Of a stretch of 47,877 nucleotides of DNA, positions 1 to 47,877 are shown piece after piece. Below the pieces are notes generated by a model that did no database searches, was not told the DNA's origin, and saw nothing but the letters and a program-made list of their open reading frames with translations. The number at the start of each line of letters is the position of its first letter. Within the stretch, counting starts at the first letter, position 1. This stretch comes from Candidatus Woesearchaeota archaeon (GTDB lineage: Archaea; Nanobdellota; Nanobdellia; Woesearchaeales; GW2011-AR9), in assembly GCA_018303045.1 (NCBI GenBank), contig JAGVYX010000035.1:1-47877 (forward strand). The letters are read 5' to 3'. Position numbers and translations under genes: made by a program.

Positions 1-1
1 A

Positions 2-103
2 GTAGTGTACGAAAAAGTTGTAACAAAATTTGGAACATCTGGAAAATTAGATACTCCAAAGAAGTATATTGGAAAAAGAGCCTATGTGATTATTGTGCAC
101 TGA
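2..103 (+). CDS. C-terminal fragment of a small DUF2080-like (AbrB/SpoVT-like) transposon-associated protein; 5' end cut by the window edge
   Basis: Frame 2 reads VVYEKVVTKFGTSGKLDTPKKYIGKRAYVIIVH, then TGA at 101-103. From memory this resembles the ~50-aa archaeal DUF2080 proteins found beside IS transposases. It abuts the transposase relic at 104. It is not in the ORF track because no start lies in the window. Confidence 0.3.
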   Translation, partial: VVYEKVVTKFGTSGKLDTPKKYIGKRAYVIIVH

Positions 104-745
104 CTATTTATGCAACACAGCACTGATAATTAGAGTATATTTTAGTTCAAGAGAATTTCTATACGTTCTAAAGAACCGCCCTACTTTGCCATTCGCCTGT
201 GGTCTGTTGATTCGAGCAAGACAATGCTTAATGCCTAACGAATGGAGTGCTTGACAAAACAAAGTATTTTCTTGTTCTGTATTTGGATGATTCGCATAAT
301 ATTGTGAGCCATGATCGGTCATGACTGCTTTTGACTTGCCGTACTCGGCAATGCCGCTACGAAGTAGGGCAATGCTATTCTCTTGCAGAAGCGCTCTGAA
401 ATATCCCCAAGCTAATGATTAAGCGTGTTCTATCGTCAATAAAAACACTTAATTGCTTTCCCATAAAATGATCAAACGGCCCATCAGTGTGCCACAAATC
501 ATTTGAGTACGGAAGCTCATAGCGCACCCATTTTCTTGGCTTCTGCTTTTTTGGATTAGCAACATGCCATTTCTAATCAGCACTTTTTCTATTTGCCTAT
601 GACTAATCGCAAATCCTTTTTGTTTAAGGATTTGCTCAATTCTGCCAGGTCCGTAACCAAAGCATTTTCTTAAGCCCAGAATGATGATAACTGCATTCTG
701 ATTAAGTATTGTTTCAGAACGACCGGCTTTATGGTCATTTAAACA
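104..745 (-). pseudogene. Decayed rve (DDE integrase-core) transposase, IS481/IS3-like; frameshifted and 5'-truncated
   Basis: ORF 104-322 reads TDHGSQYY...GIKHCLARINRPQANGKVGRFFRTY, the C-terminal rve signature. Upstream on the same strand, other frames read WHVANPKKQKPRKWVRYELPYSNDLWHTDGPFDHFMGKQLSVFIDDRTRLI (ending in a stop) and GRSETILNQNAVIIILGLRKCFGYGPGRIEQILKQKGFAISHRQIEKVLIRNGML (the HTH part). There are at least two frame breaks and no start codon. Confidence 0.7.
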
Positions 746-911
746 ACATCAAAAGAGGACACTTCGCTCTTTTTCGAAACCTTTATATACTACCTGCCAA
801 TAACAACTAATAGTATTAAGTTGGCCGAAGCAGAGGGTATAAACTACTATTTCTGTTTCAATAATTTAGTATTTTAAAAATTAGAACTATTAAATAGTTT
901 GGAGAATTAAA

Positions 912-2198
912 ATGTTTGAACAATTAAATGTAAGCGTTGCTGTGATAGCTGCTTTAAAAGAGCAGGGGATTACTGAACCAATGAGTATACAGGAAAAAAC
1001 TATTCCTTCGATTTATCAGGGAAAAGACGTAGTAGGCATTTCCAGAACCGGGTCCGGTAAAACTCTGGCTTTTGCTGTCCCTTTGCTTGATAAAGCAGTA
1101 AAAGGGCAAGGCGTGCAGTCGCTGATTTTAGCGCCTACCAGGGAATTAGCTAACCAGATTTCCAACGAAATGCGCAAATGGAGCAAGAATTTAAAGTTAA
1201 GCATCGCTACGGTATTTGGCGGTGTTGGTTTTGAGCCGCAGGTTGATGCTATCGAAGAAGCAGAAATTGTGGTGGGCACGCCTGGTCGGATTTTAGATCA
1301 TCTAGGCCGAAACAGCCTTAAATTATCTAGATTAAAAAGCCTGGTTTTAGATGAGGCAGACAAAATGGTGGAAATGGGATTCATTGAAGATATTGAAAGA
1401 ATCCTCCGCCAGTCTAATCCTGAAAAGCAGATTATTCTCTTTGGGGCAACCATTTCCAATGAGATAGATTACCTTAAAGATAAATACATGGACGATGTAG
1501 TAACCATGGAAGATGAATTGCAGGTTAAAAAAGACTTGTTAAAACAATATTATTACAATTGCCAGCTGCATGAAAAGTTTTCTCTGTTAGTTCATTTACT
1601 AAAAAAAGAGAAAACTGGCCGGGTAATTATCTTTTGCTCTAAGATTTCCACGGTAGATTTGCTGCATCGAAATCTAAAAAACCAGGGAATTAAGTGTGAA
1701 ACTATCCATGGCCGAATGAGCCAGAACAAACGGCTACTGGCCATTGACAGATTTAACAAGGATAAGAATGAAATCTTAATTGCTTCCGCTGTTGCCTCTC
1801 GAGGCTTGGATATTCAGGATGTTACTCATGTGTTTAACTATGATTTAGCTAAAGATCCGCAGGAGTACATTCACAGAATTGGCCGAACCGCTCGTGCTGG
1901 AGAGTCAGGAAAAGCGATCACTTTGTTAGCCCGGCCGGACTTTGAGGCTTTTGAAGCTATCCTAAAGCGATATCCGGTCGAAGTGGAAGAAATACCCCCC
2001 GAACCATTTGCCAAGTTAAGATTTGAAGTGCAGAGAAATAACAGCTTTAGAACGGATCATCAGAGATCGTTCAGAAGTTCTGGAATGAATCGGAGTTACA
2101 GCCATTCCCGCAGGCCTTTTTCCAACAGAAATTCTGAAGGGACTGCAGCTTATGGAAGTAATTTCTCTAGAAAAGAAGGATTTGGCTATAGAAATTAA
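912..2198 (+). CDS. DEAD-box ATP-dependent RNA helicase
   Basis: Motifs seen: Q-motif region GITEPMSIQEKTIP, motif I SRTGSGKT, Ia PTRELA, II VLDEAD, III GAT, V ARGLDI, VI HRIGRTARAG. The C-terminal tail is R/S/N-rich. Confidence 0.9.
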   Translation: MFEQLNVSVAVIAALKEQGITEPMSIQEKTIPSIYQGKDVVGISRTGSGKTLAFAVPLLDKAVKGQGVQSLILAPTRELANQISNEMRKWSKNLKLSIATVFGGVGFEPQVDAIEEAEIVVGTPGRILDHLGRNSLKLSRLKSLVLDEADKMVEMGFIEDIERILRQSNPEKQIILFGATISNEIDYLKDKYMDDVVTMEDELQVKKDLLKQYYYNCQLHEKFSLLVHLLKKEKTGRVIIFCSKISTVDLLHRNLKNQGIKCETIHGRMSQNKRLLAIDRFNKDKNEILIASAVASRGLDIQDVTHVFNYDLAKDPQEYIHRIGRTARAGESGKAITLLARPDFEAFEAILKRYPVEVEEIPPEPFAKLRFEVQRNNSFRTDHQRSFRSSGMNRSYSHSRRPFSNRNSEGTAAYGSNFSRKEGFGYRN

Positions 2199-2232
2199 AG
2201 AAAATTGATTTAAAGAGAGAAAAATAAATACA

Positions 2233-2580
2233 ATGTATGGTCTATTAAAGAAATTTGGAACCTGGGGAGAACTTCATGAAGAATCAGAACTTCTGGCCCT
2301 GGAAGCTGAAAGGCTGAGAGGAATAGATTCTAATCAGTCCATAGTTTTGTATGCTCAAGCTGCAGTGAAGGAAGAGGAAGTTTTAGATCATATCCCCAGA
2401 GAAGGAAGTACACAACAATTCTATGAAGCTGTTGTAGTCAGCGCTGCCGCATTATATTTTAAAGGGAGAGATTATGCTGGTTCACAGAGAATTATAGATA
2501 ATCATTCCCCAAATCTACGGTTGCCTTATTTTAAGAAAGGATTAGAAGAAGTAGTTGAAGCTTTAATGAAGATGAATTAG
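2233..2580 (+). CDS. Hypothetical protein (115 aa)
   Basis: Clean ORF that follows the helicase on the same strand. No motif recognised. Confidence 0.45.
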   Translation: MYGLLKKFGTWGELHEESELLALEAERLRGIDSNQSIVLYAQAAVKEEEVLDHIPREGSTQQFYEAVVVSAAALYFKGRDYAGSQRIIDNHSPNLRLPYFKKGLEEVVEALMKMN

Positions 2581-2582
2581 TT

Positions 2583-2661
2583 TAGAGAACTTTGAATAAT
2601 TAGAGAACTTGGAATAATTAGTTTTTTTATCCAAAAAATCAGCAAAATCCCTGCTTTTTAA
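2583..2661. repeat. Hairpin-type intergenic element: 11-bp perfect inverted repeat tagagaacttt / aaagttctcta with a 57-nt spacer
   Basis: 2583-2593 is the exact reverse complement of 2651-2661. A third direct copy, agagaacttgg, sits at 2602. The T7 run at 2622-2628 lies inside the spacer. The element shares the agagaactttg word with the dispersed motif family at 15016, 22896 and 47433. Confidence 0.7.
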
Positions 2662-2692
2662 AGTTCTCTATCGAAAAAATTAAATCAAAACC

Positions 2693-2700
2693 TTTAAATA
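2693..2700 (+). promoter_or_regulatory. TATA-like box (tttaaata) upstream of the ferredoxin operon
   Basis: AT box 31 nt upstream of the first ATG (2731). It has the same architecture as the other putative archaeal promoters in this window. Confidence 0.35.
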
Positions 2701-2784
2701 AAACTCCCTTTTTTATCATTAAGAATTCTTATGGCTGTCATTAAAACTCCCTTTTTTATCATTAAGAATTCTTATGGCTGTCAT
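2699..2784 (+). repeat. Perfect 43-bp tandem duplication covering the ferredoxin start codon
   Basis: The unit taaaactcccttttttatcattaagaattcttatggctgtcat occurs at 2699-2741 and again at 2742-2784 with no mismatch. Confidence 0.95.
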
Positions 2785-3037
2785 TCAATTAGCTGATCAA
2801 AAAATAGAACTTAAGGATGGAGACAGAATCAGAGATGCCTGTGAACAGTTAGGCGCGCCGTTCGGCTGCCGTTCCGGGTTTTGCGGCGCTTGCAAAATTG
2901 AGATTATTGAAGGCGGTGAAAATTTGAATATATTAAATCAAGAAGAGCTGAATATGGGCGATCGTGATAGAACGCATCGCCTGGCTTGTCAAGCTGTGAT
3001 CAAACAGGGATTTGTTAAAATTAAAGAGGGGTTTTAA
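2774..3037 (+). CDS. Plant-type [2Fe-2S] ferredoxin-like protein
   Basis: Cys pattern C-x4-C-x2-C (CRSGFCGAC) plus a distal LACQA cysteine. At 87 aa it is the first gene of an operon whose downstream genes have strong SD sites. Confidence 0.7.
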   Translation: MAVIQLADQKIELKDGDRIRDACEQLGAPFGCRSGFCGACKIEIIEGGENLNILNQEELNMGDRDRTHRLACQAVIKQGFVKIKEGF

Positions 3038-3049
3038 AGGAGGGATAAA

Positions 3050-3622
3050 ATGGAAAATAAATTAGCTATCAATGAACCAGCGCCGCCTTTTGAGGCGCAG
3101 GCTTACTGCAATAGCCAGGTAAAAAAGGTTAAATTATCCGATTACCAGGGAAAGTGGGTGGTCCTTTTCTTTTATCCCGCTGATTTTACCTTTATCTGTC
3201 CTACCGAACTGGGAGAAATGGCTGATAAATATGAAGAGTTAAAACAGTTGAACACAGAAATTTTATCGGTAAGCGCCGATACTGTATTTGTCCATAAAGC
3301 CTGGCATGACACATCCCTAACGATAAAGAAAATTAAGTTTCCCATGGTGGCTGATCCAGCTGGACAAATTTGCCAGGCCTATGGCACCATGATTCCAGGG
3401 GAAGGAATCAGCTTGCGGGGGACATTCATTATTGATCCCGATGGAATCTTAAAAGCTTTTGAACTGCATGACAATTCTATTGGCCGAAGCGCTAAAGAAC
3501 TGATTAGAAAAATCAAAGCCGCGCAATTTGTCCGGGAACATGGCGGAGAAGTCTGTCCAGCCAGCTGGGAGCCTGGTCAGAAAACCTTAAAACCAGGATT
3601 GGATTTAGTAGGAAAAATTTAG
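3050..3622 (+). CDS. 2-Cys peroxiredoxin (AhpC/Prx1 family)
   Basis: FFYPADFTFICPTEL carries the peroxidatic Cys and EVCPASW the resolving Cys. A GGAGGG SD lies 6 nt upstream of the ATG. Confidence 0.9.
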   Translation: MENKLAINEPAPPFEAQAYCNSQVKKVKLSDYQGKWVVLFFYPADFTFICPTELGEMADKYEELKQLNTEILSVSADTVFVHKAWHDTSLTIKKIKFPMVADPAGQICQAYGTMIPGEGISLRGTFIIDPDGILKAFELHDNSIGRSAKELIRKIKAAQFVREHGGEVCPASWEPGQKTLKPGLDLVGKI

Positions 3623-3634
3623 GAGGCAACAAAA

Positions 3635-4006
3635 ATGAGTATTGAAGGGTCTTTTGATAAAATTAGAAATAAAATTAGAGAGAATAATAGAAATAATAAT
3701 AAAGATAATTACTTTCCTTTGGAAAAAATATTATCTGTTGATAAAGATTCGTACTTAAGGTCTGTTGAAAAAACTGACCGGGATTATAAATTTCAGGGAA
3801 TAACTGTTGAAGGCGAAGCAGCTTATCTGCTTACGGAAACTTTTAGGGCAGAAGTGCCTAAAAATACAGAAGCAGTAGTAAATGTCTTGCGTTTTTTATA
3901 TCGAGATGAAGGGCGCCAGCTGGGAAATATGTATGGCACTGCCTTAATACCTAAAATCGCGGCCAGAGGCCATAAACAGTCTAAACTAAACGGTGAAGAC
4001 GCATGA
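3635..4006 (+). CDS. Hypothetical protein (123 aa) embedded in the oxidative-stress operon
   Basis: A TAGGAGG SD lies upstream. The stop overlaps the SOD start (ATGA at 4003-4006). No motif recognised. Confidence 0.5.
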   Translation: MSIEGSFDKIRNKIRENNRNNNKDNYFPLEKILSVDKDSYLRSVEKTDRDYKFQGITVEGEAAYLLTETFRAEVPKNTEAVVNVLRFLYRDEGRQLGNMYGTALIPKIAARGHKQSKLNGEDA

Positions 4007-4578
4007 CTTATCAAGAACAAAATTTTAAACAGTTATTAGGTGTAAAAGGTTTCAGCGACAAACTGCTGGAAACCCATTTTAAATTATATGCAGGATATGT
4101 TGCTAATACCAACAAACTACTGGATTTAATGAAATCCTTAACCCCCGGAACGCCGGAATGGTCGGAAATTAAACGAAGATTCGGCTGGGAGTTTAACGGC
4201 ATGAGGCTGCATGAACTCTATTTTGGCAATATGTCTAAAGCTAAAACAAAACTGTCTGAACATAGCCCCTTATCTAAGTTAATGGCGCAATCATTTGGCT
4301 CCAACCAGGCCGGTGAAGATGATTTTGTTAATACAGGAAAGATGCGCGGCATTGGCTGGGTAATTATGGCTTATGATTCGGCAGCTAAGAGATTGTTTAA
4401 CACTTGGGTTGATGAACATGATGTTGGCCATTTAGCTGGCGCAGCGCCTCTGCTGGTGATGGATGTGTTTGAGCATGCCTACATTACCGATTATAATATT
4501 GACCGGCCTGCTTACATTAAAGCTTTTGTTGAAGCAACTGATTGGGACGTAGTACAGAAGCGGCTGGAAAAAGCCTAG
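4003..4578 (+). CDS. Fe/Mn-family superoxide dismutase (divergent N-terminal half)
   Basis: PLLVMDVFEHAYITDYNIDRPAYIKAF matches the D-x-W-E-H-A-Y-Y..Y.N.R..Y signature. LETHFKLYAGYVANTNK and LHELYF align with the first two His ligand regions. The canonical KHH is absent. Confidence 0.75.
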   Translation: MTYQEQNFKQLLGVKGFSDKLLETHFKLYAGYVANTNKLLDLMKSLTPGTPEWSEIKRRFGWEFNGMRLHELYFGNMSKAKTKLSEHSPLSKLMAQSFGSNQAGEDDFVNTGKMRGIGWVIMAYDSAAKRLFNTWVDEHDVGHLAGAAPLLVMDVFEHAYITDYNIDRPAYIKAFVEATDWDVVQKRLEKA

Positions 4579-4599
4579 CTTTGTTTAGAAAATTTTTCT

Positions 4600-4627
4600 G
4601 ATGAAAAACGAATTATTCAAAATTCTT
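4600..4627. repeat. Copy of the dispersed intergenic motif (gatgaaaaacGAATTATTCAAAATTCT)
   Basis: It shares GAATTATTCAAAATTCT with 15064-15080 and 22920-22936, and TTCAAAATTCT with 40051 and 41521. It lies just 3' of the SOD stop. Confidence 0.6.
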
Positions 4628-4701
4628 TTTAATTTCAGAACAGAAGATTTATTAATTTCCCATAATAGTCAAACCTTGAAATAATTTTCTAGAGGAAAAA
4701 A

Positions 4702-5502
4702 ATGAATCTGGGAGCAAAACTTAAGGAAGGAAAAACCAAAATAATTTACGCCAATCCTGACGATCTGGCTACAGAAATCATGTTTTTTAAAGATTCCATT
4801 ACTGCCGGGGATGGAGCTAAAAAAGATACTATTTCCGGGAAAGGCGCCATTGACTGGCAGACGCACGTTAACATTATGGAATACCTTAAAAGAAGGAGCC
4901 TTCAGAATCTGGCCTTTCATTCCGCGCCGGAAACTGGCTGCTGCTTAATTAAAAAAGTGGACAAGATTTTACCTTTGGAAATTGTCGCCAGGAGAGTGGC
5001 TGCCGGCTCAGTGTTATCTTCAGGCTTTGAAGAAGGCCAAAAGTTCGACCCATTATATCATCAGATTTTCTATAAGGATGATTTTCTGCACGATCCGCTT
5101 CTTGACGATAATTTTTTAAGAGTTATCGAGGAAAAGTACCAATTCCCAATATTTAGCGAAGCCAGAACGTTGTCGGAAAAGATTTTTTTATTGCTGGAGG
5201 AAGCTTTTGCCAGAGAAAATCACCAGTATATTGATCAGAAAATCGAAGTGGGCATAATCTTCAATGGCCAAAGATATGATTCGCAACAAAGCCAAATAGT
5301 TTTAGTGGATGAAATCACTGCCGGCTCGATGCGAGTCTGGCCTTACGCTAAAGCAAATCCAGACTTAAGCCAGCCGAATGTTTTAAGCGAGCTGGATAAA
5401 AGCGGAATGAAAGATAAGCAGCTCTACCGGGAAGGAAAATCACTGGACCAAGTGAAGAAAGGGTTTGAGCAGATTATGGAAATGACGGCAAGATTCGAAT
5501 AG
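4702..5502 (+). CDS. purC: SAICAR synthetase
   Basis: KEGKTKIIY...FFKDSITAGDGAKKDTISGKGA and LPLEIVARRVAAGS match the PurC N-terminal and ATP-grasp signatures. Confidence 0.8.
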   Translation: MNLGAKLKEGKTKIIYANPDDLATEIMFFKDSITAGDGAKKDTISGKGAIDWQTHVNIMEYLKRRSLQNLAFHSAPETGCCLIKKVDKILPLEIVARRVAAGSVLSSGFEEGQKFDPLYHQIFYKDDFLHDPLLDDNFLRVIEEKYQFPIFSEARTLSEKIFLLLEEAFARENHQYIDQKIEVGIIFNGQRYDSQQSQIVLVDEITAGSMRVWPYAKANPDLSQPNVLSELDKSGMKDKQLYREGKSLDQVKKGFEQIMEMTARFE

Positions 5503-5570
5503 CAATTCCTGGTTAGTTTAACTATGCCCTAAAGCTGGGTTTTAAGACCTAACAAAATTCTCAAAAAAGA

Positions 5571-5580
5571 TTTATAAATA
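5571..5580 (+). promoter_or_regulatory. TATA box (tttataaata) preceded by a purine-rich BRE-like aaaaaaga
   Basis: It lies 22-31 nt upstream of the ATG at 5602. A near-identical agaaagatttataaataa occurs at 38863. Confidence 0.45.
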
Positions 5581-5601
5581 ACTTGTCTAAATCTATAGTT
5601 A

Positions 5602-6192
5602 ATGACCGAAGACGGATTAGTAGCCTTAGCCAGAAGATATTGTGAGGAGTATCATCAGGGGCAGACGCGAAGAGGCAATGGTCTGCCGTATTCTACCCAT
5701 CCAGTTGCGGTAGCTGAAATATTAGCTAGACAGGGATATAATGATTTAGCCACGCAGTGTATGGCTCTTCTTCATGATATTATTGAAGATGCGGGGTTAG
5801 TGCCGAAGGAAATTAAGAATCAGTTTGGCTTTGAAATCGCCCACGGAATTTATGTTCTTTCCAGAAATACCATTACTGCGGATAATTTGGAATTCATGAA
5901 TAACGCTATTGGCAGACGCAGCGATCCGGCTTTTGAGCTGACTGAAGAACACTTATACAAACTCAGGATTAGCTGCGCTCCAGACAAAGTTAAGCGGGTT
6001 AAAATCGCCGATATGATCCATAATACCACCGATCTGGGCACTCTCCGGCCAACGGGAATTGCCAGAAAAATTGATGATTCAAAAAGATTTTATATTCCCA
6101 TCGGCAGAGTTGTCGCGCCGCCTCTGGCAGAGGAGTTGGAGGCTAATGTTAATGCTTATGAACAAGCTCAGAAATTGGCAGGTTCTCAGTAA
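5602..6192 (+). CDS. HD-domain phosphohydrolase, RelA/SpoT-type (Mesh1-like) hydrolase fold
   Basis: HPVAVAEILA ... ALLHDIIEDAG is the HD_4 signature. Confidence 0.65.
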   Translation: MTEDGLVALARRYCEEYHQGQTRRGNGLPYSTHPVAVAEILARQGYNDLATQCMALLHDIIEDAGLVPKEIKNQFGFEIAHGIYVLSRNTITADNLEFMNNAIGRRSDPAFELTEEHLYKLRISCAPDKVKRVKIADMIHNTTDLGTLRPTGIARKIDDSKRFYIPIGRVVAPPLAEELEANVNAYEQAQKLAGSQ

Positions 6193-6223
6193 TCCTTAAA
6201 TAGTTTCTATCCCTTTCTATTCT

Positions 6224-9127
6224 ATGCCAAAAAGAGGACAGATAACTGTATTTATAATTATAGGAGTTATTATCTTAATTGTCGCCGTAAGTTTATTTTT
6301 TCTAGTTTCTACAGTGTCTTCTTCAAAAGAAATCTTGCGCCCCCTATCTACTGATGCTATAAGCTTGTTTGTGGAACGCTGCCTGTTCCAAACAACGGCA
6401 GATGGCCTTGAAATCATTGGCAAACAAGGCGGCTATTACCAAGTTCCGGCTCCATTTAAGCATTATCCGATCTTTACGATGCCTTACTACTTCCATGAAG
6501 GCAATAGTTTTATTCCTACAGAAGAAAGAGTTAAGGCGGAGTTGGAAGCTTACATTGAAAATGAAATAAAGAGTTGTCTGGATCTCAAATATTTTGAACA
6601 GCAAGGATATCAGTTTTCGTTTTCTAATTCTCTTAAGAGCGATCTTATCCAAGACCAATTTCTCACCATCCCATCTCAGCCTATAGAAGTCAAAGTTATT
6701 TTTAGCCCAGCTAAGGTGCAGGCAGAGCTGCATTATCCATTTACAGTAGGTTTAGGCTTGCAGCAGAAAGAATTATCTTCATTTAAAACCGCTGTGGACA
6801 TTCCTTTTAAGGAAATTTTCAAAACAATAGAAGGCATTGCGCAGATGCAGCAAAAACAACTCGACGTTCTCGTGCTGGGAGATTTGTTGGAAGCTGCCTC
6901 TCAGAAGAATTTTTATCTGTCCATAACCACTGTCGGTGAAGGCGAAGTTTTGTTTAACCTGTTTTTTCCAATCAAGCATAATGAGCTTTATAATTACGCC
7001 TTTCTAGCCCGGTATCCTAAGCTGGATTTAGATAAAGCCAAGATTTTTTCCCCACAGGCTGAATTACAATCAGAAGCTTTGATTTATGAGCACCATTCCT
7101 TGGAAATTCCCCTGCCGGTTCTGGCCTCCGGTCCTGATAACTTTGAATTTATTCCACCAGCCGACCTTTGGCAGGATCCAAATTATCTCTCTAATTTAAA
7201 CTCGCAGGATTTTCTTGCCAGCTTATTTTCCAATCCCTCTTTATTTAGCAACTCCGCGGTATTGTATGAATTTGAAAATCGCCTGGGCGAGGCTAATTTC
7301 ATTGAGCAATTAAACCAGCAGCGCAATTTATTAAATCGCTGGGCAGATTTAAAAGGAATCAGCTTTGGAAATCAAGGCGAACTGCTGTCCTACACTAATG
7401 GGCTTATCACTACCAAAGGCAAGCAATCCACTACTTTTAATCCTGCAGATCTCCTGGGAGCAACCGTTCTGAAGTCTGGTGAAGTCCAGCTGCCGAGCAA
7501 GGCAGTCATCTCCAGCGCCAATATCGAGAAAAGCAGTGGCGCTTTAGTTATTAATGGGGGAAGCATAGATCTCAGTAATGCTATAAATTTAGAAAACACT
7601 CGTGTTGTAAACGCTGTTGTATTTAGAAACAGCCAGGAAATATACTCGCAGGGCGGCGAGCCGTTTTTTATTGAGGCTAATGCTGCAGGACAACCTACAA
7701 TAAAAGGGGCCGAGGTATTTATTGCCAAGGATGGACAAACGGAATTACTCCTTACCGGAAGCCTTACTCTTTTAGATGAAACATCATATACCTTATACCC
7801 AGATACTCTGCTTAGAGAATATCGCAATGAGCAGCCTAGTCTTGATTATGCCATTGGCCGGACCATCCATTTTTCTATGGAAGGAGGCGGATGCGCTGCG
7901 ATAAAAAATTGCATTGAAAGGGATCCTGATAAAAGTGAACTGAAAGTATCTACAGATGACGGACAAGTAAAGATTGCTAATTTAGGCAATTCCTTGCAGA
8001 AATTAATAGTAGATGGCAAAGGGCAGGTAGAATATTTTGAAAATAATGTCCAACTGCTGTTCTCCGGCAAGCCTGTAACAGTTGCCGGCGACCCTTCTAC
8101 TCTCAGGACTGAAGTTGAGCATATCTATACAAGAGATGGAAAAAAATCTATTAAATTGCTTCCTGCGGCGCATGGCATAGAAATACAGTTTTGTCTGAAG
8201 CTCTGCACTTACCAAGGAATGTTAACTAATGAGGCTTTGCTGGCCATGAAAAATTTTGCTGACACGAAACTCCGGCAGGATCAGCTGGCTCAGCAGTTTG
8301 GAGCTCAATATGGAGAACGAAATTCTTTGCGCGTGCTGGGTTATTTAGATGAACCAACTGAGCTAAGAATAATTAATGCGATCCAGCAGGCGGCAGAGAA
8401 AACCGGGCTGGATCCTAACTTTGTTGCAGGAGCTTTTTTTGTTGAAGGGCTGCATGGATGGATTTCAAACGAATATTATAACAATCCCGACGCCGAGCTT
8501 AGCGCAATGGGATCTTTAGGCGCTGATCGTTTTGGCAAAGAAGAGGCTATCCTGCGCGATAAGGGTTATCTTAGGCCTGATTTTCAAGAAGGCGCGGATT
8601 TCAGCAAAGAGGAACTGCTTACTAGCGAAAGAGGAGAGGCATCTCCAAGAGTTATTTTTAAAGATGTAGAGAGAGGTGTAGAGGGAGCAGCAGCCATGCT
8701 AGCTTACCGGCGGGACTTGCTTAAGCGCGATTTGAGAGATAATGGCCTTAATCCAGATGACTTAACGCGTGATCAGTTAAATTATTGGACTTACGTATAT
8801 TATAATGCCGGAAGCGGCCCTCCCGAAGACCCTTATGGTAAGGGAAGAGCAATAATCAAAGAACGAGCTAAGCATGGTGCGGGCAGTCTAGTTATTCCTT
8901 CCCAGAAAATAGTGAATAAAATAGTTGAAAGAAAAGTTTCAACGGAAATATCTAGCGAATTAATAGAAATTTTTAATCCATTAGGAAATGCCCAGCGGGT
9001 AATGGCTACCACTAAGTTGATAGAAGAAGCTAATCCTGTTCCGCCTGAGCAAGCTAAAAAGGAGATACAGGCAAAGCGGACGCAATTAGCTGATACTGGG
9101 CCTGGCAATGAATTTAAATCAAATTAG
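6224..9127 (+). CDS. Large (967 aa) surface/secreted protein with a class-III (type IV pilin-like) signal peptide and a C-terminal lysozyme/SLT-like domain
   Basis: The N-terminus MPKRG|QITVFIIIGVIILIVAV fits the [KR]G|Q + hydrophobic prepilin pattern. The C-terminus GLDPNFVAGAFFVEGLHGW ... MGSLGADRF ... VEGAAAMLAY ... NYWTYVYYNAGSG resembles the soluble lytic transglycosylase motif order (E-x, GLMQ-like, AYNAG). Confidence 0.55.
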   Translation: MPKRGQITVFIIIGVIILIVAVSLFFLVSTVSSSKEILRPLSTDAISLFVERCLFQTTADGLEIIGKQGGYYQVPAPFKHYPIFTMPYYFHEGNSFIPTEERVKAELEAYIENEIKSCLDLKYFEQQGYQFSFSNSLKSDLIQDQFLTIPSQPIEVKVIFSPAKVQAELHYPFTVGLGLQQKELSSFKTAVDIPFKEIFKTIEGIAQMQQKQLDVLVLGDLLEAASQKNFYLSITTVGEGEVLFNLFFPIKHNELYNYAFLARYPKLDLDKAKIFSPQAELQSEALIYEHHSLEIPLPVLASGPDNFEFIPPADLWQDPNYLSNLNSQDFLASLFSNPSLFSNSAVLYEFENRLGEANFIEQLNQQRNLLNRWADLKGISFGNQGELLSYTNGLITTKGKQSTTFNPADLLGATVLKSGEVQLPSKAVISSANIEKSSGALVINGGSIDLSNAINLENTRVVNAVVFRNSQEIYSQGGEPFFIEANAAGQPTIKGAEVFIAKDGQTELLLTGSLTLLDETSYTLYPDTLLREYRNEQPSLDYAIGRTIHFSMEGGGCAAIKNCIERDPDKSELKVSTDDGQVKIANLGNSLQKLIVDGKGQVEYFENNVQLLFSGKPVTVAGDPSTLRTEVEHIYTRDGKKSIKLLPAAHGIEIQFCLKLCTYQGMLTNEALLAMKNFADTKLRQDQLAQQFGAQYGERNSLRVLGYLDEPTELRIINAIQQAAEKTGLDPNFVAGAFFVEGLHGWISNEYYNNPDAELSAMGSLGADRFGKEEAILRDKGYLRPDFQEGADFSKEELLTSERGEASPRVIFKDVERGVEGAAAMLAYRRDLLKRDLRDNGLNPDDLTRDQLNYWTYVYYNAGSGPPEDPYGKGRAIIKERAKHGAGSLVIPSQKIVNKIVERKVSTEISSELIEIFNPLGNAQRVMATTKLIEEANPVPPEQAKKEIQAKRTQLADTGPGNEFKSN

Positions 9128-9147
9128 TTCAAATGATTGGGTTCTGT

Positions 9148-10011
9148 TTATTTGCGCTTGACTCCAAAGACGTTAGGAAGCGACCAAAATTCCTTGTTGC
9201 TGTCATTTTCATTAAACCCAGTTTCATAACTGCCGATGCCTTTGAATATTGCTCTGGGATGATTTATGTAAAGGCTGGCCTCCGGCCCTCCTTCCAGGTA
9301 CATCATCTTTCGCGCATTAAGTGGCAGAGAAAGACATTCATCTATAAAATCAGCCACTCTATATGGAGATCGGCTATGAAAAAATAACACTTCACCATTA
9401 GCCGTCATTCCCAGAGCAGCCATACTCCACATCTTTTCCTGTCTGGCCCAAGTTCTCTGTCCCTTACTATTAACCAAGCGAATACTTTGCGATGCGGTTT
9501 GGTATTTTTGCAATAATTCCTCATAATTCTGGTCTTGCGTATCTATAATTTGCGCCAAAGGCGCATCCTCAGTTATCCTATCGGTAACAAAAATTGCATT
9601 ATAACCCTTTTTTAATTTTCCATTATTGATGTGCCCAGGCTGCTTCATGTATCCAACATTCCTTCCATCTGGCTCAAACATGCCGGCATTTATAACCGCA
9701 ATTAAGCCATCATTATGAGACCATTCTTCAGCAGTATGGTAATGATGGGCATTGCTGTTATCGTCTTTTGCAACGGCTTCACCTGAAGCTGTAAGAAGTT
9801 CCAATGAATAATGTTCAGGATTGATTTTTAATGCTGTTATTCTGGAATCTCCAAGGGGCGATTTTTTCTTTGTTAAAAAATGAGCCAGTTCCAGTCCTTT
9901 CTCTAATGTTTTCCAAGAAGATGATATTTTCGCAGATGCTGTTGCAGTACCATAACCTAAAAATGAAATACTTCCTAATCCTGCTAATAACTCCCTCCGG
10001 TTTAATCTCAT
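9148..10011 (-). CDS. Tat-signal secreted phosphodiester glycosidase-like (DUF2233/NAGPA) protein
   Basis: MRLNRRELLAGLGSISFLGYGTATASA is a twin-arginine signal. VINAGMFEPDGRNVGY...NNG, SIRLVNSKG and MYLEGGPEAS follow the NAGPA-domain motif order. Confidence 0.5.
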   Translation of the reverse strand: MRLNRRELLAGLGSISFLGYGTATASAKISSSWKTLEKGLELAHFLTKKKSPLGDSRITALKINPEHYSLELLTASGEAVAKDDNSNAHHYHTAEEWSHNDGLIAVINAGMFEPDGRNVGYMKQPGHINNGKLKKGYNAIFVTDRITEDAPLAQIIDTQDQNYEELLQKYQTASQSIRLVNSKGQRTWARQEKMWSMAALGMTANGEVLFFHSRSPYRVADFIDECLSLPLNARKMMYLEGGPEASLYINHPRAIFKGIGSYETGFNENDSNKEFWSLPNVFGVKRK

Positions 10012-10075
10012 TTATGCTTGATTTTAGCCAATATTTTTAAATATTCCTAGAAAAAATCACTAATCTGAATCTATC

Positions 10076-11809
10076 TTAATTATCATCAACTAAATCAATC
10101 ATTTGTTTAATGGCCTCAAATCCTTTCTGCCAGAACTGTTCTGAAGTAATATCCACACCGATAGCCTTAGTTATTTCTACAGGGCTTTCGCTGCCGCCTT
10201 TACTGAGCATTTCTACAATTCTCTCAGCAAAAGCCGGGCCTTTCTCTTTATACATTTCATATAAAGCCAGAGTTAACAAGTTGCCAAAAGCATAGGCATA
10301 GCAGTAAAAGGGAGTATGAAAAATATGTGGAATATACGCCCATTCGTAAGCAAAAAGATCATCAACAATTACTTTTGGGCCCAACTGTTTTCGTAAATCG
10401 GTTAAATAAACCGCAGAAATTTCATCGGTAGTTCTTCCGTCCTTAATCATCTCGTGGGCTTTTTTCTCAAATTCAATAAAGCCGGCCTGCCGGATAATTG
10501 ATGCATATAAATCATCCAGTTTAGTAAAGATCATTTGTTTGGCAGCTCGGGGATTTAACTTCATCATTTGCTCAGATAACAACATTTCCGAAAAGATTGA
10601 AGCTGTTTCAGCTAACGGCAAACAGGCGTCCATGGTAAATTCAGTTTGTTTCTGAGATAAGGTCATATGCACTCCATGCCCCAGTTCATGTGCTAGGGTA
10701 GACACATCTCTAAATTTGCCAGTATAGCTTAACAGGACGTAAGGGGCATGGTTGGTGGTTGCCGGACAGCAGAACGCGCCGCTTCTTTTTCCTTTTTGCA
10801 CCGTAGAATGAACATGCTTCTGATTAAGAATATTTCTTGCTGCATTGACAAAATAAGGAGAAAACTGTTCAAATGTTTCCAATACTAATTTTACGGCAGC
10901 ATCATAAGAAATTATCTCCTTTTCTGGCTCTAGCGGCGCATAAAGATCAAAGCGCCTAAATCTTTTCAATCCTAATTTTTTTCGCTTAATTTCAAAAAAT
11001 TTCTGAAACAAATATTGGTTTTCTCTAATTACCCTTAACAGCATTTCCACAGCCTTATCCGGCAGATCATTGGCCACATTTCTCGCATTAATAGGATTGC
11101 TGTACCCCCGCAGAAAAACATTTTCCTCCCGCCAATCATTAATAATATTTTTGTAAGCTTCACCGATAACTGTTTTATGCTCCTGAAAAGGCTTAAGCAG
11201 TATTCGGTAAGCCTGCTCTCTGACTGAAGCTTTATCTGACCTGACAAAAGTAATCATCTCTTCCTGAGTTCTATTTTTCCCCTGAAACTGGTAACTAAAA
11301 CTAGAAGTAAATATATTATAGATATTATTAAGCGCGGAAACGCCCGTGGTATCTTTTAAATTAATAATTTTCTCTTCATTTTCTTTTAAGGTGTACTTTT
11401 TAGTTCTTCTTAGTGAAGCAAAATAATAGCGATATTTGCCGCTGGCCTTAATTAACTGTTTCATCTTTTGGTCCGGCAGTTGTTTAAACCATAGGCTGAA
11501 AAACAATAGCCGGTTGCCGGTTTTAGTCAGAAAATTTTCCACTTGCGACATTTCAGCCAAAGCTTTTTGGTTGGCGGAATCTTCAGAAAATTTTAATTGG
11601 ACATAAACAGCCAATTTTTCTGTTTCCTGCCGTAAAAGTTCTAATTCTTTTACTAAAGATAGGAATAAACTATTAGAAATCGTGGTGGTTAAAAATTTTC
11701 TTTTGGATTCAAAACTTTTAGTCTTCTGCTCAACGGACTTTTTAGCTAGTTCAATCGAAAGGGGCTTAATTTCACTTAAATCCCATGTTCCCAGCTGATA
11801 TTTTTCCAT
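10076..11809 (-). CDS. pepF: Oligoendopeptidase F (M3B metallopeptidase)
   Basis: HELGHGVH zinc motif, 577 aa, overall M3B architecture. Confidence 0.85.
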   Translation of the reverse strand: MEKYQLGTWDLSEIKPLSIELAKKSVEQKTKSFESKRKFLTTTISNSLFLSLVKELELLRQETEKLAVYVQLKFSEDSANQKALAEMSQVENFLTKTGNRLLFFSLWFKQLPDQKMKQLIKASGKYRYYFASLRRTKKYTLKENEEKIINLKDTTGVSALNNIYNIFTSSFSYQFQGKNRTQEEMITFVRSDKASVREQAYRILLKPFQEHKTVIGEAYKNIINDWREENVFLRGYSNPINARNVANDLPDKAVEMLLRVIRENQYLFQKFFEIKRKKLGLKRFRRFDLYAPLEPEKEIISYDAAVKLVLETFEQFSPYFVNAARNILNQKHVHSTVQKGKRSGAFCCPATTNHAPYVLLSYTGKFRDVSTLAHELGHGVHMTLSQKQTEFTMDACLPLAETASIFSEMLLSEQMMKLNPRAAKQMIFTKLDDLYASIIRQAGFIEFEKKAHEMIKDGRTTDEISAVYLTDLRKQLGPKVIVDDLFAYEWAYIPHIFHTPFYCYAYAFGNLLTLALYEMYKEKGPAFAERIVEMLSKGGSESPVEITKAIGVDITSEQFWQKGFEAIKQMIDLVDDN

Positions 11810-12141
11810 AGCAGAAGTAATTTTTTGTGATTTTTAAATCTGCTTATGAGATAAGCAGGACCTGAACGAGAGGCTTAGGGTGATTGGCGGTTTGTTTCTT
11901 ATAAATAGTTTAAGCAAAGATTAATCTATTCGATTTTGTTAGTTTTAAGCTTAAACTGCATATTTTGGGTTATGGTTGATTTATATTTGTAGAATAGCTC
12001 GTATTTTTTATTATTTTGTTTACCATCAAAGCTTAAAGGTTATTTTCTGAAAGATTTAATTGTTGATTGAAGATTTAGTACTGTGATACCGAATAAATAA
12101 TAAAAAATATATTAATCTATAAGAAAAGAAATATTAAACTT

Positions 12142-12612
12142 CTATTTTATGTCTTCTAAGCCTTTTCTTTCCCTAATTCCCTGTTGTCTTTTCTTGGCTT
12201 CTAATATCTCCTTTAAAGTTGCATCAAATTGATTTTGACCTTCTGCCACAACGGTTTGTCCTATTCCGTCACTACTAAGATATTCAACTCTTGTTCTATC
12301 CTTTTTGTCAACAACTATTCTATCCACCATAAGGTCTCCGTTATGGTCAATGTAGGTTATATTTTTTGCAAAGTGTCCAGCTTCTTCAGTATCAGGTACT
12401 GCAATACTAAGAACATTAGATTTCTGAAATGGAAGAGAACCCGTAGATTGGTCAAAATACACTAAATTGCCCCCTACTCGTAAACCCTCACATTCGTATC
12501 TAGAATTATCTTGACTTCGTACATATTTGATTAAACCATATCCGCCCGCCAATAATGGCACTGTCGCAGCGGCAACTAAAAGTTTTTGTGTAAATGACAT
12601 TTTGATCACCAA
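12142..12612 (-). CDS. Hypothetical membrane-anchored/secreted protein
   Basis: N-terminal hydrophobic segment QKLLVAAATVPLLAGGYGL. No catalytic motif recognised. The start may be the internal MSFTQK. Confidence 0.45.
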   Translation of the reverse strand: MVIKMSFTQKLLVAAATVPLLAGGYGLIKYVRSQDNSRYECEGLRVGGNLVYFDQSTGSLPFQKSNVLSIAVPDTEEAGHFAKNITYIDHNGDLMVDRIVVDKKDRTRVEYLSSDGIGQTVVAEGQNQFDATLKEILEAKKRQQGIRERKGLEDIK

Positions 12613-13215
12613 TGATATTGAAAATCCAACTACTATATAACTCTTTCTATTTTTATTATTGACACGTAGTGAATTATTTACGGAGTGGGAGCTGGATTGG
12701 ATTTTTAGCCCTATAATGTAATAAATAAGGTGACAAAAATGTTCGTCTAATGTATATTAGGCGAAGTTTAACCGATAATTTGAACGAAACATCGTTATAA
12801 ACCAGCTTTGGTTAATTATCTGCCAAGCTAAAAGCCAAACTTTGTGAAATGCCACAGACAACTAAGAATTAGCGTTTTCCATCAAAAACCATCACTGGAT
12901 ATCCATTAGGTAAATAATGGCTTCTTTTTTTCTCCTTACTGATCTAAAATCTAATCTTTCTGCCATTTTCAATAAATTAAGGAAGTTCTACTATCTAAAT
13001 CTTCACAATTTGATTACCCCAGAATGGTAAATTCTCTGGCGCGTCGAAAATCTACAAGATTCAATCTAAGCTTAAAACTTTTAGCGACAATAATCGCTCA
13101 ATTTAGGGTTAAAACTTTTAAGAAAAGATTAAAGTTACTGGCAACAACATTATCAATGTAAACAAAAATTGATTAAATGACAGAAACCAGATGATTTGAT
13201 AAACGACTAAACTAA

Positions 13216-13977
13216 TTAAGCAGCCTTTTTTCTAACCATTTCTCTTTTTAATTCTTCTTTATGTTCCAGTTGCAGCTCAGCCTTGCTTTTGAATAACTTT
13301 ACCACGCCATAACTTTGTTTAGTTGAAGTAGGATATAATTTCTTTACTTCAGCAGTAATTTGCTTCTTTGCTTCCTGAACCTTCTTCTTGGACGAGGATA
13401 AGATTTTTTCCTGGCGATATTGATTATAAGCCTGCAAATAAATTCTAAACCTTAACTCCAGAGCGGAAATAATTTCTTCGGCAATCGCCGACAGTCTTTG
13501 CTGCATTTTATTGGTAGCATAAGCTGAGTAGCCATGTTCAGATTTTTGCACGGCCATCCAACTTAACCAGAGCTTATCCCTCTTTTCCTGAGCTTCCTCC
13601 AAAATTTCCCAGAGTTCTATAATTTCCTTATCTTTAACGTCCAGGCGCAGCTTTCCACTGGATGATTTATCTTGGTTATAGTCTTCAAAATTCCGGATCA
13701 GCAATTGCCGGCCTAGATTTAGAAGCTGCTGAAAGTTGGGCATTAATTCAGCCCGCAGTTTTAACTGATAGCGCGTTTTTGTTAATGGATCGGCTTCAGC
13801 CAATTTCTTCTGTATTTTAGGAAATAAACTAAACCCCGATGCTTTCAAGCTGATTTCGATGGTTAATTTTTTCTGTTGAATAAACTGATCAATTTTCTTC
13901 AACTCCCCAGCCAGCTGAGTTAAGTCTGGATCGTGGAGATTGCTTTTTTTTCCAAAAATAGTAGCCCATAGTCCCAT
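13216..13977 (-). CDS. Hypothetical coiled-coil protein (253 aa)
   Basis: Long heptad-like K/E/Q-rich sequence. It is the last gene of the PAC2 / small membrane protein operon. Confidence 0.5.
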   Translation of the reverse strand: MGLWATIFGKKSNLHDPDLTQLAGELKKIDQFIQQKKLTIEISLKASGFSLFPKIQKKLAEADPLTKTRYQLKLRAELMPNFQQLLNLGRQLLIRNFEDYNQDKSSSGKLRLDVKDKEIIELWEILEEAQEKRDKLWLSWMAVQKSEHGYSAYATNKMQQRLSAIAEEIISALELRFRIYLQAYNQYRQEKILSSSKKKVQEAKKQITAEVKKLYPTSTKQSYGVVKLFKSKAELQLEHKEELKREMVRKKAA

Positions 13978-13996
13978 AATTATTTGTTTCTCCCTT

Positions 13997-14242
13997 TTAA
14001 AGATATTTCTTCAAAATTTCTTTTCGCTGTTTGGAAAAACCGCTGTCAAAACCAGCTTTAAGCAGCCACAATCCAGCTAAAATAAGAAGCACATTTACCA
14101 CGATCGGATTAACAGTATAAATCCCAATTAAGTTAATTGCTCCAACTAAAATAATTGCTATACTATAAAGTAACATCAACCACGGAAAATAACCTTTTTT
14201 AGTAGGCAGCTGCACTGCTAGCTTTTCTTGTTTTGCAGTCAT
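13997..14242 (-). CDS. Small two-TM membrane protein
   Basis: Two hydrophobic stretches (WLMLLYSIAIILVGAINLIGIY and VNVLLILAGLWLL). Two nucleotides (14243-14244) separate its start from the PAC2 stop. Confidence 0.5.
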   Translation of the reverse strand: MTAKQEKLAVQLPTKKGYFPWLMLLYSIAIILVGAINLIGIYTVNPIVVNVLLILAGLWLLKAGFDSGFSKQRKEILKKYL

Positions 14243-14244
14243 TT

Positions 14245-14964
14245 TTACCCAACATAACTTAAATGCTTTTCTTCCTGTATCTGTTCTGCCCGCTGCCCTT
14301 TCTGGACGATTCCCCGCAGTTTCTTTTCAAATAGGTCAGCTTGTTTAATTAAAGGCTTGACATCCACGCCTAATCCAATATAAGCATCCAAGGCCTGAAT
14401 AATATGGGCTGCGGCTTTGCTGTCAGGCAGCCCCATCTTGGCTTCAGCAAATAAAGCTACCAATGGCGTTTTTACCTGCTTGGCCAGCAATGCTCCAGTC
14501 ACGCCGACGATAATGCCTTCATTTAGCGGATTAGCTACCCCCTGAAGTTTTTTAGCAATTGTCCCGGCAGTAGTGGTATAATAAAATACCCGGCTGTCTT
14601 CGTCACCGTTAGGCGAGCCTACGCCTTCCAGAGAGATTATTTCCTTGGCTTGTAAATCATCAGCCAAATTAGTAATTACCTCAGCCAGCTTCCAGCCTAG
14701 ATCCTTGCCAATATTAATTGCGTGCACCAGAACTAAATTATGCAATTTATTATAATGAATAGATATGGGCTCAATAACTTTGCTTTGATGAATGGCAATC
14801 ATCGCTGGAATTTCATCCATTTCCACAATGCCGATTTTTTCAGTCTCTAAATGCTCCATTAAAAATTCCGTGGCAATCGTGCCAATTAACCCAAATCCGG
14901 GAAATCCTTCGATAATGGTTACATTTTTGGGCTTTTTAGTTAAGATAAGTTTCATAAGCATCAC
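14245..14964 (-). CDS. PAC2-family proteasome assembly chaperone (COG1938-type)
   Basis: The N-terminal IIEGFPGFGLIGTIATEFL motif and the ~240-aa size are typical of archaeal PAC2 proteins. Confidence 0.7.
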   Translation of the reverse strand: MMLMKLILTKKPKNVTIIEGFPGFGLIGTIATEFLMEHLETEKIGIVEMDEIPAMIAIHQSKVIEPISIHYNKLHNLVLVHAINIGKDLGWKLAEVITNLADDLQAKEIISLEGVGSPNGDEDSRVFYYTTTAGTIAKKLQGVANPLNEGIIVGVTGALLAKQVKTPLVALFAEAKMGLPDSKAAAHIIQALDAYIGLGVDVKPLIKQADLFEKKLRGIVQKGQRAEQIQEEKHLSYVG

Positions 14965-15015
14965 CTGAATTTTTTTCAGACTAGGAACTATTTTAAGATA
15001 TTTAAGTGTTTCTAA

Positions 15016-15080
15016 AGAGAACTTTGAAAAATAGAGATTTTGTTAATTTTGTCGATAAAAATGAATTATTCAAAATTCTC
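15016..15080. repeat. Long form of the dispersed intergenic motif (AGAGAACTTTG ... GTCGATAAAAATGAATTATTCAAAATTCTC)
   Basis: It has the same two halves as 22896-22936 but with a 24-nt insert between them. It lies in a divergent promoter region. Confidence 0.65.
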
Positions 15081-15275
15081 TAAATTAGAGTTTGCTAAAG
15101 AGAGTATTCCCTATGAGTGGTAACAAAACAAAAGATTTATATATGGTTGCTTATTCTAAGTAGTAAAGAAACCTATTTATAGTAAATAACCTTTACCTAA
15201 GTTTCTTTAAACGAGAAAATGGAGAAATAATTTTCCCTAATTTAAAAGTATTGGATACTTTATAAACAATTAAAA

Positions 15276-15761
15276 ATGAATCGAATTTATGTTGGTAATA
15301 ATAGTCAATATGGAGAATTAAGTAAAATCAGTTCAGAAGCTATTACTGAATTAAGTAGTTATAAATCAAGCGCTTCAGTTAATCATAAATCTGGCCGGCC
15401 GGACTGTTTAGCTACTTTGACCTTAGCTAAAATTCTTGACCATTTTTCGCAAATTAGTGATTCTAAACCTTCCAATGGTTCTTTTCCATACCATCAGCTG
15501 GATATCCTTTTTTCACGGCAATTAGGATACAGGTCGGAATCAGCTAAGCTTAGCGGGGTTCTAAAAACTATGTCCAGAGCTTTAAGAGAAGTTGAAGCGG
15601 CTTCGCCCAAACAGTTAGATGATTTAATTCGACTATGTTTGGACTTGGAACAAGTTTTCAGCGGCAGACCGCTCCAAATTATTCACCAATATGTGTCGCC
15701 AGCTTTAACCCCTGAAAGAAAAAGCGCCATGAATAAATTAGAGAGGAGATTATACAAATAA
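15276..15761 (+). CDS. Hypothetical protein (161 aa)
   Basis: ORF only; no motif recognised. Confidence 0.4.
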   Translation: MNRIYVGNNSQYGELSKISSEAITELSSYKSSASVNHKSGRPDCLATLTLAKILDHFSQISDSKPSNGSFPYHQLDILFSRQLGYRSESAKLSGVLKTMSRALREVEAASPKQLDDLIRLCLDLEQVFSGRPLQIIHQYVSPALTPERKSAMNKLERRLYK

Positions 15762-15955
15762 TTTTTATTTGTTTCTAATACCACGCCCCCCCGGAGCGGT
15801 TGAGATTTTTATTTACAGATGGGGCAGTTCACTTTCTGAATTGCGCCTTACAGAGCCTTTACCATCCAAAAATTTAAGTTGTCATCAATTATTCTCAGAG
15901 CAAGGGTTATTGATAGTATGAAAGTTACTAAATGATAATATGAAAAAATGATAAT

Positions 15956-16327
15956 ATGAAAGTTACTAAAACTGAAAAAATACTGCTCTATGCTGTTGGT
16001 GAATGCTATATGCATCTTAATAAACCATTGGAAAAAGCTCATTTGCAGTTAAGTATTTCTAAAATAATATTTATTGAATTGTTGTTAAATAAAATAAAAC
16101 TAAAACAGCCGCGGACTATTTATAAGAATTTAGAGCGGCTGGAAGAAAAAAAATTAATTCAATATACCCATAAAACAATTACTTTTACTTCTTTAGGATT
16201 AAAAGTGTTAAAAAGAATTCAGCAGGAAATTAAGCCCTACCTGGAAATTAAACAATCATTAAATCTAATTGAAAAGCCTAAGAAGAAATTACAGACGAGA
16301 ATTATAATGAAGGACATAAATAATTAA
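15956..16327 (+). CDS. Putative winged-helix DNA-binding protein
   Basis: RTIYKNLERLEEKKLIQYTHKTITFTSLGLKVL resembles a recognition helix plus wing of MarR/ArsR-like wHTH proteins. Confidence 0.4.
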   Translation: MKVTKTEKILLYAVGECYMHLNKPLEKAHLQLSISKIIFIELLLNKIKLKQPRTIYKNLERLEEKKLIQYTHKTITFTSLGLKVLKRIQQEIKPYLEIKQSLNLIEKPKKKLQTRIIMKDINN

Positions 16328-16382
16328 TAGGATTACTATATCCTCCAAATATAATAGTGGCTAAAAATATACTGAAATTCCT

Positions 16383-16464
16383 GATAGTATAATCCTTTGG
16401 CTGATAAAAACTATTTATTTAAGATTATAACTAACTAAGGAATCAGTCAGATATTAACACTGCC
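16383..16464 (-). mobile_element. 82-bp MITE, copy A (inverted relative to copies B and C)
   Basis: Its reverse complement differs from copy C at 3 positions. It is flanked by aaattcct / caattcct, a 7/8 matching 8-bp duplication. Confidence 0.8.
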
Positions 16465-16549
16465 CAATTCCTTAACAATCGAACTAAATTTTGTGAATTT
16501 CATATATACTAAATTGCGCGAAAGGTTTGATTTCTAGGGCAATTTACTA

Positions 16550-16648
16550 TATATAGATAATTCTCTTGATTGGGATACATTATTTTAATTATCCATCGTC
16601 AGATAACTCCTACTAAAATATACTCTAATTATTAGAATTATCTATATA
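16550..16648. repeat. 99-bp AT-rich element bounded by a perfect 15-bp inverted repeat (tatatagataattct / agaattatctatata)
   Basis: 16550-16564 is the exact reverse complement of 16634-16648. Confidence 0.6.
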
Positions 16649-16822
16649 AAAAATTAATGTTCTCTATGCTGTGTTGCATAATTCTAAAATTATTTAAAAT
16701 TCCCTGGAATTATACTGAAAATACTTAGAGTCTATCCTGTTAGGTATAAATAATAGTTGTTCTTTCTGATGCTTGGAGGTGAAAAATAAAGGGGTAAACT
16801 CTTCTGGGCTTAATAACAAAAG

Positions 16823-17047
16823 ATGATGGATGGAGAATTCCAGATAAACTCTGAGACATTTTGGAAGAAGCTTAAGAAAAATACACGAAAAAAAGCACGA
16901 CGCTGGGTCGTGGAAAAAACACACAGTTAAATGAATAGATTTCGCGGAATCCTTATACGTTGGTCAAAACGACCAGAGGCTTATATCGCAAAGCTACACC
17001 TAGCGTGCGGAGTGATAACAGGGAAGGCTACGTGTCTACAGGGATAG
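16823..17047 (+). pseudogene. Internally deleted IS5/IS4-family (DDE_Tnp_1) transposase relic with an in-frame TAA
   Basis: A single frame reads MMDGEFQINSETFWKKLKKNTRKKARRWVVEKTHS*MNRFRGILIRWSKRPEAYIAKLHLACGVITGKATCLQG*. RRWVVEKTHS-x-(M)NRFRGILIRWSKRPEAY..LHLAC matches the conserved C-terminal block of IS5-group transposases (RWVVERTF.WLNRFRRL..RYEK....Y). The Trp position is a TAA at 16928-16930. Confidence 0.6.
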
Positions 17048-17080
17048 GTTCTTAGTTTAACCAGATCCAGTTGGCAGGGG

Positions 17081-17707
17081 TTATTGATCATCGGCTACTC
17101 TCCGGACATATTCATCTATCTCTTTAGAGTCAGAATAATTATAATTGGTTATCCCGAAGTCTTTGAATTCGCCGAAATTATCAATGATTAGGTACGTTCC
17201 GTTAAGGCAGAAGTAAGCTGTTTCACAGACTTCGCTGCTTTCCTCGCAGTTCTGCAGCCGATGATCTCTCGGCACCCGAAGCGGCAATATTGTTCCTGGA
17301 CTGGGTTCATAGCGGATAAATCCGGTTTTGTTATTATTTTCCAGATATACACACTGAGTCTTGCAGTCATCTTCGAAATCCGGAGAGTCGCCTTCCTCAG
17401 TGTAAGGTATGAACGTTCCATTTTGCTGGAAGAGGGAAGACCAGTAACTTTCATGGCCATCATTTTCTGGAGGCTGGTTTTGGTGATGGTACGCAAATAG
17501 TTCCATTAGCCTAGGTCTCTTTTTTCTGGCCGTACTGGAGCGATGCGCTTCTAACGCTTCTTTTGAAGGAGGATTCTCTACTACGGCTTCAATTCCTGGC
17601 ATTGTTGTTGTGCTGGTAAGAGAATCAACAACCACCTTTAATCCGTAACTGATTCCCAACAGAGCTGTGGCTGAAACAATTAATGCTGGAAGATGTTTCC
17701 GGTTCAT
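17081..17707 (-). CDS. Hypothetical secreted/membrane-anchored Cys-containing protein
   Basis: I start it at MNRKHLPALIVSATALLGISYGL, a signal/anchor. The longer track ORF (to 17809) reads through the MITE at 17721-17830. Confidence 0.5.
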   Translation of the reverse strand: MNRKHLPALIVSATALLGISYGLKVVVDSLTSTTTMPGIEAVVENPPSKEALEAHRSSTARKKRPRLMELFAYHHQNQPPENDGHESYWSSLFQQNGTFIPYTEEGDSPDFEDDCKTQCVYLENNNKTGFIRYEPSPGTILPLRVPRDHRLQNCEESSEVCETAYFCLNGTYLIIDNFGEFKDFGITNYNYSDSKEIDEYVRRVADDQ

Positions 17708-17720
17708 TTTTGCAGATAAA

Positions 17721-17830
17721 TATACCAAAAGACTCAAAATTCCGAACAGAATTTTGTGCCTTTTGTATACACGAAAATAACAGATTATATTTTCGGTACT
17801 AAAAATCAATCGTTTATGTCCTTTGGTATA
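17721..17830 (+). mobile_element. TA-flanked MITE (family Z), copy 1
   Basis: Termini tataccaaaagac ... gtcctttggtata match 12/13 as an inverted repeat. The first 49 nt and last 18 nt are identical to the reverse complement of 35750-35843. An uninterrupted version of the flanks lies at 17971-18000. Confidence 0.7.
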
Positions 17831-18013
17831 TAATAAGGTTCTTTTATGTTAATTTATGTTAAACCTCGCATTAATTTGTTATAGATATAATCCTGATTTA
17901 AAAATTAACTGGTTTGGTTGGTGTTTTTGCAGGAGACCCTGCTCTTAAGAAAGCTAACTTAATACCTGCGTTTTGCAGATAAATATATAAGGTTCTTTTT
18001 ACTCATCTTAAGC

Positions 18014-18523
18014 ATGGAGAGATATCTGGTTATTGATCATCTGAAGTTGACTTATGAAGGATTATGCAATGCGCCGGAATTATTCTCTTTAATTCAGGAA
18101 TGGTTTTATGAAAAAGGATGGGACTGGCATGAAAGAACTAATCAGGAAACCACTACTCCGGAAGGAAAGCAGCTTCACCTGATTCTGGAGCCGTATAAAA
18201 ATGTCAGCAATGATCATCGGCTGATGGTCAAAATTACTTTAAATGCCACTAATCTTAAAGATGTGGAAGTGGAATTGGAAGGCAAAACCGTTCATTCGCA
18301 GCAGGGCGTAATCAGAATGATTATTGATGGCTATGTGTTCAGCGATCGGAAAGGCCAATGGGACAGCCGGCCATTCTACTGGTTTTTAGGAATGGTTTTA
18401 GAAAAATATTTTTATAAAGAGCATTTTAGGCGGTTTGAGACCTGGCTGAAAAGCGATGTCAGCGATTTGTATGACCGAATAAAAAGTTATTTGAACACTT
18501 ACAAATATACCTATCAGCATTAA
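18014..18523 (+). CDS. Hypothetical protein, paralog A of a two-member local family
   Basis: It shares motif order with 18727-19296: G.....E...E..G..L.L.L.PYK ... G.VR(I/M) ... W...P..YFL.GV..KY(L/F)Y. Confidence 0.55.
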   Translation: MERYLVIDHLKLTYEGLCNAPELFSLIQEWFYEKGWDWHERTNQETTTPEGKQLHLILEPYKNVSNDHRLMVKITLNATNLKDVEVELEGKTVHSQQGVIRMIIDGYVFSDRKGQWDSRPFYWFLGMVLEKYFYKEHFRRFETWLKSDVSDLYDRIKSYLNTYKYTYQH

Positions 18524-18527
18524 ACAT

Positions 18528-18708
18528 GGATAGCATCAATTTACGAGCGGAACAATCGCTTACTAAAGCGCCTGCGGAAGGGGACGTTCCTTACACGAAA
18601 ATAAACGACGATTTATTTTCGGTACTGAAAATTGATCGCTGTCAATTTTCATGTACGGGAAGGAGCCGCATATAATATTCAGAAGCGCAGAGCGAGTCGA
18701 TGCTATCC
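18528..18708 (+). repeat. Structured element X, copy 1 (candidate ncRNA/leader), carrying a 64-nt nested insert
   Basis: The outer stem ggatagcatc / gatgctatcc is 10 bp and perfect. The interior is homologous to 34220-34343. See findings. Confidence 0.6.
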
Positions 18709-18726
18709 CTGCTGTAGTCATTAAAT

Positions 18727-19296
18727 ATGGATGAAATACAATTTACTCGGGATTTATTGGTCAGCAATAAAGAGCTGGTTTATACTGGTATCTTTAAACT
18801 TGATGACCTATATAAAGATATTAACCGCGTAGTTGAAGCTCGGGGATATACTCAGCGAGAGAAACGATCGGAAGAAGCCGTTGCCGAAGCAGGCAGGAAA
18901 ATATATCTGGAATTAAGGCCCTACAAATTCTTTACGCCGGAGATTAAGCTGCTGATTAAGATTAAAATTGATTTAGGCCCGGTTTCTGAAAGCAAGCATC
19001 AGGGAGAACTGTATCAGCGGGGGGATGTTCGTATTGTCTTGGATGCCTGGTACATGACCAATTATCGGAAGCGCTGGTATAACAAGCCATTAACCTATTT
19101 CCTAAAAGGCGTTATTAACAAGTATCTCTATCAATGGCCGGAAGAAAAAGATTCCCGGGAGATGCTGGTTTCGGATGCGGCGGCAATTTATGCTGTGATT
19201 AAAAAATTATTCCGGACGTATCAGCCGGAAGCTAAGAAATATTCTTCAGAAGAAGAGGTAATCCAAGAAGTGGAGAAGGAGATTGGGAAAGGTTAA
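18727..19296 (+). CDS. Hypothetical protein, paralog B
   Basis: See 18014-18523. It has an added acidic C-terminal tail. Confidence 0.55.
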   Translation: MDEIQFTRDLLVSNKELVYTGIFKLDDLYKDINRVVEARGYTQREKRSEEAVAEAGRKIYLELRPYKFFTPEIKLLIKIKIDLGPVSESKHQGELYQRGDVRIVLDAWYMTNYRKRWYNKPLTYFLKGVINKYLYQWPEEKDSREMLVSDAAAIYAVIKKLFRTYQPEAKKYSSEEEVIQEVEKEIGKG

Positions 19297-19297
19297 G

Positions 19298-19966
19298 TTA
19301 GGACTTATCTTTCTTGCGCTTTTTTTCCGGAATAAAATAATGGCCCTTCTGGTGCTGTTTCTCTAAAACTTTGCCGCCAGCTTCAGACTCATCCAAAATT
19401 TTGATAGCGTTTTCTAATCCCAAAGCATCCTTGTTGATAAAATCCAGTTTGCTCTTTTGCTTTTTTTCAACATACCCCATCAGGTCTCCGATATGTTCTG
19501 GCCGTAAGTGTTCTGCTGGAACAGAAAGAAGATTTTCTGCTAAATTTTTCATTAACGTCGGCCTTAATTTTAGATTGAAATAATCAAAGGTAAAGCCTTC
19601 TCCAAGGTCTTTAATGTGCCGGTAAATATCCTGATAAGTAGCGCCGCCTACTAACCTGGCGATCATTTTGTCTTCAGCTTCATCTGATTTCTGTTCCTTT
19701 CCCTCTTTTCCTTTTTTAGGCTTAATGTTGAAATGCTGTTTAGCGACACTAATATAAGCATCAGACATATGTTTGGCCATCGCTTTTTGCTTATCATCAT
19801 TCTCCAGAAGCTCCATTTTTAATCGGCCATCTTCCATTAAGTGCTGGCCAGCAGCTTCATCATAAATCTGCCGATGGCTTCTTTCATAAGTATGAAGCAT
19901 CTGAAAAACTTTCTTTTTTAAGCGATAATATTTATCGGCAGGATGTTCTTCTTTCTTTTCAGCCAT
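19298..19966 (-). CDS. Hypothetical Lys-rich protein (222 aa)
   Basis: ORF only. Confidence 0.45.
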   Translation of the reverse strand: MAEKKEEHPADKYYRLKKKVFQMLHTYERSHRQIYDEAAGQHLMEDGRLKMELLENDDKQKAMAKHMSDAYISVAKQHFNIKPKKGKEGKEQKSDEAEDKMIARLVGGATYQDIYRHIKDLGEGFTFDYFNLKLRPTLMKNLAENLLSVPAEHLRPEHIGDLMGYVEKKQKSKLDFINKDALGLENAIKILDESEAGGKVLEKQHQKGHYFIPEKKRKKDKS

Positions 19967-20056
19967 GGTTAAGAATAAAGTAAATGAAAGTATAAATAGT
20001 TTTCTAACTAAGCATTAAATAAAATGAAGAAAATGAAGAAGAATAAATTATAAAAA

Positions 20057-20653
20057 TTATGGTCTAGTCGGCGCTTTCATGTACGGTTTAGATCCGATTT
20101 CAGCTAATTTTTCATCCAAACTTTTCTTAGCATCAGTCAAGCCAATTAATTGAGCTTTATCCTGCAATCCTAATTTGCTGGCATCTAAAATTGCAATACT
20201 TGCATAATTTCCAATTTCGGCAGCGCTAACTGAATCTAAGACTTCACCCAAAAATCCAGATTTAGCTTCTAAAGCTTGTTTCCATCCAGTATTCTTATCA
20301 ACTGTTGCCATAAAACCTTCATAACTGAAGTTGTCTTTCGCTTGGTCCACTAAACCGGTTACGAAAGCTGGCTGAAAGCCATAAGCTCCATTAAGCAATT
20401 CTCCTCGAGCTATTCTCGGATCATCAGGCATACCAGCAATAGCTGCAGTATAGGGCGCAGCTAATTCGTTATTAATTGTTTCTGTAAAGGTTCTTCGTCT
20501 ATGTTCATCATTTAACATACCGGGATCTATGTATTGTCCTTCAACAATCGTTCCTAAGGCTTGGTCCACGGCCATACGCAGTCTGCGTTTTTGAGTTTCC
20601 TCAGCATTTTTTGCTATTTTTTCAGCATCTTTAAAATCTTGTACGGTTGCCAT
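20057..20653 (-). CDS. Hypothetical protein (198 aa)
   Basis: ORF only. Confidence 0.45.
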   Translation of the reverse strand: MATVQDFKDAEKIAKNAEETQKRRLRMAVDQALGTIVEGQYIDPGMLNDEHRRRTFTETINNELAAPYTAAIAGMPDDPRIARGELLNGAYGFQPAFVTGLVDQAKDNFSYEGFMATVDKNTGWKQALEAKSGFLGEVLDSVSAAEIGNYASIAILDASKLGLQDKAQLIGLTDAKKSLDEKLAEIGSKPYMKAPTRP

Positions 20654-20735
20654 TTTTATTATTTAATTTACCTCGCTTTTTAATATAGCAAATGTGTTAA
20701 ATATTCATGCATTTATCCACACACATTTGCTTATT

Positions 20736-20776
20736 AGTAATTGTGAAATAAAGTTCGATAATTACTCACAATTACT
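20736..20776. promoter_or_regulatory. Candidate operator: 11-bp perfect inverted repeat agtaattgtga-N19-tcacaattact
   Basis: 20736-20746 is the reverse complement of 20766-20776. It lies about 85 nt upstream of the minus-strand start at 20653. Confidence 0.3.
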
Positions 20777-20995
20777 CTTTACAGTAACAACTACCTCTGG
20801 CGGCGATGCGGGCATTTTCCACGAACCCCAGAGGCGTCCAAAAGCCTTTAAGGAAGGTTTCATCAATTCGGTTTCTGCCTGTTCCGCTGTAAGCAACTCC
20901 TTGTGGAGGAGTTTATTGACCAAAACGCCCCGCTTTTGAGGGAAATGCTTATAAAAGAACAAACTATCTACTACAAAATCTATTTAAAATGCCCC

Positions 20996-22852
20996 ATGGC
21001 TAAAAAACAGGCCAAAGCGGAAGAAAAGAAAGCTGAGGAAACTCAGCCTAAGATTCCTCCGGAATTGGAACAGAAACTAAAAGCTATTAAAGCTAAGTTA
21101 GATACCTTTAAAAAACAGGTTCTGGATAAATTCGGGGATTATATTATTGGCATTACTTTGCTGCCTCCGGAAAATATTCCTCCAGACGCTTCTGAACAAA
21201 CCAATCCGGAAAAGCCTAAAGCTGAAAAGCCCAATCCGGACCGAATTGATTTATTGCTGGTAGTTGATGATACTGACAGCAAAAAGATGTCTAAAAACGA
21301 ATTGCATCAGAAAATTTCGGAAATTGTCAAAAAATTCGCCGAGGAAATTGATAAGAATATCACTCCTCAGGTTGCATTGTTAACCGACTTATGGCAGAAT
21401 TGTTATGATGCCAAATACGATTTAAACCGGCTGATTTCTCTGGGCGCGCCAATTCATGACACAGGAATGCTGGCAGCCATTAAAATTGCTGAAATACATA
21501 AGACGATGGTGCTGAAGAAGTTTGAAAAATATATCGTTAGTTACGTCTTAGCCGGCTCTTTGGTGCAGGGCAAGGCCACCGCCAGCTCAGATATCGATGT
21601 CTGGATTGTTATTGACGATACCGATGTTAAAAAAATGACGCGGGTGGAACTGAAGGATAAATTGCGGGCGATTATCATCGGCATGGGGGCTGAGGCAGGA
21701 GAATTAACCGGGATTAAAAATAAGTTAAATATTCAGGCTTGGATTCTGACGGAGTATTGGGACGCTCTGAAAGAAGCCAACCCCATTATGTTTACCTTAT
21801 TGAGAGACGGGGTTCCCTTTTATGACCGGGGAATGTTTATGCCTTGGAAGCAGCTGCTGAGGATGGGCCGGATTAAACCCAGTAGAGAAGCTATTGACTT
21901 ATTCATGAGCGCCGGCGAGCAAAGCATGAGCCGCATTAAGATTAGGCTGAATGAAATGGGCATGGAGGATACTTTTTATGCGATTTTAACGCCCAGCCAG
22001 GCCGCGATTATGCTGTATGGCTTGCCGCCGCCCACTCCTAAAGAAACTCCCGATGTTTTAGAAGAGATTTTTGTAAAAAAAGAAAAATTATTGGAGAAGG
22101 AATATGTAGACATTTTAAGAAGAAACGTCAAGGTTAGAAAAGATATTGAACATGGCGATTTGAAACAATTATCGGGCACTGAATTGGATAAATTAGTTCA
22201 TGACGGCGAGAAATTCTTAAAGCGGATCAGGGAATTATTCCAGGAAATTGAAAAGCGGCATACTGAAAACAGCATTATAACTCTCTATGATGAAATTGTT
22301 ACCATCATCCGGGATGTCCTTAAAGTTGAAGGAGTGGAAAGAGCCCATGACACGGAAATTATCAAATTATTTGAATCGGAATTGATTTCCACCGGGAAGG
22401 TTCCGGCCCGCTTTTTGCGCGATTTAAATGAAATTGTAGCGGCTAAAAAGAAATATGATGATAAAAAATTGACTAAAAATGATATTGAAAAAGCCCGCAA
22501 GGGCAGCGGCGAATTAATTAAATTTCTAATCGAATACCTGCAGCGCAAGCGCGGGCAGGAATTAGAGCGAACCAGAATCCGGGTTAAGCATGGGGAGACT
22601 TATGGCGAAGTTATTTTACTGGAAGATATGGCTTTTGTCATCCATGATATTGATGATAAACAGCAGAGAATTGAAAAGGCTAAGCTTAATGAAAATGGCA
22701 GCTTGGGGCCTTTGGCTGAAGCTTCCTTGGAAGAATTTGAGAAAAAACTAGCTTCCATAACTTTGCCTAAGCGGGTGTTTATTAAAGAACCGATTTTTGA
22801 AGATCTGAAGAATATTTTTGGCCGGGATGTGGAAGTGCTGGTGCATTATTAA
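20996..22852 (+). CDS. Nucleotidyltransferase-domain protein (Pol-beta superfamily), with a degenerate plus an intact NTase module and a long helical C-terminus
   Basis: LAGSLVQGKATASSDIDVWIVIDDTD is the G-S-x(9-10)-D-x-D motif. An earlier DRIDLLLVVDDTDSKKMSKNEL looks like a degenerate copy. I start at MAKKQAKAEEKK, and the start is uncertain. Confidence 0.55.
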   Translation: MAKKQAKAEEKKAEETQPKIPPELEQKLKAIKAKLDTFKKQVLDKFGDYIIGITLLPPENIPPDASEQTNPEKPKAEKPNPDRIDLLLVVDDTDSKKMSKNELHQKISEIVKKFAEEIDKNITPQVALLTDLWQNCYDAKYDLNRLISLGAPIHDTGMLAAIKIAEIHKTMVLKKFEKYIVSYVLAGSLVQGKATASSDIDVWIVIDDTDVKKMTRVELKDKLRAIIIGMGAEAGELTGIKNKLNIQAWILTEYWDALKEANPIMFTLLRDGVPFYDRGMFMPWKQLLRMGRIKPSREAIDLFMSAGEQSMSRIKIRLNEMGMEDTFYAILTPSQAAIMLYGLPPPTPKETPDVLEEIFVKKEKLLEKEYVDILRRNVKVRKDIEHGDLKQLSGTELDKLVHDGEKFLKRIRELFQEIEKRHTENSIITLYDEIVTIIRDVLKVEGVERAHDTEIIKLFESELISTGKVPARFLRDLNEIVAAKKKYDDKKLTKNDIEKARKGSGELIKFLIEYLQRKRGQELERTRIRVKHGETYGEVILLEDMAFVIHDIDDKQQRIEKAKLNENGSLGPLAEASLEEFEKKLASITLPKRVFIKEPIFEDLKNIFGRDVEVLVHY

Positions 22853-22895
22853 AGCCGGGGCGGTTTCACGTATTTTTAGGATATTAATTAGCCTT

Positions 22896-22936
22896 AGAGA
22901 ACTTTGTCGATAAAAAATAAATTATTCAAAATTCTC
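22896..22936. repeat. Compact form of the dispersed intergenic motif (AGAGAACTTTGTCGATAAAAAATAAATTATTCAAAATTCTC)
   Basis: Both halves are contiguous here. It lies 44 nt 3' of the stop at 22852. Confidence 0.65.
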
Positions 22937-22987
22937 CTTACATTTATTAGAATGACCTGCTCTAGGCTGTTTTTAACTTAGAAACGA

Positions 22988-23395
22988 TCACTGTATCTGA
23001 GCTAATTCTTTAGAACTTAATATTGGCCAAGCCCAGTTCCGCTTCTTGTATACTGCCTGCAATCCGGCAATAGCGGCATTCAAAATCTTTAATTTCCTTT
23101 CAGCTATAGTTTTAATGTTAGCCTGTACGTCAATTATGGGAGCTTTGCCTTCTACTAAAATATCTCTATGGACCGAACCGGAAACGGAAGAAACGACTCT
23201 TCTTCTGGGCCTTTGCAGATCCAGCTGGACTTTTATTTTAATTTTTAATAGTTCTTTAACTGCTTCATCTGCTTCTAGGTTAGTATCGGCATCAAATGCG
23301 TATTGGAAATAATCTTTAACTTGTTTTTCTTCAAATCGTTCCAAATCTGCTTCTTCGTCAGCATCTAAAGATTTTTCACTCATATTCAAATCCAA
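22988..23395 (-). CDS. Hypothetical acidic protein (135 aa)
   Basis: ORF only. Confidence 0.45.
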   Translation of the reverse strand: MDLNMSEKSLDADEEADLERFEEKQVKDYFQYAFDADTNLEADEAVKELLKIKIKVQLDLQRPRRRVVSSVSGSVHRDILVEGKAPIIDVQANIKTIAERKLKILNAAIAGLQAVYKKRNWAWPILSSKELAQIQ

Positions 23396-23633
23396 ATTAT
23401 TAACTTATTTGAATCATTAAGTAATTTATTCTATTTAAATTTTTATGTAAAATGGGCCGAAATCTGCCAGTGAAAGATAGTTTTCGATTGATTATAAAAC
23501 TTTACAAAAGCTTTACAGAAAGTATTAAAAATCAAGGATGTTTAGACTTTCCTAGACTGAAAATAGCTTTAAAAAGTATCTTTATAAAGTAAATTTGATT
23601 AGCACTCCTATAAAGCTTGCGGAGGGATGTTCC

Positions 23634-24686
23634 ATGATCAAAAATCTTAAAAAAGGAATAAATCCTAAAAAAGGAATCAATCTTAAGAACGGAATTATTG
23701 GGTTTATATTATTGCTATTTGTGCTTAGTGTAGCGCCTTTGGTATTAGCTGATGGGGATGCTGATAAAGATATAGATAAAAATAATGCTAATGAAAAATC
23801 AGAAATCAAAATTGAAATAAAAGAAAAATTGCGCGAGCGCAAAGAGAATCTGGAAGAGAAAACGCAGCAGCGGCAGGAGATAATCAGCCAAGCGCGCGGG
23901 CGGGTAAGGGAAGTTAAAGAAAAAGTTGCCGATGCTAGTTTAAAATCCAGTGAAGTCAAAGACAAATATACTGAAGCTAAGCAAAAGTATCGCCGACAAA
24001 GGGAGGTTATAACCGATCTTAAGGAACGTGTCAGGAACTGCGATAAAGATTGTCAGAAAAAAAAGTCTCAGTTGAAGCATGGAGTGAGCCAGCATTTAAT
24101 TAAAACAGGAGAGCTAATGGAATGGTCAATTGAGCATTTGCTTCAGCGCTTGGAACATGCGCCTATTAGCCAGGAAGAGAAAGATACAGCCACGGCAACT
24201 TTATTGGCCTTGGAAGAGCGGCTAATTCAACAGCGAAAACTGGTGGAAAATCTGGGGGAAAATGCCAGCAATGAGCAGCTGCGCGAAGCTATTGCTGATC
24301 TGAAATCAACCTGGAAAGAAGTCCGGCAGGTTCAAAATCGGGTGATTGCTTCCTTAACTCAGGCTAAATTATCCGTTTTGCTGGAAAAGCACCAAGAATA
24401 TCTTAATGGCTTGGATTTGCGGATTGCTTCGCTTAAAGAAAAAGGCTTGGATGCAAGGGAATTGGAAGTCATCCGCAATCAATTTGAGAAGCATATTCAG
24501 CAATTTAGTCTGGATTTTGCCAAAGTAGAAGAAATCTGGATGGAAGCGCAGACTGGCCGGGATGTTTTACGAGAGCTGCATAATGGGCAGCAGCAATTGA
24601 AAGAAGAAATTAAAATAACTAAGCGCTTGCTGCATGAGTTTATGAACAAATTTAGAGAATTAAATCAACTGGCCAAAACCGAATAA
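23634..24686 (+). CDS. Secreted/anchored coiled-coil protein
   Basis: I start at MIKNLKKG, which has a GGAGGG SD 6 nt upstream. A TM/signal GIIGFILLLFVLSVAPLVLA is followed by a long K/E/Q-rich coiled coil. The N-terminus has a KKGINPKKGINLKNGI repeat. Confidence 0.5.
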   Translation: MIKNLKKGINPKKGINLKNGIIGFILLLFVLSVAPLVLADGDADKDIDKNNANEKSEIKIEIKEKLRERKENLEEKTQQRQEIISQARGRVREVKEKVADASLKSSEVKDKYTEAKQKYRRQREVITDLKERVRNCDKDCQKKKSQLKHGVSQHLIKTGELMEWSIEHLLQRLEHAPISQEEKDTATATLLALEERLIQQRKLVENLGENASNEQLREAIADLKSTWKEVRQVQNRVIASLTQAKLSVLLEKHQEYLNGLDLRIASLKEKGLDARELEVIRNQFEKHIQQFSLDFAKVEEIWMEAQTGRDVLRELHNGQQQLKEEIKITKRLLHEFMNKFRELNQLAKTE

Positions 24687-24719
24687 TTTTTATTTAATCT
24701 TAACTTAATACAGAAATAG

Positions 24720-24938
24720 ATGGAAAACAAGAACTATAAAGCTCTTTTTAGGATAGTTATAATTGTTTTAGTAATGGTTTTTCTCTTTGGTTGTATTATT
24801 GAAGAGGTTCCATCTCAAAGTTCTGAAGAGTTGGAAGTTTCCAGTTTGCTGGAGAACTTAGGTGAAATTGACCATTTGGATGAAGGCCTTAACGGCGATC
24901 TAACCTTGGATGAATTGGATAATATAACTTTGGAGTGA
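24720..24938 (+). CDS. Small membrane-anchored acidic protein (72 aa)
   Basis: One TM (FRIVIIVLVMVFLFGCII) followed by an acidic tail. Confidence 0.4.
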   Translation: MENKNYKALFRIVIIVLVMVFLFGCIIEEVPSQSSEELEVSSLLENLGEIDHLDEGLNGDLTLDELDNITLE

Positions 24939-24942
24939 GTTT

Positions 24943-25217
24943 AGGGGCACGCCCGTGGTCGAATGGCTACAGCCCCAGTTGGTTTAACCCCCGCAGCTTC
25001 TCGGGCTTGCGACCCCAGGAACATAGAGATTGAAGGTTAAGGCTGCTTTCTTCCGAATCTGACCTGATTCCCAGCAAGTCCATCCCCTGGGACAAACCGT
25101 CGGCAAAGACAGCAGGGACCAATGAGACCATGGCAATCCTTCTTTGGGCTTCGGCTCCGTGTAAAGTCCATTCACAGTAACAGCGCAGGACTAGCGCGCC
25201 AGCCTAGCTCTCCCTCG
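24943..25217 (-). ncRNA. Signal recognition particle RNA (archaeal 7S/SRP RNA); ends approximate
   Basis: The minus strand reads CAGGUCAGAUUCGGAAGAAAGCAGC (25066-25042). This is the helix-8 motif, compare E. coli 4.5S CAGGUCAGGUCCGGAAGGAAGCAGC. The 5' domain has GCUAGGCUGG (25207-25198) and GAGCCGAAGCCC (25157-25146), as in archaeal Alu domains. The region is a GC-rich island in AT-rich DNA, and a TATA box lies 21 nt upstream. Confidence 0.8.
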
Positions 25218-25237
25218 ATAATGAGTTTAACTGGAGT

Positions 25238-25245
25238 TTATTTAA
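25238..25245 (-). promoter_or_regulatory. TATA box (tttaaata on the minus strand) for the SRP RNA
   Basis: Its position relative to the first G-rich nucleotides of the RNA (about 25217) fits archaeal -26 spacing. Confidence 0.45.
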
Positions 25246-25327
25246 ATTTATTGTGCGTCCGGATCACACCAGATACCCAGACTGACTCACATATACCACT
25301 GGCGTGAAATCTATATAAAGATGCATC

Positions 25328-25409
25328 GGCAGTGTTAATATCTGACTGTTCCCCTAGTTAGTTATAATCTTAAATAAATAGTTTTTATCAGTCAAAGGAT
25401 TACACTATC
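25328..25409 (+). mobile_element. 82-bp MITE, copy B
   Basis: It runs ggcagtgttaatatctgactg...cagtcaaaggattacactatc and is flanked by a perfect 8-bp direct repeat gatgcatc (25320-25327 and 25410-25417). Confidence 0.85.
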
Positions 25410-25554
25410 GATGCATCATCTTCTTTAATAAGGCACTTCTCAGAATCACGGGCTATCGGCAATTTTGTCGGCGGTCTCGCCAGGGGCTTATTTTAAATTC
25501 CAGAAACATTAATTCCATTATATTTAAAAAATAGTTACTCTATTTCTTATTTTA

Positions 25555-26802
25555 ATGCCACCTTCTAAAACAAGCGCAGTAAAAAAAATCAGCTGGAAAC
25601 TGGCTAAATATTTTCTTTTCCTGCACTTGGGAACTCAGACGGCCTACTGCGGAAACGAATTCCTGCACACTATCAGCCCTTCAACAGTTAGAATTGCATT
25701 TGAAAAAACTGCCGGCTTTCCAATAACCGGTTGGAGATCCGATATTGAAGATAACCCGCAGGGAATTCTCGCGGCAGTATATGCTTTAGAAAAAGAACAG
25801 GCCGACGGACTGCACCAGCTAAGTTCACTACGGGTAGAATCAGGCCATTATTTTAAAAAAAATATTCTTGAACAATTAGCAGCTCTGGTTACTTCCGGCC
25901 ACGGAGGGTACTATATTCCAACATTAGAACAAATAGTAATTAATTCAGGTTTGGATCCAGAAACAATTCACCATGAGATTAAACATGCCAAAACGTTTAA
26001 AGTTTTAGAAAACCATCCTGAATTTAAAACGGAGTGGAACCAGTTAGCTGTTAATGGCGAGGGAACCAGTTTATATGCCAGTGCCTTAGAGCGAATCTTT
26101 TCCTGGATCAAGACCCGTAACCCTAAAGCTCCCGTAGAACAAGCCCGGCTGGAAGAACAAGGATTTGTATCATCCTATGCCCAGCTTAATTTACTGGAAG
26201 ATATTGCTGAAATTGGCGAACTGGCGGAAACCAGCCCTGAATTCTCCAGGATTGAATTATGGACGCAGAACCCGGACCGGTATTCCAAGATTATTTCTAA
26301 ATTTAAGCTGGCAGAGAAGTATGGCCTTATTTCTTCCGGATTTCTGGAGTATGTTGCTCTTTCCCAAAAATACCGGGAAGCTGATCCTGAAGGGAAGATT
26401 AGCGATGAAAATAAAGCGGATCATTTTCTGGAAGAAAGCAGACAGTTCCTTGAAAAATACCCTTTCAGTTCCTATTCCCTGCCGCTGCGGTTAGCGCGGG
26501 GAAATATCTTAGTGGCTAAAGCTCATATCTTGGTGGCTAGAGCTCAAAACTCTCGTGAAAATATCTACGAAGCCATAACAGAATATAAATTAGGGCTGAC
26601 CGCTGGCTATAAAACGCCGGAGGATTATCCCGCTATCTTAAGGAGATTGAGAAGCATTCATGAAACTATCACCTTAGATGCCTTCTGTTCAAGAGTCTAT
26701 AAAGAAGCTGAGCTAGAATTCTGGACACGATATCACGCCCATGATTTAACTCTTCCTAATAAAGGCGTAAACGATTTGCTAGAATGGTATGGTGAATTGT
26801 GA
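25555..26802 (+). CDS. Hypothetical secreted protein with an HExxH motif (possible metallopeptidase)
   Basis: The N-terminal hydrophobic signal is AKYFLFLHLGTQTAYC, and HHEIKH lies at roughly residues 140-145. There is no other family evidence. Confidence 0.35.
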   Translation: MPPSKTSAVKKISWKLAKYFLFLHLGTQTAYCGNEFLHTISPSTVRIAFEKTAGFPITGWRSDIEDNPQGILAAVYALEKEQADGLHQLSSLRVESGHYFKKNILEQLAALVTSGHGGYYIPTLEQIVINSGLDPETIHHEIKHAKTFKVLENHPEFKTEWNQLAVNGEGTSLYASALERIFSWIKTRNPKAPVEQARLEEQGFVSSYAQLNLLEDIAEIGELAETSPEFSRIELWTQNPDRYSKIISKFKLAEKYGLISSGFLEYVALSQKYREADPEGKISDENKADHFLEESRQFLEKYPFSSYSLPLRLARGNILVAKAHILVARAQNSRENIYEAITEYKLGLTAGYKTPEDYPAILRRLRSIHETITLDAFCSRVYKEAELEFWTRYHAHDLTLPNKGVNDLLEWYGEL

Positions 26803-26964
26803 TGGACAGAAGCGATGAATAGAACAATTAACCAGTATATTGACGCGTTAGTTTTGAAACAGTATCATCGATGATATTGTTGTTCCATGATTATGTTGTC
26901 GCTGCGCTAGAGATAGCTTGGATGACCACAATCCTTAATTACATTAAATAAATTTAATTCTAAA

Positions 26965-27906
26965 ATGCTGGATGCCATTTCAAACCACATCAAACAAACA
27001 ATAACCCAATGGGGAAAAGAAGATTCCATAATCCTTAACCAGGAAATGCATCAGATAAATCAACAGAATTTTCACACTATTCCTTCCAGCAATGAAGACA
27101 AAACCATCGCTTTTATTGATGGCGGACAGGCAGAAATTTTACAAACCGGGAACTTTTGCCTTTCTCTTATCCGGGTGGCCATAGTTATTTTTAAAAAAAA
27201 TATAAAAATTGGCCAGAAACTTCACGAATTCTACCTTTTTACTTCCGCAGTTTATCATCATGGCGAATTATATTATCAGGCCAGAACTTTCTTCAAAGAC
27301 AAAATTTTGGTAAGAGAACAAGACCTGTTTGTTTCATCCAATGATCCTTCACTAAAAAGCGGTTTAGAGAGAGCGCCTGTCCAGAAAATCTCCAGCATGG
27401 CCCGGCGATTTGCCGAGTTGGCCTTGGCGGCAGAGAGTAATTCAGATTTTATAATCCTTGACGGCGCCCTTGACAAGACATATATTAATGAAGAAAATTA
27501 CTTGAAATTACTAAATAAAAAAGCATCTGCTCTAGCTAAAACCTCTTCCTTATTTACCGTTAATGGCAATTCGCCGGCAACTTTGCTAAAACAGCTTCAT
27601 TCTAAGGAAACGTGGTTCTATGCGATAACCGAAAATACAGCCTTAGTTAAATTGCATCCCCAAACGAATCATATTTTTCGCTTTGAGGGAAACCGGGAAA
27701 TTCTTCCTTTTCTCATCAGCAATTCCCATGATGCCTTATTTCTAGGCTATCCTTATGGCTTGATGTTAGCTGATAAATTAGCCCGCGTTTCCCATCAGGA
27801 AAAAAATTCTTTAATCGCCCGCCTGCTGCTGAAATCAGATAACAAAATTATTTCTGAATACCTGCAAAATACTAATGCCCATGAAATATTGGATAATTTG
27901 GGCTGA
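26965..27906 (+). CDS. NurA-like 5'-3' nuclease domain protein
   Basis: IAFIDGGQAEIL (first acidic motif), FIILDGALDKTY (LDGSL-like) and the C-terminal LGYPYGLMLADKLARVS follow the NurA motif order. Confidence 0.5.
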   Translation: MLDAISNHIKQTITQWGKEDSIILNQEMHQINQQNFHTIPSSNEDKTIAFIDGGQAEILQTGNFCLSLIRVAIVIFKKNIKIGQKLHEFYLFTSAVYHHGELYYQARTFFKDKILVREQDLFVSSNDPSLKSGLERAPVQKISSMARRFAELALAAESNSDFIILDGALDKTYINEENYLKLLNKKASALAKTSSLFTVNGNSPATLLKQLHSKETWFYAITENTALVKLHPQTNHIFRFEGNREILPFLISNSHDALFLGYPYGLMLADKLARVSHQEKNSLIARLLLKSDNKIISEYLQNTNAHEILDNLG

Positions 27907-27980
27907 TGACAAAAATCAGTTTAAACTGAAGCTTCAAGTTTTTCTAAAACCTTAAATACCTTAATTAAATTTAAAGGATT

Positions 27981-28589
27981 GTGGCAAAATTACTCTTAAC
28001 TTCCACCGGGCTGGCAAATAAAAATATTGCTAATCAGTTCCTGCAACTAATTGGCAAGCCAGTTTCTCAAATTAAAATGATTTTTGTGCCCGCCGCCGCC
28101 AGAACTAAAGAGGAATTAAGATACGTTGAAGAATCTAAAACAGAACTCCTTAATTTAGGAATTTTAGCTGGTAACATTAAAACAATTCACTTGGATAAAC
28201 CTGTTTCATTTAAAGAAATTAAATATTTTGACACCCTCTATGTTTGCGGAGGAAACACTTTTTATCTGCTTAAAAAAGTTAGAGAAACTGGTTTTGATAA
28301 AGCCATAAAAGAATTTGTAAAAAAGGATAAACTTTATCTTGGAGTCAGCGCGGGGAGTATTTTAGCTGGCCCAAATATTGAAATTGCCAGCCCCTTTGAC
28401 AAGAATGATGTTCATTTGACGGATTTGACCGGGCTGCATTTAACTGAAATCATTGTTTCTCCCCATTATAACAATAAAGAAAAGAGAATCATTGATAATT
28501 TTAAGAAAAAGTCGCGATACAAAGTTGCGCCTTTAACTGATGAACAAGCGCTGTTAATTATGGATGGAAAAATAGGAATGGTGGAATAA
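27981..28589 (+). CDS. Peptidase E / S51-family dipeptidase (GTG start)
   Basis: YVCGGNTFYLLKKV and LGVSAGSILAG carry the nucleophile Ser, and the protein is ~200 aa. Confidence 0.75.
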   Translation: MAKLLLTSTGLANKNIANQFLQLIGKPVSQIKMIFVPAAARTKEELRYVEESKTELLNLGILAGNIKTIHLDKPVSFKEIKYFDTLYVCGGNTFYLLKKVRETGFDKAIKEFVKKDKLYLGVSAGSILAGPNIEIASPFDKNDVHLTDLTGLHLTEIIVSPHYNNKEKRIIDNFKKKSRYKVAPLTDEQALLIMDGKIGMVE

Positions 28590-28646
28590 AATAGCGGAAT
28601 AATTCAGGCACTAGCATCTGGGAGCGGTTTATTCTGAAAATTATTT

Positions 28647-28728
28647 GGTAGTGTTAATATCTGACTGATTCCTTAGTTAGTTATAATCTTAAATAAATAG
28701 TTTTTATCAGTCAAAGGATTACACTATC
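28647..28728 (+). mobile_element. 82-bp MITE, copy C
   Basis: It is flanked by a perfect 8-bp direct repeat aattattt (28639-28646 and 28729-28736). The right repeat contains the stop codon of the gene at 28731-30077. Confidence 0.85.
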
Positions 28729-28730
28729 AA

Positions 28731-30077
28731 TTATTTCCTATACGTTGTAACCTCCTCTGAAGTTAACAATCCTAATTTTTCCAAATATCGGAAGGCCGCT
28801 TTAAACTCCGGTTCCCGGCAGCTTGAAGAAATATCTTTTCTGCTAAAATAAGCCGCCCGATGGGAAAAGAACTCCTTAACTACCGCATCTGTTCCTTCGG
28901 GCAGAAAAGTTGTTTCTGGATGCCCCAGATAAGCGCGCCAGCCATTAAAACTCCTTATCTCCAGATCAGTAAAGTTGCCGGATGCGGAAATTGCTGACAG
29001 AACTCGCTCCGGCCACCTTTCTTCAGCATGAATCTGAGAAAGGTGATTTATAATTAAAGGCGCGTTTTTCTGATGCGCGGCATGTTCATAAACGTGCTGA
29101 GTCCGTTCTCTTGCGCCAAGAAAGATTGCCGGAATAAGTTTCTTGGACTTATTTACCGCAAAAGACAGAACCTCTCGATAATTGTTATCTTTAAATACAT
29201 TCATTGGCCTGGTTGTTCTGCTGTCCAACGGCAAGTCATGTTCCGGATAGATTAAAAAAACATTGCCTGGAACTAATTCTAAATAAGCTGGAGCAGTAAA
29301 CAAACGAGCGTCATTTTGCGGCTCAAAAAAATACCAGTTCTCAGGGTTATTAAATTCTCTCACGGAAGTGAAACTAAGAGGGGTATCGGCCAGCCACACT
29401 GCCGCTACAGAATGCGGCCGGGGGCGTTTTCTGGATTCAGTTCCGTCAGCATTTATTTCAATCATTTCCGGCCGGATAATTTCTACTTCACGCGCTGGAA
29501 GAAAAAATTTTCTTGGAACCAAAGGAATATCGTAACGGCTGTGTTCTGGCGTGTAAGACAACTTTTCGCCGGCGCGGCCGTAAGCCCACATAAACTTTCT
29601 GGTAAAATGGCGGCAGGTCATGGGGTTGTCTTCATCAATGCTTTCCACCCGGTCAGCAATGCATTTTCTAAATTCCGAATCATCAATTCCTTTAAAATTC
29701 TCAACACGACAGGGCTTATAATCCGGATCAGCAGGATCATCATAAAGATAATGTTCCTTATCGGTCATGTCCTGGGAAATAATCAGGCTGGTAAACCTCT
29801 CGCGCGCCGCTTTAGTCTTCAGCGCCGGCCAGATTTTTCGATGTTTCGGCCAGAGGCTTACCGCTCCGGCATACTTTTCCTTATCTACTGTCGCTGAATT
29901 AAGTATGCTGGATAGTTCGCGCTCTTCTGCTGGATCAAAGACATATTCCGGCGAGCGGCAGGCAGATGACCGGCAGCCGGCGCCAATCAAACTAACCACT
30001 GAAGCCACAAACTCTCTCCGTCCAAGAGTCGGACTAGCGGAAATTTTCTCCAGCTTCTGAATGATCTTCTCCAGCAT
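28731..30077 (-). CDS. Putative Tat/lipobox lipoprotein with a transglutaminase-like (papain-fold) Cys-His-Asp core
   Basis: LGRREFVASVVSLIGAGC combines a twin-Arg with a lipobox-like Cys. MTCRHFTRKFMWAYGRAG, PHSVAAVWL and NWYFFEPQND are spaced like the TGase-core C, H and D motifs. The gene is visibly more GC-rich than its neighbours, with long antisense ORFs. Confidence 0.4.
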   Translation of the reverse strand: MLEKIIQKLEKISASPTLGRREFVASVVSLIGAGCRSSACRSPEYVFDPAEERELSSILNSATVDKEKYAGAVSLWPKHRKIWPALKTKAARERFTSLIISQDMTDKEHYLYDDPADPDYKPCRVENFKGIDDSEFRKCIADRVESIDEDNPMTCRHFTRKFMWAYGRAGEKLSYTPEHSRYDIPLVPRKFFLPAREVEIIRPEMIEINADGTESRKRPRPHSVAAVWLADTPLSFTSVREFNNPENWYFFEPQNDARLFTAPAYLELVPGNVFLIYPEHDLPLDSRTTRPMNVFKDNNYREVLSFAVNKSKKLIPAIFLGARERTQHVYEHAAHQKNAPLIINHLSQIHAEERWPERVLSAISASGNFTDLEIRSFNGWRAYLGHPETTFLPEGTDAVVKEFFSHRAAYFSRKDISSSCREPEFKAAFRYLEKLGLLTSEEVTTYRK

Positions 30078-30162
30078 TTAGGGCAAGAAGTAAATAGATT
30101 ATTTAAGATTTATTTAAGTGTTAAGTAAAATTTCTAACTATCCGGCCGCCGCCATAATCTAA

Positions 30163-30262
30163 ATACATTATTCAAATACAAAGAATGATACATTATCCGA
30201 ATACTAAAAATAATACATTATCCAAATACAAAGAATAATACATTATCCAAATACTAAAAATA
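30163..30262. repeat. 4 x 25-bp tandem repeat (alternating A/B units, i.e. 2 x 50 bp)
   Basis: The four units are atacattattcaaatacaaagaatg, atacattatccgaatactaaaaata, atacattatccaaatacaaagaata and atacattatccaaatactaaaaata. Confidence 0.9.
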
Positions 30263-30264
30263 AT

Positions 30265-31230
30265 TCATCTTCTGGATTTCAACAGCGTCTTGGGATCTCT
30301 GGCTCTTACATAAACTAATTTATTCGAGTGCAGGTTCTGTTGATTATCTGAACAGCGCCCTTCGTAATTAAAAAGCTGGCTGCAGACATCTAAACCGTAA
30401 ATTGTATCCACCCGGCCGTATTGCGTTGGGAAAAAAGCCTGATCCTCCAGGCACTGATTAAATCTGCGGGAAACGGAAACTTTAGAATCTCCTCTTTTAA
30501 CCTGATAAAAAAAATCAGACCCGGCAGTTTTAAAATCACTCTTGCAGGACTCAACCCTTGATCTTAATTCTGGATTAGAATCTACCCCTTTTTCGTAATC
30601 TTTAATTTCCGCTTCCTCTCTTTCCTTCTGCAATTTTTGTTCATGAGCAGATTCTACTGCATAAGCCCCATTAAGCAAAACGCTAATCTGTTCTGAGCTT
30701 AATTCAGTCTCTTTAAGAACATCCATTAAATTGAAATCAGGATAACCGTCAAAAAATCCACCGCTTCCCAGAAATTTAGCCGCATAGACTATCTCCACGC
30801 CTTCCCCTCCATCAACTAACTGGTTATCATGCATTACTCTTAACTTGATATAACCTGGGCATTCCAGCTGAATCAATGAATCAGGCACTCCTTGGTTATT
30901 AGACGTATAATGCGCGGATTGCTTTCTGGAATCAATAGCTTCCAAAATTAAATCCCCATATCTAAGCTTATCTCCGGTGTTCATGCTTCCGAACAAATTA
31001 TCTAACTTTCCATTTTTAGTCAGGTACCCAGAGTTTAACCTAATCTCTTTAGAATCGGACCTTTCTTTAGATTCAGACGCTGCCGGCTCCGGATCGCACC
31101 AAAGGTGTTTAGCAGTTAAACGGTCAAAAGCAGTATTAGGGTAGAATAACTGATAGATTGCGGCAAGACCCATGCCAATAGCTCCCCAAGTTGGCGCTTT
31201 TTCAGTTAATTTGGCGGTTAGATTTACCAT
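30265..31230 (-). CDS. Hypothetical membrane-anchored protein (321 aa)
   Basis: The N-terminal hydrophobic segment is WGAIGMGLAAIYQLF. A weak LysM-like YQVKRGDSKVSVSRRF is not enough for a call. Confidence 0.45.
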   Translation of the reverse strand: MVNLTAKLTEKAPTWGAIGMGLAAIYQLFYPNTAFDRLTAKHLWCDPEPAASESKERSDSKEIRLNSGYLTKNGKLDNLFGSMNTGDKLRYGDLILEAIDSRKQSAHYTSNNQGVPDSLIQLECPGYIKLRVMHDNQLVDGGEGVEIVYAAKFLGSGGFFDGYPDFNLMDVLKETELSSEQISVLLNGAYAVESAHEQKLQKEREEAEIKDYEKGVDSNPELRSRVESCKSDFKTAGSDFFYQVKRGDSKVSVSRRFNQCLEDQAFFPTQYGRVDTIYGLDVCSQLFNYEGRCSDNQQNLHSNKLVYVRARDPKTLLKSRR

Positions 31231-31288
31231 GATGTGTTCGGGAATTAACCGCTAATTTATAAACATTCCTGCTGGTTACGGCTGCTGG

Positions 31289-32257
31289 TTACCGTCCTTC
31301 AGGAAATACATTAAATAGCATCTGAAACTCCCTAATAAATCTCTGGGCAATTTCTTCATCATGAATAATCAGCATATTTTCATCATTTCTTTTATCGCCG
31401 CCGTTGGTGGGGTTAAAAGAACCGGTTATTACTGTTTGGCCATCAATGATAAATACTTTGTGATGCATATTATGGGGATTCAAATCTTTGATTACCTCAA
31501 CACCATTATTCTTCAAGCGTTCAAATTGGGAATACTCGCTGATTTGTCTCGTTTCCATAACACCTTTAACTGGAATTTCATCTAAATTCTTTATTAATAG
31601 AACATCGGCAATTTCTTCGCTGGTGAACGAAAAAGCCATAAAGTAAATAGATTCTTCAGCTGTTTTTAACTCTTCAACAACCTGCTGAATACAATGGTCA
31701 TCAGGGCAGAAATAATTCTCGATTTTAATGCCGGATAAAGTTATCTCTGGATCTTTAACGGCAGTTCCTTTCTTAAAAATTCCCCGCCATAATTCCTGGA
31801 ATTCATCTTCATAATTTTCTGCTAAATACTGTGATTGAATGAGCAGCAAATTATTATTGTTTTTATAAGCATCATTAAAGGTTGGATTCATTGATCCGGT
31901 GGAAACTTTCTCCCCGTCAATGATGCAAAACTTATTGTGCATTAAACCGGACTTATCAGCTTTAACAAAGGATTTAGGAAATTGTTTATAGTAATCATCA
32001 TCGGTTACAATCTTAACTTCCATTGTTTTAGCCTTCTCTAACAGCTTTTCTTTTAATGATTCCAATTCTACTTCGAATAGAGCGCAATGAATAGATTCCT
32101 GCGCTGAATCTAAGAAAGCAATAAATTGCTGTTCGCAATTATCCTGAGGACAAAAATAAAGATCAATCGTTCCTTCTTCTATGGGATCATTATCTTCAGA
32201 AACCAGAAAACCAGCTACGATTAATACTGCCAGAAAACAAAATAAGATTATTTTCAT
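31289..32257 (-). CDS. Secreted phospholipase D-superfamily protein (Nuc-like nuclease/phosphodiesterase) with two HKD motifs
   Basis: HNKFCIIDGEKVSTGSMNPT and HHKVFIIDGQTVITGSFNPT are the two HKD motifs. Each half is preceded by YFCPxDxCxQQ. The N-terminal signal is MKIILFCFLAVLIVAGFLV. Confidence 0.85.
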   Translation of the reverse strand: MKIILFCFLAVLIVAGFLVSEDNDPIEEGTIDLYFCPQDNCEQQFIAFLDSAQESIHCALFEVELESLKEKLLEKAKTMEVKIVTDDDYYKQFPKSFVKADKSGLMHNKFCIIDGEKVSTGSMNPTFNDAYKNNNNLLLIQSQYLAENYEDEFQELWRGIFKKGTAVKDPEITLSGIKIENYFCPDDHCIQQVVEELKTAEESIYFMAFSFTSEEIADVLLIKNLDEIPVKGVMETRQISEYSQFERLKNNGVEVIKDLNPHNMHHKVFIIDGQTVITGSFNPTNGGDKRNDENMLIIHDEEIAQRFIREFQMLFNVFPEGR

Positions 32258-32580
32258 GATTTATCTTTCGGAGCAAGTTCTTGAATTGTTTCTTCTAACT
32301 TGGAAAATCGGCCTTTAGCCCAAAAATCCAGTTGAGCTTCCCGTAAAGCATTTTTATATCTTAGGTTTTCTTTAAGATGAACAATTACTAAGGCTCCAAT
32401 GCTGACTATAGCCCCTGGAATGCTGTCATAATAAATGCTTAAACCGGAACCAATAATGCCGCCTGCTGACAATAAGCCATCAACCAGAGAATCATTCCCC
32501 CGGCAGTTGCAGTAAGCATCCAAGATATATTTACTGGAAGAAGCTTTAACTGGCGCTTCAGGCAGTTGTTCTGTTCCCAT
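32254..32580 (-). CDS. Small membrane protein, translationally coupled to the PLD gene
   Basis: Its stop overlaps the PLD start (ATGA). It has central Gly-rich hydrophobic segments. Confidence 0.5.
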   Translation of the reverse strand: MGTEQLPEAPVKASSSKYILDAYCNCRGNDSLVDGLLSAGGIIGSGLSIYYDSIPGAIVSIGALVIVHLKENLRYKNALREAQLDFWAKGRFSKLEETIQELAPKDKS

Positions 32581-32712
32581 CGGCTAAAGAATGATAGGCC
32601 TAATTTAAAAAGATTGTTTAACTAAAAACAAAAAAAGAATGTATCTTGGGTTAATGATTAAAAGTTGAAAAAAACCAAAAATATATAATCTTTTTTCAGT
32701 TAATAAGCAAAT

Positions 32713-33039
32713 ATGAACCCAAAACTGAATAAAACGATCGTTGTTCTTCATATAAGCGCGGCGATTTATCTGGTGCTAAGTATTGCATCATTAACCGTCT
32801 CACCCAAATACCTTCCTTTTTTAGCGCCCTATATTGCTCTATTTATTGGTATGGGCGTATTTGTAGAAATCGTAATTAAGGGATTAAAAGATAATAAATA
32901 TTGGGCTTGGATTGCCGGTCTGGTGGTTTGTGGTCTTTATATCCCAAGCATCTTCATTGTTTGTGGAATAATTGGATTAATCGGATTATTAAATAAAGAA
33001 GTAAGAACAGATTTTGTTAAAAACAAAAAAAAAAATTAA
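32713..33039 (+). CDS. Small integral membrane protein (3 TM)
   Basis: Three hydrophobic helices are present. Its 3' end overlaps the L15e stop region. Confidence 0.5.
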
Positions 33040-33548
33040 CTTCTTAACCCGCGTCCTTTCTTGCCAGCCGAAGTTTTCCCATGGAATACTCTGCTCCAAT
33101 TCTTTCTGGTTTGCAGCCAGGCTAAATTCCGATCCGCTTTAATCACCGGATGATCTGGATCAACTAGAATGACTTCGAACCAGCGATACATTCCATCCTC
33201 AGCTACCCAGTAAGAATTAAGCACGACCAGATTTTTATAACTTTTCTGCGCTCTTTCTTCAGCGATCCATTGGTAATTCTTATCCAGATTTAATCTAGTT
33301 CCAAAACGCTTAGACCTTCGGCCGCCTTTAATTTGTTCCCTTCTGTGCCCGCCGCGAAGAACCCGCTGCCGGACAATGACAAATCCTTGTTTAGCTTTAT
33401 ATCCTAACGATCTAGCCCGATCAATCCTGGTGGGCTTATCAACTCTTACAGTAGAATTTTCTTTGCGCCACTGCAGCAGGCGCTCCCGCCATAATTCATT
33501 TTGCCGCGGGTTTTTCCACAACTTCCGCACATACTTGTATAAACTCAT
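33036..33548 (-). CDS. rpl15e: 50S ribosomal protein L15e
   Basis: [14 protein letters not shown]...[46 protein letters not shown] is the L15e family signature. A GGGAGG SD lies upstream. Confidence 0.9.
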
Positions 33549-33720
33549 GTTAAAGCCTCCCTTCTCTTAAACTTTCAAGGATTCAGGCAAGCAAATACCC
33601 ACATCTCCTTATTTTGGTAGAATAAGATCATATTTAAAAAGATATTGGAAGAAAAATGTCAAAAAAATCGCCCGCCATTGGAGAAAAAATCATATTTTAA
33701 TAATGGCCTTTAGGAAAGAC

Positions 33721-34113
33721 TTACTTTTCAAACTTAGACGAATCATCTTTATGCTTCAATCTAAATTTCCTAGCATTTTTCTCATTAACAAAACGATATA
33801 ACTTGCCATTAATTTCCGCTTCCACCACTTCATCCTCATCCATTAATGGCTCGCCCGTCAAGGCATCTTTGCCTAACTGCCCCCCATCGCTAGCGCCTTC
33901 GGCAAATCCTTCCTCCCATGGTTCAATTTCATCATCTTCCGCCAAAGTTTTGCGGCCTTCTTCAGTTAAGGGATCTACTTCATGCTGGCCCTGCCTGATT
34001 TCCTGCAATAATTTTTCCTCAGTCTCCGATTTGCCGATGCCTTGTTCTTCTTCAGGGTAAAGATCTCGTCCAGATAAATCTTCTTCAGGAATAACTTTCT
34101 TCTTTCGTCCCAT
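33721..34113 (-). CDS. Hypothetical acidic protein (130 aa)
   Basis: ORF only. A TATA-like tttttaaa (minus strand) lies 20-30 nt upstream. Confidence 0.45.
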   Translation of the reverse strand: MGRKKKVIPEEDLSGRDLYPEEEQGIGKSETEEKLLQEIRQGQHEVDPLTEEGRKTLAEDDEIEPWEEGFAEGASDGGQLGKDALTGEPLMDEDEVVEAEINGKLYRFVNEKNARKFRLKHKDDSSKFEK

Positions 34114-34143
34114 AACTTAATTAACTGTTCGCAAGTTTAAAAA

Positions 34144-34183
34144 GATTGCTATCATGGATATGGGATTGCTATCATAGATATAG
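34144..34183. repeat. 2 x 20-bp direct repeat (gattgctatcatggatatgg / gattgctatcatagatatag) between two divergent TATA boxes
   Basis: 18/20 identical, head to tail. Confidence 0.8.
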
Positions 34184-34219
34184 AAATGTATAAAAAATCC
34201 GGGTGTTTTTCTAATAAAT

Positions 34220-34343
34220 CAGAGCCGCCGTTAAATTACGAGCGATTAATCGCTTTATACTGCGTATGCGGGAAGGGATGGTTCCTACGGAAGGGTACCG
34301 CATTAGTCCTAACTTAGCACAAAGCGAGTCTAACGCGGCTCTG
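34220..34343 (+). repeat. Structured element X, copy 2 (candidate ncRNA/leader)
   Basis: The outer stem is cagagccgc(c)gtta / taacgcggctctg. The interior is homologous to 18528-18708. A TATA-like tataaaaa at 34189-34196 lies 24 nt upstream. Confidence 0.6.
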
Positions 34344-34391
34344 AAAAAGAATTATTAGAAAAACTCAAAAATCTGAAGCAAGTTATAAATT

Positions 34392-35144
34392 ATGAGCCTA
34401 AGCTCAGTGTTATGGTCGGAATTTAAGTTTGTTGCAGCTCAAATAAAAAATATTCCGTTATTGCTGGAAAGCCGGGAAGCGCTGATTCCTAGGAAGGAAG
34501 CTAAAGGCGTTTCCATCTACCACGGTTTTGCCGCCAACAATTTTTATTTTCATGACCTTATCAACCGGTTAGAGCAGGAAGGATACTCTGTTCGCGCTCC
34601 CAATTATCGCACTTGGCTAAATATGAATGAAATAGTAAATAAACAGGCCCAGGCTCTAGAACAGATTGTCCAGAGTTCTCAGCAAAAAGAAAGCCTAATT
34701 GGCCACAGCCAGGGCGGTTTAATTGCCGTGCGCTTGGCTCAGTTATATCCAGAATTAGTGGATACAGTCATTTCTCTAGGCGCGCCATTTCAAGGAACTA
34801 GAATGGTTAGGCTAGTTTCTTTCTGCGCTGCTGGCCAGCAGATGCTGCCCGGAAGCGATTTTCTGGAACAAATGGCTGAAACGCCTTTGCCGGCCAATGT
34901 TGTTTTTTATAATATCTACAGCCTTAACGATCATTTAATAATCCCGGCTAAAAATTCTTTGCTCTACAGCGATCTAGCCAGACTTAAGAGAACAGAAGCT
35001 TATAGAACAGAAGCTTATAGAACAGAAGCTTATGATAGGATGCAGGTATACAATTGTCCAGCGCCAGAAGAGATTGGCCACTCCAGATTAATTACTTTGC
35101 ATGAAATGATGATAAAAATGTTAAAACAAACACCGGAACTCTAA
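34392..35144 (+). CDS. Alpha/beta hydrolase (lipase/esterase-like)
   Basis: The nucleophile elbow is LIGHSQGGLIAV, and the C-terminal EEIGHSRL is a candidate His. Confidence 0.7.
   Translation: MSLSSVLWSEFKFVAAQIKNIPLLLESREALIPRKEAKGVSIYHGFAANNFYFHDLINRLEQEGYSVRAPNYRTWLNMNEIVNKQAQALEQIVQSSQQKESLIGHSQGGLIAVRLAQLYPELVDTVISLGAPFQGTRMVRLVSFCAAGQQMLPGSDFLEQMAETPLPANVVFYNIYSLNDHLIIPAKNSLLYSDLARLKRTEAYRTEAYRTEAYDRMQVYNCPAPEEIGHSRLITLHEMMIKMLKQTPEL
34989..35033 (+). repeat. 3 x 15-bp perfect in-frame tandem repeat (agaacagaagcttat; encodes RTEAY x3) inside the hydrolase gene
   Basis: Exact copies at 34989, 35004 and 35019. Confidence 0.95.
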
Positions 35145-35145
35145 A

Positions 35146-35742
35146 TTACAAATAAATTCTCATTAACACGATCACCGTCCCAGCAATTAAGGGCACCACC
35201 AAATTATCATCTAATGTATTTCTGTTAAAATCTATTTGTATAACTTCAGCTGCCATCGCCGCAAAACTGGCTAAAAAAGCTTCCGTAGGCGAAACAAAAA
35301 AGATCGCTCCGCAAAATCCAGCGATTATTCCCGCCAACGTGCCTTCAAACAGTTTTCGGCTCTTTCCATTAAAGATATTTTTCAATCGGCCAATTCCGCT
35401 GCCTACCAAGTGGCTAACCGAATCACCAAAAGTAAGAATCATAATTGCCGCATAAGCGATATCCGGTTCAAACAATTTTATGGAAAGCAAAACTCCCATA
35501 AAAAAGAAAATCAAGCCTTTGCCAGGGAATGTTTTTTTAACTTCCTCCCGTTCCAGATGGTTAAGAAAAAAGCTAAACCCAGGCAGCCAGATTCTCTTGC
35601 TTAAAATACTGGCCAGGATGCCCAGAATGATTAACAAAAATAGGGCAAAAGATGATAGAATCTGATAATAAATTAAGGCTAAAGTTATTACGCCAATAAG
35701 AATATGCAGGAATTTGCGGCAGGCTTCGGCTTTGGTTAACAT
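35146..35742 (-). CDS. Polyprenol (dolichol) kinase / CdsA-superfamily CTP-dependent membrane enzyme
   Basis: Polytopic membrane protein with FGDSVSHLVGSGIGR...KLFEGTLAG, the CTP-transferase-1 family signature. Confidence 0.6.
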   Translation of the reverse strand: MLTKAEACRKFLHILIGVITLALIYYQILSSFALFLLIILGILASILSKRIWLPGFSFFLNHLEREEVKKTFPGKGLIFFFMGVLLSIKLFEPDIAYAAIMILTFGDSVSHLVGSGIGRLKNIFNGKSRKLFEGTLAGIIAGFCGAIFFVSPTEAFLASFAAMAAEVIQIDFNRNTLDDNLVVPLIAGTVIVLMRIYL

Positions 35743-35749
35743 TTGGATT

Positions 35750-35843
35750 TATACCAAAGGACATAAATTTTCGTAAAAATTTAAGCCCTTTGTATATACA
35801 AAAGGCACAAAATTCTGTTCGGAATTTTGAGTCTTTTGGTATA
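35750..35843 (-). mobile_element. TA-flanked MITE (family Z), copy 2
   Basis: The reverse complement matches copy 1 exactly over 49 nt at one end and 18 nt at the other. The central part differs. It lies 8 nt upstream of the start at 35742. Confidence 0.7.
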
Positions 35844-35969
35844 ATGTTTTATAGTTATTTAAATGAATTATGAAAGAGAATTTACTAGCCACCACCCACT
35901 AGACAAACCCACCTAGAATTTATAAAGAACCAAGCAGAATCATGGTTTAGAAAACACACTATCTAGACT

Positions 35970-38837
35970 ATGATCTCTTATTTAAAAGAACCGTATACAG
36001 AACTGCAAATTAAATCTATTTTGCATCCGATTGTTAATAGTTGGTTTTTTAAAAAATTCAAGGCATTTACGCCAGCCCAGCAGTTTGCTGTTTATCCCAT
36101 TCATTGCCGCAAAAACATTTTAATTTCTTCACCTACAGGGTCAGGAAAAACGTTAACCGGCTTTCTCTCCATACTTAATGAATTGATTGATTCAGCGGAA
36201 AAAGGCATTTTAGAAGATAAAGTATATTGCGTGTACGTTTCTCCCTTAAAGGCTCTCGGAGCTGACATTTTTGTTAATTTGCAGCAGCCCTTGCGAGAAA
36301 TGGAAGAGCTGGCCCAGAAAACGTGGGGCATTCGCATTGCCACCAGAACTGGCGACACCACTGCTTACGAAAAATCCAAGATGCTGAAAAACACGCCGCA
36401 TATCCTCATCACTACGCCGGAATCATTAGCTATAGTCATTAATTCTCCCAAATTTAAAGAAAAACTAACCACCGCGCAGTGGCTGATTATTGATGAGATT
36501 CATTCTTTAGCGGAAAATAAGCGCGGAGTGCATTTATCGTTAACTATGGAGCGATTGCAATTATTGTCTCCTGGAATTACCCGCATCGGCTTGTCAGCTA
36601 CCATCGCTCCATTAGATGAAATTGCCCGTTATTTGGTTGGATACCAGGCTGATCTGGAGCGCGACTGTTCCATCGTTGATGCGCAATTAGCCAAACAACT
36701 GGATCTGCAAGTGATTAGTCCGGTTCGTTCTTTGGTAGAGACTGAATATCTGCTAAAACATAACCGGATGTATGAAATAATTCATAACTTAATTCAGGAG
36801 CATAAGACCACTTTGTTATTCACCAATACCAGAAGCGCTACTGAAAGAGTCGTTCATAATTTAAAAGAGATCTATCCGGCTTTTTATAATGATAACAATA
36901 TTGCCGCCCATCACAGCAGTTTAGGCAAGCAAGCCCGGTTTAAAACCGAACAGGAATTGCGCGAGGGAAAATTAAAAGTAGTAGTTTCTTCGACGAGCTT
37001 GGAGCTGGGAATAGATATCGGATTTATTGATCTGGTCATTTGTTTAGGATCGCCTAAATCGGTGGCCAGGTTTTTACAACGCTCTGGGAGATCTGGGCAT
37101 CAATTGCATTCTACCGTTAAATCCAGAATTATCGTCATGGACCGCGACGATTTGCTGGAATGCTCCCTGCTGCTTAAGTCGGCTATTGAAAAGAAAATTG
37201 ACCGCGTGCATATCCCGAAAAATGCCTTAGACGTATTAGCCCAGCACATCTATGGCATTGCCATTAACGGGGTAATTAATATTTATCAGTTATTTCAATT
37301 AGTTAAATCCAGTTATTGCTACCATGACCTGGAATGGGATGATTTCTTTGAATTAATTAAATTCCTCGCCGGAGAATATGTCAGTCTGGAGGAACGCCAC
37401 GTCTATGCCAGGATTTGGTATGATCCGGAAACCGGCCAGATCGGCAAGAAAGGAAAAATGGCCAGAATTATCTACATGACCAATATCGGGACGATTCCTG
37501 AAGAAACTTACATTACCGTAAAAGTAGGAGAACAGGTTGTGGGCATGATCGAGGAAGGTTTCCTGGAAAAACTGAAGCCCGGCGATATTTTCGTTCTGGG
37601 CGGCAATGTTTACCAGTTCAAATTTTCGCGGGGCATGACTGCCCAGGTAAGCAGTTCAGTGAGCCGGCCGCCAACTGTGCCTTCCTGGTTCTCAGAAATG
37701 CTGCCTTTGTCCTTTGATTTGGCTATGGAAATCTCCCGATTTAGAAGATTAATGGAAGAAAGATTTTTGCAAAAGGCTTCTAAAGAAAAAATTAAGGAAT
37801 TTATCCATACTTTCTTATATGCTGATGAAAACTCCGCCGAAAGCATCTACCAGTTTTTCTATGAGCAATTTCATTTCAGCCAGATTCCTTCCGATAAAAA
37901 AATCGTAATTGAATCTTATAAAGATAAAGAGCGGACATATACTATTTTCCATACTCTGTATGGGCGAAGAGTTAATGACTGCCTCTCCCGGGCTCTGGCT
38001 TTTGTTATTGGCCGATCGCAGCATCGGGATGTGGAAATGGGAATTAACGACAATGGATTTTATTTATCAGCCGAAAAGCCGGTCAATGCTTCCCGAGCGC
38101 TGGAACAGCTGCAAACAGAAAACCTTCGGCAGGCGTTGGAAGAAGCCATCGAACGCAGCGAAGTTCTGCAAAGAAGATTCCGCCATTGCGCTGCCCGATC
38201 ACTAATGATTTTACGAACGTACATGGGCAGGATTAAGCAGGCCGGAAGAATGCAGATTGGCAGCAAAATTCTTTATAATGCCGTTAAGAGAATCAGCAAT
38301 CAGTTTCCTATTTTGAAAGAAGCCAGGCGGGAAGTATTGGAAGATGTCATGGATTACCAGCATACTAAGGAAATTATCAGCAAAATTGCTGACAAAAAAA
38401 TAACTGTTTCTGAAGTAAAAACAGGAACGCCCAGCCCATTCGCTTTCGGCTTAATCGCTTCCGGCTACAGCGATGTGATTAAGGTTGAAGATAAGCAGGA
38501 ATTTTTGCGAAGAATGCACCAGCAGGTGCTGGCTAAAATAGCGCTTAAGCAGGGAAAACAGAAATCTAGAGATGAACAACAATTTTCCTATCAGGATTAC
38601 TGGGAGCAAGTTCAGCAGAGGCAAGAACAGGAGAAAGATGATAAAACAGAATTGCTTAAAATGCAGGTATGGAATCTAAAACAAGTTCCAGCGTATGTTA
38701 AAGAAGAATTGATTAAGCTGGTTAACGGCGATAAAATCCGGGAAGATGTTAAAAAAGAATTAACGAAACATCTTGAAGATATAAAAAAAGAATGGCCGAA
38801 GGAGTTGAAGGAAGGGGTATTAATAGAATTAGAGTAA
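35970..38837 (+). CDS. lhr: Lhr-type large ATP-dependent helicase (DEAD/DEAH box plus DEAD_assoc domain)
   Basis: Motifs seen: SSPTGSGKT, IIDEIHS, LSATIAP, SSTSLELGIDIG, QRSGRSGH. A long C-terminal Lhr-core extension follows (955 aa). Confidence 0.85.
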   Translation: MISYLKEPYTELQIKSILHPIVNSWFFKKFKAFTPAQQFAVYPIHCRKNILISSPTGSGKTLTGFLSILNELIDSAEKGILEDKVYCVYVSPLKALGADIFVNLQQPLREMEELAQKTWGIRIATRTGDTTAYEKSKMLKNTPHILITTPESLAIVINSPKFKEKLTTAQWLIIDEIHSLAENKRGVHLSLTMERLQLLSPGITRIGLSATIAPLDEIARYLVGYQADLERDCSIVDAQLAKQLDLQVISPVRSLVETEYLLKHNRMYEIIHNLIQEHKTTLLFTNTRSATERVVHNLKEIYPAFYNDNNIAAHHSSLGKQARFKTEQELREGKLKVVVSSTSLELGIDIGFIDLVICLGSPKSVARFLQRSGRSGHQLHSTVKSRIIVMDRDDLLECSLLLKSAIEKKIDRVHIPKNALDVLAQHIYGIAINGVINIYQLFQLVKSSYCYHDLEWDDFFELIKFLAGEYVSLEERHVYARIWYDPETGQIGKKGKMARIIYMTNIGTIPEETYITVKVGEQVVGMIEEGFLEKLKPGDIFVLGGNVYQFKFSRGMTAQVSSSVSRPPTVPSWFSEMLPLSFDLAMEISRFRRLMEERFLQKASKEKIKEFIHTFLYADENSAESIYQFFYEQFHFSQIPSDKKIVIESYKDKERTYTIFHTLYGRRVNDCLSRALAFVIGRSQHRDVEMGINDNGFYLSAEKPVNASRALEQLQTENLRQALEEAIERSEVLQRRFRHCAARSLMILRTYMGRIKQAGRMQIGSKILYNAVKRISNQFPILKEARREVLEDVMDYQHTKEIISKIADKKITVSEVKTGTPSPFAFGLIASGYSDVIKVEDKQEFLRRMHQQVLAKIALKQGKQKSRDEQQFSYQDYWEQVQQRQEQEKDDKTELLKMQVWNLKQVPAYVKEELIKLVNGDKIREDVKKELTKHLEDIKKEWPKELKEGVLIELE

Positions 38838-38862
38838 CTCTTAAGTAGTTACTTCAGAAAGA

Positions 38863-38872
38863 TTTATAAATA
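38863..38872 (+). promoter_or_regulatory. TATA box (tttataaata) with BRE-like agaaaga
   Basis: It lies 21-30 nt upstream of the ATG at 38893 and is near-identical to the box at 5571. Confidence 0.45.
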
Positions 38873-38892
38873 AACCCCTCTGTTGAATAAAA

Positions 38893-39660
38893 ATGGATCT
38901 AGAAGCTGAAGTCAAAAAGGCGATTGGTAACTGGGATATAAACTTAGTTGGTTTACATTCAGAAAACGTAAGTTATTCTGATTTAGTTAGACCGCTTCTC
39001 TATGGAATTGGTGTTGATATTGCAGAAAAACTAGTTAATGAAATCTATCAGCGCGCCGGCGCAACTCCGCCTAAACAGCTGCTGGACTTAAACTTTCATG
39101 ACGCTGCAACTAAATTTAAAAAGGAATATCTAGTTAGAAATCTAAAAAAACAAAATTTCTCCGGAGTTGATACGGCTACGGCTATCGGGTTGGCCAATTC
39201 CAGAGAAGATGCTCGGGTCAGTTTAGCTGGAATACTTAAAAGGGAGTTTGGCGTTACCGTTAAAAAAATTAAAGATGAAGTTAAAGATTATAAATACGCT
39301 GAAAGTTTCAAAATTAGCGATAGGGAATTGAAAGATTTTGCGGTTCAAGAAATGGAAAGATATTCTTCCTTATTTAGAGCATCTTTGTTCAGAAGCTTAA
39401 TCATTGATAAATCCAGAATTATAGCCAAGCCATTAGTAGAGATTGCGATGAAATATACTGAACAACATAGCCCCGTAGATCTTTTTGATAAGCCTTATCA
39501 TGCAGCTATTGCTGGATTTAAAACGTGGTATTTAATGCAGCAGATAAAACTTAACGGCAGCGGCAAACAGGCCGCTGAAAAATCCGGGCTAAGCGAAGAA
39601 GCCTTTAGACAAGCGATTTTTAATCGGGGCATTAAAATAGCCGAAGTTTTAAGCGATTAG
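38893..39660 (+). CDS. Hypothetical protein with two Fis-type HTH-like segments
   Basis: KEYLVRNLKKQNFSGVDTATAIGLANSRED and WYLMQQIKLNGSGKQAAEKSGLSEEAFRQAIFNRGI resemble HTH_8 motifs (L....gn...AA..LGisr.tl.rk). The assignment is weak. Confidence 0.35.
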   Translation: MDLEAEVKKAIGNWDINLVGLHSENVSYSDLVRPLLYGIGVDIAEKLVNEIYQRAGATPPKQLLDLNFHDAATKFKKEYLVRNLKKQNFSGVDTATAIGLANSREDARVSLAGILKREFGVTVKKIKDEVKDYKYAESFKISDRELKDFAVQEMERYSSLFRASLFRSLIIDKSRIIAKPLVEIAMKYTEQHSPVDLFDKPYHAAIAGFKTWYLMQQIKLNGSGKQAAEKSGLSEEAFRQAIFNRGIKIAEVLSD

Positions 39661-39668
39661 ACCAAACT

Positions 39669-40034
39669 TTGGCCCGCATAAACCTTATAAGGAAACCTTC
39701 CCCTAGACCAAAAATGACCTTAACTTATCTGCAAGCCAAAACAATTCTGGAACAGTATCGTGAAGCTCCCAGAGACAGAGCTGAACAAATCAGATTATTG
39801 CAGTTAGCCGGATACGATCAAATTAAAGGAAGGGGCCTATCCTTGATTCCACAGCAGGAATTATTCCAAGTAGCTAAAAAAACCAGAGAACTGGCGCAAA
39901 GAACTATCAGAGACTTCTTAGTTAACGAAGCTGCGCAAGACCAGTTTCAAAAATTATACGCTTTGTTTGAATTTGATCCTCATTCAAGTTATGCTCCCGA
40001 TCCGGAAGAATTGGAAGCCCGATTGCTGGATTAA
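39669..40034 (+). CDS. Hypothetical protein; start uncertain (TTG at 39669 or ATG at 39714)
   Basis: ORF only. Confidence 0.35.
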   Translation: MARINLIRKPSPRPKMTLTYLQAKTILEQYREAPRDRAEQIRLLQLAGYDQIKGRGLSLIPQQELFQVAKKTRELAQRTIRDFLVNEAAQDQFQKLYALFEFDPHSSYAPDPEELEARLLD

Positions 40035-40060
40035 AAAAAATTAAATTGTTATTCAAAATT

Positions 40061-40232
40061 CTTTAAAGTTTTCCAAGCAGCAATAACGAATTAAGAGGTT
40101 GGCAGTTCTTAGAATCATAATCAGGAAAATACTTTACCGCTTATTAATTTAAAGTTTTCTAAGCAGCAATAACGAATTAAGAGGTTGGCAGTTCTTAGAA
40201 TCATAATCAGGAAAATACTTTACCGCTTATTA
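40061..40232. repeat. 2 x 86-bp tandem duplication (1 mismatch) derived from the 3' end of an M23-peptidase-like gene
   Basis: 40061-40146 and 40147-40232. The minus strand of each unit reads ...YFPDYDSKNCQPLNSLLLLGKL*, compare the real M23 C-terminus ...YYQKRAPLNPLLLLRKL* at 41532. Confidence 0.9.
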
Positions 40233-40339
40233 ATACTGGCAGGAAGGCCTAGAATAGTAGGCTAATATCCTCTTGAATGGGAAAAAAAATACAAAGCTTT
40301 ATATATTATCGTCATATTTTATATGACAGGCGATATAAA

Positions 40340-40930
40340 ATGTATGACAAGACCGAAATTAGGATTTTGGAACAAATTTATCTTAATCCGGGGATCCATA
40401 AGAGAGAGCTTTCTAAACAGCTTAAATTAGGAATGCCCTCCATAGATTGCGGGCTTAAAAAAATAAATCAGTTAATTCAGCAGAAAAAGTCAGGGAATCA
40501 GATTAATTATTTCTTGGATTACTCCAAAGAAGCGCTTATACCATCGCTAAATACTGTTGAGCATTCCAGATTTGAAAGATTTCCAGCTAAAGTAAGATTG
40601 TCAGTAACCGATTTCTTAAGGGAATTAAAAGATAAACCTGTAATTGCTCTTATTTTTGGTTCTTATGCAAGCGGCACTTATACTAAGAACTCAGATATTG
40701 ACATTTTGTTAGTTTTTCAGAAAATTGAAGATTCTAAAGAAATTGAGAATACTGCTAAAAAAATAAGCATGAAAACAAACACGCAATTAAATCCAGTTTA
40801 TCTTAGCTACCAAGAATTCAAACAATCATTCCATAATCCAACCAATGAATTTTTCAAAAAGCTTAAGAAAGACAAGATAATTGCCGTTGGAATTGAATGG
40901 TGGAGGCAATTAATAGATGAAGAAGCCTGA
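40340..40930 (+). CDS. wHTH-fused minimal nucleotidyltransferase (MNT), antitoxin-type partner of HEPN
   Basis: ALIFGSYASGTYTKNSDIDILLVF is the GS-x9-D-x-D motif. The N-terminal ILEQIYLNPGIHKRELSKQL is the wHTH. The track ORF starts at 40277, and I prefer the ATG at 40340. Confidence 0.7.
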   Translation: MYDKTEIRILEQIYLNPGIHKRELSKQLKLGMPSIDCGLKKINQLIQQKKSGNQINYFLDYSKEALIPSLNTVEHSRFERFPAKVRLSVTDFLRELKDKPVIALIFGSYASGTYTKNSDIDILLVFQKIEDSKEIENTAKKISMKTNTQLNPVYLSYQEFKQSFHNPTNEFFKKLKKDKIIAVGIEWWRQLIDEEA

Positions 40931-41462
40931 TTGGAAGCTTTGGCTAAATGATAAAACAGAATGTAAGTTTTGGATGGATAATTATATCCGGAAAAAGATT
41001 CTTAAGAAAAGTTCAAATGAATCAAGATTGCATCTAAAAAGAACAGATCATAATTTAACTTTCGCTAATTGGATTATTGAAAAACATAAAGATGAAATTC
41101 CTGATGTTTTTGGCGACGATAATTTTTATGATTGGGTAATTAGTATTTATTACTATGCCATCTATCATGCTGCTCTTGCTCTTTTGAGTAAAGAAGGATT
41201 TACTTCTAAAAATCATTCTGCTACATTGGCTTTTCTAATTTATCACCACCATCATTCGCAGAAAGCGCTGGAGAAGGAAGATGTTGAGTTAATCGCTAGT
41301 TCTTTGGATAGGGAAGATATTGAAATTCTCGGCGTTTCCAAAGAATTGAGAGAAAAGGCCAGTTATGGCGTTCACGAATCTTTCGAGAAGAAATTAGCTG
41401 AACAGGTTAGGAAAGAGGCAGTTGATTTTGCGAATAAGATTAAGTTGCTGTTGAAATCATAA
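40917..41462 (+). CDS. HEPN-domain protein (toxin-type partner of MNT)
   Basis: YDWVISIYYYAIYHAALALLSKEGFTSKNHSATLAFL is typical of Pfam HEPN helices 1-2. It overlaps the MNT gene by 14 nt. Confidence 0.7.
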   Translation: MKKPDWKLWLNDKTECKFWMDNYIRKKILKKSSNESRLHLKRTDHNLTFANWIIEKHKDEIPDVFGDDNFYDWVISIYYYAIYHAALALLSKEGFTSKNHSATLAFLIYHHHHSQKALEKEDVELIASSLDREDIEILGVSKELREKASYGVHESFEKKLAEQVRKEAVDFANKIKLLLKS

Positions 41463-41531
41463 AAAGATAATTTCTCGGAAAACTGCGAAAGCCATAGCTT
41501 TTCATAGCTTTTGATTGTTTCTCAAAATTCT

Positions 41532-42191
41532 TTAAAGTTTTCTAAGCAGCAATAAGGGGTTGAGAGGAGCGCGTTTTTGATAATACTCATTAACAGTTCT
41601 CGGTTTATTTGGAATATAATAACATTCTAAATGTAAATGATTATAAGTCCGGCCATAAACTTTCCTTACATCTTTAGGAACAGCTATTTGTTCTGGCAAT
41701 CGCGAAATCCAGGGGGCTACTCTGCCCACAACCATATCACGATAAACCTGATCTTGGTTCTCCCAGCGCAAGACCGGATAACTTTCTGGCAAGAGTATAC
41801 CGGATGTATCTAAATGAGCCAGAATACAAAGCAATCCCAGCTTTTCGGAATAAACTCCCACATTCATCAAATCAGCAGTCCTGGGATCGGTTTGATGAAA
41901 AACTGCCTTTCCACGAATCGGAGAAACTACTTTTGTTCCTGCTGCGACTTGAAGGTCTAAACCCCGGTGTCGAGAATTTTTATCAGGGTCGTTATAATCC
42001 GGCTCGTTGAAATAACCAGCCAAGTGAATGTTAGGCGTATCTAAATCAATCGGCCAGCGCAAGGAATGCTTAAATTGTTGCAAAGCTTCCGGTAAAGTTC
42101 CGCCTAAATGCGATCCATATTCTCTGGATCGGCCAATAAAGTTAGATTTTCTGCAGCTTTTAATAATTTCAGATAAAGTTGATATTAACAT
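41532..42191 (-). CDS. M23-family (LytM/lysostaphin-type) metallopeptidase
   Basis: HRGLDLQVAAGTKVVSPIRGKAVF is H-x3-D plus a G..V....G.V strand, and NHLHLE is H-x-H. Confidence 0.75.
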   Translation of the reverse strand: MLISTLSEIIKSCRKSNFIGRSREYGSHLGGTLPEALQQFKHSLRWPIDLDTPNIHLAGYFNEPDYNDPDKNSRHRGLDLQVAAGTKVVSPIRGKAVFHQTDPRTADLMNVGVYSEKLGLLCILAHLDTSGILLPESYPVLRWENQDQVYRDMVVGRVAPWISRLPEQIAVPKDVRKVYGRTYNHLHLECYYIPNKPRTVNEYYQKRAPLNPLLLLRKL

Positions 42192-42264
42192 TTTTCAATC
42201 AAATAATGCAGTTTGGTGTTCAGTTACCTGCCATCCTCCCCCTCCCTATCTGGCTTCATAAATT

Positions 42265-42332
42265 TTATTGCTGTTTGGCCATCAATGATAAATACTTTGT
42301 GATGCATATTATGGGGATTCAAATCTTTGATT
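42265..42332 (-). pseudogene. 68-bp fragment copied from the PLD gene (second HKD motif)
   Basis: 67/68 identical to 31426-31493. The minus strand reads IKDLNPHNMHHKVFIIDGQTA. Confidence 0.9.
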
Positions 42333-42524
42333 TAAGTCTTTTATTTTCCCTAAACCGGCATATTTCCTGAAGTTGAAATTTAAACGACAACTAACTAATT
42401 TTGACCCTTCCAGAACTAAAGCATCAATGCCCTGCAATTTTCCAGCAGAGGGATTAGAACTGGAATGAAATCCAGCCAGAAACACATACTTCGCTTTTTC
42501 CGTCTCAAATTCAGTGTAAGCCAT
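42309..42524 (-). CDS. Short hypothetical ORF whose 3' end runs into the PLD fragment (possibly a truncated/chimeric gene)
   Basis: Its start lies 1 nt after the radical-SAM stop. The C-terminal ...GKIKDLNQRFESP* reads the PLD fragment out of frame. Confidence 0.3.
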   Translation of the reverse strand: MAYTEFETEKAKYVFLAGFHSSSNPSAGKLQGIDALVLEGSKLVSCRLNFNFRKYAGLGKIKDLNQRFESP

Positions 42525-42525
42525 T

Positions 42526-43737
42526 TTACACCAGCCTCCCGGTAAAAATATTATGCTTATCTCTCATTATTTTTATCTTAATTTTCTTGTCTTTAACATA
42601 CTGGCAATCAGGAACGGAAATAGTTCTATCTTTAGCTGCGGCAACCACCGAATTCTTAAAGCGGTCCGGGCATTTAATTACTGCCGTTACAATATCGCCT
42701 TCCTCAAACGGCTTTGGCAATTCTCTGGTTTCTTTAATGCTAAAATCAGTTTTATCTAACTTTAATTTGATCTGATGCTTCTGTTCCAATTCTTTTAATA
42801 AAGCATAAAATTTCTTCCAGGGAATTTCCTTGGCCGGATTGCGGCCGGGTTTATATTTTAAGAAATTTTGTATCCCTAAAATGGGCTGCTTAGGCAAAGT
42901 TTTAACCCAAATAATTATTTTTTCCAGCTCGTCATTATTATAACTATCGGTTAGCACCGGAGCCGCAATTACGGTTAATTTTTGAGAAGCATAAGATATG
43001 ATGGACTTAAGGTGTTCAACATTATAATTTTTTACTCCAGCCATCTGTTTAGCTTTCTCCGGATCAATCGCATCTAATGAAAGGTTCAACTGCAGCTTGC
43101 TATTTTTAGCTAATAAGTCTATTTTTTCCTTATTAAGCAAAGTGCCGTTAGTATCAATAGAAATGGCCTGTACTTTCTCCATCTGCTGAAGATCAGAAAT
43201 TAACTTGAACATATCTTCATACAAAAATGGTTCGCCCTGCACCCCGATATGAATTTCTACTGGCTCGTCAACAAAATTGATCAATATCTGCAGTTCTTCT
43301 AATAAATAATCTTTCTCTACCACAAAATCATGTTTTTTTGAACTTAACCCTTCCGAAATAGAACAGTAAATGCAGTCCAAATTGCAGGAAGTAACCGGTT
43401 TTATTTCAATAATTGAAGATTCCCGGTAGGCTATGCCGAAAGCTACATTGCCGATTAAGGGAATTCCTGAATTTCGATGAATATAAGTCGCGGAATTGCC
43501 GGTTAACTTATTTTTCAACTGTTCAAAATATTTGGCCAGCAGAAATGAAAATTTAGTTTCCGCTTTTTTCTGGTCAGGATGATTAAACTGCAGCTTATGC
43601 GGATCAACAAGAGTGAAAGAAGCTATTTCCTCAACCTCGGCTAAAGGGACTGATGCTGAAAATAAGTTAAGCAGGGTTACCTGCAGAGAATCATTTTGCA
43701 GATTAAAAGACAGCGTCTTAAAATTTAATTGAGCCAT
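42526..43737 (-). CDS. Radical SAM protein (archaeal COG2100-like, with a C-terminal TRAM-like extension)
   Basis: VTSCNLDCIYCS is the CxxxCxxC cluster motif, and the protein is 403 aa. Confidence 0.75.
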   Translation of the reverse strand: MAQLNFKTLSFNLQNDSLQVTLLNLFSASVPLAEVEEIASFTLVDPHKLQFNHPDQKKAETKFSFLLAKYFEQLKNKLTGNSATYIHRNSGIPLIGNVAFGIAYRESSIIEIKPVTSCNLDCIYCSISEGLSSKKHDFVVEKDYLLEELQILINFVDEPVEIHIGVQGEPFLYEDMFKLISDLQQMEKVQAISIDTNGTLLNKEKIDLLAKNSKLQLNLSLDAIDPEKAKQMAGVKNYNVEHLKSIISYASQKLTVIAAPVLTDSYNNDELEKIIIWVKTLPKQPILGIQNFLKYKPGRNPAKEIPWKKFYALLKELEQKHQIKLKLDKTDFSIKETRELPKPFEEGDIVTAVIKCPDRFKNSVVAAAKDRTISVPDCQYVKDKKIKIKIMRDKHNIFTGRLV

Positions 43738-43821
43738 AACTGCGCGTAAAGAAGGTATTTTTTAAATGTTACGGTTGAATTTACCACTAACGGGAGGCAT
43801 AGTATTCTGAAGCGGACAACC

Positions 43822-44121
43822 TTATTTCAGATATCTCATTTTGCTTCGATAATAATTCTTAACGGCTTTAACTGTAGGCGGAGATTTGGAAAACTGGCGA
43901 GGAAATTGGTCTACGGCTACTGCCAGAAGCAATTCCAGGCCTTCACCTGTTTGCTCCAAGTTTTTAATTAATTGAACCATAGTGGAAGGAACTGCTTCCA
44001 GAAAATTGGATTTAATCAAGTCCGCAGAGAGTTTGGCGTAAGTGGCATAGGCGACTAAAAGCTCACAGTACTCTTTCGGCCTTAAACTCAATAATTCCAG
44101 ATATAAAGAATAATTTTTCAT
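43822..44121 (-). CDS. Hypothetical protein (99 aa)
   Basis: ORF only. Confidence 0.4.
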   Translation of the reverse strand: MKNYSLYLELLSLRPKEYCELLVAYATYAKLSADLIKSNFLEAVPSTMVQLIKNLEQTGEGLELLLAVAVDQFPRQFSKSPPTVKAVKNYYRSKMRYLK

Positions 44122-44206
44122 TCAGGTTAAATTTAGTTCCTATTTTAAAAAGATTACGGGAAATTTTACACTAGTCAATAAAACCAAAATGCCAAAAACT
44201 ACAACA

Positions 44207-44306
44207 TTCTCAAACCCTAGACTAACTTCTCAAACCCTAGACTAACTTCTCAAACCCTAGACTAACTTCTCAAACCCTAGACTAACTTCTCAAACCCTAA
44301 ACTAAC
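44207..44306. repeat. 5 x 20-bp tandem repeat (ttctcaaaccctagactaac) in a divergent intergenic region
   Basis: Four perfect units plus a fifth with one g->a change. Confidence 0.95.
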
Positions 44307-44369
44307 TAAAATAACAAAGTAAAAATTAATTCAGATACTTTTAAAAATAATTATCATTTAAACTAGGCT

Positions 44370-44732
44370 ATGGATGAGTTTCAGGAATTAGGATTTAAAA
44401 TTGTGGATAAAGGTTCGGATATAGCGGGAATTGTTCTAGGCAAAGCTCTAGGGGCTGCTGTAGATGCTTATATCCAAGCCCAGGCTGGCATTGAAATTGT
44501 AAGAGATGGTGTTGAGCAAGCTGAAGACCTTGCTTCTACTGTGGCTCTCTGCGGCAATTTTGCTTTTTCTCTATACCGAGAACTGGCTTCTGACCCAGAA
44601 TATACACGCGGAAAAGCCTTCCAATGGGCGGTTTGCGCGGGATTGGGAGTAGCTCAGCCAGTTTATCTTAGCCGAAAAATTCATCGTGTTATGAAAAAGA
44701 CTTATCTGGACAGTATCTTTACCAGCCCCTAG
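44370..44732 (+). CDS. Hypothetical protein (120 aa)
   Basis: ORF only. Confidence 0.4.
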   Translation: MDEFQELGFKIVDKGSDIAGIVLGKALGAAVDAYIQAQAGIEIVRDGVEQAEDLASTVALCGNFAFSLYRELASDPEYTRGKAFQWAVCAGLGVAQPVYLSRKIHRVMKKTYLDSIFTSP

Positions 44733-44793
44733 ATTCTCTTCTGCCTCGCCATACTCGAAATAGTTAAAAACCACCGCTTTTCTTATTCTGGAT

Positions 44794-47277
44794 ATGAGTG
44801 AAAAAGAAACCATTCTGGACGCTGATCCTGCGGCTTTAACTCCCGGCATGCGGCAATACCAAGACGCTAAACGGGCTAATCCTGATTGTTTAATCATGCT
44901 GAGAATGGGCGATTTTTATGAGCTGTTTTATGAAGATGCCATTACCGCTTCCCGAGAATTGGAAATTACCTTAACTTCCAGAGGCAAGGGCGATAAAAAA
45001 GCTCCTTTAGCCGGCGTGCCGTATCATGCTCTGGAAGTTTATCTTAGCCGGCTGATCAAAAAGGGATACAAAGTTGCCATCATCGAACAACTGGAAGATC
45101 CCCGACAAGCCAAAGGGCTGGTGAAACGCGGATTAACCAGGATCGTTACACCGGGAACAGTGATGGAAGTCTCCATGCTTCCTGAAAAAGATAACAATTA
45201 TATCGGATCAGTTAGAAGTTCCGGAGATCATTTAACTGCGGCCATCTGCGATATTTCCACTGGCGAGTTCTGGGCCTGCAGTTATGAGCAGTTATCAGAT
45301 TTAACCAGTGAATTTACCCGGCTGGGGCTGAAAGAATGCCTCCTTCCGGAAAGTCTGAAAGTAAACCAGGAATTGATAACCAAAATTAAATCCTTAGGCT
45401 GTTTTTTAAATTTTCAAGAAGATTATCATTTTGCTGAACAGCCTTCCCGCCAGGTTCTATTAAATCATTTTAATCTATCTTCTATAGAATCATTCGGCCT
45501 GGAAACAAAAACAATTTCGGTGTGCGGCGGTTTATTGCATTATTTAACTGCGACACAGAAGAACAGCCTTCCTCAGATAACCAGAATATCGGTCAAAAAT
45601 AACTCCGAAACCCTGTTGTTAGATTCCAGCACAATTCGAAATCTGGAATTAATTAGAAACATCAGGGATAATGGCGCTAAGGGAACTTTGCTGTCAATTC
45701 TTGATCGCGCAGTTACCGCTATGGGGGCAAGATTGTTGAAAAAATGGCTGCAGGCGCCGCTGCTGAACAGGGAACAGATTACTCTTCGCCTTGATGCGGT
45801 AGCTGAACTGCAGCGGAAAGTTATCCTCAGGGAAGAAATAATTTCCTTATTAAATTCAGTTCAGGACTTGGAACGGCTTATCTCCAGAATTAATTACGGC
45901 AACAGCACTCCCCGCGATCTCTTAGCTTTGAGAAATTCCCTCCAAAACCTGCCTCCATTAAAGCAGCAGCTGGCCGGCGTTGAAAGCGATTTTCTAAGGC
46001 GCACTGCCGATTTTGACCCCTTGCCGGAGATTTATCAGTTAATCTCTGCCAGTATCCGCGATGATGCGCCGGCGGTAATCCGCGAAGGCGGAATGATTAA
46101 ACCAAACTATCATCAGGAACTGGATCAATGGCATCATCTGACTAAAAACAGCCAGACCTACCTGGCTCAGCTGGAAGAAAAAGAAAGAACCGCAACCGGC
46201 ATAAGTTCATTAAAAATTTCCTACAATCGCGTATTTGGATATTTTATAGAAATAACCAAAAAAAATCTTCATTTAGTCCCGGCTAATTATGTGAGAAAAC
46301 AAACCACTGCGGCGGGAGAACGCTATATTACTGAAGACCTTAAATTAGCAGAAGAAAAAATTCTTAGTGCGCAGGAAAAAATAGCCGAGCTGGAATACTA
46401 TTTATTTCAGGAAATCGCAGCAAAAATTGCCCGGAAAACTGTAATTATTCAAGAGACCGCCGCTAAATTGGCTGCTTTGGATGTTCTTTGCTGTTTAGCT
46501 AAAATAGCTATGGAATATAATTACTGCCGCCCGCAGTTGGCTGAACAGGGCTTTTATATCAAGAATGGGCGCCATCCGGTGATTGAACAGCTGCAGCCGG
46601 GGTTCATCAGCAACAATATTAATTTAGCCGCAGGAGAAATGATGATTATTACCGGGCCAAACATGGCTGGCAAAAGCACGGTTATGCGCCAGACGGCCTT
46701 GATCCTATTAATGGCGCAGATGGGTTCATTTGTCCCTGCTGAAGAATGCTTATTTTCTCCGGCAGATCGAATTTTTACCAGGATTGGAGCGCATGATGAT
46801 TTAAGCTCAGGCCAGTCTACCTTCATGGTGGAAATGCTGGAAACAGCCGCCATTTTAAATAATGCTACAGAAAACAGCCTGATTATCCTTGATGAAATTG
46901 GCCGCGGGACAAGCACCTTTGATGGAGTATCTATTGCCTGGAGCGTGGCAGAATATATTTATAATAAAATTAGAGCTAAAACTTTGTGCGCGACCCATTA
47001 CCATGTCTTAAATAAATTAGCTGAGAGATGCGCTGGAATAAAAAATTATAACATTGCGGTAAAGGAAGTTAACGGAGAATTAGTATTTTTGCATAAATTA
47101 GTTCCGGGAAGCACTGATCAAAGTTATGGCGTTCATGCAGCTAAATATGCCGGATTGCCTTTGGAAGTTATCGAGCGGGCTAAACAAATTCAATCCCTTC
47201 TGGAGAAGGATGATCAGATGATTCATAAAATCAAAGCTAAGAAGTTAGAAGAACAGCGCAGTTTGGAGGGATTTTGA
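44794..47277 (+). CDS. mutS: DNA mismatch repair protein MutS (MutS1 type)
   Basis: The N-terminus is TPGMRQYQDAKRANPDCLIMLRMGDFYELFYEDA, the Walker A is GPNMAGKST, and DEIGRGTSTFDG is present (827 aa). Confidence 0.95.
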   Translation: MSEKETILDADPAALTPGMRQYQDAKRANPDCLIMLRMGDFYELFYEDAITASRELEITLTSRGKGDKKAPLAGVPYHALEVYLSRLIKKGYKVAIIEQLEDPRQAKGLVKRGLTRIVTPGTVMEVSMLPEKDNNYIGSVRSSGDHLTAAICDISTGEFWACSYEQLSDLTSEFTRLGLKECLLPESLKVNQELITKIKSLGCFLNFQEDYHFAEQPSRQVLLNHFNLSSIESFGLETKTISVCGGLLHYLTATQKNSLPQITRISVKNNSETLLLDSSTIRNLELIRNIRDNGAKGTLLSILDRAVTAMGARLLKKWLQAPLLNREQITLRLDAVAELQRKVILREEIISLLNSVQDLERLISRINYGNSTPRDLLALRNSLQNLPPLKQQLAGVESDFLRRTADFDPLPEIYQLISASIRDDAPAVIREGGMIKPNYHQELDQWHHLTKNSQTYLAQLEEKERTATGISSLKISYNRVFGYFIEITKKNLHLVPANYVRKQTTAAGERYITEDLKLAEEKILSAQEKIAELEYYLFQEIAAKIARKTVIIQETAAKLAALDVLCCLAKIAMEYNYCRPQLAEQGFYIKNGRHPVIEQLQPGFISNNINLAAGEMMIITGPNMAGKSTVMRQTALILLMAQMGSFVPAEECLFSPADRIFTRIGAHDDLSSGQSTFMVEMLETAAILNNATENSLIILDEIGRGTSTFDGVSIAWSVAEYIYNKIRAKTLCATHYHVLNKLAERCAGIKNYNIAVKEVNGELVFLHKLVPGSTDQSYGVHAAKYAGLPLEVIERAKQIQSLLEKDDQMIHKIKAKKLEEQRSLEGF

Positions 47278-47449
47278 TTATTGATATGCTCCATTTTGTG
47301 GGCACGGATTAAGACCTTATTTACTACCAGACTGGAATAATTGAACGAAACATTTATACTCTGCGAATTTTTGAGGGGACAGAGAACAAGACTTTACTTT
47401 ACCTATAAATATTTTTTGAAAGAAGAAAGTATGGAGAACTTTGAAAAAT

Positions 47450-47848
47450 TCATTGTACACCCATTCTTGCTAAACTGCCACGAACTGCTTGAGTAAGCTC
47501 ATCTAAGGATGGTTGCTTAAAAGCACCATTTTCAACGCGCGCGACTAGCGCCTCCGGCGCTACCCCGACGGAACGACCGCTGCCGTAGAGAATGCTGCCG
47601 CAGCCAACGCCACCGCTACGGCCGCCAAGCAAGGCAACACGGCCTGAATCGATATTTTTATATCCATCGTGATGTGAACCAATTTGTTCATTTCCTTCAC
47701 TATCTAAGAATATAGCCTTTACTTGGTCTTCTCCACCCAATGGAATTGCTAAATCTGGATTTGTCAACTGCTCTTTAATTGGTCTGTATCCTGAAGGATT
47801 CTTTCTCGCTTCCTCAACAGAACGAACAACAGCATAAACAGCTTTCAT
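47450..47848 (-). CDS. Hypothetical Gly-rich protein (132 aa)
   Basis: ORF only, with a locally GC-rich centre. Confidence 0.4.
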   Translation of the reverse strand: MKAVYAVVRSVEEARKNPSGYRPIKEQLTNPDLAIPLGGEDQVKAIFLDSEGNEQIGSHHDGYKNIDSGRVALLGGRSGGVGCGSILYGSGRSVGVAPEALVARVENGAFKQPSLDELTQAVRGSLARMGVQ

Positions 47849-47877
47849 GTCTTTTAATGATCTTTTAAACTCAGGTG

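Follow-up and report, generated by a model that had tools for sequence, protein, structure and literature searches.

A small, non-coding and non-autonomous family of repeats, probably MITE-like, occupies intergenic DNA of groundwater Nanoarchaeota of the Woesearchaeota type. We are rather confident that its members are mobile, MITE-like elements, while a role of their core at the RNA level is a tentative proposal, which we regard as somewhat doubtful. Two copies lie in the 47,877-nt stretch of DNA analyzed here (the window). The copies are insertions, accompanied by flanking duplications and by presence/absence polymorphism among relatives, and one of them contains a nested module. They share a fold with compensated base changes and a core that is under constraint, and it is this folded core, not the ends, that is the conserved part of the element. 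An archaeal SRP RNA at 24944-25214, the sole Rfam family found in the window, and ribosomal protein L15e show that the organism is an archaeon. For L15e and a neighboring protein, the named homologs belong to Nanoarchaeota/Woesearchaeota bins, and the contigs derive from groundwater metagenomes.

A family of six copies

The initial annotation had noticed that 18528-18708 and 34220-34343 share an interior with roughly 70% identity. Alignment with MAFFT agrees well with this estimate, yielding a common core of about 95 nt with 68% mean column identity and the shared blocks TTACGAGCG, AATCGCTT, GCGnnTGCGG, AAGGG, GTTCCT, CCGCAT, and AGCGAGTC. The last of these, an octamer, has only two sites in the window, one per copy. 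The outer helices are, as had been described, unrelated in sequence and each self-complementary, with 10 perfect bp in copy 1 (GGATAGCATC/GATGCTATCC) and 13 bp with a single bulged C in copy 2 (CAGAGCCGC(C)GTTA/TAACGCGGCTCTG). The distances to the downstream ATGs were likewise given correctly: ATG 18727 comes 18 nt after the end of copy 1 and ATG 34392 comes 48 nt after that of copy 2. Relative to shuffled sequence, the fold of the + strand has a z-score of -5.1 in copy 1 and -2.6 in copy 2, with corresponding values of -4.9 and -3.4 for the - strand, which folds about as well as the + strand, as expected of palindromic DNA. The coordinates of all features are collected in Table 1.

A covariance-model scan, which had been suggested along with the original observation, uncovered further copies. 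The search model, R1, was built from copy 1, its ortholog on the related contig L092, and copy 2, with the insert and one bulge taken out and one base added for register. The family comprises six copies at five loci, namely copies 1 and 2, the copy-1 ortholog, and the paralogs A, B, and C, and the four extra copies come from two related Nanoarchaeota contigs, L092 and L103, through the covariance model and BLAST. L092 was reached via orthologs of neighboring proteins, and the 189-aa protein that it encodes is 67% identical to the one in the window. The copy-1 ortholog (L092 8064-8183) sits at the same genomic place without the 62-nt piece carried by copy 1, and paralogs A (L092 2533-2650, minus strand) and B (L092 7059-7177, minus strand) match model R1 with 57.5 and 35 bits, respectively. 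The sequence in L089, identical to copy 1, is a full-length match with 124.8 bits. Copy C (L103 8913-9172) was found by BLAST with the flanks of B; its outer parts are as in B, its interior is different, and it has a long additional insertion. As the model matches found elsewhere have E-values of 1e-5 to 1e-12, the similarity of copies 1 and 2 is not due to chance.

Beyond these loci, neither the covariance model nor a signature scan for the P1b motifs plus a closing helix detected further copies in about 458 kb of related Nanoarchaeota DNA. A scan of genome contigs with a GC-rich pattern gave 82 matches, all of them chance matches in GC-rich bacteria; a metagenome scan returned one chance match and the already known L092-type copy, a viral scan 18 chance matches, and BLAST against phages and plasmids no match. 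A weak model match in the window (32518-32651, 19.8 bits) was rejected, as it consists only of a closing helix and TATTTAC, overlaps an ORF start, and has none of the core motifs. Across all collections searched, the family is restricted to a narrow lineage.

The genes adjoining the copies are unrelated to each other and code for a 189-aa protein of unknown function, an alpha/beta hydrolase, a PhoU-like protein, and an H+-pyrophosphatase. At four of the five loci the core is sense-oriented upstream of a gene, and copy C is antisense to both of its neighbors.

Table 1. Positions of the element copies, their helices, and associated repeats in the window
Feature	Position	Strand	Sequence	Remarks
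Copy 1	18528..18708	+		Bounded by closing helix P1
P1, 5' strand, copy 1	18528..18537	+	GGATAGCATC	Pairs with 18699-18708; 10/10 Watson-Crick
P1, 3' strand, copy 1	18699..18708	+	GATGCTATCC	
P1b, 5' strand, copy 1	18543..18548	+	ACGAGC	Pairs with 18692-18697 (GCGAGT)
P1b, 3' strand, copy 1	18692..18697	+	GCGAGT	Within conserved AGCGAGTC block
P2, alternative local hairpin	18545..18561	+	GAGCG-GAACAAT-CGCTT	Mutually exclusive with P1b
Apical domain, copy 1	18573..18670	+		P3: TGCGG 18573-18577 with CCGCA 18666-18670
Purine bulge inside P3, copy 1			AAGGGGACG	
P5 inside P3, copy 1	18587-18590 with 18658-18661		TTCC with GGAA	
Nested 62-nt hairpin module	18595..18656	+		In P5 loop of copy 1; absent from L092 ortholog
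Partial second copy of nested module	17768..17806	+		Local alignment, 48 columns
Left direct repeat, copy 1	18518..18531	+	CATTAAACATGGAT	Contains stop codon of 169-aa gene and duplicated ATGGAT
Right direct repeat, copy 1	18719..18732	+	CATTAAATATGGAT	Contains real start codon (18727) of 189-aa gene
Copy 2	34220..34343	+		P1-bounded; model match 109.2 bits
P1, copy 2	34220-34233 with 34331-34343	+	CAGAGCCGCCGTTA with TAACGCGGCTCTG	
Core, copy 2	34238..34329	+		P1b: ACGAGC 34238-34243 with GCGAGT 34324-34329
P3, copy 2	34266-34271 with 34298-34303	+	ATGCGG with CCGCAT	
P5, copy 2	34282-34285 with 34289-34292	+	TTCC with GGAA	
Inserted unit, copy 2	34200..34366	+		Outer inverted repeat around P1-closed core
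Outer inverted repeat, copy 2	34205-34219 with 34351-34364	+	GTTTTTCTAATAAAT with ATTATTAGAAAAAC	
Left direct repeat, copy 2	34193..34199	+	AAAAATC	Right after TATA box GTATAAAAAA; boundaries tentative
Right direct repeat, copy 2	34367..34373	+	AAAAATC	Candidate
Candidate ends of a mobilizing insertion sequence			GGCTCTGTAGAAAGT or GTACGTATTAAGTC	

Fold and constraint of the core

RNAalifold analysis of the six sequences, about four of which are independent, gives one extended hairpin with the helices P1, P1b, P1c, P3, and P5. From the outside in, P1 is followed by an asymmetric loop, in which an AAUUU-type strand stands opposite 1 to 2 nt, and by P1b, which is made up of two Watson-Crick pairs, a tandem G.A, and two more pairs (ACGAGC/GCGAGU; in copy 1, in order, A-U, C-G, G.A, A.G, G-C, and C-G). 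P1c is a 3-bp helix, GCU/AGC, and P5 is an apical hairpin of the form YYCC-loop-GGRR with a UUACG-type loop. The conserved core with compensated pairing that had been postulated from the two window copies is thus found in all six sequences, in outer as well as internal helices, with 15 of the 25 pairs changed on both sides. Paired cells make up 89% of the observed alignment versus 74% in shuffles and 33-41% with slid partners, and none of 500 shuffles reached the observed pairing values.

Closing helix P1 has a length of 8-13 bp in all copies and occurs as four unrelated, paired sequences. The differences among copies would have two reasons: what is maintained in P1 is the pairing and not the sequence, and one and the same core is housed in shells whose terminal repeats differ. 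In P1b, the tandem G.A is unchanged in six of six copies, and three flanking pairs covary (A-U/G.U/G-C; G-C/A-U; C-G/G-C). The TGCGG...CCGCA pairing pointed out earlier corresponds to P3, which reads UGCGG/CCGCA in four copies and is compensated in copies B (AGCUA/UAGUU) and C (GCCGAG/CUCGGC). The AAGGG bulge and the UUACG loop are conserved as well.

The local hairpin GAGCG/CGCTT, or P2, on which the initial annotation had also relied, fared less clearly. It is present, and compensated in copy B, but it shares its 5' bases with P1b, which by sequence comparison is the better supported of the two competing helices, and RNAalifold on the six sequences does not pick it. Switching between P2 and P1b is conceivable. 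The UUCC tract has two pairing options of its own, upstream (P4) or downstream (P5), and the P2/P1b and P4/P5 alternatives could together serve as a switch. The sense strand has most of the wobble pairs (about 7 vs. 2 A.C mismatches), a strand bias that is suggestive only. The covariation signal is the same for pairing in single-stranded DNA as for pairing in RNA.

Comparison of the orthologous loci reveals how strongly the core is preserved. Between the copy-1 orthologs, identity is about 90% (88% when computed with a slightly misplaced cut), versus 50-62% at third codon positions of the flanking genes and 25-57% in the intergenic DNA upstream of the operon, so that the core is under constraint. 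The differences between the orthologs concentrate in two variable linkers, and none affects P1b, P3, the purine bulge, P5, or the 3' AGAGCGAGUC block. A recent recombination tract was considered and rejected: identity is 75-90% over the whole upstream gene and drops only in unconstrained DNA. Since no tract of raised identity surrounds the element, recent transfer does not explain the similarity of the orthologs. The GC content of the core is 45-51%, versus 38.9% for the window.

Insertion sites and the repeat mosaic

At the locus of copy 1, the flanking genes, coding for proteins of 169 and 189 aa, are 43, 2, and 2 bp apart in the more distant, element-free relatives L095, L097, and L099, respectively. 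Copy 1 is bordered by direct repeats with 13 of 14 positions identical, a score reached by 5 of 2000 shuffles, and the left one overlaps the first 4 nt of P1. Each repeat reads stop codon, two bases, ATGGAT, a junction that the element-free relatives have once. Because the ATG was duplicated, copy 1 carries a spurious 49-aa ORF, the sole ORF in the copies. This ORF is lost in the L092 ortholog, where the duplicated ATG is changed to ATA, and frame-shifted in copy 2, and a small protein as the conserved product was rejected for this lack of conservation.

At the locus of copy 2, the intergenic region is 278 bp in the window versus 83 bp in L105 and 85 bp in L126. L126 (the same contig as L135) comes from the same population, encodes an identical MutS protein, and shows 100% identity with the window to the right of about 35260; between 33880 and 35250, its allele is diverged (86-96% identity) and lacks copy 2. 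The two alleles agree as far as the TATA box GTATAAAAAA and then from the ATG onward, and the stretch in between measures 193 bp in the window versus 20 bp in L126. The element-free allele has AAAAAGATC once. An alternative pair of duplications for copy 2, ATAAATCAGAGCC/ATAAATTATGAGCC, was not significant in a shuffle test. Insertion sites at or beside start codons account for the position of both window copies just upstream of start codons.

Flanking repeats are also found at two of the paralogous loci. Copy B has CTTCCGACAG on either side, beside a perfect 15-bp inverted repeat, with a duplication of 9-10 bp, and copy A has AAAAAGA (7 bp) on either side of a 17-bp inverted repeat; no flanking duplication was seen at copy C. 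Duplication lengths vary from 7 to 14 bp (10-14 bp in copy 1, tentatively 7 bp in copy 2). In copies 1 and 2, the duplication overlaps the first bases of P1 and the gap between the right repeat and the closing helix is 10-23 nt. Outer repeats of 14-17 bp occur in copies 2, A, B, and C and fall into three unrelated types, of which one is shared, by B and C only. The flanks of copy 2 look like the outer arms of B turned inside out.

The elements are embedded in a mosaic of other repeats. The window and its relatives are rich in further interspersed repeats, and the window also has tandem repeats. The nested module in copy 1, 62 nt long and not 64 nt as first stated, has a hairpin near either end, and related sequence occurs inside a repeat of about 210 nt that adjoins A and B in L092 and whose terminal repeats resemble the outer arms of A. 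Copy A adjoins a degraded DDE transposase gene, for whose ends no match could be established. Genes for a transposase, an integrase, or a reverse transcriptase are absent from the window, and neither the window nor the relatives' loci examined revealed an autonomous partner sharing the ends of the element.

Origin and possible function of the element

The initial annotation had considered a cis-acting 5' leader plausible and had read the pairing pattern as that of a structured RNA, not of a transposase-recognized terminal repeat. The first of these proposals, in the sense of a dedicated leader, is not supported: relatives and a near-identical strain lack the insertion at the corresponding sites, it is accompanied by duplications, the genes concerned are unrelated, and copy C is antisense. 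On the strength of the insertion polymorphism and the duplications, we favor the mobile, MITE-like reading over the second. The copies are 119-260 nt long and non-coding, each has an inverted repeat, and target duplications occur at copies 1, 2 (tentatively), A, and B. They are dispersed and polymorphic, with element-free sites in L095, L097, L099, L105, and L126. Conserved termini together with target-site duplications had been named as the signs that would mark the element as a MITE. Only the duplications are present; at the termini, P1 occurs in four unrelated versions and the outer repeat in three.

Prokaryotic MITEs, including those reported as dense in genomes of DPANN archaea and Woesearchaea (PMC11602168), are likewise small, non-coding, intergenic, multi-copy, nested, and strain-variable. 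In a published survey, one Woesearchaea genome ranks with the archaeal genomes in which MITEs are densest (PMC11602168). The element resembles them further in the inverted repeats of each copy and in duplications at four of five loci that are of MITE length or slightly above. Unlike MITEs, it has variable termini and a conserved, covarying interior, one of its orthologous copies is clearly constrained, and no partner transposon was identified. A conserved interior with variable termini is the reverse of what a MITE family moved by one transposase normally displays, and an orthologous copy of a purely selfish insert would not be expected to be so strongly constrained.

We suggest that the unit consists of the approximately 95-nt core hairpin on one strand, a copy-specific P1, to which some copies add an outer P0, and a target duplication of 7-14 bp, and that a DDE transposase supplied from elsewhere would mobilize it in trans. 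Copy 1 appears to have inserted into the 2-nt gap between stop and start codon, duplicating the junction and becoming an intercistronic insert in an operon, with which it must be co-transcribed. Copy 2 appears to have inserted downstream of the TATA box and ahead of the start codon of the hydrolase gene and would form most of the 5' leader of the hydrolase mRNA if the old promoter is still used. It is tempting to speculate that the core acts in the transcript as a stable, GC-rich hairpin module within an AT-rich transcriptome, in the manner of Correia or REP repeats, and that this transcript-level role may be what selection preserves at copy 1. Correia repeats of Neisseria, REP/BIME, RUP, BOX, and ERIC are short intergenic repeats that are co-transcribed with neighboring genes. 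They are modular, form stable mRNA hairpins, and change the expression or stability of adjacent genes; these families are bacterial, and their ends or palindrome sequences are conserved. The present element differs in being archaeal and in that its conserved part is a branch-free rod in which a tandem G.A is combined with a specific apical hairpin.

The strongest competitor of the MITE-like reading is a new structured non-coding RNA family, such as a cis-leader, a protein-binding RNA, or a ribozyme, spread by duplication or hitch-hiking, with the RNA selected and mobility secondary. We consider this unlikely, and we give similarly little credence to its variant in which the core of about 95 nt is a new structured RNA class, a protein-binding module or small ribozyme, carried as cargo by unrelated DPANN MITE shells. 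The invariant tandem G.A and the conserved apical hairpin would be the hallmarks of such a class, which would be kept by host-level selection in transcription units. The unrelated termini, the at least three shell types, the overlap of P1 and duplication, and the inside-out flanks of copy 2 keep the possibility of a functional cargo RNA alive. A selected RNA would also fit the compensated changes in the internal helices P1b, P3, and P5, beyond the terminal repeats, the conservation of the AAGGG bulge and UUACG loop beside the tandem G.A, the GC enrichment of the core, the approximately 90% identity of the orthologs versus 25-62% at unconstrained sites, and the sense orientation upstream of a gene at four of five loci. 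However, the neighboring genes are unrelated, copy C is antisense to both of its neighbors, a near-identical strain manages without copy 2, neither an expression platform nor a terminator can be seen, a 62-nt insertion is tolerated in the conserved loop of copy 1, and the lineage is narrow in every collection searched.

None of the known classes compared accommodates the element. Rfam 15 gave no match at E<=10 for either copy and none at E<=1 on L092 or L103. The earlier remark that the sequence could not be recognized as a tRNA, 5S rRNA, hammerhead, or SRP RNA is upheld by this absence of matches and by a negative ARAGORN search; for tRNAs, including intron-containing and permuted ones, a cloverleaf and a T-loop are lacking too. 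5S rRNA, RNase P RNA, and an SRP-derived repeat were rejected for want of an Rfam match and for dissimilarity to the SRP RNA of the window. Rfam likewise gave no match to known ribozymes (hammerhead, twister, hairpin, HDV-like, and others), and although short loop look-alikes of the hairpin ribozyme are present, its architecture does not fit. An archaeal bulge-helix-bulge intron would have at its boundaries a 4-bp helix with a 3-nt bulge on either side, whereas P1 is perfect in copy 1 and has one 1-nt bulge in copy 2, and the borders of the 62-nt insert fail in the same respect. In a kink-turn, the binding site of L7Ae, a 3-nt bulge lies directly 5' of the tandem G.A and a canonical helix on its other side; the tandem G.A of P1b has Watson-Crick pairs on either side in every copy and no adjacent bulge. 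An integron attC site, with 5' RYYYAAC paired with 3' GTTRRRY at the hairpin base, was rejected because copy 2 has GTTAAAT and GTCTAAC in reverse order at the inner end of P1 and copy 1 has neither. Two further look-alikes, the dyad TTCC-N3-5-GGAA, which we take to resemble an origin recognition box, and UACGAGCGGAAC, presumably reminiscent of the sarcin-ricin loop, are not supported by their context.

Riboswitches and ribosomal-protein leaders share with the element a conserved core, a variable and compensated closing helix, a hairpin of variable length, and, in two cases, a position upstream of start codons. Unlike these leaders, the element has no common downstream gene class, is polymorphic in its insertion, is flanked by duplications, includes one antisense copy, and lacks an Rfam match. 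An association with a class of genes, as for a riboswitch or cis-leader, was rejected on the unrelated downstream genes and the orientation of copy C. On reading both copies, we found no terminator and no start-codon-sequestering helix of more than 5-6 bp, and sequestration of the start codon by the 3' strand of P1 was discarded, as only 5-6 bp are possible.

Still less probable, in our estimation, is a hairpin element of the REPIN or IS200/IS605 kind, in which an HUH/Y1 enzyme reads a folded single strand of DNA. The conservation of fold over closing-helix sequence, the clustering of wobble pairs on one strand, and the nested module with a hairpin near each end recall this class. TTAC is the target tetranucleotide of IS608, and it precedes both the core (AATTTAC|GAGCG) and the 62-nt module (CCTTAC|ACGAAA), but in other copies it is replaced by TTGC, TCGC, or ATGC. 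REPINs and IS200/IS605 derivatives leave their target unduplicated and require a Y1/HUH enzyme, whereas our element has flanking direct repeats of 7-14 bp, and no TnpA/RAYT-like gene was seen in the window or in the related loci examined. Inert palindromic debris, that is, remnants of old insertions paired by descent from a palindromic ancestor, is very improbable: a repeat-rich genome, the similar folding of the two strands, and the small number of sequences speak for it, but descent would break pairs rather than replace them, while P3 has three and P1 four unrelated paired versions, and the orthologous copies are far more alike than neutral DNA.

The genomes of DPANN archaea are tiny, and knowledge of their non-coding RNA and mobile DNA is scant. 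If the core of the MITE-like element is only a hairpin for mobility or stability, the family would be one more ordinary prokaryotic MITE family. A conserved, covarying interior with free termini, placed in shells of different terminal-repeat types, departs from the rule that a transposase recognizes the ends of its substrate, and this pattern points either to a cargo RNA of benefit to the element or its host or to a mobilization mechanism that reads the folded strand. The two window copies also offer natural experiments: in the first, a translationally coupled operon junction has been split by a structured insert of 190 bp, and in the second, a probably leaderless mRNA would have acquired a structured leader of about 170 nt, with the element-free allele still in the population.

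Interspersed repeats of the window

Besides the element, a MITE-like hairpin repeat with a ~95-nt core, the window carries dispersed and tandem repeats. The ~85- to 95-nt intergenic repeat is a further interspersed family of the same genome. One copy of the 55-nt repeat, that at 17721-17775, continues directly into the partial second copy (17768-17806) of the hairpin module, the 62-nt piece nested in copy 1 of the element, and the repeat includes a ATTCCGAACAGAAT dyad, similar to the TTCC..GGAA of the element core. One copy of the 68-nt duplicated stretch lies within a phospholipase-D-like gene and the other within a short ORF.

Features in the window and in related contigs (locations without a contig label are in the window)
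Feature	Location	Strand or orientation	Remarks
~85-95-nt repeat, 3 copies	16374-16468, 25328-25412, 28643-28737	one inverted	intergenic; 93-94% identical
55-nt repeat, two copies	17721-17775, 35789-35843	inverted	96% complementary
68-nt duplicated stretch	31426-31493, 42265-42332		99% identity
Tandem array, 43 nt x2	2692-2777		intergenic
Tandem array, 25 nt x5	30162-30286		intergenic
Tandem array, 86 nt x2, and third dispersed copy	40045-40233, 41514-41584		intergenic
Tandem array, 20 nt x5	44207-44306		intergenic
20-bp tandem duplication	34144-34183		GATTGCTATCAT GGATATGG / GATTGCTATCAT AGATATAG; upstream of TATA box
Archaeal SRP RNA	24944-25214	-	Rfam, 99.3 bits (gathering score 96.5)
Nucleotidyltransferase and HEPN gene pair	40277-41462		toxin-antitoxin type
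~210-nt repeat, two copies	L092 2285-2505, 7206-7416	-	89% identical
Degraded transposase gene	L092 2710-3224		
105-nt hairpin-containing repeat	L103 848-952, 11816-11920; L093 5255-5359; L094 3810-3914; L092 1-51		99-100% identity between contigs

The copy-2 region in an allele lacking the element

L126/L135, a contig of the same population that lacks copy 2, matches the window at 100% identity rightwards of ~35260, but the identity is only 86 to 96% across 33880-35250, a stretch spanning a 130-aa gene, the copy-2 site, and a hydrolase gene. This stretch looks like a recombination tract. The unit of the 20-bp tandem duplication is present once in the element-free allele.

RNA genes and gaps

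SRP RNA was the sole Rfam family detected in the window, and an ARAGORN scan for conventional tRNA genes found none in the 48 kb. About 600 bp (12612-13216) are devoid of any ORF of at least 60 aa. In the related locus L132, a 115-aa gene following a DEAD-box helicase gene was not called in one strain, leaving a ~690-bp gap (2201-2889); a search of this gap with the covariance model of the element detected no further copy.

Repeats and a degraded transposase in related contigs

The ~210-nt repeat of L092, a related Nanoarchaeota contig, has the terminal inverted repeats GTACGTATTAAGTC / GGCTTGATACGTAC and carries the hairpin module as well as a GGGAGTTCC..GGAA motif; one of its copies directly adjoins element copy A and the other adjoins copy B. 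The degraded transposase gene of this contig encodes an IS1/IS1595-type zinc-binding N terminus (34.3 bits, exceeding the cutoff), followed by a frameshift and then a DDE/rve domain reduced to its C-terminal end, and is devoid of the catalytic middle. The near identity of the 105-nt repeat across contigs suggests that L092 and L103, the contig with element copy C, derive from one genome or from very close genomes.
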